From: Octopus vulgaris
Taxonomy: Eukaryota
Assembly (NCBI GenBank): GCA_951406725.2
Contig: OX597821.1
Location: forward strand, 52,824,001 to 52,888,000
Direction: 5' to 3'
Length of the DNA stretch: 64,000 bases
Part shown: positions 1 to 64,000 of the stretch, one piece after another
Position numbering within the stretch: the stretch's first letter is position 1
Layout: every line of letters starts with the position of its first letter
The notes under the pieces: generated by a model
The model's database searches: none
What the model was told of the DNA's origin: nothing
The model's input: the letters and a program-made list of their open reading frames with translations, nothing else
Made by a program: the position numbers and the translations under genes

Positions 1-875
1 ATCAATATTTTAAGATGTGCTATTATTGGATACTATTAAGAAGTAAAAACAAAACGGCTTATTCTGATTTCTGTTTTAATACGTGTGGTTCAAATATATC
101 TATTTTATTTTTAATGAAACATTACAGTATAAAAGTGAAGGAATTTTACACCACAAACACCAGTAGAAGCAGCAAAAGCAGGCTGCAGATTCTATCGAAT
201 ATAACGTCATGGTAAATTGGAAAATTATCTTGTAAACGGTAATGGGAAAATTTGAGCTTCAACTATTCCATTATTATTTATGCGTGTCGAAAGAAGTATA
301 GGAAAACGGAAAAAAAATTTTTTATCATTTATATTGAAAAGTAGGAGCAATGTTCATATAATATACATGTTTTACTATTTAAGACGATATGGCTATGAAT
401 TAGGATAGGGGGCATTATTTTCGGTTTTCTTGCTGTTTAACCTGAGGTAAATTTATGTCGAACATATCTATGATCAAAAATATTCTATCCGTGTTCATCC
501 TCACTTGTGTCTTTGTGTAGTGAACCCAGAAGCACTGTAGCTATTGACAAATACACACCATACATGACCATATATCTTTAAGAGTATGTAGAATTCCATT
601 ATCTAACGTGTCCTTTCTTTCTTTCAGACGTTAGCCAGTGAATTTTGGCAGAAAAGGTTGCTATTTCTTAAAAGGAGACCGACCACGTATAAGCTGACGC
701 TTTAGTCGATACAATTTAATAATTCAGGTGTATGTATGTGAAAACACACATATCTGCGGTATATAAATATATCTGAGAAAGGAATCTAATGATGGACAGA
801 CAGACTGACAGATGAAAAGACAGAAAAACAGAGAGACAGAGAGAGAGACACATAGATAGATAGATATATAGATAA

Positions 876-955
<80 letters not shown>

Positions 956-1081
956 CTAGATAAATAAATAGAGAGATAGATAGAGTGAGAGAGAGAGATG
1001 GCTAGCCGGATGGAGAGCGAGCGAGAGATTTAAATGAATGGGTGGATGGAGAGAGAGCGAGAGCAAAAGGCAGAGAGAGAT

Positions 1082-1136
<55 letters not shown>

Positions 1137-1466
1137 GATGGATATGCACACACTCACACTCAGTCACTGATACAAACGTTGAAGCATGTCACAAGAGTAC
1201 GTAAATTGTATTCAATGCGCCTTGTAGAGTTTATTAGAATCGAATGTTTATTACATCACTCGATATATGAGCAGCTGGTGCGATCTTCGAAAGAGAATCT
1301 TAATAACGCAACCTGACGATTATTTCGCTTGACGAAATACAGTGGTATAAAACTTGAGACCTACGTAAATTAACACAGATATCTATCTATCTATCTAGCT
1401 ATCTGTCTGTCTGTCTGTTTATCTATCTATCTACCTATTTATCTATCTACCTATCTATCTATATAG

Positions 1467-1519
<53 letters not shown>

Positions 1520-4500
1520 AATGTTTGGGATGCATCTATGTATGTAAATTTGTGTGTATGTGTGTGTGTGTGGTGTGTGTGAATAAGTATGTGTTTGTGT
1601 TTGTTTTCATTTGAGATATGTTTGCGTCAGAAGCACATCAGTCTCCCATTAAATGCTAGCTCAACATAAACTTCTAACGATTAATCTTATATTGTGACTT
1701 CTTCACGTCTTTGTGTGTAACCTTGCTCTGCTTGATCTTTGCTCTGCTTGATCCATTCGAGAGCACCAACGAAGACGGAAAGAGTAATAAATGAGTGAAA
1801 GACGAATATATAGCGCCTGTGTTTATCTTTAAAAAAAAGAAAAGAAAAAATGACCACCCCGAAATACAACAATATATGTTTCATCAGACGTCTTCACATC
1901 AGGAAACGTAAACATTCATGTTATGTTATCAAGCTACTTATGTTGATATTATTCTTTAAATTAGTCATCCTGCGAATTCGGCATTGCATTTCATCATTTC
2001 AGGATCGATAAATTAAGTACCAAAATTCCTGGCCTTTGTACCTAGAGTAGAAAATAATCTTTAGTACGTCTTGATTGAGCAACCTATAAACCAAGCGATT
2101 ACATGCATGAACATCCAGCTTCTTTAAGATCCGCGTCCATATAAGAACCTGAGAATCGTTTTTATGAGATAACAATGTGTGCTATGAAGAGGATTTAGCT
2201 GTTACTTCTAACATGCCGAATTATCCACGAGCAGATCGCTTTGTGAGTAAAGAAAAATTGTTGCTTCCGCAACAGAAACCGCTCATCCTGTTGGAATCAG
2301 ACATAGAATTGCAGGGAGGAGAAAGAATGACACCGAACACTTTAACAGTGTATTATGTTTTCTGTACATACATACAAATATACGAGTATACATAAACGTA
2401 TGCATATATGCGAGTGTGAGAGAGAGAGACAAAACGAAAAAAAGAATGAGGGCTTTTTTTTGTATGTCTTAAAATACATACATTTTTATTTTTATTTTTT
2501 ATCGTCAAGTTGGACTTTTTTTTATATATAATTAAGTATTCAGTCTTCTACACTTGTACATAAACAGGCATATATATCATATATGTGTGAGTGTATGTGT
2601 GAAAAGAAATACTTTCATATAAATTATACTTCCTCATTGACACTAATCAACACGAAATATGATATAATGCTAATAAATGTTAATGACTACGAATGCCCTC
2701 TGAGGTCTCTTTATTGGTGTATAAGTGGAGCTTTCTCACTATCTATCTCCCTCCCTCGATCTCTCTCTCTCTGCCTATTTTCCCTTATATGTTGATTCAC
2801 AAACAATAAATTATACGGTCACATCATTTTCCCCATTCTTAAACAGTTAGTCAGATGTGGTGTTAGTTTTCACAGACATATATAAACTTGAATTTAACGA
2901 TGAATATTAATGAAACTTTGATCTGAAATGCAGTTGTTTAGTTGTGTATCACAATAAGACAAATTCGACTATTGATCAAACATCTTGCAGCCGAGAATGA
3001 CTTCTGCTTTTTTAACCATTATATTAGTATTATATAGTATATTTGTTGTCCAAAAGCTATATCTTTGTTCAAAACGGTGGGTGGTATTATGACGGAGATT
3101 TTGTTGTTGCTTTATATGTCGAAAGGTTACAAAGATTTATAGTAACATCATAGCATCCTGTCTTTTACGTCCAAACATACATCTTAAGGGATTGAAGCAT
3201 GGCGTACAAGACTTAGTTATTCGGAAACCGTTAATGTTACTTAAACTTTTACTATAATTTCGTCGGTAGAAACTTTGTCTTCCACGTGGCAATGACTTTA
3301 GTTTAAGCACACGATCTCAGATCCAAACTCTTTCAATGTAATTAAATTTCCGTAAAATTTGAAAAGCGGCAGCTGTCTTGTTCCCCTTTTATGGTGTGTT
3401 GTTAATAATACAGACTTCTCCTTTGAGTCGATTGAATTCAAGACTTTATCATGAAACATTGCTAAATAATCATGTCTGTATGTAACAGTCTCTAGACCAT
3501 CTTTGAATGTAGGCACGACGGCTGCCTGTATAATATTCTTCTTTATAATCTTTGAATAACCCTAAACTTTAACTGTATACATAGCGACATTGTTTAAAAT
3601 ATTTAACTACAGTACTATATGATAAGACTGTTTCATTATCAATAGTCTGCTAGTGAGCGACCCCCTTAGTTATCAGCTAACATCTTGTTTTAAGGTGTCT
3701 CTTACTAAACCTCATGATATTGCTTATAATAAATCTCGATTTTTATGACTATACCAACTAGAATTTCTGTCTACTCTCTCAGCCCTACCCCTAACAGATA
3801 CTGCTCTCTGTTCTCTCAGCCTCAGATATATAAGGGATTTGATAAACTGGTCTTATAAATTAAAACTGGCCCCACGGAGACAAAAAATCAGTGGCAGGCA
3901 GAGTCTTCTTGATAATTTTGCTGAAGTAGAGACATGTTCTTTGTCTATATCCTTAACTTCTTGGGGATTTTAGGTATAATTATACTAATGTCTCCATCTG
4001 TTCTAATCTAATTAAATTCTACGTCTTTGTGTAGCTGAAGATTGCTCTATATTTTAAATTGATGTAATGATTGCATTGTTCAATTAAATGGAGTTACATG
4101 AAACGATCGTAATCCATTACCTCTGGATATTCTTGTTGCTTATTATATATATATATATATATACAAACACGCACACATGCACACACCACAAACAACATAC
4201 CGTATGTGCATAAAAGTTTCATGATTATGCCTGGATGTAGGCATGTTTGTCTGTGAAAATTATACAGACATGCAGAGGAAGTAACAATCGCTTGAGCAGA
4301 CCTCCACGTAGGAATGTTAGTGAAGATGAAAATTACATTCTGCACCTATGTAGTCTTGGGTTCTATCATACTATGAGGAATTTTGGATAACACCTTCTAG
4401 CATCGATTCATCCAAATATTCGTGGAAGAGTCTCAGTTGAAAAAGAAAAGAAAGACACTCATTGAATAAAAAATGACCAATTATTGTTTCATTTAACTGC

Positions 4501-4734
4501 TTCACCGGATTCTGAACCCCTTCCATGCAGATGGCTTCTGTAAGCGGTATTCAGGTGAAGTATCTGCTCAGACGGTCACTTCTGTTTTTGTCATCAGTCA
4601 TTTTGACTCTCAAACGATCATGGCCGCTGTCTTCCTCCTCCGAAGAAACTACTAATTACTGTTATGATGGAGTACTTAGCTTGCATTAACGTCTAGATGA
4701 ACATAATTTTTCAAATGGCATATGATCGATTAGC

Positions 4735-5150
4735 TATTTTCAAATTTCGCCGAGGTCGACTTTGCCTTTCATCCTTTCCGTGGAAAATAAGTTAAGTACC
4801 AGTGGAACACTGGTGTTGATGCAATCGACAACTACCCCCACCAAAAAAATAAACCAAAAAAACAAACAAAAACAAAACAATTTCAGGCCTTGTGCATCCA
4901 GTAGAAAGATTTCTTCTTCTTCTTCTTGTTATTATTCTTATTGTTATTATTATTGTTATTATTATTATTAGGGTTACGACAAACTGGCAGAATCGTCAGT
5001 ACGCCGGAAAAAATGCCTCTAAGCATTTCGTTCGTGTCTGCATTCTGAGTTCAAACTGTGCCAAGTTCGACTTTGCATTTAATCCCTTTTCGAGTCAATG
5101 TAATCGGCTACACTACTCCCCCAAATGTTCAGGCCTTGTGCCTTTAGTAA
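4735..5150 (+). mobile_element. Two SINE family B copies separated by (TTC)/(TTA) repeats
   Basis: CAAATTTCGCCGAGGTCGACTTTGCCTTTCATCC and CTGGCAGAATCGTCAGTACGCCGG...TTCTGAGTTCAAA, each ending in TCAGGCCTTGTGC. Confidence 0.7.
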
Positions 5151-7614
5151 AATATACGAAACCCAGTACATCCATTATGATTGCCCATCTGATAAGGCTA
5201 CACTATACACATGCATCACGACCATATCTGTGCGTCATGGTGATCTCACTATCAAACTAAACAGCGCATGAACTTACAGGAGGGACCCAGTTATAATTTT
5301 CTTCAGGTCGAATATCCCGCCCCACTCAATAGGTCCCTGACAAAAGGTTGTTTAAAGTTGATAAATGAAATAGCCATGCTTCCCGAGGTGAATAATTCAA
5401 ACCCCTAAAAATTCCTCTAGTAGTAGTAGCAGTTAGTAGTAGTCGTAGCAGTAGTAGTAGATGCAGCAGGAGAGTAGTAATAGCGGTAGTATTCAGGCAA
5501 TATTTGAAAGTTGTTACGAGTTATTATTTCACATGATATATCAGGCGTCACATATCTTCTTACATCACATAATATATCAAGCACCACATCACATCCTCGG
5601 TATATTAAAATGAAAAAATACAATATCAACGTCTGAAAGAGACCATGGCACTTACGAATTGATTGCTTTTCTTTTATTTTGTTTACTTTATTTATTAATT
5701 TTTTTGTTTTCATTTTTTTGCATTTCCCTTTATGATTGGCAGAATAAGGGTCTGCGCTGTTAGAAGTCTGTAAAAAATACTTTTCTATTAAGAAGTTCGC
5801 TTCATAAGCTCAAGGTTCTAAATTTGAATCCAGCAACAACAACAACAAGAGCAACAATAATAATAACAACATCAACAACAATAGTCGCAGTAACGATGAT
5901 GTTTGAAATCACGCTGCAGATTGTAGCAGTAAAACCGCCGGCCATCACCAACATATCGCCGGTGAGAGAGAGGAACACTCTATGTTAGCTGCAATGGAAT
6001 CACTTCCAATAATAAGTAATGGCAGTAGCAATAAGCACAAGAATAACACCAGCTTTAGCAGAAGAAATGTACGGTAAAGTGTAGATTCTTTGCCGATACT
6101 GCAAAAACATTTGGATCAGTCCCAATGGATGATAAACGTAAATATTATCTATAAGCAACTGGACATTTTAACATAGACGTTAGAAAAGCAACACTTGCTG
6201 TGCCATAGTGTCTCTTAAAGCATTGAGAAATAATGCAAATATATAGATGTATATCTCTGATAAGGTATAGGCAACAGCGCATCTCTCCAGAACAAACTGA
6301 ACTTAGTGGGACACAGATTTTATCATTTTGGGCAGACTGCATCAGTGCACGAATGGTTTTTCACTCGAAAACTGTTCCACAAATACCCCGACCGACTCAC
6401 GTAGATGTAAAGAATTTTCAATAAATAGAATTTTTCAGGCAGAACGAGTGATGAATATAAACATTGTAAATTTACCACAAGAACAAGTCATTTAGTGGAT
6501 GGCGAAAGCCTTGATACACTTGGAAATATGTTCTTTAAAATTTGAAAAGAAATTGTTTTCGGATAGGCTTGAAAACCTTAATTCATGTGAAATCTGAGGT
6601 ATGGGATAAGATATCACGTCTCCAATGGTGTTTACCACATCCCCATCGCTTTGTGTTTGTGAAGAAGTATGGACGATGTTTTTAAGAGGCGTTTTACCAG
6701 GATATATTTTCAATGGAGCTATAGTTCAAGACGAAGTTCTTGGCATGTAGAATGTTGTCATGCTTTTATATCTCTCTACCTATCGGCAGAATTCCATACT
6801 ACCAGCCTATATATGAGAAATAGTGAACAAAACAACAAGGCAAGAATCTTCTCAGAGAAACATTAGATGTCAACAAAAATGAGTTGTCTGTCCTATTCTT
6901 GGGGATTTTCAGTTCAGAATCTATGGTTGCTTTTTATCTAGATATCATTGGTCTCACAACTACAGAAATTACCAAGTCGAAATAAACTCAAGAGGCATAA
7001 ACTCTAAAGACAAGAGCATAATCCTGGCCAGAAAGAGATGACCTCTCCGCGATTAAACCGTCCTGCACGCATGCGTTAGCCATTTTGAAGACTGCCTTTT
7101 GTCTTCCTTTTCCTAAGACAAGAATGCAATGTTTTCATCTGCTGACGATGGTGAAAAAGGTTTTGCTGTGGCCAATATTGAAGAGACTAAAGTTAGATCA
7201 TTTCCTCTCTGGTGAAATTTTTCAGATTTCATTTCAAAAGGAACCTGGTGGTTAAGAGAGAAGTGCTGCTTTTCGACAAATTTCTTGATGGGCAGATGTG
7301 AGTAGAGAAAAGGTCAGCCTAAATGGACTTGATCTGAGTATGTGCTATTAGAAGTGAACTGAAGGAAAACAACTGGGAAAGCGCACTTGCGTAGGTAGCT
7401 AACCCTCCTCCTTATTGGAAAATATAGTTTGTTTGAAAGTTTATTGTTACCAGAATTTGTTTACGATCATTTTTTTATGCAGAAAATCTGTTTTTCAAAA
7501 CTTGTACTTGCAACGTCTTAATTTTTATGTGAGTCCTACTGACAAATAAAAAAAGTACGAGAACACCATCATTACCACCACCACCACCACCACCAAAAAC
7601 AACAGTAATAATAA

Positions 7615-7805
7615 TCCTTTCTGATAATGGCACAAGGCCTGAAATTTTATGGGAGGGGACTAGTCGATTACTTTGACTCCAGTGTTTCATTTGGACTTAA
7701 TTTATCGACGCCGAAATGGTGAAAAGCAAAGTCGACGTCGGCGGAATTTGCACTCAGAACTTAACGGCTAGCGAAATGCCGCTAGACGTTTCGTCCAGCG
7801 TACTA
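7615..7805 (-). mobile_element. SINE family B copy
   Basis: GCACAAGGCCTGAAATTT, AGTCGATTAC, GCAAAGTCGAC, GGCGGAATTTG.ACTCAGAAC. Confidence 0.7.
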
Positions 7806-8839
7806 AGGACTAACAATAACAATAATAATAATTGTCATTGTTGTTGATGTTTTAGTTGGCCTATTCAGATGTTTTATGAAATTCCACTTAGACTTTCATT
7901 GGTGCATTATGATATAACTTGTATTTATACAAGTGATATTATACTGCACAAGCGAACAATTTCCAGGAATTCTTATACGGAGACATGCAAGTCAGAGCAT
8001 TGTGGGTACCAACTGAAAAGGAAATGTTTGTTATTACACAAATTACATACTTTATTTTAGTATTTTGTGTAGAAACATGGTGAAGTGTAACATTCAAACA
8101 CTCACAATATAAATATAGGAATTAGAGCTCATTTTCTCGCTAGTTAGTTACTAGAGAAACATGATAAATCCCGCAGTAACAAGTTGCAGATAATCATATG
8201 GACGTTGAGAGAGTAAAAGTTTCATATATCTCCTGAAAAGTATTCTATTTAAAGTAGTTCTAGTGGTAGGTTTGCGGGACAAAAAAAAATCAACAAACGC
8301 TTTTAGGCACATACTGTCAAAATGACACAGGTGCAGGTACTTGTACTGCCCCGCTTCACACGTACATGCACGTGCATACAGGCACAAGCGTTCTTAAATT
8401 AAATAATAGATTGAAATGTCAGTAGCGAAGTAGTTTCGTATGTAGGAACATAACATGAAACAGACGATGTCTAAATATTTAACATTTATATGTGAGCATG
8501 GTGATAATTCACTGCTGCTCAAACGAAATTCTTCTTTTCCCACAATACGTAAGAGTTGCGTGAGAGGACTTCATAGAATTTAGTAATCAACAATGATTTT
8601 AGTACAATCAATTTAACAGACGTTTTAGAAACAAAAGCAGATACAGATTGATTTTTCCTCTTAACAATAAGAAGAGTGCGGCTGGTATCAAATGAATAAT
8701 ATTTTGACATCTCGTGTGTCTTCTATAAATTCGAAATAAACATCTTAATCTACTTCATTTTGGTAATATTTAAAGGATTGATGTTACTCCTTCAGAAAGT
8801 AAAGAAACAATAAAAAAAGTGCAACTGTTATCGAATGAG

Positions 8840-10377
8840 CAATATTTCGACATCTCTTCGACCTCGTCTCAACCAACTTCTCATCATGGATGATTTTATA
8901 ACGGTTCACAAAGACAGACCTTGAAATGGGGAGGCTGGTTGAGACTGTGCAAATGCACAGCACGGATGTAAGGATGGAATTCGGTATCTTGAAGTGTGCG
9001 GTGCTTACTTTGAAACGGGGGTAAAGAGTAAATTGTGAGGGCACAAAATTGCCGAACGGAGAGAAAATGCCAGATCCGGATGATGATGGGTACAAGTACC
9101 TTGGCATTCTGGATCTGGAAAATATCTTGCACAAAGGAATGTAAGACAAGGTCACCACTGCATATTTCAAGCGCCTCAAACTTCTCTTGAAATCAAAACT
9201 CAACTCAAAGAACCTTGTGGCTGCCATCAACACATGGGCTGTTACTGTAGTTCGCTATTATGCACCCATCCTGGAATGGGCACAAGCGGAGATTGACTAA
9301 CTCGATCGCACTACCCGAAAGACAATGACGATGCATGGTGCCCTCCACCCTAAGGCAAATGTACACAGGTTCTACTTGAAGAGAGGTAAAGGAGGACGTG
9401 GGCTGATTAGCGTACGGGAGCGCATTAACAGTGAAAGAAGAAACATGGCAGAATATTTGGTAAACAGCAAACAGCAACTGCTAGAGTACGCTACTAGTGC
9501 AGAAGGAGTTAAGAAAAAGGGACTTGAGAGCGCTCATGAATTCCGATCAAGAACAGCCAATTTGAGATAAGAAACTTTATTCGTATGGAATTACATGGTC
9601 GGTTACACCGTGAAACCAACAAATTAAAAGACCAGAAAGCATCATGGAGGTGGCTCAGCAAGGATAACATAAAAAGAAAGACGAAAAGCCTAATCATCGT
9701 TGCTCAGGACCGGGCAATGAATACCAACTCAGTGAAAAAAACATATATACTACACAAGTGCAACGGACCTGTGCAGAATGTGAAGGAAGAGGGTCGAACG
9801 CGTGAGTCTCTTTGTTAGTGCTTGTGAAAGTCTTGCGCAGAAACAGTACAAGCGTAGACGCGACAAGGTAGCCCCAACCTTCCCTAGCTAGTATGCCGTA
9901 AAGTGCTTGGTGCCAACATACAACGGAAAAGTTAACGGACGAAAAGGGGAAAGCAAAAATTTTCTGGAACTTTGATTTCTAGACAGACAAGTTTTTCGAG
10001 CACCGAAGGCCGGATGTAATAACCTTTAAGAGGGATAAACAAGAGTGCCTAATAATTGACGTACCAGTTCCAGGAGATCAACATATTATCATGAAGGAAA
10101 GAGAAATGGTTGATAAATATGGAGACCTGAGAAATGAGATCGCTAAGATGTGGCAGTTACGAGAGTCAAACATAAAGGTTATCCGTATAGTCATCGGAGT
10201 ATTGGGTTCAATACCACCCAATCTGCAAAAGTCGGCATTGCTTGGAAATGTACACGCATATTGCGTAAAGTACTGACTGCGTGAGGTCCTTGTGGTGACT
10301 TGGCAAACAGTACAATTCCCCGGTAAACACAATATCTTCAATCGACAACCTCACGATAGGGTATACTGTGCGACGTC

Positions 10378-10380
<3 letters not shown>
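8840..10380 (+). mobile_element. 5'-truncated, decayed R4/Dong-clade non-LTR retrotransposon (RT C-terminal part, zinc knuckle region, REL endonuclease)
   Basis: Frameshifted translation reads LLIMDD, MEFGILKCA, YKYLGIL, AINTWAVTVVRY, LHPKANVHRFYLKRGKGGRGL, LHGRLHRE, SLIIVAQDRAMNTN, RRDKVA, WNFDF.TD..EHRRPD, LIIDVPVPGD, KYGDLRNEIAKMW, IVIGVLG. It ends in an (AAT)n tract. Confidence 0.9.
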
Positions 10381-10439
<59 letters not shown>

Positions 10440-10489
10440 TAACAACAATAACAAGAACAACAAGAACAACATTAGCACTGATAATAATA

Positions 10490-10790
10490 ATGCGGTAGTC
10501 AGATATAATGCGTCCATCCTCAAATGGACTAAGGAGGAAATATCAACACTGGATAGGGGGACGCTGAAAGTTCATAACCCTGTATGGGCCACTACACCCT
10601 AAAGTAAACGTAAACAGACTGGATATGAGTAGAAAGAATGGTGGCAGAGGACTTATTAGTATAGACATTTGTGAAAAGAGAACGCTTGCCGAGTATTTGA
10701 TAAATAGCGATGAATACCTGCTGCAATATGTCGCGAAAGATATGGGTGTAAATGCAGATGAAATGATGGGAAAGGAAGAGTTTAACCAAT
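10490..10790 (+). mobile_element. Second, more diverged R4/Dong LINE fragment immediately after the (AAT)n tract
   Basis: Translates to VVRYNASILKWTKEEISTLDRG and LHPKVNVNRLDMSRKNGGRGLISID and LAEYLINSDEYLLQY, paralogous to 9245-9490. Confidence 0.8.
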
Positions 10791-11930
10791 AATGCTATAT
10801 AAACTGAAACTATGTATCTAAAATTTCATGACAGAATAAAGTAATAGATTTAGTCATCGCGTTTAGCAAATGAAATTGTGACATTGAAGTAACTGTCGAT
10901 TTATTTAGTTATTTATTGGAGAGTTGCTGAGGAAAGTTGAACATTTGCAATTTAGACCGATCAAAATACTTGACAGTCACCACCCACTCTAAAGAGGTAA
11001 ATAAGGAATTTATCTCTTCAGATTAGCTACGATTTCACTTTATTTTTTGTAAAACACAATCATATGTAAAGGTAAAACATGCGCATAAATAGGTACTTTT
11101 ATGCACTTACACACACAGGTATCTACGCACACGCACACACACACATACATACTGACACATACTAATCTGTGTGTGTATGCGTGTGTATGTTAATCACATA
11201 GTTGAATTTATCTGTCCGTATGTATGTACACTGGTGAATGCATATCTATCTTGAAATGATGGTCTAATATTCAAATATTTACTAACAGTTTCAATCATTA
11301 CAAATCTTTCCGTTAATACTGAATATTTAATCACATCCAATACGTTTTACTTGAAGTTCTATCCATCAAGATTTACAAGCATATGGTTATTTTGAAATGT
11401 TTCCTCGTGTATTTTTAAAATAGAGTTTGAATTGTTATAAAAGGTCTTCATTAAATAAATGTCTTTCTTCGCATGTCTACAGACATATTTAATTCCGTCT
11501 GCAATGTTATTTGTAGCTAATAGTCGCGGTATTGTTTCACAAAGAAGTTCCAAATATATTACATTAATTTATACGCATGAATGTATCGACAAGCTTTGGC
11601 AAATGCTAGTAAAACTAGACAAGTTCTGCGCTTTTGTGATAGATTCCTTCATGCATTCTCTACTTCCGGCAATATCGGCGGAAATTTTGACATATTCTTT
11701 TGATATTCTTTACTTTGATATATACACACACAAACACACACACACACACACAAAAACACACACACAAAAACACACACACAAAAACACACACACATAATTT
11801 CTAATCTATAGGGGGAGTTCTTTCCGGCATTGTATCCTACTACGTCGACATTATTCATATTTTGCATCTTTGGCATAACATCTTTAATGTTTCTTAGGAC
11901 TTGAATAGTCTACAAAAGATTCGCTATATT

Positions 11931-12091
<161 letters not shown>

Positions 12092-12978
12092 ATATCAGCA
12101 ATATTTCTGGAAGTACTTCTATCATGATATTTACCAAAATGCTCTTGCATGCATTAACCTTCTCTCCATTTAAGCGAAGAATTCTTTACCAATTCTCTTT
12201 GCATGCCGTAGACCATAGCTGAAGAGATATAATGTTTCGTCAAAGAGTTTCAGAATTCTGGCGTACGTGATTTCTTCTTTCATCAAAGTATTTTTAATAT
12301 CCTGTTTCGTATCTGGAGTATTTTTTCCTGAAATACTCTTCCATATTGATGGGGTTATGAAAGGTTAAACCTTTGAAAGTAATCATATGCGAAAAGCATA
12401 TCGTGTATGTTTTCAATAAAAATAATCTTTTTTTTTATATCCTGTACATCTATTTGATATCTTTACACACATTTTTATGACCAGTGCTTAGGAATATTTA
12501 ACATCTAGTTCAGCATATTCAATGTCCAATAAGTATTTAGTAGATGAAACACAGGATACCGTAATGTCTTTAGAGATGATTCAAATATACCAAAATTATA
12601 AGAGTCCTAATAGAATGATTGACGAATATTAAACTCTATTATGTTTCCGTTATATTTTATCTTTTATCATTTAACTTTTACTTGTTTCAGTCATTAGATT
12701 ACGGCGCTGCTGAAGTACCACTTTAGAAGTTTTTTTCGAAGAAATTAACCCCAACCACTTAATTACTTTTCGGCGAAGTATTTCGAGACGGGGACATAAG
12801 CGAACCAGCCCCGGTTTTTCATGCAGTGGCGAGGAATATCTACAAACACAAAGATACACACACAAACACTTACACAAGCATACACACACACTTACATTAT
12901 TTTCATCTCACTTGGAGCTGTGTGGACTATACCGAACTAGGTTGGTGCCTCAGTTAAAGTACCTAATTCAACTGAATC

Positions 12979-13056
<78 letters not shown>

Positions 13057-13141
13057 ATTTATATATATATATATGTGTGCGTGTGTATATATATATATAT
13101 GTATATATATATGTGTGTGTGTAAATATATATATATATATA

Positions 13142-13208
<67 letters not shown>

Positions 13209-13289
13209 ATTCGCACACACACAAAAACACACATATATATCTGTAGTAACAGAAAGGGAGGAGTTTTGATTATCCCCACGTGGTTAGTT

Positions 13290-13804
13290 ATAATATATAT
13301 AAAAACATTAACGAAGGAAGATGCACACACTTTACATAATTTTAATATATTTTTTAATATATTTTATATTGTGTTTGTCGACCAGTTTCGCTTTCGCTAA
13401 TCATGACATTAAAATCATTTTAATTACGTATTCTATTATGATAAATTTGTTTCTCCATGTAGCATGTGGAGCTAATGAATGAATGATTTAACAAGTGTAA
13501 AAATTGAAGGGGAGGTAATTGGTGGCTGTTATGGTTGTGAACAGGGAAATAATTGCTCATCTTCGGTAGGGGGGATATAAATACACAAAAATTCAAAAGC
13601 TAGAGTAGGTGTAGAAATATATACGGTATGTAATCGTGAATTAAAATATGTATAGAGATCAAAGTTGGTTATGCGTGCATATTTAGTTGTGTTCTGTATT
13701 TTTCGGTCAATACATTTTCTTCATTTAAACGTTCTTGTGTAGAAATTATATCTTTGCGCTGGTAGAAGTAGAAAACTGTGAAATTTAGTTTGATGTTACC
13801 TGCA

Positions 13805-13848
<44 letters not shown>

Positions 13849-14975
13849 GTTAAATTAAAGTAATCCCTCTGTATTGCGGGAACAGATCTGCTCATTATGT
13901 AGAGTGGTTCTCCATCTCAACGTCATACTCATTTGTCCTTTGTATTTGTGTTCACAACCCGAGCAAGTTACTCCATAAATTAGATTCTCAGAGACACAAA
14001 TGAAGCTGGTTTTTATTGTTAATCTCTCTCCTTGTTTGAAAAGAAAATCCGAGCCTTCAAGTAGATTGGGGCATGTTCCACAGTTTGGGCGTCTACATTT
14101 TTTAACCGTTGGTTTCGTGGTGGTTGTGTAATGCTTCGCCTTTGTCAGGAGTCTCTTTGTGTTGCTTTTAGCATTTGATGAATTTATGCCTTTTCAGGAT
14201 GTTGTTCATTTTTGGGTCTCTAGTTAGTAAAGGAAGATTGTACACAGTAGTTTTGTATGCCTGATTGTTTCTAGGGTTGTAAGTTGATATATACAGTAGT
14301 GTTTTGAGATGAAGTGTGGTGTTATGTTTTGTTGTCCTCAGTGTTTTTATGTCTAATTTTTTGGCACGCTTAATTCCATCGTCTATAAGTGAGAGTGGAT
14401 ACTGTCTTTCGGTTAGTGTTGTTCTGAGTACTTGGAGACGCGGGTCCCAAGTAGTTCTTATACACTATTGTGTAAATCATTTTTGCCAAATTGAAGGGAA
14501 TATTTATTTTGATTTTTTTCGTTTACATAAAGAAACATTATTCAACGAAAAATACAGAACACGTCTAAATATGCACACATAACCAGCTTTGATCTTTATA
14601 CATATTTTTATTCAGGATCAGCTACCTACCACTGTACATATTTCTCCACATTACTCTTGCTTTTGAATTTTTGTGTAAATATATATTCCCACCACCACCA
14701 CTGAAAGATGAACAACCATATCCCCTGCCCACAATAATAACAATCACCAATTGCCTCCTCTTAGATTTTTATACTTGTTGAATCATTCATTCATAAACTT
14801 CACGCACAAAGACAAGACAAACTAATTTTTCTAAATCAAATACGTAATTAAATTATTTTAATGCCATGATGAGCGACAGCTAAACCGGTCGACAAACACG
14901 ATATAAAATATATTTTGAAATATATTAAAACTATGTAAAATGTGTGCATTTTCCTTATTTAATTTCTTATGTATA
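13290..14975 (-). mobile_element. Penelope-like retroelement remnant: RT thumb/GIY-YIG endonuclease fragment with ~440-bp inverted terminal repeats
   Basis: Minus-strand 14515-13670 reads NIPFNLAK, RQYPLSLIDDGIKRAK, STYNPRN, KCRRPNCGTC, CVSENLIYGVTCSGCEHKYKGQ..MTLRWR..LH, ERLNEE...KYRTQLN. Segments 13290-13731 and 14520-14975 are diverged reverse complements of each other. Confidence 0.88.
13376..13408 (-). ncRNA. Minimal hammerhead-like motif in the Penelope terminal repeat (mirror copy at 14862-14894, +)
   Basis: TGTC ATGATTA GC-GAAA-GC GAAAC TG GTC GACA. The location in a Penelope terminal repeat agrees with the established association of minimal hammerheads with these elements. Confidence 0.6.
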
Positions 14976-16314
14976 TTTACATATGTGTGTGTGTGTTTGT
15001 ATGTGTGTACCCACATGACAGTTTCCTTTCATTTGCCATGCATCAATTCCACTCATAGGGCTTTGGTCGGCTCAACGCTTTAGTAGAAGACACGCGACCT
15101 AGGTTCTACGTACGAACTCAGAAACACAGGGGTAGGAAGCAGAGTTCTTGCTACACAACCACACCATCGCTTATGAACTAACTTCTAATCAAGATCTTTA
15201 TTCATTCAAATCCTACATTCTTTCCTGTGGTAGAGTAATATGGAAATGCAGTTCCCTTGTTATGTGAAGCCATCATAAAAAATATTAGAGTTGTAGTTTC
15301 AGTTTTACGAGAGGATTTTCAACTCAGAATTTCCTCGCTGGTAACAAAAGAATTGAGAATATATATATACATTTTGGAATGGAAGGATTTTAATTATATT
15401 ACATTGCGTGTATTCCAGCATTACGAAGGGACAAACATCGCTTACATTATTCAGATTAATAGTCTCAAAACGCTCACTCCAATTCAATTCGACATTTCAA
15501 GCATGTAGATAAAAAAAATGCATATATTCTCATTATGTTTTGTTTTAATATGAAGAAAGTATTCATCTAGAACATTCGATTCAATAATTTTTAAACATTG
15601 AAACTATGTAGATATGCTTCAATATTTCCCTTTTTTTTAAATTTCCATTTCAATATTTCATCCTCACTTTTATTTGTTTATCGCAGTGGTGACACCCGCG
15701 GGGTTATTGAAGAATATATCAAAGAAACACGAAAGTTGGAATTGCGTAACATACCTCTTAGAAACATGGAGATATGCTGGAAAACTGAAATAGCAAAAAT
15801 CGACAATAATTTGATGTTTCTTCTACTTTCAACAACTACTGATTGTTAACATCCCTTCCTCTATACATCAGCAAAAAATATTTAAGGATTGAATACACGT
15901 ATATATGCAGTATCTCGTGAATTCAAGGATATGTATCTTTAATATATATGTAATTCATGCATACATACATGATGGAAGATACGAGAATGTTTATTGATCA
16001 CTACAATTGTTTCGATGCCTCTAGCATCGATTCCTCACGGGTGGGAGAAGACATAACTGATCTAGGTTCATCCGTGAGTGTAGATGTGTCTGCTCAGGTG
16101 ATTACAAGATGTATCTCGTTGAAATAATGTGTTTTCCGCAAGATTCCTTCTGGGTGTGTGTATACAAAAGCAACACATTAAAGGATACAACTTCATTATT
16201 ATAGAAGATCAGTACTAGATATTAGACGCAAAAAGAAACAAATACACAATACAGCGAAGAAAGTATTAGATATAACAGTTAGTAGATATGGATGTATAAA
16301 CGCCGGCGCATATG

Positions 16315-16380
<66 letters not shown>

Positions 16381-16439
16381 TGTACACATACACACATACA
16401 TACATACATATATATGTATATATATACATATATATATAA

Positions 16440-16524
<85 letters not shown>

Positions 16525-16609
16525 AGTTTACGAAAAAACAAAAGACGAAGACAGGTGGTGTACAAAACAAACAGATATATTAGTATAACGCTCAGGAATA
16601 GAAAAAAGT

Positions 16610-16645
16610 CTTTTACGTTTCGAGCCTACGCTCTTCTACAGAAAG
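16610..16645 (-). ncRNA. Variant minimal hammerhead-like motif within a dispersed repeat (~16520-16718)
   Basis: CTTT CTGTAGA A GAGC-GTAG-GCTC GAAAC GTA AAAG. The second copy at 57677-57712 differs at only one position. Confidence 0.55.
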
Positions 16646-17554
16646 GGACACAGAAAAAGCAAGGAGAGAAACAAGGAGAGACAAAAATGTGTGTAGTGGC
16701 TAACGATCTATCATGGCGTATATATATGTTTATGCGTGTGTGTATGTGTAAATGTGTCTGTGACTGCACGTATGTGTGCATGGAAGTTTAGCGAGTTGCC
16801 GGAATCTAGAATGTATCGGATAAATTCTCTGTTAGTATTCGCTCTGATTCGGCATTCTGTGTTCAAGCACACCGAGATAAGCTTATCATTTCCTTCTGTC
16901 CTGGTTGATAAATAAGATACCAGTCCCATACTCGGGGTTCATTCCACCACTTTCTCAATGTGTCTTACACTTTTTCTCTCCGGAATAAATGGGCAGTATC
17001 CTCGGCCAAGAGAGTGGGATGGGCACTGTCATGTTTTAAAATAGCAATGCCTTGTTGCTTTTAACCACGTTGTTCCTACAACTCCATCAACATTAGGAAC
17101 TTTGTATATATTACATTAATATATATATATACGTACTTACATATATTTACATACACATATGTGTGTGTTTATGAGTATATGTGTACATATCTAAATGTGT
17201 TTGTCTATTTGTCTGTTTGATTGTTCTCATTGTCAGGACATGTATATTTGTTTTTGTAACACAGTTTACGTAATATATAGAAATCTACTTATCAAAAGAA
17301 ATTTTTTATCAACTGATCTTGTAAAGTATATTTTTTATTGATTTAGCTTAAAACTTATTTGCGTTGTTGCTAAAATATTAAAAATATGAATAAATCTCGG
17401 TCCTTATCCCTCAAATGTATTTGTCTCTAGGTTCATACAAACTACTTCAACAAATATGGTTACGTAATATGATTAATTCGTGACTTCATTAATGACCTCC
17501 TTGCCCTCTCTACTTTAACCTTAATTTGGCTAAATTTGTGTCAAGCGATGTTGT

Positions 17555-17940
17555 GGGGACAAACACATAAACATACACAAACATACACATACATATATAT
17601 ATATATATATATACGTCGGGATTCTTTCAGTTTCCGTCTACCAAGTCTTCTCACAAGGCTTTGGTAACCCCGAGGCTATAGTAGCAGACACTTACCCAAT
17701 GAGTCATGTAGTGGGACTGAACCTGGAACCATGCGGTTGATAAGCAAGGTACTTACCACACTGCCACTCCCGCGCCTATATATATATATGCGTTTACAAC
17801 CCCGTAACTTAGCGGTTAGGCAAAAGACACCGATAGAATAAATACTAGGCTTACGAAAATAAGTCCCGGAATTGATTTACTCGACTAAAGGCGGTACTCC
17901 AGCACGGCCGCAGTCAAATGATTGAAACAATTAAAAGAAT
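17555..17940. mobile_element. SINE family A halves in opposite orientations: 5' half on minus (17555-17777), 3' half on plus (17790-17940)
   Basis: Sequence identity with the corresponding halves of 54203-54617. The halves are separated by a short (TA)n. Confidence 0.75.
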
Positions 17941-17968
17941 AATATATCTATATATATATATATATATA

Positions 17969-18195
17969 GAGGCGCAATGGCCTAGTGGTTAGGACAGCGG
18001 ACTCGCGGTCGCAGGTTCGCGGTTTCAATTCTCAGACCGGGCGTTGTGTGTGTTTATTGAGCGAAAACACCTAAAAAAGCTCTACGAGGCTCCGGCAGGG
18101 GGTGGTGATCCCTGCTGTACTCTTTCACCACAATGGCGGTGCCCCAGCATGGCCACAGCTCAAGAGCTGAAACTGGAAAAACAAAAAAACAAACA
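17969..18195 (+). mobile_element. tRNA-derived SINE with a distinct head and the family A 3' tail
   Basis: AGGCGCAATGGCCTAGTGGTTAGG (A box), GGTTTCAATTCTC (B-box-like), and tail GGCGGTGCCCCAGCATGGCCACAG...CTGAAAC. Confidence 0.7.
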
Positions 18196-20096
18196 AAACA
18201 AATATGAAAACAATTGCAGATGGTCATTCGGAATATTGCCGGAATACCTTATGACGTATTAATAACTTGTTTCAATACAATTAGGTACAAAATCCCTAAT
18301 TTTCACTACAAAAGCACGTGAGCTTCCACAAGGTCGACGAGCAAATTTTCTTGACAAAAACCAATATTTTTTGATGTTATTTTTCATTAAAACATTTGAA
18401 CACATTTTCCATTCAAACTGATATTAGTGATTTACTTATATATTTTGTATTTATATATTCAGTCATACACGGGGTATTTTGCCGAAACGTTCTATATTTC
18501 ATATGAACATCATACTGTTTCATACACACTCACACGCATACACTTTTATGAAATAGGAAAAGAAATACTCAACTATTGTTTCCACTTCTTCATAGAGTTT
18601 ATTCAGTATATTCACTCCATTCGGTGATGGTTATCTTTATTTTTGTTACCAAGATATTTATTTAAATTTACATATATCTATGGAAAAACTAAATTTATTG
18701 GCGACACAAATATAATTCCATCACACAGTAATGGTTTTATTGTCTACAACATTAAGAGTTAGTAATATCGCTAGAATACTCAGTGGTATTCAGTTTGTGA
18801 GCCTTTACGTTTTGATTTCAAGTTCCACCAAAATCCATTTGATTTCAGTATTGTGTAGTCGATAAACGTAACTGTTAAACTGTTAAATTACTAGGATTGA
18901 CTTAATTTGCTGTACACTTTCCCCCAATCGGAAGCCTTAATCTATTTTAATATTATGAGTTTGACTAATGATAATTTGAAAAACACAATACATTACTGGT
19001 ACATGTTTTTGCATTGGAGGAGGAGGGTTGGCCCATGATCTTCTCGTAGTGCAGCCGAAATGTGTTAGAGTGAAATGGACTAACATATGAATATCTTCAC
19101 AAAAAGCACAGGGGGTCGCTCTTACTTTGCAAGGATCGTATAATGAACCATATATAACTTTTATTTGTTAAATAAATTATTAATTAATATGTTGACCGAT
19201 GTAAGGTGGCCAGCTTATCTTTATCCCTAGGTTCATACACTTTGATTTAATCAATGGAACAGACGCTATTATCAGCCATTTCCCTAATATAGAGAACGAT
19301 AGACTAGTAGAGGCGAAAAACCAAGACATGCTTGTAGACTGATGTATATACTATTTCGGGACAGCTGTCCATCAGTTTCTGAGATATGCAAATCCAATGT
19401 GGTATTACGATTGTGTGAAGAATCATCGTATGATTTATAATTCTTAACTGAGGGAAATACCAGAAAAATATCGTTGTTAAACATGATATAAAATATAAAT
19501 ATTGTTGTATATAATTTATTAAGAATTAGCATTCTCCATAATTTTATGATTTTTAAACGAAAGGAGTTTGTGCATATTGTACAGGAAGAGTAGCATTCAT
19601 ATTAATTGAAAAAGAGTAGAGTATAAAGACGGTGGAAATGGGATTTATATTAAAAGAGAAGTTTGCATTTCTATAGGAGCGGCCGGTAATTTTTTTTTTT
19701 AGTTTTATTGGCAGAGAGACCCGTCATTTTTTTTATTTAGTTTTTAACGCTTTGTAAGCAACTGGAGCAGCACTATGCATCAAAAAACGCATATGTAAGA
19801 AAAATATGAAAAACATTTCCCGAGGTCATCATCTTCATTTTTCACTTCTTGACTATAGATCTAAGAAGAGTTTCGTGTCATTGCATATCTCATTTTTGAG
19901 ATATGATAAATGACTTAAAACTCTTGGGGGTGTACACTATTGAATATCGGTTACGTGGACACATGCATTTAGTGAATCACATGCATGATCTCATCACACT
20001 CATAGAAGCACATACACATACATCCACATCTAAACACAAGCAAGCACACGCACATATATATACATATGTATGTATGTGTGTATGCGTGCGTTTATA

Positions 20097-20148
<52 letters not shown>

Positions 20149-20573
20149 CAGAATCATATACGTTAACACAAGCACGACGCCATGCATAGATAGACGTTAT
20201 AGTATAGGCATTCTACAGTTACATTTGTATCAACAAAGACTTTAAGCAACACTATAGTTCAGTAATTCGATATTTGCACATAGATTAAGGAATGGAAAGA
20301 ATGAATGCATAAATATATCGGAGACGAATGCTTTTAGCATCATACAGTTCGATAATTTTCAAAACGATACATTTGCTTTCAGCCATATTCAAAGAGATAT
20401 TTTGAAATCAGCCATACCGAAATCTCATCTGTTAAATGGAATCTAACATACACATGCCATGTAATCATTATCTGCTCAATCTGCAATGCACCTTTGATTT
20501 ACTACTTGTTAATTAGTTTATACATATATACATATATCAAGAAATATGTATGTCCATATGTACGTATGAGTAG

Positions 20574-20643
<70 letters not shown>

Positions 20644-21074
20644 ATGTGGATAGACAGATACACTGAATAGAAGATAGATAAATAAATATATAGATACATA
20701 AATTGATCGATTGATATAAATGTATATACAATAATGTTTGATATAATGCCAAGTTATACATAAGAACAATTTCAGGTTACACTGAAGGAATACTTTATAT
20801 TTTTTTGTAGAGTGCGTGATTATCAAGGAAAAGATTGAAGGTGACTTCAAAGTTTTTGCTCTCTCGCTCTGGTTATACATCTGTCTATATATACAACTCA
20901 TACATACACACGTATATTTTGCGATCTTCAAATCAATAAACAATCTGTATAGATTAATCATTAACGAAAAATCCGTGCTAAATCACTGCACGGCAATAAT
21001 CTGTAGCATATTCACACGGTAACATATATTGCAAACCAAATACATTCACTGATTCTGTTTTCCTGTCAGAAATA

Positions 21075-21555
21075 TTGATTTCAAGGTTAAGTACAAGGCT
21101 AGCAATTACATCCACCCTGGTGTTCAACTGTTAATCATTTTACTGACTACGAAAGCCTGAAATGAAAGTAGACCTTGGAGGAATTTGAAACCAGGATATA
21201 TAGACGGATGAAATTTCACTGAGCATTTTACCCGGCCTTCCCGCACGCCGTCCTCTCCAATCTGAAATATCGGTTTCAAATTTTTGCACTAGACCAGCAC
21301 TTTCGAGGCTGGTACTCAGCTGGTACTTATTTTATTGAACCCGAAAATATGAAAGGCAGAGTCGGCCTCGTAGGAATTTGAACCCAGAAAGTAAAAAGAC
21401 GGACGAAATGCCGCTAAGCGTTTTGTCAGGCGTGCTATGAATTCTACCATCTCACTGTCTTACTCTCCAATTTGAAATATTGTTTTCAAATTTTAGCACA
21501 AAGCCACCAAGTTCTTAGAAGGTAAGTCGATGACATCGAGCCCAGTGCTCAACTT
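21075..21555 (-). mobile_element. Tandem degenerate SINE family B copies
   Basis: Repeated GGAATTTGAA...GACGGA(T/C)GAAAT and CTCTCCAAT(C/T)TGAAATAT...TTTCAAATTTT units. Confidence 0.65.
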
Positions 21556-21684
21556 GTATATTTCTTCTCTCTAAAATTCTAAAGTCATTATGAATACAAT
21601 GAAGGACATCAAAATCACCTCATGTTTTGCACGGAAATTAGAGTACTAGTGAAGCTTGGCAGGTACAATAGAACTTTCATATCT

Positions 21685-22095
21685 TTTATCTTTTCATTTA
21701 CTTATTTCAGTCCTTCGACTGCGGCCATGCTAGAGCTCCATCTTCGAGAATTCTTAATCGAATGAATCAATCTCAATACTAATTTTTTGTTAAGATTCGA
21801 CCTAACTGTTAAGTTATGACGACATATAGACACCAACACGGGTTGTCATGCGGTGGTGTGGGAAAAACACTGATACAGACACACACACACACATATACAC
21901 ATAAAACATACACATATACACAGACATAACACACACACATATACATACGTACATATATATATATATATATTTCAGTTTTCTTCTATCACAACCACTCACA
22001 AGGCATTGGTCGGTCTGAGGCTATAGTAGAAGATATTTGCTCAAATTTCCATGCAGTGGGACTCGGCCCGAAACCATATGGTTTGGAACAAAGCT
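21685..22095 (-). mobile_element. SINE family A copy
   Basis: TTTCAGTC..GACTGCGGCCATGCT, CACTCACAAGGCATTGGTCGG, CTATAGTAGAAGA, GCAGTGGGACT shared with the other copies. Confidence 0.75.
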
Positions 22096-22499
22096 AATAG
22101 TTTTCAGTTAGTGTTGTAGGTTGTACGTGTGCACGCACGTACTTTTCCTCCCCAATTCTTTATCAAGGATGGTGAATGTTGCTTCCTCCTCCTTGATGCA
22201 CTTGCAGTGTGGATCCACAGCCGTTTTTTAACCTTCCCTTGTATTTCATACTTAGATTTGTTTATTCTAGCATATGAGAATGGGAGGAAAAAGTAGCGTT
22301 AATTGTGAAGGGAATCAAAATATTTCTACAACAATAGTAAAAATATAATTGTCATTTCATTAAAATCTTTATTACTGAAAAAAAGCTAAACTCTCTCTGT
22401 CTCTATCTATCTGTCACTCACTCGCTCACACACGCTCCCTTTCTCTCACACTCTTGCGCTCTCACACATACTTGCATGCACAGGTGCATATGTATATAT

Positions 22500-22595
<96 letters not shown>

Positions 22596-22757
22596 TTACA
22601 TATATATAAATATGTATACAACTTTATAGAAACAAACATATGTATATATAGAGAGACACTTATATAGAAACAAACATAATGCGTTTGTATTTATGTGTGT
22701 GTATCTATATATCTATAAACACATCCACAAAAACACATATGCGCATGTCTATATTTA

Positions 22758-22792
<35 letters not shown>

Positions 22793-23830
22793 GCATACAT
22801 GCATGCACACGTTGTATATACATGTGCTTATATATGAAAGAGTGTGTGCGGGCGCGTGCGTTCATTTAATAATGTAGTATTGAATACGATATGCGCAAAG
22901 AATTGTTAGATGTTAATTTGAATCTACATATCTATACAATTCTCTTCTGTTTATTGTTTGTGTCTGAATGTGTGTCTGTTGTGAGACCCTTTGTATACAA
23001 ACAAACAAACAGTCACAGATAGACAGACATATAGATAATTATTAGTTGGATAGATAGATAGATAGATAGATAGTTATGCCATTGAATAAACTTATTCATA
23101 AATCACGATACACATTACAACCTGTATATAAAGCCGAGTGTTGAACCGAAGCAAAATCTGTGTCATCTGTTCCACTTACTCGCACACACGAATTATTTTC
23201 CTTTCAATTTATCACTTAATTATTTTTTCCTATAATCGTCTGAGTTTTAAATCCTTCAGTAAAAAAAAACGTTAAACTTGAACGAGATTAGCTTGTTTTA
23301 CAAGCACTAAAGTGTTTGTCAAATAACTGTTTTACATACTTGATATCTATTTTTTGTTCATTTTGTTAAAAACAATGTGAAATTATACCATGTACATTTT
23401 TTTTCTAACACCAAAGAAAGCACTTAGTAATTTTATTTATTATATGAATGATGGTGCATAAAAAGTATATTAAATTAAATTGCTTGTAAAATTTTATATG
23501 AAGGGTGGGAAAAAGAAATTTGTTTTTTTATTCTTCCCTTGATATTAGAACATCAGTCACGTGCTGGTCCACACTAAATCAGCAGAAACATACTTCCGCA
23601 GGAAAGAAGTACGTATGACTCAGGCAGTTATAAAAAAAACGTAGAAAATATCTACAGGTGCCGGCGTTTTTTTTTTTTTTTTTTTTTTGCTTAGAAGCTC
23701 CTTTTGTTGCCACATGGTTTTGGGTTCAGTTCCACTGCACAGCACATGTCTTTTACTACAGACTCAGGCCAACTAATGACATGATGCCATGTTAATGAAT
23801 CTGATTGGCAGAAGTTGTAAGGAAAACCGT

Positions 23831-23872
<42 letters not shown>

Positions 23873-23877
23873 AGCTC

Positions 23878-23908
<31 letters not shown>

Positions 23909-23991
23909 TGAAGTAGATAAATGAATTATCTTATTACAGATAATTCAAATCATATATATATATATGTGTGTGTGTGTATGTGTGTGTGTGC

Positions 23992-24036
<45 letters not shown>

Positions 24037-24166
24037 TGCCTGACACACGACAAAGTGAAAATCTATGTTACAGTTTGTGAAGATGTTTTCAGCCATAATA
24101 AAAGCATATTACTTTACCTTCTGTAGTCAAGTACTATTCGTTTCCATCCTGTTTTGCATTTATGTC

Positions 24167-24226
<60 letters not shown>

Positions 24227-25492
24227 CGTGTGTGTGTGGGTGTTCGCGTTTCACATCATTCCCCACAAAAACCATGTTTGTTTGCGTTGGCATAACATAG
24301 TGGTTTAGTTAAACAGACCTATTAAATAACTACCAAGCTTTCAATAAATACAGGGTGAGATTTGTTCTACCAACACACTTCCAGCATTGTCGAAGACCAA
24401 CGATTAAAAGAAGTAAAAGTAGTAAGATATACTATGTTTGGGGTCATAATTTTAGATGCCTATGTACACACGAGCCAAGAGACACTCCCACGATACTTCC
24501 ACCTTTATGTCAGGAGACCTCCAAGAGTGTGACAACAGAGAAAGAGGCACCTCGTACTCGTTTTCAGCTGAGTAGAGGTGAACAACATGAAATGAAGTAG
24601 TTTACCTAAGGACGTAGCGCATCGTCCAGTCTATGAGTCGAACCCCTAATCTTATGATTCTGAAACCAACTCCCTAATTATTTGGTTGTGCCTTTTCACA
24701 TCATATTGTATGCTAGTAACACCATTAGTAGATATTATTGTTGTTTAGTGCCACACCATGCCTTGAATAGCATTGTGGAACAAAATTTATATTATATTTT
24801 TGTCTTTGGTCAGTAAGTGTTATTTTCTGTTTGCATTTATCTAGAAATCAAAATGAATGACTATCATTCTTTTGAAACTTTGCTTTTGTCGCCAGAACAT
24901 CAATGTTATGAACCTGACCTATTTTCCATTACATTTCAGATAGATTCAGCGCTGAATTGCTGAAGCAGAAATATCCTTATAGCAAATATTCTACTGAATA
25001 TCACAGATTTGCTTGTTGGTTGCTTGACTTTAACCACTTGAGCATGTCCCTTAATGGTTGACAATATGTGCATCTCTAAACATGATCAGGCGCAGTGGGA
25101 GAGCACGACAGTATTGTGTTGAGAGGGATTGCTTGGGGTTTGAATAAATGTAAAAAAAAGCAATGACTGAAAGAAATATTAGCCATTTTTCATACATTCT
25201 AGGGATAAGTATGTCTAAATTAACAGCTGCTACCCAAGAACTGTCGCCGAGCATTGATCAGGTGTGATATATTTGATACTATATCATGCAGTGTCGTGGG
25301 AGTCAAGTTATTGTTTGTATCAAAACGGCCGCAGTAGGTAAAATGACACACTCACGCGCGTGAGCGCACACAGACTAATTGACCCACCTACTGATCAAGT
25401 TACTCAAAATGCAACCAAACTTTTGTGCCGCAGATGTTACACTACTACTACTACGACGACGACGACGACGATGACGACGACGACGACGACTA

Positions 25493-25525
<33 letters not shown>

Positions 25526-27904
25526 ATATCTTTGTGATCATGTACCATCTCCATTTAGATCATCCCGGCTTACAGGTTACAATGTAACCTATGAATAACC
25601 ATTCTTTTTTCGAATTCCATCCCTACACGTTGTTTCTAATGTAGTGATCAACTTCCTCAAGACGATCAATGTCACTCGTTTTAGAGATGGTTATTAACCA
25701 CAGCATCTTCCTTCTGAAAAAGAAAAACATGTAGAAAAAAAGAATCGAGCACTTAGTAAGGCTCTCACATTGTCTTTTACTTAATCCAAGGCCGTTATTC
25801 ATTAGCCACACTTATCAAAAGAATACCATTCCTAGACATCTTATGAACTTGAACTATCAAAGATTACATTATCTAATACATTCCAACAATTTTATTTTCA
25901 AAATAAATGGCTTTTATATGACATTTCTGTTTGATCGATTGTACAAGCTTCAGCATCATGTTTAAAACCGTTTGATTTGTGCGGCGTCAAGTTTACAAAT
26001 GAATTCTCAAAGTGGTGTAATTCTAATATGCCTTAAGGGTTGATGACAATTTTCTAGATTTAAAAATTTGTAAATCTTAAGGGAAAAGTGAAACTGTAAA
26101 AATACCAAATATCAGAAAAGACTGCAGGCTTGAGAATAAAGAAAAATCAGTAAAATGAATATAAGCTTAATAAAAATAAAGACATGGATAAATGAGAATA
26201 ACAACAGCTACACCAACAATTATCATAGCTATGCTGCTGCTACAGCTGCTGCTGCAGATGTTGTTGATAATAATGATGATGACGACAGCGAAAGATAATG
26301 TGTTGGTGGTGGTACTGCTACTGTTGCTGCTGTTGCTTCTGATGATGATGATAACGATCATAATGAGGAGGAGAAGGAGGAGAATTTGAAAATTTTCTGA
26401 TAAAGCTAGCAAAACAAAAGTTCCCTAACTAGCCAATAGTGGAAAACAAAGTGATGAAGGTGAATGCAGGCAAAGTAAAAGCTCAAAGTTGGATGAGATG
26501 TATAGGACTCAAATAAGAGACTTAAGGCTTCTTGAATTTGGCTCACGACCAAAGCTTCCTCATCAACTGAAACAAACGCATAGACTGAAGTAGAATATAT
26601 TAACTTATATGTGAGTTGGACACAAGGAAGAAATAAGTAGTCACACAATCTATAGTTTCTCTGCATTATATAAGACAGAATATAGCAACATAGATTGAAA
26701 GTTATGAAATAGCAACACAATGTTATTTGTAGTCATTGATATCATAACTCTCTCTAATTTTCTCTCTCCCCCTCTTTCTCTTTTCATATGTACTGAATTT
26801 ATATGAAATTGTACTTGCGTGTGTGCAAGTAGTATTTTGATGAAAATAGGATTTAACAATCGTGGTAATAGCTTTCCAGGATTTAAGGATTTATTCTAAC
26901 CAAACGGCACTGAACATGTTTACATCGTTATACATTCTTGGAGGTACAGCAACAAAGTGATATTTATTCGTTCCAGGATATGTTTCCTGTGTTATTTAGG
27001 AACCATAGTTAAACCCTGCTGCATAGTGATCAACAACACACACACACATGCATTTGTGATTTTGTGTCAATCTGTCTTTGTGTGACTTTGAGTCTATGTT
27101 TGTCGCCCATCATCATAAAACAAACGTTGATGGTGTGATTACGCCCCGTGAATTAGCGGTTGGATAAAAAGACTGATAGAATAAGTACCACGCTTATAAT
27201 ATAACTCATAGGGTCGATTCGAGGCTAAAATATTCCAAGATGGTGCCCCAGCATTGATGAAGTCTGACGATTTAGAGAATTAAAAGAAAAGAGAAAAGAG
27301 AAAAGCTACCAAAAATTCAGGAGCATATTGTTTCTAACTTCCAAATTCTCTACTAACGTCGCCTAAAACTTTTACTATGTACTGATGAGATGATGGAGAT
27401 ATCCTTGCCAATGTCTGGTGCTGTTCAATGGAAAAACCTGCCCATTGCACACAATTTTATTTGCGTCAACAGTCTCAACATCAAAGATAATCTTTTTGAT
27501 CCAGAGTAAATTTGATTGAAGTCACACAATCTCTGAGTATCCTATCTTTCTTTATCTAACCTGTACTTCATTTTCTGAGATTATAAGATATGATTGTGCA
27601 GGAATTTTCAGCTAACTGGTCGGACAATCTCATTATCCGGTTCCCCTATATAATGAGACATGTGAAAATAAGTTTGACGTCTACAAATAACACAATTCTT
27701 CAGGTGTGGTTTCAAACAGATTTTCTTTGGTTGGGAAATTCCATACATTGACTAGTTGGCTATTTCTATTTCGAGAAAATGGCCGATATGGGCTATATTC
27801 TAGCTTTAAAGAACTAGATCAATTGCATTTTGTTCATTTGACATATTTAGTAGGAACATTTTCTTACATGCGATTCATATATGTATATATATATTTATGT
27901 ACAT

Positions 27905-27978
<74 letters not shown>

Positions 27979-28783
27979 ATAAACACACACATACACACAC
28001 ATATATATATATAAATATACACATTTATGTATACACATACATGCATACACATACATTCATACATACATTCATATATACATACATACATACATATATAATA
28101 GCAATAATCAAGTAAAAACATCAGATGCATTTATTCCCCTCATTGTCTTTTTGGGGTATAAATACATGACTAGGAATTTAATTACAGATTAACAAGGAAG
28201 TAATCCATCTTAACATATATAGCAATAGCTACAAATTTTTAAAAATTTCTTTTTAATTCTTTTCATGTAGCTGTTTCACCAGTGAATGATTTCTCTTGTT
28301 AGCAAGTACTTTACTCTTACAAGAAAATAATTAAACACAATTTATTATTAATCAATTTAAAAGGCATGTAGAGCTAAACAATACTTTACTCCCATATTTA
28401 TGCCAAAATTGATGTATTTGGAGCCAGATCTTTTCAATTTCAGTCTGTTTCGAAGTGAAATGCAATGTGGAGCAGAAATGTCGTTAATGTGACAACAAAA
28501 GAAACATTAATTATATTTTTTAGTGACATAATGTTCAATAAGGGAATTAAATTTGACGAATGGTTCCATGCCAGGAATATACGAATATGTTAGTTTCCGT
28601 ATAACAGGGAGTACAAAAAGGAAAAAAAAACCTGATAAATAAAAGTAAATAAAACCAACAAATTTCGAACATGGGCATCATCGTAGCAGCATTGAAGAGA
28701 TTGTGTGTAAATCTATATATTTATATAATCATATGCAGATGCGTACGAATAAACATACGTTGATAAATGGATCCATATATATA

Positions 28784-28825
<42 letters not shown>

Positions 28826-28969
28826 TGTTTGTGTGTGTGTGTGTGGATGTGTCTGTGTAAGTGTGTGTAGATGTGAGCAGGTGTGTAGATGGCTAGACGA
28901 GTGACTAGATAGGAAATCTCCAGCATCATAGATCGCTATGTTGAGTTTCTATTTGCTGACTTTCAATCA

Positions 28970-29420
28970 ATTGTTGTTCTTGGCATCTTTTTGTCTCGGG
29001 AGACAATGGCGTTGCACATAAAATATTCCAGTTCGGTTTTTACATTTCATGTCATTTATATCTCCTGCTGTAGCAGTGTCGTCCTATCCTGGACAAACAC
29101 TCGCTGTGGCAGGTGACGCAGTTGTAGCAAAGACTTTGCCTGGCTGGTCTCCAGTTTTGCGCAGGCCTGGGTTAGATGTAATAAAATCTTGGGTAGCTCA
29201 GTCGTCAGGTTGCTCTCTCGACCTTGCTGACGTAGTCCAAAGGCGTGCAAAGCATTACACTTGGCATCAGCTTGGTTGCAGGAGCTGTCGGTTGAGTGTC
29301 GAGTCGAAAACTAAACCGCCTACGGGGCTCCACTCCGAATTTCTTTGAAGGTTGTCTCCTTTCCACTGGAGTTAGCTGAGCCCGGGACTCATGTCGGGCA
29401 GGGTCGTCACTCCCTGAAAT
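28970..29420 (-). mobile_element. Bipartite non-autonomous RTE derivative (5' UTR joined to 3' end)
   Basis: GC-rich RTE-like 5' UTR (TCGGAGTGGAGCCCC...CTCCTGCAACCAAGCTG...CCTTTGGAC), then the zinc-finger remnant YNCVTCHSECLSRIG, then an RTE-type tail CCATTGTCTCCCGAGAA-like hairpin (CCATTGTCTCCCGAGAC...GATGCCAAGAACAACAA). Family assignment is from recollection of RTE termini. Confidence 0.65.
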
Positions 29421-29459
29421 AGTGAAGAAAATCGCTACCCACTGCTTATTATTGGAAAA

Positions 29460-29511
<52 letters not shown>

Positions 29512-29513
<2 letters not shown>

Positions 29514-30009
29514 GTGGTGGCGAAAATGTTCAGAACGGCATTGTTATCGTCAGAAAAGTAGATATAATTTTTTATCAAAGTTATTTTATATTCTATAATT
29601 TTCACAGACAATAAATACGATATTATTTGTTATTGCTTGAGATTTTGGTGTAATTTGAGAGGATAATACAAAAGTTATGGATGATTTAGGGATTTACTGC
29701 AAAACCCATAGCGGTCAAAATGATCAGAACGGTTGGAAAAATAACAAAATAATCAAAAATGACAGAGAATACTGGAATTATTTAATATTTAGTGTGAAGC
29801 CCTTTAGCTTCAATCACACTCTGACATCTTCGACTGCATGAGGAAATTAAATTTTCAATTTCTTGCTGGGTGATCTTATTCCATTCTTCCTGAAGGGCAT
29901 TCCATAATTGCTCAGTTGTTTTAGGATTTCTGGCTTTCGAACGTTCTCCTAGAATATTCCATACATTTTCAATAGGATTGAGATCTGGGCTTTGAGCAGG
30001 CCAATCCAT
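29512..30009 (-). mobile_element. Tc1-family DNA transposon right end (transposase C-terminus plus IR/DR terminal repeat)
   Basis: ORF 29782-30009 MDWPAQSPDLNPIENVW...W.KI....LISS..RRCQSVIEAKGLHTKY is the canonical Tc1 C-terminus. The terminus CAGTGGTGGCGAAAATGTTCAGAACGG abuts a (TA)n tract, and an inner copy CATAGCGGTCAAAATGATCAGAACGG lies at ~29707. Confidence 0.92.
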
Positions 30010-30048
30010 TGTCCATTATTTACACTGCGCAGTGTAAATAACGGACAA
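30009..30048. repeat. 40-bp palindrome with one mismatched pair
   Basis: TTGTCCATTATTTACACTGC|GCAGTGTAAATAACGGACAA. Confidence 0.9.
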
Positions 30049-30238
30049 AGTCAAGACTATTGAAAAGGTTGCAAGACACAACGAAAATTTTAGAAAAATA
30101 AAAATAAGAAATAAGCGAAAATTTTACCGGTGAGTGTGCTACGTTATAAGGCACAAATAAAAAATGACTCTCCCCAGGCACAACAGATATGCTTCAACAC
30201 ACGAACTCATATAAATAATCTTGCAAACCAAATCCCAA

Positions 30239-30277
<39 letters not shown>

Positions 30278-31317
30278 TGTATGTGTGTGTGCGTGTATGT
30301 CTGTATATTTGTTTGCATCTATATCTGTATGTGTATATATGTGCATAATCGTATGCATACTTTTTTATATAATCAAATATGTTTGTATGTAGTTGTTTCT
30401 CTCAGTGTGGTTTGTATGTATATTAATGGTCATATGCCCTTTGTGAGTGTGGTTGTGTATTTTAAGTATGTTAATGTTTATATTTATCTGCTTCTATGTA
30501 GATGAGTATATTGTTTTGGTTTCACTACAGATTATTGGGATGGAAAGTATTTTGAGGCGTAGTTAGAAAATATGATTAAAATAAGGTCCATAACCTTTTA
30601 TGTGTGATCTTTCGACCTTTCCATTCTGTTCATTGAAATGCTTTATCTTTTGTAAAAACAATAGTTCTAGGTCTAGATTGTTCTGTAGGGTGATAGCGGT
30701 CTTAGATTTCTTTACTATTTTTACTGATTCAAATTACAAAGAGTAACTTTCTTTGGCTTGACTATAGTGCACAATGCTGGAATAATTTTACAAGAACACT
30801 GACGCATTGATATAGTCTATCGACAATCTAATTATCTTGTTAACATTGTAATTCAGTCTAACGGCATTTGACGGAAATAAATGTTAAGAGGTACCCAGAA
30901 TTCAATCAGATATAATCATGGTGGTACCGTCTGTGACATGATGTGACGTTGGGAATTAGTTCTACTGCATGAAAAAATTATATATTAGGACATCCCATTG
31001 TGTTATAATTGTTTAGCCCCGAGTCAACACTGATCATCCGTGACCATCTAGCATATTTTTTGTAAGGTTGTATAGAATCTATTTCTTTGTTAATTAACAT
31101 GGTAGTATTTTATTTAAAGAAATTTGGTTACTATTTCCAGCATGTGAGGTGAAAGTATACAGGATGCCCACGTAAGGTTACCTGGTGATGCAGAAAGGAG
31201 TATGAATACTTACATTATACATGTATTTTTTCTCATAATTGTGCGTATTCATCAAACGATGGCAGACGTTGAGGTTAAGACTGTTTAGGTTACGATAGTA
31301 TGTGTGTGTGTGTGTGT

Positions 31318-31354
<37 letters not shown>

Positions 31355-31681
31355 TTTGTCTGTCTGTTTGTATGTGTGAGATTCAGAGTTTAGGGTATTG
31401 TACTCACGACCGCAAGATCGTGATTTCAATTCCTGGAGCGGTAGCTGTGTTGCGTTTTTGAGCAAAACACCTCATATCACGCTGCTCTGCTATTATCACT
31501 TTCGTACCTGACGTATGTTACATCCTGTACCTGTTCAGCTATCGTCGATTTGATGAAGGGAGAGAGCTTATGTACACCGCAAACATTTCTTCACAATAAA
31601 CAGTTCGTCTCCGACGGGGAATTTCAACATACATTTATTATACACACAGACGCACATATATATACATACGCACACACACAT

Positions 31682-31781
<100 letters not shown>

Positions 31782-34700
31782 ATATATATATATATATATA
31801 TATATCCAAAAGGATAAAGTCTTATTTTTTCCAGGTTTGCTATGACTGACAGTCAATAAAACCTGCAATTGAAAGGTAACTGTTGTTTTATAAAGAACAA
31901 TTTATACACTTGAAATTGCGGGATTAGATTTCGCTATGGAAGTTAACAAAGGAAAACTGCAAGCGTCATATCAAATTTACTTAATGTCATATGAAAAAAA
32001 AAAAAGGTACATGTTTTCGACAATGAAAATGCTGCTGTAGGATCAAATGAACTACCTCCTCATTGAATTAGTGTCAGAGCGATTGTCTATTCCAAACACA
32101 CTTGTGTACGGAATGTAATTCCCATGCTGTACAGCGATACGGAATACGGGACAAAGATGGATCTTTTGAATAACGGTTGCAATCTTACCAACAGATTGCA
32201 CTTAGTTTCCATCTAATCAGGTTTCCTCTCAAGGTTAGGATCGACAAGAGAGTACAATAAAGGGCATCCTCTAAGATGTCATACAGGGGCATAGAATTTT
32301 GGAACTAGTGTTTGCGAAACGATTTTCATAAAGTTTCACCCATGCTCTGGATATATACGCGAGAATTTATACGCACCCATTATCACGCCAAAAGATAAAA
32401 GAGACTCTTACAAAATTACACCTGGATTCCTATAAATACTTGATGCCAATTAGAATAAAAGATGTAACATTGTATTGTCCCTAGGTAAGATTTCTCAAAC
32501 ATATTCAATTTATACGCCAACGTATTGATTACAAAACTTCTTAAACAGTACTTATCTTTAGGCCATTATACAAACAGCTATTTTTTCTGTTCGCAGATTT
32601 AAAAGAAAATCTCAACAGAAAATGTTAATTGCAATATCTTCTTAGGAGTGGTTGTATTCTATATGAGAAAACTCAAAAGAAGTTTAAGATATTCTAAAAA
32701 ATTTTGATATGGAGTATTTTAAAATGAAAAAGTTGTTGGTAACTATGTTTTGTGTACATTATGTATTAAAATAAACAAACACATTTATATATTTCTCAAA
32801 ATATTACACATACGCTTACCAAACCATGTACAGACAAACGCGTGCAAAAATTGAATATATACATATGTGTTCCAAGCTACAATTTTCACCTAAATATCTG
32901 AAATTTTACGCATCTTATGTACCTCCTACTCCATTTTAAGTAGGAGGGCATAGGTTATGTGAGTTTTCATGGAGGTGATTGATGTCAACATTCACCTGCC
33001 GACGCTCACTCAAATTGATTGAAGACACCTGAGGAGGACACTATACATTAAATAATCACCTTCACTATGTACTGAGTACAGCAAGAATGTTTTCTTATCT
33101 GTTGATGGTTATCTGTTAACAATCATAAACATATCCCCTTTTATACATAATGTTAATATAGTAAATATGATATATTTTGTAGATATTTCGAAACCAATCA
33201 TAACATCAGGCATTGCATATTATTCTTTAGGTTTACTTTTTACTACTGTTTGCTATTGATCAGTAAAGTGGAAGAAAGATGAATATAAATATGCACAAAT
33301 AACTAAATATGTACAAATATAATTTACTTAGCGTATAAACGTATCACACAAGCGATGTACGAAGAGTAAATTTTTGAGATGTAATTATCGCCTTGAGCAG
33401 GGCAATGGACCGACATGGTAAATTTTGTTATGCTGTGTCTATAAATATATTATCTACTCAGAGCGTAACGGGGAGATAAGCTATACTCATGACCTTTGAA
33501 GTCTTTCGAATGTAAATGAAATAGATTAGGTAGTGTTCAACTCAAAATATCTCGCATTTGCTATTTGTAAGAAAATGATGGATTAGGGAAACATTCTAGA
33601 AAGTAAAAGTTCTGCTGATGAAACATTCAGGGTTTGACTAGAGTAGGATTTTGGATGAAGTAGCAGAATCGTTACAGTATCAGGTGTCTCGTGGAATCTC
33701 TTCTAGACTCCTCGTTCGAAATTCAAATCTATCTGAAAGCAATTCAGTTTTTCTTCCCTTCGTATTCGATAAAGTACTGTTCAGCTACTTAGGGCAACTT
33801 CGCATCATTTCCCTCTTTCTATGTCATGTAAACAGGAACTGCATCAGCATCCCTTCCAGCACACCACACTCAGGCTGCATCCTTAAAGAAGAAATTTAGT
33901 AAAAAGGGCAAATAGAACAAATGTTGTGCGATAGTTGTAGCATTAAGTTGTGCCAGTCAAAAGAATAACCTTTCCTAAAATGTAATCTACAATATCTGTG
34001 TCTATAATAGTAGAAACGCCCCACACCCGAGCATTTATTTTTGTTATGGTTGGGGTCTACTGCAGCTTTGTAGAGAATAAATAACTGAACAGAGCCTAAG
34101 TTTTTCTTCGATTTGTCTTATCTGTTTGGTACAGACTTTACCGTTATACATGTGCGGTGAAAAAATGAGACGTAATCAGACGCTGTGTGGAGGTATGATA
34201 TTCGCAGCTACTGAGAATCTTTTGAGCAGGCGGGCGTGGTCCAAACTGGATCCTTAATTTGTTGAAACTGTGTCTTGATAACCAGTGTTGTATCTACAGC
34301 TAACACATTCAATACTCAAGTAGCTTTGTCTACCTAATGAATAAGAATACACTGTAAAGAAAATACAAATTGACAGATGTTGACTTCAAATTTTCCAGAA
34401 GAATGAGACTGAGCTACAAGCCCATGAATGTCCTATTCCTTAACTTAGCAAAGCTGCTGAACCCTTGATATGGTCTAGAACTTTCAAAGACATTGTATAT
34501 ACGCTGTTATTGTTTAGCCTCCAGTCATACTAAGCAGATTTATACGTCAACGATTTATAAGTTTTCAAAGAAAACCAACAGCGCATCTTTAAAAGTGAAA
34601 CAAAGAATTGCTATCATTTTGAGGAAATGAATAATCACGCTTACATAAAAAATTAAAAAATGCAACAAATATTCAAGAACTTGAAATAATCTACCAAAAA

Positions 34701-36244
34701 TATTAATATATTAAGTATATTAGCAAATATTGCAACATTCTTTCTAATTAAGTTTCACAATTGAATTTTCGTGTCAAAAAAATAAATTAAAACAATGAAC
34801 GAAAATATAGTCTATAATATTATATACATATGTAAATTAGCATATGTTCTTCCATATGTTCTACAAGATTTTAGGCTGCGTTCAAAATCCAGCGGTATTT
34901 AAGAATATGCATATTGTTATGATAATATATACATTGTAATTTAATGATACACACCCACGATTAACACTCTTAAGATTATGAAATTGTGAGCATAAATATA
35001 AATATACTACTAATTGTAGCAACCAGTCCGGTTCGTTTTTGCATCTATACACACATAATATATATACTTAATTATTTATTTATATGTATATTAGTATATA
35101 TGTATGCATTCTCATATATATTGTTATGTTTCGTGGTATGGTACACATTCATGTCACGCCTTATACAAGACGAGTGTAGACACCGATGTATTTATATTCC
35201 TGAAATGTGTAAGATTACAAACTCACTGCTGGTTTCGTGCACTCAGTGTTTGGCTAGATGACAATTTGTCTATGTCGGGCAGACAGATTGTTACAATGAG
35301 ACCTTTAGGGAGAGGTTAAAAAAATATACTTCACTAGTCAGTAGTTAATTGTAGCTGCCAGGCTTAGAGTTATATTTATACATAGATAATTTCAGTGTGT
35401 GAACATATGAAAAATGTGCAGACATACACACACTTATTCGCTCATGTCTATCACTGTCTGTGTAGTTATGCGGAATCAGTTGCTGTTTTTTTCTTTCTTA
35501 AGTTGCTGGTGAAATTTATACGCCGCATGCCCTCAATAAAGGTACAATGTTTTAATTGATTTATCTCAAACGTAACTAAATAAGTGCGCGCTGTGTGAAA
35601 TTGAATAGCAAAAAATAAATCGGCCATTGATTACTAATAAATGCACCTCAACTATTGAGGAATCTTTCTTTCCGTAATTATTACTATCATGATTATGATA
35701 ATAACGATGATGATCTTTTATGAGCTACAGAGGCACAGATGAGGCGGGACATAACAGGGACAGAGTACAATCATTTTGTATGTGTGTGTGGGGTGATTAT
35801 AAAAGATGAGGACAAAAATAGAAAATACGGTGAAATAGGATAAAAGTATAATTGTATCCAAAGTATGTAATAACATGAACAATGCAGTCCTCTTGATAGA
35901 GGAGAAACTCCAACTACAGCAAATCGAGGCATCCCCACGAATACACCGGCCACCAAAGACACGATCCCTCGTCCAACTCTTGTCCTCCAATCTACAGGTG
36001 CATGCTTAGAGTAGGAGCATTTACTCCAACCATTTATTCATTCCACAGTAACCTATCTTTTAACAAATTTACTGCTGCGGGGAGAGTTAAGCACTTTCTT
36101 TAATAACAAATGAAGCGATAAGAAGACATACAATGAAAACTGAGACTGGATTAGACGGACACTCACAAATATAGTAAGCCAAATTTCTAGTTCCCATCGG
36201 TCCTATGTGTGCACAGAAATTTACTTCGGCTGTTCAATACAATT

Positions 36245-37160
36245 ATGAGAAACCCTGAGAAAACACCTAACTGGCTTGCAAATGTTATTACTTGCCAACT
36301 CCGAAAGAATAATGTAACCAAGGTTCCAAACAACTATCAGCTCATAACTTGATTATCCACCGCTTATAAAATTTTAACATCTTTTCTTAGGGCGAAAACA
36401 TGTATTTACGCAAGAGAACAATATTTTACATATTGAACAAAAAGGGCGCCAAGGAAGCTAATATAGATGCAAAGATCAACTCTTAATTAATCACATGAGC
36501 ATTGAGAACTGTCATAACAAGCTCAGAAATTTCACTCCTGCATGGATTCATTACGAAAAGGCCTACCGACATACCGTATTTCTGAAATCGCTGAACATCT
36601 TCAAAATTCCTTCTGTAATTTCAGACATTCTGAAGCATACCATGTCACTGTGGAAAGTTAATCTCCACTTATATCTTTTTCGTGGAGTACTAACTTCAAA
36701 CAATATTATCATCAAATGTGGAATTTGCCAATGCAGTAAAATTTACATCTATTTTTTTTTTTGCTAAGCGCTATGACTTTTACATGTGAACTTTACATAA
36801 CAGGGTATGGTTATAAAATTGACATCAAGAAAATAAACCATGTATTTTATATGGATTACTTATAACTTTATGGCAAAGACAATGATGGGATTCAAGGCCT
36901 TTTCTATTACGTCTTGTGAAAGCATTCCGCGATGACATCAGATGCGCCAAGGCCATCTTCAATAAAGGGAAATTGATAACCTCAAAATCAGTTGTGTTAG
37001 ATATTGAAACAAGTGTAAAAGAACTTGAGCAGAAACAAAACTATAAATACCGAAAGAATAAGTGAAGATTCTGGCATTCAACATGCAAGCATGAAAGAGA
37101 AGGTTGAAAAAAGACTTATTTTGTCGGCATAGTATACCATATCAGTTGAAAATGTGAGGA
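36245..37160 (+). mobile_element. Decayed R4/Dong LINE reverse transcriptase fragment
   Basis: Reads NPEKTPNWL, NYQLIT*LSTAYKILTS, EQKG, CKDQLLIN, AWIHYEKAY, LKSLNIFKI, MSLWKVNL, CGICQ, YGYKI..KKINHVFYMDY (degenerate YMDD). Confidence 0.8.
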
Positions 37161-37169
37161 AAAAACAGT

Positions 37170-37640
37170 GAGGGGAATATTCGATTACATCGACTCCAGT
37201 GTTTCACATCCGAAAGGATGCAAGGCAAAGTTTACCTCGGCGGAATTTGAACTCAGAACAAAATGATCGGTGAATACCTATTTTTTTACTACTCGCAAGG
37301 GGCTAAACACAGAGGGACAAACAAGGACAGACAACGGATTAAGTGGATTACATCGACCCCAGTGCGTAACTGGTACGTAATTCATCGACCCCGAAAAGAT
37401 GAAAGGCAAAGTCAACCTCGGCGGAATTTGAACTCAGAACGTAACGGCAGACGTAATACAGGTAGGCATTTCGCCCGCCGTGCTAACGTTTCTGCCAGCT
37501 CGCAACCTTGACAATATTTTCTACTATAAGCACAAGGCTTGAAATTTTGTGTGGAGGGGACTAGTCGATTACATCGACCCCAATGTTTCACTAGTACTTA
37601 ACTTATCAATCGCGAAAGAATGAATGGCAAGTCGATCTCT
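37170..37640 (-). mobile_element. Nested cluster of SINE family B copies (best copy 37281-37509)
   Basis: GAGCTGGCAGAAACGTTAGCACG...GTTCTGAGTTCAAATTCCGCCGAGGTTGACTTTGCCTTTCATC...GGGGTCGATGTAATC, partially repeated three times. Homologues at ~4735-5150 (+), 7615-7805 (-) and 21075-21555 (-). Confidence 0.8.
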
Positions 37641-38147
37641 GCGGGATTAGAAGGCAAGAGCAGGAAATGAATATTTCAAAGCCTCTTCTCTAAAATGTTA
37701 CCAATTCTGTCAGATCGCAGGGATTAATACACGAATTTTCATTGAAACTGTTTCAATTACAGATTTTATAATAGTAATAAGCATGAGCTGAAGCCGAATT
37801 TGTTAATGCAGATTGAGTATTTATCAATTATATACTAGTATGACATAAATGAAGATGTTTGTAGCCTTGTAAAACGACAATTAAGAACCACAGTTATAGC
37901 TCAATATTAAAAATATTATTTTGCCATATTTGCATGTAAAGTCATACAAACATAGTCAAGAATATATGTAAATGTATGAGTGCTTTAAATTTCATTTACC
38001 ATTTTCAGGGAAGTTTAAGTATAACGAGAAATATTTTAGAGATTAAAATGTATTATAAAATTCGATTTGATTAGAATATTAAATCCCGCTTGACGGCTTG
38101 TACATACAGATTGGGTATACATGCATAATCACTTACATACGTACATG

Positions 38148-38722
38148 CTGGTTGTCTACTCCTTATCCAGATTTTGAGCACCTTCTGTACCTACGCCTTA
38201 GAATCATCAGGGCATCAGATGTGGCCTTTTAAGCCAGATAATCTTCTGAAAAGACCCCTACATCGATTGTACATCCAATTTGGACCACCAAGAGCTGCAG
38301 ATAAATTCTGATCTTTGTGGATCCTAAAATCTCTTTTGAGGCCTCCGTTAGATTTGAAAACCTTCTGGCAAACACTGCATTCAAAAGTGTGCACAGGCAT
38401 ATAGGCAGAACAGTTGGTGGAGGTTCGTTTTCGAGGTTTGTTTTCCATGGGTTTGCAAATAAGATTTTAGTCCAGCAATTGAAAGGCATGGTCGGTCACA
38501 AAGTGTGCACACAAAAGATCATTATAATTCACCTTCTCCATCATAACATTCTCCCTTAAATCTATTTTAACCCTTGCATGCGTTATCCTGGCCTCTGCAA
38601 ACGCTTTGCGTCCACTCCACAGTTTTGTCCGCCATCCTGCTCGATCCGAAGCAAGGGTTTCTATGTCGTCTGGATCCATTCCAAGTGACTTCATAGGAGT
38701 CCTTACGCCGTCCTTAAACCTT
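38148..38722 (-). mobile_element. 3' end of an RTE-clade LINE with C-terminal C2H2-like zinc fingers
   Basis: RFKDGVRTPMKSLGMDPDDIETLASDRAGWR matches the RTE ORF end. It is followed by FECSVCQKVFKSNGGLKR..RIH and CRGLFRRLSGLKGHI. Flanked by (CATA)n-type repeats. Confidence 0.8.
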
Positions 38723-39299
38723 ACATACATACATGGATAATACATACATACATACATACATGCATACATATATATGTACATACATATAAACATCCATGCA
38801 TACGTACATGCATATATACATACGTACATACATACATACATACATACATACATACATACATACATACATACATACATACATACATACATGTGTGTTTGTG
38901 TTGTCTACTCACAGGCGTGCGAAAAACACATAGGCAGTTGTAAAGGATTTTGCTCTGCAAAGTCAGTTCAGCTATATTTCTATCTTAATTGGTTAATTTC
39001 AAGAGTCAGTTAGTTACGCAAATTATCCTTAAGCAAAACATGCTGAACTAATGTCACTATATTATGTAAAACAAGGATGTGTATAACCCTTCCCAGACAC
39101 ACTTATATATTATACATATATGCACACACAAAGATATATATATATATGCCCACATACATATATGCTTACGTGTTTGTATGTATGTGAGTGTGTGTGTGTG
39201 AATTCTGTGTGTGCATATGTGTATGTATGCCTGTGTATGTATACTAATGTATAAATAAATAAAAGTGTATAAGTAATGAAGCAAACATGCACAGACACG

Positions 39300-39450
39300 G
39301 GAGAGGCTGTGTGATAAGAAGCGTGCTTCCCAACCACATGGTTCAGGGTTCAATCCGACTGCGTGGCACCTTGGGCAAGTATCTCCTACATATAGCCACC
39401 GCGGGCCGACCAACTGGTACACGGAAACTGAAAGAAGCCCGTCGTATTTC

Positions 39451-39487
<37 letters not shown>

Positions 39488-39670
39488 TTGTCGCCTACCT
39501 TCACTTGACAACCGATGTTCGTGTGTTTACGTCCCCGTAACTTACCAGTTCGGTAACAGAAACTGACAGATTATGTTCTAGGCTTACAATGAATGAGTCC
39601 TGCGGTCGAATTATTCGACAAAAGGCAGTGCTCTAGCATGGCTGCAGTAAAATGACTAAAAGAAACAAAG
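39300..39670 (+). mobile_element. SINE family A copy
   Basis: GGCTGTGTGATAAGAAGC, GGGTTCAATCC, GGCACCTTGGGCAAG, ACGGAAACTGAAAGAAGCCCGTCG, GTCCCCGTAACTT, GCATGGCTGCAG. Confidence 0.8.
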
Positions 39671-39836
39671 GAATAACTAACACCCCTAATGTCGAAGATA
39701 TACATTCCTAATGTACTAAGTTACTTATTGAATTAGTAGCGGTGGCAGTTGTCTCTACTGTATGATTCGGTACGCATATATGCATTAATGCAAATATACA
39801 CGTATACAGTTTGCATTCATACATATACACATACAT

Positions 39837-39897
<61 letters not shown>

Positions 39898-39930
39898 TAC
39901 GTATAAATATATATGTATATGTATTCGTAT

Positions 39931-40404
39931 ATATTAATAGTTATCGTCAAGCTAACAGGGCAGTCCAGAACAATAGGACGAATGCTGCCGTTGATTAGCT
40001 CCAAGAGGCCATCGCCTCTAGCTAGCTATGTGACACACAAACCAGTGTCCATTATAACCTTCGAACAGGGTAAGTCAGCAGCTTCCCCTTGCTGGTCTGG
40101 CATCCACAGACTAGTTTCTAGGTGTTTGACTCTTATCAATGTGGAGTAACCGAAACCCAGAAGGTGTCGCTGCTGACCGACTGTTCGAAGGTTTATTTAC
40201 CTAAATTCAGTGGAATACATCCACTGGTTTTCAAAAGGTAGAAATATCATTATTTCTAATTCTCTCTAAAGGAGACTACGGCAGTGGTATTGGATATTAA
40301 TAGTTATCACCAAGTTAACATGGCAGTCCAGATAAATAGGACGAATGCTGCCGTTGATTAGCTCCGAGAAGCCATCGCCTCTAGCTAGCTATGTGACACA
40401 CAAA
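39931..40404. repeat. 111-bp direct repeats (39931-40041, 40294-40404; period 363 nt) enclosing a structured, hammerhead-containing core
   Basis: ATATTAATAGTTATC...TAGGACGAATGCTGCCGTTGATTAGCTCC...GCCATCGCCTCTAGCTAGCTATGTGACACACAAA occurs twice. Confidence 0.9.
40103..40145 (-). ncRNA. Type I hammerhead ribozyme-like motif (U3-A8 variant)
   Basis: TCCACA TTGATAA GAGTCAAACACCTA GAAAC TA GTC TGTGGA: 6-bp stem I, palindromic stem III (ACTAGT), GUC cleavage triplet. The stem II closing pair is mismatched (G/A). Confidence 0.65.
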
Positions 40405-40739
40405 TCTTTTCAATGTTACATTACTTTCAAAGAATTTTCCCCGTTATACGCTGGTTTGGCTATATATAAACGTACCTAAAAAACGCTTTTCTCGTTAACC
40501 AGTTCTCCGATTTCCACAAAACATGTTTGATTTCGTTTCTGTTCACACGAGCATCCGATTTATGACGAATCCTGCTTTTGTCACTTTCCCTTTTGTTCGC
40601 CTGACGCTAAGCTAGCTCTCCGGGTGTCCAATTCCTAATCTCTCCTGCTTCGGACTCTTTCCCTCTGTTCCGCTAGACGCCCAGCACTTGCTTTATCAGT
40701 TTCATCGATCCTTCTATTCACGTGCCTGTCCCAATCTTG

Positions 40740-41225
40740 GGTAAGTATTTCGTAAAGAACCCGTTCGTACTTCGGTGTGAAATTATTTTTTCCACAGATT
40801 TTTTCGAGTGCATTCAACGTATCTCACCTCGAAACCCACCGCAAGTCACTTCCTTCTGAAAAAGAAAGTGGAGAGTGTTGTGGGGATCTTAGAGTTTTCC
40901 ACCGACAGAGTTTTGTTTCGTGAGTTCTTTTCTCTTTTCCAAGTTATTTCGCATGCTTCCAACGAATGTGACATCGAAATCACGTGTAAACGGTTCCTTT
41001 CATCAGAAAAGGAAAGAATTGGCTGCTACCTCTTGCACGTCCTGCTACCACGAAACAGTTATTTCGGGTCCTTTACCACAAATATCTGTTACGTGGTTGC
41101 AGGGCGTGCTAAGAATTGCAGCCAAATCTTTGGAGGCGAGATTCATTGAATGTACTCGAAAAACTCCTGTGGAAAAAATTATTTCACACCGAAGTTATGA
41201 ACAGATCTTTTACGAAATATTTACC
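40740..41225. repeat. ~490-bp imperfect fold-back element
   Basis: GTAAGTATTTCGTAAAG...ACTTCGGTGTGAAATTATTTTTTCCACAG...TTTTCGAGTGCATTCAA is reverse-complementary to 41145-41225. Inner pairs include TGTTTCGTG/CACGAAACA. Confidence 0.8.
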
Positions 41226-41667
41226 GTATCTTTAAGGTCATTTCCACTTCAAAATACTTTTAAAAATGCCAATAACTGTTTTTGCAATGAAGATAATTTT
41301 TAAAACGATTAAAATATTGTCTGTCAAAAGAAAGCTAAAATATAAATACTTACTGTACAAACAGCTTACATCTTTGAAATCACATTCACATAAAAATATT
41401 TCTAAATGCTTAAAATATTGTGTTTAACAAAAGCGAAAATAGAAACATTTACTGTAAGAAAAACATATTGTATATTTTGTTGGGAAAGTAAACTCAAAAT
41501 GTGTCTAATCGAAAGGTTAGAGTTTCTTCCTTTTCACGGTTAAGTTATTTTCGGAGTATTTTCCCATTATACGCCAATTTGGCTTTGTAACAGTGCAAGA
41601 CAGCACAATTGATGTTCATTTTTAATATAATGTAAATGACTATAAGTATTTGAGTGATGATATGTGA

Positions 41668-41756
<89 letters not shown>

Positions 41757-42153
41757 TATGTGGGCACAGGACGTCATGAAACTTGTACAAAAATGTACGA
41801 AGTACGAGTAGATGGAACATGAATTATTTTTCGAACAACGAGAGACAGAAATGGAAAGCAAAACAATCATAAAGAACGACCACTCATCAGTTATTGATTG
41901 TTTCTCTAGTCTCGTATTTCGAACATTTAACAACAATATACGCTTTCGATAAGACAGTTGCTCTCGTAAAGCCAATTAAATAAAACTTGTGATTTTCGGA
42001 GAGTAAAAATATGTAACACCAACAGGACAGTGAAAACAAACAAGAAGGGCTAGTGAGCGTAAACGAGGTTGTGGTGTTGAACGAGTAAATCAAGCTAGGA
42101 CAGGAGACAAACAAGAACACAAATTCCTTGTTCCAGCTACATCCTATATATGC

Positions 42154-42221
<68 letters not shown>

Positions 42222-42225
<4 letters not shown>

Positions 42226-42602
42226 AAGAGTTATAGAATGGAGTAGATCAAATCCGAGCTACATTTGTTTCATTGCGAGTGGATCCTTGGAAATGGGAAA
42301 TATCTAAGCGAGGTGTATAAAGCAGACTACTCTTCAGGCCAAGGGTATCTTGATTAAATGGAGCTTACATAGACGTTAGGAGACCCATGTTAACACACGG
42401 AGGATTCGATCAGAATGCGTGATCAAATCCTCCATGAGATAACATGGGCTTCTGAACGATAAAGTAAACTGTATTTAATCAAGATACTGTTGGCCTGAAG
42501 ACTAGTCTGCAGTATACACCTTGCTTGTTTATTTACTTTCGAGGTTCCGCTCGCTATGAAACATATCTAGCCCGGATTTTATCTACTCCATAACACTTGG
42601 AT
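42222..42602. repeat. ~380-bp fold-back palindrome with ~190-bp arms and a 7-nt loop at 42413-42419
   Basis: Paired words: ATCCAAGAGTTAT/ATAACACTTGGAT, TGGAGTAGAT/ATCTACTCCA, TCTTCAGGCCAA/TTGGCCTGAAGA, GTATCTTGATTAAAT/ATTTAATCAAGATAC, CCCATGTTA/TAACATGGG, GGAGGATT/AATCCTCC. Confidence 0.92.
42257..42340 (-). ncRNA. Type I hammerhead-like motif in the left palindrome arm (mirror copy at 42492-42572, +)
   Basis: GGC CTGAAGA GTAGT-(long loop)-GCAAT GAAAC AAAT GTA GCT. Mirror copy: GGC CTGAAGA CTAGT...GCTAT GAAAC ATAT CTA GCC. Confidence 0.6.
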
Positions 42603-42821
42603 TTATATTTGCATACCTGGCAACTGAGGCTGCCTACCATGAAATATAATTTTTTTCCATCTTATCGTACTTCGATACGGAAGAAATACACAACATTCTG
42701 CCTCAATGAACCATTATTGTTTCCGAAAGTTGTTTTTTTTTAAATATTTTCTACGGATTATTTGAAATCACCTCCTTCCTGCACTTCGATCCTTGGAGGT
42801 CTATCTCTCTCTCTTAATTTC

Positions 42822-42886
<65 letters not shown>

Positions 42887-43332
42887 GTATAAACGAGTCA
42901 GTTGCTTTTATCTGACAATTGTATGAATATAAAACCATAAAATTAAAGTAGGGTACACATACGATGTATGTACCTTCTCAAAAAGATTATAGATTTATAT
43001 ATAAAAATGCAACTTCTTATTTTCCATTCAATCTATGTCTCAGGCATTTATTGCATGTCTCTTCTTCTGGCAGGAAACGTGACTGGAATTCAGGATGTAA
43101 TTATATATGCATGTGCGCATACATTTATTCCTTTACTCTTTTATTTGTTGCAAACTATGGACTGAAGCAATTCTGGGGCACAGTGTTGAAGGGATTAAGT
43201 GACTGAAATCTAACAATACGTATTTTAATTCTGCTATTTACTTTCCCGGCACTCTTTTACGGAACTGCTTAAGATGGGGACGTAAATAAACATGCTCCAT
43301 CCAAGCAGTGACAATAAGCACACGCAGCGCTG

Positions 43333-43414
<82 letters not shown>

Positions 43415-43470
43415 CCTATCTATCTCTTTATCTATATGTCTATCTGTCTGCTTGGCTTGGTGCTTGTCCG

Positions 43471-43543
<73 letters not shown>

Positions 43544-43949
43544 TTATCTATATATCTACCTACCTACCTTCTTACCTACCTACCTACCTACTTATGCATG
43601 TATGTATCTATCTATCTATTTATCTATTTATCTATCGGTCTTTCTGTTTACCTACCTACCTACAATAACCAAATAAGATATTCCAGTCTATTATACCGAT
43701 ATTTAAGGACAGAACTATTTCTACATATTACTGAAGATGTTTCCCTTTAATGACTGCATAATTATATAATTGTACACCTTGAAACATCGATATCCATTTC
43801 GGTATGACTCAATCGTAGATATCTCATCTTTTTTGTTATAACTAGAGATAGTTATCTTTGCCAAAATCACGCGCACTCCTCATTTGATTTTCACTTTATT
43901 ATTATTATTATTATTAATATTACTAACTAACCCCGCCCCCGTAGCACTT

Positions 43950-44745
43950 GTAAGCCAAGGACATCATGAATAGATTCTAGATGTTCTTGGTCTGGCAATG
44001 CTACTGAGGGAAAGCTACCTATTCGGGATAAACTCCAAAGGCATGTATGTGCTGTCAGAGTGGCTTGTCCGGGGTGTGCGCAGAGTGAAGAAACCGTACT
44101 GCACGCACTCGTTCAGTATTCGGGCATTGCTGACTCGTGGAGATATGTCGAACAGCTGCTGTCATGTGTGTGACGGAATCGTCTATCGGCCGAATCCATC
44201 TTGATCATTGCCGTGCTGCTCATCTTCAGCGGTGGGGCAAATCAGTTTTTCTTTGCCTGGTAACTGTGGTTGTTTTGTGGACAAGGCTAAAAGCATGGCT
44301 ACAGCTACATTACTCTTCGGTAGAGCTCTCATTTACTTCTACAAGTTTCACTTGAAAAGGAAATTGAAGGTGGAGAGTAAAATGCTCTCCTCGAATGAGT
44401 TTAATGAAATTTGGGTGAAAGTTGCGAAAATGGCAAGTGTGGATGGTACCTTTCTAAGTGAAGGCCTGTAAGTCGAACACGCACTTGCTATTGGTGTCCA
44501 GGGATATCTCGGACTGTTGTATTCCTCGTTTATTGCTAAAGGTCAGCCTGTATCAGGAAAGCTACATCATTACCATCTCCCTGCCGTTTCTTTAAATACT
44601 ATGTATATTTCCGTTCCTTTTCAATGTATACCGTGTATACTTACATTGATTTTCTTGTTATTCAATTATTTTATCATTTAATTATATGTAAATATTTGTA
44701 TTGTACCCCTCATCATTCACCCTGGAGGGGGGCAAATAAATGAAA
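43950..44745 (+). mobile_element. 3' end of a Tx1/L1-group LINE (C-terminal cysteine-rich region and 3' UTR)
   Basis: Reads LVWQCY*GKLPIRDKLQRH...ACPGCAQSEETVLHALVQ...SWRYVEQLL and FHLKRKLKVE...FNEIWV. AATAAA at ~44735 precedes (AAT)/(AGT) repeats. Confidence 0.78.
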
Positions 44746-44766
44746 TAATAACGATAATAATAATAA

Positions 44767-44826
<60 letters not shown>

Positions 44827-44862
44827 AGTAGTAATAATAATAATTATTATTATTATTATTAT

Positions 44863-45560
44863 TGAGCGAGAGAGTTGTGCATGCAATCACAGTAACACCG
44901 GTGTAAAATATACGAAGCCCAGTACCCGTCTGATAGGGGTACACCAGGCACATGCATCACAACTATATGTTTGACGTGCCGATCTCATATCAAGATAAGC
45001 AGCGCATAACCTCGCAGGTGGGGCCCAGTTAGAATTTTCTCCGGGTCGTGCAGCCCACCCCGCTCAAAAAGTCTTTGAATAAGGATTGTTTAAAGATGTC
45101 GAACGAAACACCCATGTTTCCAGGGATGAATTATTCAGCCCTTAAAGAAATCCTCTCAACACATGGTTTAGGATAATGCGAATAGAGGATTCATAGCTTG
45201 CTATTCCTAGTGTCTAGACATAATTCAGTGTCTAAAACAGGTGGAGTTGAATATTTGGTGTAACCATGTTGCTGTGATGATTTCATGAGTTACTTTTCTT
45301 TATCTGCATTGATTTTTAAATATATAATTGTACTGAATTATTATTCAACACAAGGCTATGATATTTCCCCACTATTTCTCCTCGTGATTAGAGATGCACA
45401 TATCGTCAACAACCAAGGGACATGCTCAACTGGTTAAGGTCAAACAACTGACAAGAAAATCTGTTATATTGAGCAGAATATTTGCTGTAGCCCATCTTTT
45501 ATAGCAAGACAAAATAATGTACATGATAACACTTCCAATCAGTTAAGATCGGAAGCATGA
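44863..45560 (-). repeat. Dispersed non-coding repeat ending in (AAT)n, with further partial copies at 5150-5417 and 24980-25147
   Basis: Shared words ATATACGAA.CCCAGTAC, CATGCATCAC, CAGCGCAT, CCCAGTTA.AATTTTCT, TTGTTTAAAG with 5150-5417. GGGACATGCTCAA.TGGTTAA.GTCAA is shared in reverse complement with 25020-25050. Confidence 0.65.
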
Positions 45561-47235
45561 GAGTCACATGTAGCATGTGAACATATGTAAACATAATTTG
45601 TTACTCATGAAGAATGTCTTTCAATGAGGCTGAATTCGATCCATGAGGTTGCGAAGCAAACTTGTTATCATACAGTCATGCCTGCGCTTGTATATATGTA
45701 AGCACAGTTACATTTAACAGTTATTTACAGATATCACTAATATTGTCACTCAGACTACATTTCTGTGATTTATCCCTAATACATCTCACTAAGGTTTCCA
45801 AGCATTTATTGATATTTTGTATCAGTCTTGTTATAAAGTATTGATTTGAAGTGCTATCAGAGATTATCTGATGCGTATTTACTGACCACCATATCCCCAT
45901 AACGTAACATGTGTAACATTTAAACATCTTTGTAAAAATATTATGATGCAAAATTTCATACCCGTTCTTATTTAAGTTAATCGTAATTAAAATGAATGTT
46001 TCTGAGCGTATTTGCATAATGGTTCAGAAGAACAAGCGTGTGTATATGTGTTCGGTTGTGTGCGCATGTGTATGTGATAGAGATAGAATGTGTATACATG
46101 TGTCTTTAAAATAAACATGCATAATGAGATATTTACAGGTATCACGTGATTGTGCGCATGTGTGGACAAATATATATTGTATATTTCTAGGCACATGTGT
46201 ATACATGTCCCACCTTTATGTATATAGCATACATTAACATACATGTGTATACTCAGACGTCAATATAGCTATATACACTTATATACATTGGACAAAATAT
46301 TTGTTTTTAATATCTGCAGTCATCAAATACTTTTTCGATATTTCTCTTTATTTTAGTTTTAATATTTTAATTTCTTATTTCAAGATGTTTCCTGATTTCT
46401 TCGAGATTTTATTGGAATTTGGTGGATTTGGTGAAAATGCAAATAGTCACGAATTATATTGGAGAAAAAAGAAATATACGAAGAACAGATTGAATGGCAG
46501 TATAGAATTGTAAGATAGAATGTAGTATAAAATAGCAGCACAGAACAGTAAAGTTTATATACAATGAGAAACAGGAAAGAAATATTGTTGATGTTTACTA
46601 CATAGCCATCCCTAAACAAGTAAACCTATAAAGACATCCCAGTCGTGACCATCCCATCTTGTTGTATCTCTAAGACAACATTATCTATTGTGATCTCTCT
46701 TTTCTATACATATGGCATAGCGTGATTGGAGGTAGATTTGCATGATGTTGCTTACATATTCATTGACTAAGGAGTTGTATTTCGTATTTACCTATAGATT
46801 GGTTTGATCGAATATACATGTATTTGTGCGTGCGTGGGCGTGCGTGTGCGTGCGTGTTCGAATGTATTTAGAGAAAGAATTCATGGCAGTATATAAAAGG
46901 ATTGATGAAAAGAATATGAAAATCAACCAGGCAAGTTTCAAGTGTTACGTAATCTATTCTCTAATATTGATCAACATAGTAACTACACAGGTCCAGATGG
47001 AATCACAGCACCACAATAAGATGACGTAGGACGTGAAAATTGTAATAAGTAACAATACGATTTTTCATTCACATATCAGGAAGATATAAAAATATGTCCT
47101 AGTTTGTTGGGATGAATGCTCAGATCATTCAGAGCTTGTTCTGCGCTCGCAAGTATAATCGCCAAATAATGCGAGGTGTAGTATTAAAGTGGAGGACTCT
47201 GAGAGGACTATATGAAAAACAAAATATACTATACT

Positions 47236-47597
47236 CAGGCGTGGTTTCCCAACCACATGGTTCCAGGTTCAGTCCTACTGTGTCACAGCTTGAGCATGTG
47301 TCTTCTACTATAGCTTCGGGTAGACCGGAGCCTTGAAAGCGGATTTAGTAGACGGAAGCTAAAAGAAGCCCGTCATGTGAGTGTTTGTGTGTCTATGTTT
47401 GTCCCCCACCACTGCCATACAAACGGTGTTGGTGTGTTTACGTCCCAGTAACATAGTGGTTCGGTAAAGAGACTGGTAGGGTAGCTACCAGGCATAACAG
47501 AGAAATAGTTACTGGGGTCGAGGCATTCGGCTAAAAATTCCTCAAGGCGGTGCCTCAGGATGGCCGCAGACTAATGACTGAAACGAATAAAAGATAA
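47236..47597 (+). mobile_element. SINE family A copy
   Basis: CCAACCACATGGTTCCAGGTTCAGTCC ... GTCTTCTACTATAGC ... GTTTACGTCCC ... ATGGCCGCAG ... ATGACTGAAAC, homologous to 54203-54617. Confidence 0.8.
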
Positions 47598-48459
47598 TGG
47601 TTACTCCAAATGAGTTACTAGGGCAGAGTAAAAGATCTAAAACCCTTTCTATGGGAACAAAAAGGTGAAATAAATACAATGCTATTTCGAGATTTCGGGA
47701 TGGCTGGTCTATAAATTTCGCATTCAAAACTTGAAACTTTTTTAAAGGGGAAGCCATTTTACAGATCTAAAAGCCAACTCACTTCTTTAGGAATGAGAAC
47801 AATATAATTTAACGGTCTGGGATAGAATGTTCCGGAATCCTCCAATGGTGTTCCGTAAGATATAAAACGTGAGAAGTAATTGTTAATAAATTTGACGTGT
47901 AATCATATAATTGGACACGGTACTGTGCACAATACGGGACAAAGTTACATCACGGCAAGAGACACAAAAGGAGGCGGCAACATAATATTTCGTCATTTAT
48001 CATTTGCTGAACGAAGATTTAAGAGTCATGCGATGGTTCAGTATGGCTACTGACATATGACTCAAATAGTTATAAGTGTTTGTGTGTGTGTATGTGTGTG
48101 TGCGTGCGTACGTATATATATATATATATATTGCTTATATTACTTAGATAACTTGGATATATTTCGGCCAAAGATTGCCCCAGGCCATGTCTAACTGAAC
48201 AGCGCCACTTGATAAGATCTGTTACAACGTTTTAAAGTTCTGTGGTGTCATGCTATTGACTGAGATGTATCCAGATACAATCTACGTGTCGTCCAGGTTT
48301 CGTTTGAAGGCGATAGGATCTTTTTCTCCTTTGATTTGTTATGGGATAACTTTAGAGAAATTATGTGCTGCGATCCTGAATTGTGTAGGGGGTGGGATAA
48401 TGCATGTAGCATCGAATTTAAATACACACACATATACACATTTCGTGAATATTATATGG

Positions 48460-48496
<37 letters not shown>

Positions 48497-49751
48497 CATA
48501 TATGTATGCGTATGTATATGTATATATAATATATAATATATATATATATATTAAATTATATATACGTCTACATGTGTGAATATATACATATAAATTCATT
48601 TATACATGCATATATATGCGCGTGTATGTATATTTGAACATATTTATATATACACATATGTGTATCTGTATATAGATATTCATTCATATATGTATATCTA
48701 CGCGTGAGTGTGAGGGCGTGCAGAGTTAAATGTAACTGGGTAAAAGAATCACCTCCACCAAGATTTATTTAATTTCAATCTCTCGTTGGTCGTCAGCTAA
48801 GTACTGGTGATATACTACGTCTTTAAAATCGGTCATACACGTTCTTCATATATTTGCAACATAGTGTGAATATGAAAAGTAAATGTATATTACACAGGTT
48901 GGGCATTGGGGTAAGAGATAAGCTTCCGGCAAGTTGAGATTTCCATCGGGTTTTCAATTCACGAGCAGACCCACTCAAATACAAAGGCTATTTAAGCACT
49001 TCAAACAATTATGACCGCTGTCACACAGTTCAGCTTATTGAAGAACATATTCGCTGAGCCTCGGCGATAAACTTGCCTTATATTTATACATGCAGAAATA
49101 CATATAAACCTAAATACACGCACGCGTACACATATCCATCTATCTATCTATCCATCCATGTGTGTGTGTGTGTGTGTGTGTGTGTTTGTGTGTGTGTGTA
49201 ATGTGTGTATTCACTGCAACACAGTTTCTATCCCTTGATTGTTCTGTTCAAGCAGCAGATATATGTAACTTTACAGACGTGCTAGGGATAAGCAGCCTTT
49301 TACAGAGATATGGCAGCGATATTTTACAGAGATATGGCTGCTGTTATTCAGAATGTTACCACCCACGCTGACACATGCCTACGGCGGGGTGCTAAAGAAT
49401 GCCTGGTTTTAAGGATATCGCGAAAGGCCAGGCTGGAAGTTCAACCTACCGAGTTCTTTTACAGGGTTTTAAAAAAAATGAAGGACCGCAGCAATAAGAG
49501 GGAAATAGGTTGAATAGAATCATAATTAAATGATGTCCCTGTATCTTCAATTAGCCAAAGCCAGGAACTTTCTAGCACCTCCTCAAATATTCCATCATGG
49601 AATATTTTATTGAGTATTTTACCTTCTTCAGCTGCGTCCAACCTTATTAAATAACGCATAATGAAGGAGTTAAAAGTAAGTGGATACTGTTCCAGGAGCT
49701 TTTAAATTGAGGAAAAGCCTTGCACAGCACCAATACCATTCCGTAAGCAAA

Positions 49752-49940
49752 ACGGTCACTCTCAGTGCTACTTATAACATGCATCCAGTAAAACCTGCCA
49801 CGAGGTCGAACGGTATGCGATTAAATCAGCAACCCTACCCAGCCTGCTTGTTAAGGAGAGGGGTTTTCTATGGAAGGCATGCTGGACAAAAAAGAAAACT
49901 GTTAAAGGGTGGATGGATTCAATCAATGGCTATCTAACAG
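49752..49940 (+). repeat. Diverged copy of the 5' region of the 52050-52597 element
   Basis: Colinear shared words: GGTCACT, GCTACT, CCAGTA, AACCT, GGTCG, GCGA(C/T)TAAA, AACCC, AAAGGG(C/T)GGA, TCAA(C/T)GGC(C/T)ATC. Confidence 0.65.
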
Positions 49941-50029
49941 CTGGTTGTGACAGGTCTCTAGTCCTTTTTTAGGCTTTTTCTCAAAACTCTGATGCAACAA
50001 GTGCAACTTGGTTTACATTAATTGATGCA

Positions 50030-50087
<58 letters not shown>

Positions 50088-50101
50088 CACATATAAATAT
50101 G

Positions 50102-50170
<69 letters not shown>

Positions 50171-50441
50171 CTGTTTAGCAAACAATTTGCACATGCAAGG
50201 GCTAACATTCGAGAACTCCGCATACTGGAAGCCAGCAAGTGTAAGGGGTTATCTGGAGAGAATGCGTGCCGTTTCGGGGCCTACCTCTCGACGACATCAA
50301 TGCGCACCGGCCCCACTCACTGATATAATGCCTCGCTTGCTAGATCAACTTGTTATCAAATAAAGCGGGTTATTCTACTGTTCTTAATGCCTCCTTTCTA
50401 AACCTTAACTTTTAATTTTAAATTTAACTTTTCTATCTATC

Positions 50442-50538
<97 letters not shown>

Positions 50539-50554
50539 GTGTGTGTGTGTAAAC

Positions 50555-50708
50555 AGTAAAAGAGTCAAAAGGAAGAGTAAGTACGGTTAGGCAGCTTTTT
50601 AATCGCTACAAAAGTTTCGATACACACAGATCCTCGTATATACAGGATTTAATGTCAAGATTACAAAGCTGCCTAACCGTACTTACGTTTCCTTTAGACT
50701 ATTTTACT
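50555..50708. repeat. 50-bp inverted repeat with a 54-bp spacer, probably a Penelope-type terminal-repeat remnant
   Basis: GTAAGTACGGTTAGGCAGCTTT / AAAGCTGCCTAACCGTACTTAC is a perfect 22-bp core. The spacer carries TCGAAAC-TTTT-GTA-GCGAT on the minus strand. Confidence 0.8.
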
Positions 50709-51930
50709 TTTTAATTTTTACTTTCACACACGAGGAATACCTAAGACTAGAATCGGTAGCATACCATAAGAATAAGGATACTACCGGCTATTTGGGAATT
50801 CTAAGGGTGAACGAGCTGTATTTGTACTCTTATACGTTCTTAACAGAACACACCTCAACTATATATAAACACATACACACTAGCAGGAAAAGGTATGCAC
50901 AGGAGTGATTATAATCATAATTAAATGAACGTGGAAAAGTACTAGACAAGAAGTAGCAGCTTAAAAATTATTACAACTGAAGATGGAATTAGTATTTAAA
51001 TGCTGTTTTTAAGAGGATTTCGCATGAAGAATAATTAAAGAGTAAACGAGTGTATGCTTGGGTAACATGTTAGTAATATGCTTACAATTTAAAGTGGCCA
51101 TTTTCTTTCACACTTCCAACTACGCTGAGTCTCAGAAAAAGAAATTAAATATTTTTCACTTTTGGCTTGGTTGGTCATACTCTATAGAAAACATAAATGT
51201 TGAGGTGGGAGTCATATGCTGGGGTTCCAGAGATTCACGGGCATAAATTCTTAATCCCTTTTCTGCAGTGAAAAAAAAAATTTCACTTTTTAGTAAAGGG
51301 AAGGTACAGCTCGCTAAAATCGCCATAACATTCAGCTCTCATTATTTCTGAACTGACAGAATCCTGCTGTTACAGGGCAAATTTAGATGTACCGGCTTAT
51401 ATTTCTCAATATCAGCTCAGCTATATTTAGAAAGTACGAGAAGAATGAAGCTGAGCATGTTTAACTTTTCAGAGACAGGCTACGTCTCCATCATATATGT
51501 GTATTTTATCGTTCCCCAGTTATATACCATATTTTATTTTACAAAGTGTTAGAATGGGGAAGTTCTATGTAAAATGAACTTCACAAAGATAATATAAAGT
51601 TGCGTTATGCTTTTACGTATGAATGAATCTAAAAGCAACTTATTTTAAATTCTAACTACAGCTACAGAAATTTTAAGCTTCAATTCTTTTTAACCTTTAC
51701 TTTTACAGGTTCAGTTTATTAAAAAAAATTACAACACATGCCAGCAATTTTTTCTGCTGGTCCACAATTTTATAGGCAAGGCATTCTTTTTTTCAGCCAA
51801 GAGAATATTTGCGATTGATAAAAAATTCTAAAGTACACGCATATACATGTTTCAAATACATATATGTATAGCAACCCATGCATCTATAAAAGTACGTACG
51901 CATACACGTCACGCACAGATAAACGTTTGT

Positions 51931-52015
<85 letters not shown>

Positions 52016-52049
52016 CATCTATCTATCTATCTATCTATATACACACATA

Positions 52050-52597
52050 TGGTGGCTACCCCTCGTTATCGAGTATGGCCATTGTAGGAAGCTTAATCAA
52101 TGTTGTTATAGTGCAATGCCTGTGCAAGAAGTTTTTTTTTAAAGTGAGGAAAGGCTGTGCACTGAGTCAATCCCACTCACTAAGCAACAGCAGCCATAAT
52201 CCGAAAAGAAGAACAAGTCAACATCATCGGTAACCACTGAGCCGCAGGTTTTATGTAGGAGTTATCCCAGTTACCTGAGTTACGTTCTCCTAGAAAATTG
52301 CCCTAACAAAGGCTGGGAGTCCTTCACTCCCAATGGTTTAACAGCGCGATCGGGTATTCAGTCCGATTATTTCTATGTCGCCGCGCATGATACAGCCTTA
52401 AGGCATTTATTGGATGGCCGTTGACTCTCAAGAGTTCCTCCGCCCTTTGATGGGTTTTGTTTTTCATCCCGCAGGGTGTCCAATAAACACCCTCCTCACC
52501 AAGCTTGGTTGGGTTACCGGTTTAGTCGCCGACGACCCGACCATGCAATAGGTTGTACTGGGTTACATATTACCAGTAGCCCTCGAAAGTGACCTGA
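52050..52597 (-). mobile_element. Probable non-autonomous RTE-derived element with a structured 5' end
   Basis: GC-rich island between (CATA)n and (TCTA)n. The 3' end ATGGCCATACTCGATAACGAGGGGTAGCCACCA resembles RTE tails. The 5' part has a diverged relative at 49752-49940 (+). Confidence 0.55.
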
Positions 52598-53707
52598 CAT
52601 ACATACATACATACATACATGGATGGCCATAAGCTACTTTATCCATTTCTTTATTAGTATCATAGTGGGTAAAGCGAATTATGGCCATTCCTGTATGTAT
52701 AAATAGGACGGGTTTCTTTTAGTTTCCGTCTGGCTTTGGTCGGCTGGGGCTGCAGTAAAAATCACATGCCAGATATGCCACGCAGTGAGACTGAACCTGG
52801 GTCCATTTAGATTGAAAGCGGTCTAATACATGCATACTGATATATGTGCTGGAGTATATATATTTTAATATAATCACTCAGCAGAGATAAAACTTAGAAA
52901 CTATATTGTCTAGTGAACAATCAGATAGTTTGCTAAGTTTCAAAATTCTGCGCTGCGGTAATTACGCATATTAATCGATCCCATATTTGATCGAATAAGA
53001 CTATACAGAGACAGGAAAATTTAAGTCCAACCTATAGTTATCAAAACTGCACCACACAGCTTGGAATAGATAAAATTTTGAGGGAAATAGATACTAGTAA
53101 ATAAAACAATTTTTGATTAATAAAAGATGTGGAGCGGTACTATACACAGACCTATTTAAGATTTGTATTTACCAGATCATGCTAGATTTCTGATATGATA
53201 CTTGCGTTCTTCAATACCACAGGGAGGCTTGAATATTAATTGTGACAAAATCCTACTCCATTTCAACTAGTCCTAACACGTTACTCGAAACCTGTGTATG
53301 TTAATTTAACGACGTTTAATTTCCATTCTTATATATTTGACACGCACATATATCTAAAGAAAATAATACCGGTACCATAAACATAAACAGAAAATTCCTC
53401 AGAAGCACAAAGCTATCACTTACACATGCCTTGAACACTTACGGGTATGTTTTAGAGTATATACATACACCTATATGCTACATACACATATATTACATGC
53501 ATATATGCCTGAATGAGGTCACTATTATTTACACATTTATATGTCATTAATAGATACAGCTTTTTACTTAGATTTTTATTTTAGGTTTCATTGATGAAAA
53601 ACATTCTATAGCATATCTTAAATTCTTTCATACACACACTCACACATATATAAATACATACAAATCTATATGTGTGTATTTAAATGTATATGCGTGCATG
53701 TGTATGA

Positions 53708-53757
<50 letters not shown>

Positions 53758-53874
53758 GTATGTATGTATATACACACATTTACCCTGTTATGTGTCTCAT
53801 CCCCAAAGCAGTGGTCATGCGACGGCACAGCCTGTGTCATCATCTATTGAATGAGGTAAATGGGCTGACACCAG

Positions 53875-54198
53875 CTATATTTGTATGTTTACTTGTTTGT
53901 TCGTGGACAAAATATCTCAAGAACCGCAGAATGGATTCGGATGAAACGTTCAGGGATGTTTGGCCTGGTGACTGGCACGAACTGATTAGATTTGGGGATC
54001 GATCCGGTACCGGACAAGGATTCTAGATTATTTTTCTTGTTTTTTTAATTAATTTTTGAGAATCGTTGGGTTCATTTTTAGTATTCTCGTTTGTCAGAGC
54101 AGTCGAGTTTATTTCAGCTATTCTCATTTAATAGTCATCCCTGGCTAATCATTGAGAGGACTGTTGCCTTGACGGAGGTTTGCACTCGGTGAGTGCCC
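53875..54198 (+). mobile_element. Helentron/DINE-1-like non-autonomous element, 5' end missing
   Basis: (GTTT)-like repeat, core GGACAAAATATCTCAAGAACCGC...GGATTCGGATGAAAC, subterminal CCTTGACGGAGGT (54167-54179) and 3' stem-loop GCACTC-GGT-GAGTGC (54182-54196) followed by TT. Confidence 0.65.
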
Positions 54199-54202
54199 TT
54201 AT

Positions 54203-54617
54203 TACTCTTACTCTTTTACTCTTTTACTTGTTTCAGTCATTTGACTGCGGCCATGCTGGAGCACCACCTTTTAGTCGACCCCGGGACTTATTCTTTGTAA
54301 GCCCAGTACTTATTCTATCGGTCTCTTTTTGCCGAACCGCTAAGTGACGGGGACGTAAACACACCAGCATCGGTTGTCAATCAATGCTTGGGGGACAAAC
54401 ACAGACACACAAACACATACACACACATATATATATATATATATACATATATACGACAGGCTTCTTTCAGTTTCCGTCTACCAAATCCACTCACAAGGCA
54501 TTGGTCGGCCCGGGGCTATAGCAGAAGACACTTGCCCAAGATGTCACGCAGTGGAACTGAACCCGGAACCATGTGGTTGGTTAGCAAGCTACTTACCACA
54601 CAGCCACTCCTGCGCCT
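54203..54617 (-). mobile_element. Near full-length tRNA-derived SINE (family A)
   Basis: Head AGGCGCAGGAGTGGCTGTGTGG (A box) and GGTTCAGTTCC (B box), internal (TA)/(TG) tract, and (AAGAGTA)n tail. Many homologues occur in the window. Confidence 0.85.
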
Positions 54618-54621
54618 ATAA

Positions 54622-54653
<32 letters not shown>

Positions 54654-54655
<2 letters not shown>

Positions 54656-55570
54656 GTTTGACTTTTGTTTTGTATTTGTACAAGTTGGTTCCAAGTCTCC
54701 CCCAGAGACTTCAAGAGACAACAAGTTAGAAGTTCATGTTGGTGTTATGCCTAAGGTGTCATATATTTGGTTTTGCACATAATGTTGTTCTAGAGAATGC
54801 TAAAGAAAACAAAAAAATTATAAGTTCGTTTTAAAATTTGAGATTACATAGACAGTATTTTACGTACTGTCTATCTTTTCAATTTCTGCCATTTTGGGGT
54901 TTCCTGGTATATGAGCTAGGTAGCAATCAGCCCATTTTGTTATCATTCCTTGGGCACCTTTGACAATTGCTTTAGTCTTGGTGTTCCACATTTTGCCAGT
55001 TTCTATTACAGGATCTTTATACTTGCTAAGTTTTTGCTAGGTCTTGACAGACACTTTATGTCGACTAGGACAGTCATATCAATGAGGAGGCATGATTTCT
55101 GTCTGAAGTCTTTCAATATAATGTATGGCTTATTCGTATCTATCTTTCTGTCAGTTTGAATGGTGAAGTTCCAGAGGAGTAAGATGTGATCATTTTCAAG
55201 CACTGTAGGTGATTTGTGTTCCCACCAGTTTTTATCATGGGACAGATCCAGGATTTTGCAAATTAACCAGTGAATATATTGTGTAGCTCGATCATGACTG
55301 TTCAGATACTCTGTAGGTGCTAGAAGACTGCACTTGGAGACAACAGGGTCAATAGTTGTTGTTGACAGACACGACGTGTTGGGCTACTGCCTTTTAATAT
55401 GTTGGCCTGGTAGTTCCTTGTAGGTAGGCATTGATCTTGGGCTGCTATGATAAAACCTTCTGTTTCTGATTTTAATTCAGAAGACAGCAACCATTGATGG
55501 CTAAGGGTTTTGTCAACATCGGCACCATTAGCTCCCTTTGGGTATTTGCATTAGAGAGATTTTTTTTGCC
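54654..55570 (-). mobile_element. 5'-truncated R4/Dong LINE (C-terminal zinc knuckle and REL endonuclease) embedded in a (TAA)n microsatellite
   Basis: Reads HQWLLSSELKSETEGFIIAAQDQCLPTRNY, EYLNSHDRATQYIHWLICK, LLWNFTIQTDRKIDTNKPYI, CLLIDMTV. (TTA)n lies on both flanks: 54621-54653 and 55571-55652. Confidence 0.88.
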
Positions 55571-55655
<85 letters not shown>

Positions 55656-56676
55656 CAATCATACTTTTATTGCCTGATTTCATTGCTTTTTGGAAATCTT
55701 TCTCGCTGCATTTCTTATGAGTTCAATGATTTGCATTTTCTATTATATCGACATCAGTTGCTCTCAGTTATGTTATTTCCCGTATGTTGTGCATGTATGA
55801 TTGTTTTGGGGGTTGAACTGATCCCATCTCTTTCCAGTGTCCACATTTTGAAAACCTTTTTACTCTGGTCTTTAAATGTAAGATTAAAGCCCTACATTTT
55901 ACACCTTGTCATATTAATTCCTTATTTACAAATTATCATTAACAAAGATGATGTCGGATCGAATCACGTATTTACGTTGTAAGATCAGTTACTAAATTCA
56001 ATACATTACCTCGGTTTGTACTGTATTAACTCTGCTTTCCATAAGAATAGGACTCCATTTTTACGCAACCAGAAGACATTTTTTACATGTAATCTAATGA
56101 GATACTAGTCGGTTTTACTGAGTTCCCACTACTTGCAATCAGATGTTACACCGTGCTTGAGCAAGGTTTCTCAAAATTAAAGAGCTATAAAGTGTATCAG
56201 GTGGTTTCTGAAATGGTGACTCAGTTTTCTATCGTTGTGTCAAACTGTACATCGTACATGTTTCTATGAAAACAAGTGAGAAGAGACGAGGCTCTCATAT
56301 ATCAGGTAGATCATAAATATATTCAAGCTGACAGATTGATCGACGAGAAGTATATCTAAACATGAAACCACACGAAAAACTCTTCCTTGATTCATTCTAA
56401 AGAAAATGTGTTCAAACAATACAGTCTGTGCACGCGGGCTCACACACAGAAACACACGTACACGCAAGGAAAAACACTCACATACAAACACACGCACACC
56501 CACAAACACGTATACATATACACGTACATACACACACACACGTATACACACATACGCACACACACGTACACACACACATAAACACGCGCACACATACACA
56601 CACAGGCGCACAGATGCACTCGCACGCACTCACTATACGCTAACCTATATATTAATGCGTATATGTGCATACGTAG

Positions 56677-56920
56677 AGGGCGTGGCTTAGTGATTCGGAA
56701 TTTCAACTTAAGATCGCCGGATTGTGGTTTCGTTTCATTCACCGGACGATGCATTGTGTTCTTGAGCAAAACACTTCATTTCATGTTGCTCCCGTCTACT
56801 CAGCTGGCTGAAATCAATAATCCTGGGACGGACCGGCGTCACGTTCCGGGAATTTGGGGTAATATGCGCGTCACGGAAACTGTGTAACTGTCCCCGTGAA
56901 TCTATATGACTCAGGAATAT
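56677..56920 (+). mobile_element. tRNA-derived SINE related to family C
   Basis: GGGCGTGGCTTAGTG head and core TTGTGTTCTTGAGCAAAACACTTCATTTCATGTTGCT. Confidence 0.65.
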
Positions 56921-56949
56921 TATTTACCCTCCATCCTTATATATACAAT

Positions 56950-57004
<55 letters not shown>

Positions 57005-57114
57005 ATACATGTGCACATTTAAGTATATATATGCACACACACACATACTCACATACACACACACATAATAGAAAGCAGAAAGGGAGGAGATATGAATTGA
57101 ATATGCTTATTTAT

Positions 57115-57417
57115 ATTTGGCTCAGTGGTTAGAGCGTCGAGCTCACGATCGTGAGGTTGTGAGCTCGAATCCCGGACCGGGATGTGTGTTGTGTTCTTGA
57201 GCAAGGCACTTTATTTCACGTTGCTGCAGTTCACTCAACTGTAGAAATGAGTTGCGACGTCACAGGTGCCAAGCTGTATCAACCCCTTTGCCTTTTCCTT
57301 GGATAACACTGGTGGCGTGGAGAGGGGAGGCCGGTATGCATGGGCGACTGCTGGTCTTCCATAAACAACCTTGCCCGGACTTGTGTCTAGGAGGGTAACT
57401 TTCTAGGTTCAATCCCA
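57115..57417 (+). mobile_element. tRNA-derived SINE (family C)
   Basis: TGGCTCAGTGGTTAGAGCG (A box), GCTCGAATCCC (B box), core TTGTGTTCTTGAGCAAGGCACTTTATTTCACGTTGCT. Related heads at ~56677-56920 (+), ~31380-31610 (+) and ~24560-24695 (-). Confidence 0.75.
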
Positions 57418-57676
57418 TATATATATATATATATATATGCTAACGAAATAATGATTAATAATTGGACTTACTGGAATTTAACTACATAGGACTATATACC
57501 TAGCCCTTTCTTTTGGTTACTATGAGGTTTGCATCTTGATTCACTGCAGGAACTTACTGTGAGTACCACTGGATTAGGTCAATCCATATATTGTGCAACA
57601 GTGCTGTACCGTTGAACTCTACACAGTTTTTCTCTCTCCCTCTTTTTCACACCCACCCCTTTTTTCTCTCTTAATA

Positions 57677-57712
57677 CTTTCTGTTGAAGAGCGTAGGCTC
57701 GAAACGTAAAAG
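57677..57712 (+). ncRNA. Variant minimal hammerhead-like motif within a dispersed repeat (~57615-57810)
   Basis: CTTT CTGTTGA A GAGC-GTAG-GCTC GAAAC GTA AAAG. Confidence 0.55.
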
Positions 57713-57825
57713 AATTTTTCCATTTCTACCGAGCATTACACTAATACACCTGCTTCTTCCTACACCTTTCATCGTCTCATCATCTTTTGTTTTCTGCAAA
57801 TCTGAACTATATATATTTACATGCA

Positions 57826-57908
<83 letters not shown>

Positions 57909-57917
57909 GTGTACACA

Positions 57918-57952
<35 letters not shown>

Positions 57953-58821
57953 CTCATATATATATACACATACATACGCACACACACACACACACACACA
58001 CACACTCGCTCACGCATGGTGATGTGTGCGAGTGAAAGTATTAACAGTAGAACTAGGTTGGGTACAGGGGAAGAGATAAATAGATCAGATGTTTGGCGTA
58101 TGTGAAATGCGAGGGTTAAAAAACGAGGGATGAGGGTATGTTCAGATTTTATACAAGATCTGTAGTAATTGTAAAAATAAAAATGAATATAAAACAAAAA
58201 TAAATTAAACACATGCATTAGCAAACATACATAACACGTACACACGCAAAGTAAACGCGCACATACATAAACACACTCACAAAACGCACATACGCCACAC
58301 ACATACACACACTCAATACACACACATAACAAATACAGAAAACACAAACCACATACGTAACACAAACACACACAAAATACACACTCACAAAACGCACACA
58401 GAAAACACCCACATATATAGGTCCTACACAGTTGCCAAACCTTGGGAGTTGCAACTAACAAATACAAATGTCTGATAGTATCTTCTATAAATGTTCTTAT
58501 GTTTTTTTTCTAAACATAGCAACTCTCAGTATAAACCATTTGCGAGTGTGAATACGCGCACACACACACACACACAAACGCACACGTGGACACCATTGTG
58601 CACACGCATAGACATACACATAACCGCACGTATACGTAGAGACTGTGTGGGTGTATGTCAATGTGTGCGTGTGTGTATGCAGAGAAATATATACTTTTTT
58701 TTTTTACTTTTAGAAACATAACCTAGTGAAAAAAACTGCTTTTACTTATCAAAGCCAATAAAATTTTCTTGACGTATGGTGATACGTTATACATACGAAA
58801 ATCATGTATATGTATGTACAA

Positions 58822-58869
<48 letters not shown>

Positions 58870-58949
58870 GTATGTATACACACTCACACACACAAATATT
58901 AAACACAAATTTTCGTGTACTTGCATTTGCATGAATGTACTTTTACATG

Positions 58950-59015
<66 letters not shown>

Positions 59016-60254
59016 CCGCTCTACTTATCTCTCTCTCTCTTTCACTCACTCTCTGTCACTATGTGTGTGTGAGTAAGCACACATAAAGATATGTGTATAT
59101 ACAGATATAAACAAAGACACGGAATTATTTCTACAATGTTTAACATACATTCTTGCAACACTAATTCATTTCAGAGATAACGTTTCGCGTTAATAATTAA
59201 AAATACGTGCAATTAGTGAAAATTATAAACTTAGAGAAATATTAACGTTAATTAAACAGAAAATAAGTCGTATTGTGTTTCAATTTATTTTGATAAAATA
59301 CAACTTAAATGTATTGTAGTATTTGTTGCATAAGAAATCGGGGCTTGTTTATCTCCTCAATATTATTGCTAGGATTACATTATCATATGCGTCTCTTTGC
59401 TTTCATGACGGTTGGGTGTAATTTGAGGAAAATTTGACTACTGTTTCTAACTGATGGACGAACGATTTAAAGTCTGAATCGTATGTTCGTTGTGGACCAG
59501 TTGTTTTATGGAACATGGAACTACTGAGAATTTGTGGGGTTGTTTCTGTGTCTAAGGTATCAGCAACACAGTTAAAAATTAATAGCTTTAACCAGGATTC
59601 GAAACTACATCCACTCCCTCAGATCTAACATTTTAATTGCATTGTATTTACGCCAGCTTTGAAACAAAAGTATTTAATACCAATCCTAACAACCAGCTGG
59701 ATTGGTATTAAACAGCAACGCTGGATCCATTAACGTACATAATCTATGGAAACATAAGCTAGGTTCAGAGCAAGCAGCTTCATTTCAACTCTGCATTTAC
59801 CCGATTCGAGAAAGTCATGAGCAGCGCCGGCACTCGGAGGTGCAGGATCTAATTAGAAAATTGACAGTGAAGGCCCTCTACTCTGCAAAATCTGAAGATT
59901 GATGTTTTTTGTATGCCAGTCCCTGACAAAAAGCGTTGAGGGCTTGAGACTGCATCCAATATTAGCCACAATGATATTCTAAAAGTTCATCATAGCGTCC
60001 TCTACTCGAGGGCGTGTGTGGAGACCTCTCTTGGCGCGGGACCCAATTTGAACAAATCTGTCTAACTGGCTGAAAACCGGTCCCCATCGTGAGTAAACGG
60101 CAGAGAGGTCATATGTCTTCTCTGTCGGTATGTACGGTAAGAAATGCTACGCCCACCTTCTGACGGTCAACGTAATATCATCAAATACCCTGCTTGTTGG
60201 GCATTCCAACATTTCTTATCAAAGTGTCTGTACTTCGATGCCTTTATCTAGGAC

Positions 60255-60500
60255 AGTGGTTCTCAAACAGAATACATATGGGCCTTGGTTGTCCATATAA
60301 GATTTTGCTGTTAAAATTCATGTGCAACAAATAGGTTACATTTTTACAATGCTCAAGTATTTTAACAATTTTGTTTGTATACTTCTTAGTGATATTTGAT
60401 TATAAAATATAATGGGACGTTTTTAAACATCGAATGTTTATCAGGCTCCAGTAGAAGAGAATAGGGATCAAGAGGTCCATAGACAAACATTGTTGAGCTA
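60255..60500 (+). mobile_element. Possible hAT/Charlie-type MITE remnant
   Basis: Begins with CAGTGGTTCTCAAAC, a typical hAT-Charlie terminus. The opposite terminus is degenerate. Confidence 0.35.
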
Positions 60501-61137
60501 TTAAACATTTGAGTCTTCTCAGCTGTTCCTCGATTTGCTAGAAATAGTAGCCGAAACTTTTTCATGTAGTTGGTTATTTGAAAAGACAGGGCAGATTGAA
60601 TAGTGGGATCTTGATACGTTATTTTTAAGAGAAAATATTATACCTAAGCCAGTTACTATTGAAATACCTTTGATTATAAATCTACATAAGAACTAAGTGT
60701 AAACACCAACCACCACCACCTAAAAGAAGAAGAAGGAGGAGAAGAAGAAACAGTAGAAGAAGAGCAACAACAATTGCATTTGAAGCAGCATTGAAAAACT
60801 TAATTAAGAACTGAAGCAATTCCTCAAACTTCCTAGCTTGGTTCTCTTTCTCCAGACCAGCATCATACTGGTGAGAGACTCCATGAGGAAGTCTTACACG
60901 TGGGTAGTCGATATGCTAAAAATAGCAGTTAAATGTCACATGTAACCTTAAAAATGGTACACTTATTATGAAGATACATATACATACATACAAATATACA
61001 TAAATGCATACATACATGCATATACTCTCCCGCTCCTTCACACACACATATAGTGATACAAATAGTAAACAAAATTCAAAACCTGAATATTTAGATTTAT
61101 ATATATATATGTGTGTGTGTGTGTAATGATATGTATG

Positions 61138-61188
<51 letters not shown>

Positions 61189-61190
61189 AT

Positions 61191-61240
<50 letters not shown>

Positions 61241-61258
61241 CAAACACATATATACACA

Positions 61259-61348
<90 letters not shown>

Positions 61349-61745
61349 CTAAGACGTGATGGCCATAGGCTGAACAATTTGATAAAGCATCTAGAAGTCG
61401 ATTATAGCCTGCTTTTCAACAAATTAGCTGTCTTGTTATTTTGACATCGCATTTAAAGACAATATACTCATCATTTTATTCTAATTAAATTATTCGTCTA
61501 ATCCAGAGAGACACCTACAGCAATTACTGAAAATCAAGCAAGACATGACAGCTAATTCTCATTTTCCTACTTTACTTATCTTTAGCATAAGTAAATAGGT
61601 ATTTCATAATGTAGGACTACAGACAGTATGTCAGTAATAGGAGATGATCACGGCTAGAACAATAGTAGTCATATGTTTGATCTTTCAGGACAAATTAATC
61701 TAACCTTAAATAGGAAACAACTTGTTGCAGATGTTCTTTGGAAAT

Positions 61746-61791
<46 letters not shown>

Positions 61792-62091
61792 CAACAAACA
61801 AATTAACAAACACACACATACGCAGGTGTACATTAGATCGCATTCTCACTCACTAACACATATACTTACTGGTGCACATAGTTATACACCCATCCACTCT
61901 CACACACACGCACTAAAAGAAACTTTTATAGAATTACACATGCTAATACCTGAGTCGACACATGCACGCTTACACATACACACATATATATATATATACA
62001 CAACGATGTAAGTTAAAAAGTTAAACCAAATTGTTGACATTATTAAACAAATCATTAATTCATTAATTAAACTGCAAACTGAAAAACCAAC

Positions 62092-62806
62092 CTGCATAGC
62101 GTAGCCCGACGCTTTCCTTTAAGACATGTTTGGCATCTTGAGTATGTTCGAGCCAGATATGCTCCTCGTATCGAAATCTTTTCGCTGTCATATGTTTAGC
62201 AATTGCACTGGAAGCCAAATAACAAAAATTAGGTGAAATACTGTCATATCCTTTATATTGGCTGATGAGTTTGGCCCGATCCCATTTATGGCCCTTAAGG
62301 ATCTGTAAAAAGTAAAATCCCAATGTGTCAAATGTAATTCCCATCCGAGTAAGCGTTTTATATTCATCCTTGGGTTCAGTTTTTGCAGCAAAATCGTGCG
62401 CCATTGCCCCCGGGGTGACGACGGGTAGATTCCAGTACACTGCATAACGTGCCACCGGTGCAAGGCTGTAGTCGCAAACAGGGCCGAAAAATACATTCAC
62501 TGTTTTGTTACTGTAGAAATCGAAAGCTCTGATGGGTCCAAGCTGGCTACTGCAACGAGAATCTGCATATAAAGCCACGATCTCAACATCCGATGGTAAG
62601 ATGGTGTGTCTGACTTTTTCTAGTGCCACTGTTATTGCTGGCTGGGTGCGATCCAAAGAATAGAGTCTACTATTATCACTCGGAATAATTACAGCCATAT
62701 ACACTGTTTGGACGGCATGATCCAATTTTGCCAAACTTAGAAGGATGCCGAAGATAGTAAGACAACTATAGCATGTTGTTTTCGTTGACATTTTATGAAC
62801 TTTCAT
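62092..62806 (-). CDS. First coding exon of a natriuretic peptide receptor / receptor guanylyl cyclase-like protein (signal peptide plus N-terminal part of the ANF-receptor ligand-binding domain)
   Basis: ORF 62063-62806 has a hydrophobic leader (CLTIFGILLSLAKLDHA) and family-typical motifs: PAITVALEKV, YADSRCS, VNVFFGPVCDYSLAPVARYAVYWNLPVVTPGA, EYKTLTRMG. A donor site TATGCAG|GTTGGT ends the exon at 62092 (715 nt, phase 1), at a position comparable to the end of exon 1 in vertebrate NPR genes. NPR-A/B type versus NPR-C type cannot be told from this exon. Start could be ATG 62806 or 62791. Confidence 0.9.
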
Positions 62807-63364
62807 TTAGTTTTAGCAAAAAGCTAGAGATTCTATTACTAAATATTATCAAATGATAACCGCGCTTGATTCCACGTTTCGCTGTGTTTTAAAAATTTGA
62901 TTGTTATCATTAGTTATCTGTGTTTCGTTGTAGCCAGCAGAAATTAGTATAGAAACATTTTATCTCGTAGGAACGAACTATTTACCACTGAAACACGCTT
63001 AGTGTCATATTTCCACTTGCTCACGAGACATACTAAATCTCCGTGTCATAGTTTCCCTCAAAAAAAAAAAAAAGGCAACCAAAAATAACAAAAAGAAAAA
63101 TCAATTAATTAAATTGAAACCTGCTTTTACAGTGAAGCTAGAACCGGCATCTGTAAACGCATGCGGCTATCTATATTTTCTCTACACTAAACAGTGTGAT
63201 CGCACTCACACAAATACACAGGCAAACGGATATTCACAAACAAACGCGCGCATAAAAAGACGCAACTACGGATACGCATGCTTAGAAACTAAGTATACAC
63301 GCATACAGACATATATACACACATACATATACACACACACTCAATCACACATATACACACACAT

Positions 63365-63448
<84 letters not shown>

Positions 63449-63613
63449 TCAATCACACACAGAGCTAAAGCTAAACGTGGAATAATGTAAAACTATGTGA
63501 CATATTTAAATACAAGTAAATATTTATATATTCCCGAAGAATTTCATATTTTATATAAATATTAAACTTTCAAAATACAAATCGCCGTTTCGCACTCACT
63601 CTGTTTCATTCAT

Positions 63614-63670
<57 letters not shown>

Positions 63671-64000
63671 AATACACACGCACACTATTCCTCTTACACT
63701 ATGCGTATATATAATTGTGTGCGTGTGTGCGTCTATGCATGTGTGAGCGTTCGCGCGTGTGTATGTGTATGTATGCGTGCATGTGTGTGTAGGTGTGTGT
63801 GTAGGTGTGTGAGTGTGTGTGTGTGTGTGTACGCGCTTTATAATGCTGTTTGGTTATTTAACAAACGAGTAAGTTATTCCGTCTATGCATTCCTCGGCGT
63901 GGTAAGATCATCAATGTGAAGTCTCCCACATTTATTATATATACAGGAGCAGAGAAAACACTCCACTCAGACGAATAAACACAAACAAGCGCGCACGCAC

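What the first reader, a model, noticed from the sequence alone, without database searches (positions are those of the whole stretch)
39931..40404. Retrozyme-like unit: 363-nt period, terminal redundancy, nested helices and a U3-A8 hammerhead
Seen: 111-bp direct repeats 363 nt apart (about 1.3 monomers). Between them are nested complementary segments AAACCAGTG/CACTGGTTT, AACCTTCGAACAG/CTGTTCGAAGGTT and GTCAGCAGC/GCTGCTGAC. These bracket a type I hammerhead on the minus strand (40103-40145) with a 6-bp stem I, a GUC site, a palindromic stem III and a compensatory U3-A8 in place of C3-G8. No coding capacity is evident. Established: non-LTR retrozymes and Penelope terminal repeats are partial-tandem units of a few hundred nt with type I hammerheads, and retrozymes yield circular RNAs. 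Inference: this is a copy of a cephalopod retrozyme-like or non-autonomous Penelope family. This copy may be weakened by a stem II G/A mismatch.
Basis: partly seen in the sequence, partly recalled or inferred. Interest (0 to 1): 0.85.

Follow-up and report, generated by a model that had tools for sequence, protein, structure and literature searches.

The report
Octopus retrozyme with variant hammerhead ribozyme
This 474-base non-coding stretch of an octopus genome is one decayed copy of a many-copy repeat family whose members share an unusual hammerhead-type RNA motif; it is likely a "retrozyme", a small parasitic element predicted to cut and circularise its own RNA and to be copied by Penelope-type transposons, a kind already known from mussels, corals and salamanders.

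Summary
In detail: 111-bp repeats 363 nt apart (92.8% alike) bracket a minus-strand type I hammerhead motif with U3-A8. The motif alone is not beyond chance (5 of 30 shuffles hit), but public runs settle it. 3,511 and 3,040 contigs of two DNA runs lie on the laid stretch, nearly all the depth on the unit. Other copies keep the U3-A8 core, show compensatory changes in stems I and II, and have a full 4-bp stem II that has decayed in this copy. A probable RNA run holds a 396-nt contig whose ends overlap by 30 nt, i.e. a 366-nt cycle (circle or tandem transcript). Copies end at two recurrent sites 55 nt apart with mixed AT-rich flanks, and inversions occur, as Penelope-like elements leave. The host is an octopus. 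Verdict: a non-autonomous, non-LTR retrozyme family; this copy is a probably inactive 1.3-mer. The kind is known (mussel 350-390 nt), and U3-A8 is known from Schistosoma Penelope hammerheads. I found no paper on an octopus family, and Rfam misses it. Cleavage, covalent circularity and the partner element are untested.

The parts
39931..40404 (-). Whole insertion: about 1.3 monomers (partial tandem) of a 363-nt non-coding unit, hammerhead sense on the minus strand
   Evidence: summed depth falls from 1e3-8e5 inside to 18-223 in the flank 40503-40586 (table 2)
39931..40293 (-). Full monomer, 363 nt; its left end coincides with a recurrent family end (22 contigs with mixed flanks at the equivalent place 40294)
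   Evidence: table 7
40294..40404 (-). Truncated extra copy (111 nt), the terminal redundancy; 8 differences from 39931-40041
   Evidence: 5 of the 8 differences can be assigned table 3: 2 private to the left repeat, 3 to the right
40103..40145 (-). Type I hammerhead motif: 6-bp stem I, U3-A8 core, stem II decayed here (2 of 4 pairs), 6-nt loop II, GAAA, 1-bp helix III with palindromic loop, predicted cut 40109/40108
   Evidence: family variants tables 3 and 7
40056..40193 (-). Long hairpin that carries the hammerhead at its tip (helices 40056-68 x 40181-93 and 40074-82 x 40169-77)
   Evidence: pair probabilities 0.74-1.00; covariation outside the hammerhead inconclusive
40239..40293 (-). 55-nt segment between the two recurrent family ends, like the optional 'tail' of Penelope-like elements
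   Evidence: table 7: 67 contigs end at 40239 and 22 at 40294 in run X1, loose letters long and heterogeneous (agreement 0.47); concept from PMC11167929
39963..39984 (+). Hairpin with a 4-bp stem followed by GAA, shaped like helix II plus box of a hammerhead but without core or stem I; not a ribozyme as it stands
   Evidence: sequence; variant in X9 loose end
39827..39930 (.). AC and TA-rich microsatellite flank at the fixed end (insertion target); no target-site duplication found

Best explanation
This is one decayed, 1.3-unit copy of a many-copy, non-coding 363-366-nt octopus repeat with a family-wide U3-A8 hammerhead motif, likely a non-LTR retrozyme whose RNA is predicted to self-cleave and circularise and would be copied back into the genome by a Penelope-like element. 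Steps: (1) tandem or read-through transcripts of intact copies are made (RNA presence probable; the runs' RNA label is a guess). (2) The hammerheads cut after GUC, probably as dimers, because helix III is one pair plus a palindrome (inferred from axolotl and newt precedent). (3) A host ligase closes the monomer (inferred; a cyclic contig is shown, a covalent circle is not). (4) A Penelope-like RT/GIY-YIG protein nicks AT-rich DNA, starts cDNA at one of two fixed internal sites 55 nt apart and runs more than once round the template, giving partial tandems like this one (ends shown, enzyme inferred). This copy started at the second site, ran 474 nt, and has since decayed by about 4% per repeat; with one hammerhead and a broken stem II it is probably inactive.
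For: Family: 3,511 (X1) and 3,040 (X9) contigs laid on 39915-40740, with a median summed depth about 3,700 times the flank, or about 120 times if all contig overlap is discounted (the tool warns this is no copy number). Core conserved: loose ends of 19 contigs in X1, 17 in X9, 3 at an inverted junction in X1 and 1 in X18 all read the U3..A8 core (table 7). Compensation: pair 2.4-1.4 is C-G here and U-A in most copies (40105 changed in 66%, 97%, 92% and 100% of depth in X1, X9, X15, X18; the partner change is seen in those loose ends). Pair 10.2-11.2 is A-U here and G-C in the X1 loose-end majority, where stem II has 4 pairs (G-U at its base). Architecture matches the 'canonical' metazoan type I hammerhead of PMC4209133 (6-bp I, 4-bp II, short palindromic III). 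Cycle: X18 record 19, 396 nt, depth 188.5, ends at 40329 while its letters 7-30 match 40306-40329, a 30-nt overlap, hence a 366-nt cycle; a branch contig (record 18, depth 6.9) starts at the same 30-mer (tables 7, 8). Penelope footprint: two fixed ends with mixed AT-rich flanks, no TSD, a microsatellite flank, 6 of 15 listed joints on opposite strands. A decayed RT-GIY-YIG Penelope-like element lies in the same window.
Against: No cleavage or RNase R data. A cyclic contig also arises from a tandem array or its transcript, and X18 is only guessed to be RNA. Record 19's alignment stops at 40114, just before A15.1, and its next 82 letters are not shown, so the core of the dominant RNA variant is unseen and may differ. 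No autonomous partner sharing sequence was found: the element in the window has no similarity to the unit, and five motifs were absent from the Craig 2021 supplement as held. No array of two or more full hammerhead units was seen, as no genome is held. Of 8 listed variants at predicted pairs, 5 break the pair unless the partner also changes; one partner change is seen, and 83 of 123 table rows were hidden. The two fixed ends are listed for X1 only (622 loose-end rows hidden), and 55 nt is longer than the 30-40 nt tails in print. The inversion joints are single contigs at 80% likeness. In PMC11167929 hammerhead cleavage was not needed for Penelope insertion in vitro, and in the 2026 preprint 8 of 9 Xenopus dimers did not cleave.
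Confidence: 0.75

Rival explanations
1. A non-autonomous Penelope-derived repeat that spreads from linear tandem transcripts; the hammerhead is inherited and maintained but no circle is made, and the cyclic contig is a tandem array or its uncut transcript.
For: Contigs cannot tell a circle from a tandem. Hammerhead mutants did not reduce Penelope insertion in vitro (PMC11167929). 8 of 9 Xenopus retrozyme dimers did not cleave. The core of record 19 is unseen.
Against: Compensatory changes in stems I and II and retention of U1.7 and the last A of loop II point to selection on the active fold. All three animal retrozymes tested in PMC7229834 gave circles.
Confidence: 0.14
2. The terminal repeat (pLTR) of an autonomous Penelope-like element, left as a 5'-truncated remnant.
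For: Several long contigs fit only the part from the fixed end to about the hammerhead and go on unlike the unit (X18 record 18, 883 nt; X9 records 21 and 25; X1 record 3). U3-A8 was first seen in Penelope hammerheads of Schistosoma. Penelope-like elements cover 6.8% of the O. vulgaris genome.
Against: A 363-nt period needs a short template; an autonomous element would give a period of kilobases. Both junctions of the cycle are covered by many contigs, and the 366-nt cycle has no room for an ORF. Penelope pLTR hammerheads are mostly minimal, with long helix II, short helix I and an extra base after A9, none of which is seen here. An autonomous relative sharing the 3' part may still exist.
Confidence: 0.07
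3. A small LTR-type element (TRIM-like) or a tRNA-derived SINE with a locally duplicated end and a chance hammerhead motif.
For: Two direct repeats around an internal part. A Pol III A/B-box-like pair lies on the plus strand at 40142/40183. The motif alone appears in 5 of 30 shuffles.
Against: No TG..CA ends, no TSD, no tRNA; 221 of 500 shuffles give such an A/B pair; the core and compensatory pairs are family-wide.
Confidence: 0.04

Closest known systems
Metazoan non-LTR retrozymes (Cervera and de la Pena 2020, PMC7229834; parts 2-4 of 6 read, supplement not readable): coral 220-240 nt, Mytilus 350-390 nt, axolotl 330/350 nt
   Same: Non-coding unit of a few hundred nt, under 50% GC, type I hammerhead, stable fold with the ribozyme left exposed, no LTR. 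Size as in the mussel; one-pair helix III with palindromic tetraloop as in axolotl HHR_Amex1.
   Different: U3-A8 instead of C3-G8 throughout the copies seen; octopus host; circles and cleavage not shown here; long tandem arrays not seen.
Hammerheads of Penelope-like elements, including the U3-A8 variant of Schistosoma mansoni (Cervera and de la Pena 2014, PMC4209133; parts 1-2 of 4 read, 2 of 3 supplements searched)
   Same: Same U3-A8 covariation (about 1,300 hits in S. mansoni), palindromic helix III, partial tandem structure.
   Different: Those are minimal motifs (long helix II, short helix I, extra base after A9) at the ends of RT-coding elements or dispersed; this one has canonical helix lengths in a short non-coding unit.
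Penelope-like element PAc of Anolis and PLE insertion structure (Frangieh et al. 2024, PMC11167929, parts 1-2 of 4 read; Craig et al. 2021, PMC8557442, passages and section 6 read)
   Same: Two adjacent RT start sites giving two recurrent ends, AT-rich or microsatellite targets, partial tandems, inversions, no clear TSD.
   Different: No ORF; spacing of the two ends is 55 nt against 30-40 nt.
Vertebrate non-LTR retrozymes as non-autonomous PLE derivatives (Li, Clavereau, Pollet 2026, bioRxiv 10.64898/2026.07.22.740005; parts 1-3 of 5 read, supplements closed)
   Same: Solo and partial copies are common; PLE origin proposed.
   Different: 31 vertebrates, 3 insects and 1 anthozoan were sampled, no mollusc. 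By their criterion (two consecutive complete hammerheads) this locus is not an 'active' retrozyme.

Membership tests
Type I hammerhead ribozyme | Core boxes (Y3 UGAN R8 A, GAAA, UH) with the 3-8 pair kept | tested here: met
   U3-A8 pair, GAAA and UC in the window; same core in loose ends of other copies. U3-A8 is a natural, in vitro active covariation per PMC3088659 section 8.
Type I hammerhead ribozyme | Helices I, II and III, with compensatory variation | tested here: met
   Stem I 6 bp with C-G/U-A swap; stem II 4 bp in the X1 loose-end majority with A-U/G-C swap. In this copy stem II has only 2 of 4 pairs, and the forced active fold scores +1.0 against -12.5 kcal/mol for the MFE.
Type I hammerhead ribozyme | Loop I-loop II contact bases (U1.7, last A of loop II) | tested here: met
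   U40102 and A40123; role as reported in PMC11875169 passages.
Type I hammerhead ribozyme | Self-cleavage at the UH site | not testable with these tools
   Only contigs were available; they show no molecule ends.
Non-LTR retrozyme | Non-coding unit of about 150-450 nt, many genomic copies | tested here: met
   363 nt, longest ATG frame 55 aa; thousands of contigs in two DNA runs.
Non-LTR retrozyme | Tandem organisation with two or more hammerheads | tested here: inconclusive
   This locus is a 1.3-mer with one hammerhead; cyclic continuity is shown in contigs, but no genome is held to show multimers.
Non-LTR retrozyme | No LTR/PBS/PPT and no 4-bp TSD | tested here: met
   No TSD of 5-20 nt within 3 nt of the ends (4-nt TSDs were not listed by that script); no TG..CA termini; no tRNA. 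PBS/PPT were not searched specifically.
Non-LTR retrozyme | Expressed as monomeric circular RNA | tested here: inconclusive
   366-nt cyclic contig at depth 188.5 in a run guessed to be RNA; circle and tandem transcript cannot be told apart.
Autonomous Penelope-like element | ORF with telomerase-like RT and GIY-YIG endonuclease | tested here: not met
   No ORF of 100 aa or more overlaps the hammerhead monomer except a 105-aa stop-to-stop frame that runs into the microsatellite; 363-nt period.
Elements mobilised by Penelope-like RT | Partial tandems, two fixed 3' ends (tail), inversions, AT-rich targets | tested here: met
   tables 5 and 7; the two ends are listed for one run only.
Elements mobilised by Penelope-like RT | Sequence shared with the end of an autonomous partner | tested here: inconclusive
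   None with the window's own PLE fragment; no motif hit in the Craig 2021 supplement as held; genome and Repbase not available.

The most novel reading that the evidence does not exclude
The 366-nt cycle is an abundant viroid-like circular RNA of octopus that is amplified RNA-to-RNA, not just transcribed from a master locus. One sequence dominates run X18 (depth 188.5 against 6.9 for the other two contigs) although the genome holds very many diverged copies. Both strands fold about equally well (circular MFE -117 to -124 kcal/mol), and the opposite strand carries a hammerhead-shaped relic. The genomic copies would then be Penelope-made fossils of a replicating RNA.
Probability: 0.07. Interest if true: 0.85.

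Novelty: new member of a known kind. Interest (0 to 1): 0.45.

Why it matters
It extends animal retrozymes to cephalopods and shows a whole high-copy family built on the U3-A8 core, which Rfam missed here and which C3-G8 descriptors would miss. Its copies carry the two-end 'tail' footprint that was traced in vitro to Penelope reverse transcriptase. That makes it a convenient system to test the standing proposal that Penelope-like elements mobilise retrozyme circles. It may also supply an abundant circular RNA in octopus tissues. It is not a new kind of system.

Tried and rejected
Rfam: no hammerhead match at any setting. No whole genome held. No second copy in the window. Two motif scans of metagenome contigs found nothing. 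A 17-base core pattern gave 116 viral loci, 0 of 116 with both stems and no BLAST likeness, so chance. The outer nested helix is rejected. The Pol III A/B-box pair is rejected as chance (221 of 500 shuffles). tRNA/SINE origin: none found. A pair-by-pair check of 20 of the 27 listed variant places inside the unit was inconclusive: 12 unpaired, 3 keep the pair, 5 break it with partners mostly hidden (the hammerhead numbering printed in that call was off by one and is corrected). Cofolding two copies of this hammerhead did not give the dimeric active fold. A second ribozyme on the plus strand: not found by my descriptor. The Penelope fragment at 13.3-15.0 kb is not the partner by sequence. Literature: searches for hammerhead + Octopus (25 of 51 listed), ribozyme + cephalopod + Penelope, circular RNA + ribozyme + octopus, retrozyme/mollusc/Octopus and hammerhead ribozyme + Octopus showed no listing on an octopus retrozyme. 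The 2026 O. vulgaris repeat annotation has no 'ribozyme' or 'retrozyme' in text or supplement. The giant squid genome paper counts 235 Rfam hammerhead-1 hits without describing them. Lunse et al. 2017 was not held, and the supplements of PMC7229834 and of the 2026 preprint could not be seen; any of these, or Repbase/Dfam, may list this family. Earlier scan findings held nothing on this sequence or genome.

Full report
Observation. Numbering: stem I 40145-40140 with 40108-40103, six Watson-Crick pairs; U3 40139, A8 40134; GAAA 40118-40115; A15.1-U16.1 round CUAG; predicted cut 40109/40108; U1.7 and a last A in the 6-nt loop II are present. Stem II has two mismatches in this copy. The monomer folds at z -7.5, with the ribozyme at the tip of a long hairpin. 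My descriptor hits once in the window and in 5 of 30 shuffles, so the motif needed outside evidence. Rfam is silent.

Host and setting. An exon at 62806-62093 (minus) is 95% identical to residues 1-238 of an Octopus bimaculoides natriuretic peptide receptor, so the window is octopus DNA. No later exon lies in the window, so the unit probably sits in a first intron of over 62 kb, in the gene's sense (inferred). The left flank is AC/TA microsatellite; there is no TSD.

Family. No genome is held, so I used public runs. Twenty of 24 listed runs hold part of the stretch, under five organism labels and one metagenome; I laid four (39915-40740, 80% likeness). DNA runs X1 and X9 (labels A and E) gave 3,511 and 3,040 contigs. 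Summed depth in the unit is a median of about 3,700 times the flank, about 120 times if every contig overlap is discounted. The tool warns that this is no copy number; hundreds to thousands of copies is my reading. Loose ends over the ribozyme (19 contigs in X1, 17 in X9, 3 at an inverted junction in X1, 1 in X18; 22 of 644 rows shown) all keep U3 and A8. Pair 2.4-1.4 is C-G here and U-A in most copies. Stem II has four pairs in the X1 majority, with G-C where this copy has A-U. So the ribozyme fold is under selection in the family, and this copy has decayed. Of the 8 differences between the two repeats, 5 can be assigned, 2 to the left and 3 to the right, as expected if they were identical at insertion. 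JC distance per repeat is 0.038, roughly 10 million years on the scale quoted in PMC13282606 (a rough inference from 8 changes). Covariation outside the ribozyme could not be settled: 83 of 123 variant rows were hidden, and 5 of 8 listed changes at predicted pairs break the pair unless a partner also changes.

RNA. Runs X15 and X18 are guessed RNA; both have zero depth over 40475-40586, where the DNA runs have cover. X15 gave 277 varied contigs, some across the whole ribozyme (record 11). X18 gave three. Record 19 (396 nt, depth 188.5) ends at 40329, and its letters 7-30 match 40306-40329 with three differences; record 18 (depth 6.9) starts at 40300 with three differences (tables 7, 8). A 30-nt overlap of the ends is what a 366-nt cycle gives in a 31-mer assembly graph (my inference). 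This fits a circle or a tandem transcript equally. Record 19 stops aligning at 40114, one base before A15.1, and 82 letters are unseen, so its own core is not verified. Nothing shows that this particular copy is transcribed.

How it moves. In X1, 67 contigs end at 40239 and 22 at 40294 (the window copy's own left end), both with long, mixed, AT-rich loose letters. On the hammerhead strand these are 3' ends. Frangieh et al. (PMC11167929) showed that a Penelope RT starts at two adjacent internal sites after nicking AT-rich DNA, which gives the optional 'tail'; Craig et al. (PMC8557442) list partial tandems, inversions and microsatellite targets. Six of the 15 listed joints join opposite strands (59 hidden; single contigs). 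A decayed RT-GIY-YIG element with inverted ends lies at 13.3-15.0 kb but shares no sequence with the unit, so the partner is not named. The most likely course is: transcription, hammerhead cleavage (probably as dimers), ligation, then more-than-one-round reverse transcription from a fixed site, which here gave 474 nt. The family, the conserved fold, the ends and the cycle are shown; cleavage, covalent closure and the enzyme are inferred. Against a needed role for the ribozyme: it was dispensable for PAc insertion in vitro, and 8 of 9 Xenopus dimers did not cleave.

Comparison. It works like the non-LTR retrozymes of PMC7229834: mussel size, axolotl-like helix III. No defining feature failed; tandem arrays and circles remain inconclusive, so I file it as a probable member. 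It is not an autonomous Penelope element. U3-A8 is a known natural covariation (PMC3088659; PMC4209133), there in minimal Penelope hammerheads; here it is in a canonical-length one. Five literature searches and the 2026 O. vulgaris repeat paper showed no octopus retrozyme. Unseen supplements, Lunse et al. 2017 and Repbase/Dfam may hold it.

Verdict. Real, correctly read, a new member of a known kind with a known core variant. Interest 0.45, for a high-copy family that standard searches miss and that makes the Penelope-retrozyme link testable.

Noticed in passing
window 13290-14980 (ORF on minus): [quoted passage not shown] Unrelated in sequence to the finding.
   Followed up: partly
window 62806-62093 (minus): First coding exon of a receptor guanylyl cyclase (natriuretic peptide receptor type), 95% to the O. 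bimaculoides protein, followed by a GT donor; no further exon in the window, so an intron of over 62 kb is likely.
   Followed up: yes
window 40740-41225: MITE-like element with 97-bp inverted ends (84.5%) and an inner palindromic part; its left neighbourhood is also multi-copy. It lies between two related stretches, 40406-40461 and about 41530-41584.
   Followed up: no
window 39963-39984 (+): Hairpin followed by GAA (GAAA in an X9 variant) that looks like helix II plus box of a hammerhead of opposite polarity, without core or stem I; possibly a relic.
   Followed up: partly
window 40312 (table 7): 3 contigs of X1 and 1 of X15 leave the unit here, and in X1 go on with the hammerhead's start in the opposite orientation: a shared inverted junction.
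   Followed up: no
window 40008-40077 (table 5c): One X9 contig has telomere-like TTAGGG repeats put into the unit.
   Followed up: no
window 39300-39676: Dispersed repeat with copies at 17569-17942, 47246-47594, 52694-52797 and 54216-54610 (65-75% alike); from recall it resembles octopus SINEs, which was not tested.
   Followed up: no
window 40239-40258 and 40293-40308: Both recurrent family ends fall at AT-rich palindromic hairpins that share a TATTAATA-like core once the majority letters at 40248 and 40250 are counted; a candidate RT start signal.
   Followed up: no

Follow-up and report, generated by a model that had tools for sequence, protein, structure and literature searches.

Dual minimal hammerheads on opposite strands, 100–700 bp apart, have been described in Penelope-like elements (PLEs), together with low activity and a dimer model; the descriptor used in that work allows a helix II of 3–7 bp and a loop of 3–10 nt (PMC4209133). 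For PLE insertions, a 5'-truncated copy in inverted orientation at the 5' end has been reported, as has a bias towards (TA)n (PMC8557442). Hydra-clade motifs in File S2 of the same paper have a U ahead of GAAA, one consensus there bears a motif on both strands, and 'half core' cases with 35–50 nt spacing are noted for Naiads. The head-to-head arrangement is the commonest one in PMC3846280, where self-priming is proposed, and in the sections of PMC3846280 and PMC8557442 considered here the route by which the inverted copy forms is left open. Biochemical aspects reported for the group include AT-rich cleavage, a protein-assisted hammerhead, and hammerhead cleavage that is dispensable for insertion in vitro (PMC11167929).

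Here we describe a 381-bp imperfect palindrome at positions 42222–42602 of a 64,000-nucleotide stretch of Octopus vulgaris contig OX597821.1, a piece of microsatellite-rich animal DNA referred to below as the window. The locus consists of two decayed, 5'-truncated copies of a hammerhead-bearing repeat, placed head to head and flanked by (TA)n tracts; they are likely the remains of an old Penelope-like insertion, which is likely inactive today. The insertion pattern is one already described for PLEs, and the long helix II is the one unusual trait. We infer membership in the Penelope-like class from architecture and motif, as no reverse transcriptase was linked to this family. The parts of the insertion, and the only host gene found in the window, are as follows.

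42155..42223, no strand: (TA)n microsatellite read from the sequence, the likely target site, next to the left copy at its 3' end
42222..42419, minus strand: left copy, a 5'-truncated repeat reading outward, placed by arm alignment and by family contigs reaching 42411–42419
42257..42340, minus strand: left decayed type I hammerhead-like motif, from alignment, folding and simulation
42340–42338 and 42337–42331, minus strand: 5' strand of helix I and first core half (CTGAAGA) of the left motif, with a 59-nt helix II domain
42271–42267 and 42262–42260, minus strand: GAAAC and GUA triplet of the left motif
42419..42420, no strand: point at which the two truncated 5' ends meet head to head, with a 7-nt offset, from folding and contig depth
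42420..42780, plus strand: right copy, a 5'-truncated repeat reading outward, its right end approximate, from contig depth and joints
42492..42572, plus strand: right decayed type I hammerhead-like motif, from sequence and folding
42495–42501, plus strand: first core half (CTGAAGA) of the right motif, with a 56-nt helix II domain that has C at 10.1
42558–42562 and 42567–42569, plus strand: GAAAC and CUA triplet of the right motif
42828..42883, no strand: (TA)n microsatellite past the right copy, read from the sequence
∼62806–62091, minus strand: natriuretic-peptide-receptor-like coding exon ending at a GT donor

A fold-back with a 7-nt loop had been proposed for this locus in a preliminary description made from the letters alone, and folding bears it out. 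The segment 42200–42630 has a folding energy of −222.7 kcal/mol (z −20.25), none of 100 shuffled sequences was equally stable, and the hairpin itself reaches −215 and −212 kcal/mol on its two strands, with the loop at 42413–42419. The fold-back had also been called near-complete, a term that here stands for ∼80% of the bases being paired. In the arm alignment, 148 columns are identical, 35 are mismatched and 9 contain a gap, equivalent to a Jukes-Cantor distance of 0.22, and the longest helices free of interruptions measure 17 and 15 bp. Contigs from three of the four public runs examined span the centre of the palindrome (42385–42564 in runs X1 and X4, with 0 and 2 differences, and 42212–42552 in run X2), so an assembly artefact is ruled out. 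The four runs were drawn from 24 listed, and the locus was found in runs carrying three organism labels.

Both arms belong to a dispersed repeat family. At a placement threshold of at least 80% likeness, a level at which joints in repeats can be spurious, 1839, 1012, 1911 and 161 contigs were placed on the locus in the four runs (1,012–1,911 per DNA run). Summed depth in X1 is highest on the two hammerhead halves, at 22,081 and 36,524 against 12–29 for contigs of the locus itself, and suggests family copies on the order of a thousand, with the proviso that depth is not a copy number. Within the window, neither blastn nor nhmmer detected a second copy. In run X9, which we guess to be RNA, many family copies occur at similar low depth, and the run is uninformative on transcription. 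Two motif scans of viral contigs gave no match (0 and 0), and two of metagenome contigs gave 0 and 4 matches, the four being GC-rich and unlike the element. Our literature searches turned up no account of this family or its long helix II; Repbase or Dfam may list it.

The behaviour of the family contigs defines the layout of the insertion. They track the left arm, enter the 7-nt loop as far as 42411–42419 and then depart, and depth in X1 falls from 968 at 42401–42421 to 44 at 42422–42442; the loop is itself family sequence and part of the left copy. Most joints scored as lying on opposite strands are read as single-direction copies split across the two arms, and these were left out of the counts. 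In a separate set of 17 joints, of which 12 are listed, nine connect the left arm to the right arm or its flank, at six different junctions, and the other three run from the right motif into the flank. Joints of this last kind (42585 to 42651, 42591 to 42690), together with loose contig ends at 42591 and 42738, indicate that the family extends ∼180 bp past 42602, the position at which the element had been thought to end. Family depth in X1 is 500–4700 over 42611–42757, and the right copy accordingly overshoots the palindrome by ∼180 bp. The six differing junctions also contradict the idea that other palindromic copies share one centre. Taken with the overshoot, they show a pair of 5'-truncated copies that meet at their 5' ends, and an adjacent inverted copy, 5' truncation and a variable junction are all traits of PLE insertions. 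An AT-rich or microsatellite target is another, and (TA)n tracts lie at both flanks (42155–42223 and 42828–42883); no target-site duplication is readable within them.

Two further observations concern the family at large. The head-to-head junction joining 42401 to 42457 is present at ∼4–8 times single-locus depth in the three DNA runs, so some fold-back units may recur or have been multiplied. In addition, the family majority letters at 42657 and 42660 turn a poly-T stretch (42650–42660) into a splice-acceptor-like site on the plus strand; an intron may be present in the family, downstream of its hammerhead.

Compared with the EN+ Penelope-like insertions of PMC3846280 and PMC8557442, the locus shows the same head-to-head truncated pair with 3' ends outward and one side longer, the same (TA)n target, and a hammerhead motif near the 3' end. 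It differs in having no coding remnant and in its overshoot of ∼180 bp, where a tail of 30–40 bp is described in the portions of those papers compared.

The type I core order CUGANGA ... GAAA ... NUH is present in both arms, and the opposite polarity of the core halves, already noted from the letters, is confirmed on the two strands. Among 3000 simulated stretches of 260 nt, 0.27% contained exact cores together with a 3-bp helix I, and none combined these with a 4-bp helix II. The motifs share the CUGANGA and GAAA cores, the 3-bp helix I and the palindromic helix III and loop 3 of minimal type I PLE hammerheads, and they lie ∼160 bp apart on opposite strands as the dual motifs do (PMC4209133). 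The differences from that set are the spacing of the core halves (59 nt here, against ∼24 allowed by its descriptor), a G-U at 10.1–11.1 in the family, and the absence of the extra base after the first core half. Because the long helix II exceeds the descriptor (loop 2 of at most 10 nt), the family would be missed by it. Hydra-clade hammerheads such as those of Penelope-13_HM and Hydra-1_Obim also combine a (TA)n target, a frequent U before GAAA and a palindromic helix III, and Penelope-13_HM has a motif listed on both strands, as here (PMC8557442 File S2). Loops 2 in that clade are 3–10 nt, the Hydra-1_Obim motif is a different sequence, and in the part of File S2 compared, long loops 2 (29–35 nt) are listed only for plant PLE-X1 elements.

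Neither arm is predicted to fold as a hammerhead any longer. The pair probabilities of helices I and II are 0.0 in each real arm folded alone, and likewise in the full hairpin on either strand, with majority letters included. The right arm has C-U at 10.1–11.1 and a C-C within helix III, and the helix II domains of the left and right arms reach only −2.0 and −10.0 kcal/mol. Searches against Rfam gave no hammerhead match for the element up to E 10 (five weak matches, none of them a hammerhead); over the whole window, there were 181 matches up to E 1, the best 150 of which are microsatellite-driven and of microRNA type. When the 18 listed majority letters of the left arm, and only those, are substituted, the 59-nt helix II domain folds into a single hairpin of −20.1 kcal/mol (z −3.4 against 500 shuffles). 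Helix II then has a pair probability of ∼0.5 and helix I of ∼0.3, and in the competing fold the 3' strand of helix II pairs across the cleavage site.

The majority calls draw on the 40 variant positions listed among 206, which do not include 42567 and 42262 (position 16.2). With these calls, helix II regains G at 10.1 (42502) as well as its fifth (42506 and 42326) and third (42274) pairs, helix I regains its third pair (42257), and loop III becomes palindromic again (42265). Position 11.1 is U in both arms and is unchanged among the positions listed, which gives a G-U and not a G10.1-C11.1 pair. In the stem II derived earlier by combining the two arms, the fifth pair is to be corrected: it is G-C in the family majority, where U-G had been read.

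The differences between the arms are those of independent decay. Of the 24 listed sites at which an arm differs from the majority, its counterpart agrees with the majority at 20, shows a gap or a third letter at three, and carries the same change at one; we infer from the shared change that a common template for the two arms would fit. The mismatches comprise 10 G-U and 5 A-C on the plus strand (P = 0.30), and 20 of the 35 are transversions, so neither strand is favoured as RNA. Differences between organisms are not consistently fewer in the hairpin than beyond it (10/342 against 5/258 in X2; 5/320 against 8/270 in X4). The arms have probably drifted independently since insertion, and both motifs have decayed. 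With a distance of 0.11 per arm, the insertion would be roughly 30 million years old, provided that a calibration in which 0.09 corresponds to 25 and 0.2 to 56 million years (PMC13282606) holds here.

The layout can be accounted for by a single insertion event. An element-encoded endonuclease would nick the AT-rich (TA)n target, target-primed reverse transcription would extend over the 3' terminal repeat and no further, and the inverted partner would arise in the same event, by self-priming or by the joining of two short cDNAs; the arms would then diverge neutrally. Since the 5' ends meet in the centre, a transcript entering from either side would make the antisense copy first and would contain a single sense motif, which starts at base 274 or 266 of 381, downstream of its antisense copy. 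With one sense motif per transcript, there would be no partner in cis for the dimeric hammerhead fold that has been proposed. Folding of the hairpin on either strand leaves none of the 11 core bases unpaired, in agreement with the earlier statement that either transcript has its sense motif masked by the antisense copy. Such masking would be a by-product of the geometry, and what is masked is already broken. A self-silencing ribozyme in the sense of a working device, as put forward in the preliminary description, is not supported: both arms are decayed and lack a hammerhead fold even alone, other copies are not palindromic around this centre, and the mismatches are without strand bias. The strong dsRNA substrate also suggested there would have unbroken helices of 17 bp at most. 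Were the intron transcribed, the hairpin could plausibly undergo editing.

The last point concerns the host context. In 201 of the 281 minus-strand frames of the window, which were scanned, no later exon of the natriuretic-peptide-receptor-like gene was found, so the hairpin likely lies within a long intron that may exceed 60 kb.

The window contains a second element that offers a comparison. At 13292–14977, two inverted arms that are 79% alike each carry a short minimal hammerhead-like motif, and a relative (P0002) of the reading frame between them has reverse transcriptase and GIY-YIG domains. Using tblastn, a frameshifted remnant of the RT-thumb and GIY-YIG regions was located on the minus strand at 14519–13672, with an inverted copy from 14520. 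This protein-confirmed Penelope-like element shares the head-to-head build of the hairpin at 42222–42602.

A corresponding protein link was sought for the family of the 381-bp hairpin. The insertion itself gave no match to a reverse transcriptase or endonuclease, a weak test given its shortness. A reading frame in the right flank resembles the start of a Penelope protein. Searches with this frame supported neither of two candidates, returned two unrelated repeat-rich proteins and matched no Pfam family. A comparison with 59 long relatives gave no signal; the relatives seem to begin inside the frame and may lack the terminal-repeat part. Naiad_Ovul, annotated 'HHR_half_core' in PMC8557442, was considered as a match and set aside, as the portion of its 3' end that was compared does not resemble the element. 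Four short words of the element are absent from the supplement text of that paper, in which line breaks and cut runs limit such a search.

Other repeats were recorded along the window. One, with two dispersed copies (16535–16645 and 57677–57793) that are 77% alike and lie beside (TA)n, has a minimal hammerhead-like motif with one mismatch in the first core half. Another imperfect fold-back occupies 40740–41225, ∼1 kb to the left of the hairpin (arms 40740–40834 and 41129–41225, inner palindrome 41013–41131), and a 164-bp imperfect palindrome (76%) adjoins a microsatellite at 50550–50713; motif scans found hammerhead cores in neither. A DDE_3 transposase fragment is present on the minus strand at 29785–30015 (Pfam E 9.7e-07), and a dispersed family of ∼400 bp, SINE-like in size, includes copies at 54208–54620, 39300–39676, 47249–47594 and 17613–17942, among others.

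Several other origins can be weighed against the Penelope-like reading. A non-autonomous hammerhead retroelement, such as a non-LTR retrozyme, could have borrowed Penelope enzymes without having a coding parent of its own. The family has no protein link and is of type I topology, and it resembles animal non-LTR retrozymes in being a non-coding animal repeat family with such a hammerhead (PMC7229834; 10.64898/2026.07.22.740005); moreover, the terminal repeats of Penelope elements have been put forward as the source of animal retrozymes (10.64898/2026.07.22.740005). The units of retrozymes follow one another head to tail in tandem (PMC7229834), whereas here there is one truncated copy in each orientation, inverted and with no head-to-tail tandem seen at the locus. 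The window contains no further copy, and among the 15 joints listed from a total of 136 there is no return to the start of a unit, which makes a retrozyme origin improbable. A fold-back DNA transposon of MITE-like type, with long terminal inverted repeats, insertion at TA and hammerhead words that are incidental, would be in keeping with the TA-rich left flank, the long inverted arms and the lack of an Rfam hammerhead hit. Such an element has fixed paired termini, and here family sequence passes 42602, so the ends of the palindrome are not the ends of the element; the centres differ among copies, and the majority letters restore a structured helix II. We give this origin very little credence.

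The remaining two alternatives attach significance to the hairpin RNA itself. Were the locus retained as a functional hairpin, as a source of small RNAs, a substrate for A-to-I editing or an intronic ribozyme silencer, its great stability on both strands, its presence under three organism labels and its likely intronic position would all be understandable. The predominance of transversions among the mismatches, the lack of a G-U bias, a divergence not consistently below that of neighbouring sequence in X2 and X4, and a longest unbroken helix of 17 bp speak against retention, for which we see only a slim chance. Viroid-like circular RNAs have a comparable size, a rod-like fold and motifs in opposite polarities, and an integrated copy of one, with ribozymes in both polarities, would look much like the palindrome. 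The arms are two copies of one dispersed genomic repeat, where such an RNA would be a unique rod; family contigs mostly run along one arm only, the junctions vary, the right copy exceeds the rod, and the scans of viral contigs were empty; such an origin is exceedingly remote. An inverted Penelope-type duplication, as first suggested from the letters, is the best reading of the 5'-truncated head-to-head copies, the (TA)n flanks, the varying junctions and the hammerhead restored by the family majority.

As a textbook insertion remnant, the locus itself is of little consequence. The family to which it belongs has wider implications, because a high-copy family that the descriptor misses means that counts of genomic hammerheads may be low. 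Its many short head-to-head junctions offer material on how inverted copies form, by self-priming or from two cDNAs. A more ambitious model of the parent family, which we consider rather unlikely, would have it encode a working and as yet unlisted hammerhead with a branched-out helix II of 59 nt and a built-in off switch, in which the 3' strand of helix II pairs instead across the cleavage site in roughly half of the folding ensemble, with around a thousand or more copies that escape the descriptor. If this model of a working long-helix-II hammerhead is true, head-to-head insertion would automatically shield the introns of the host.
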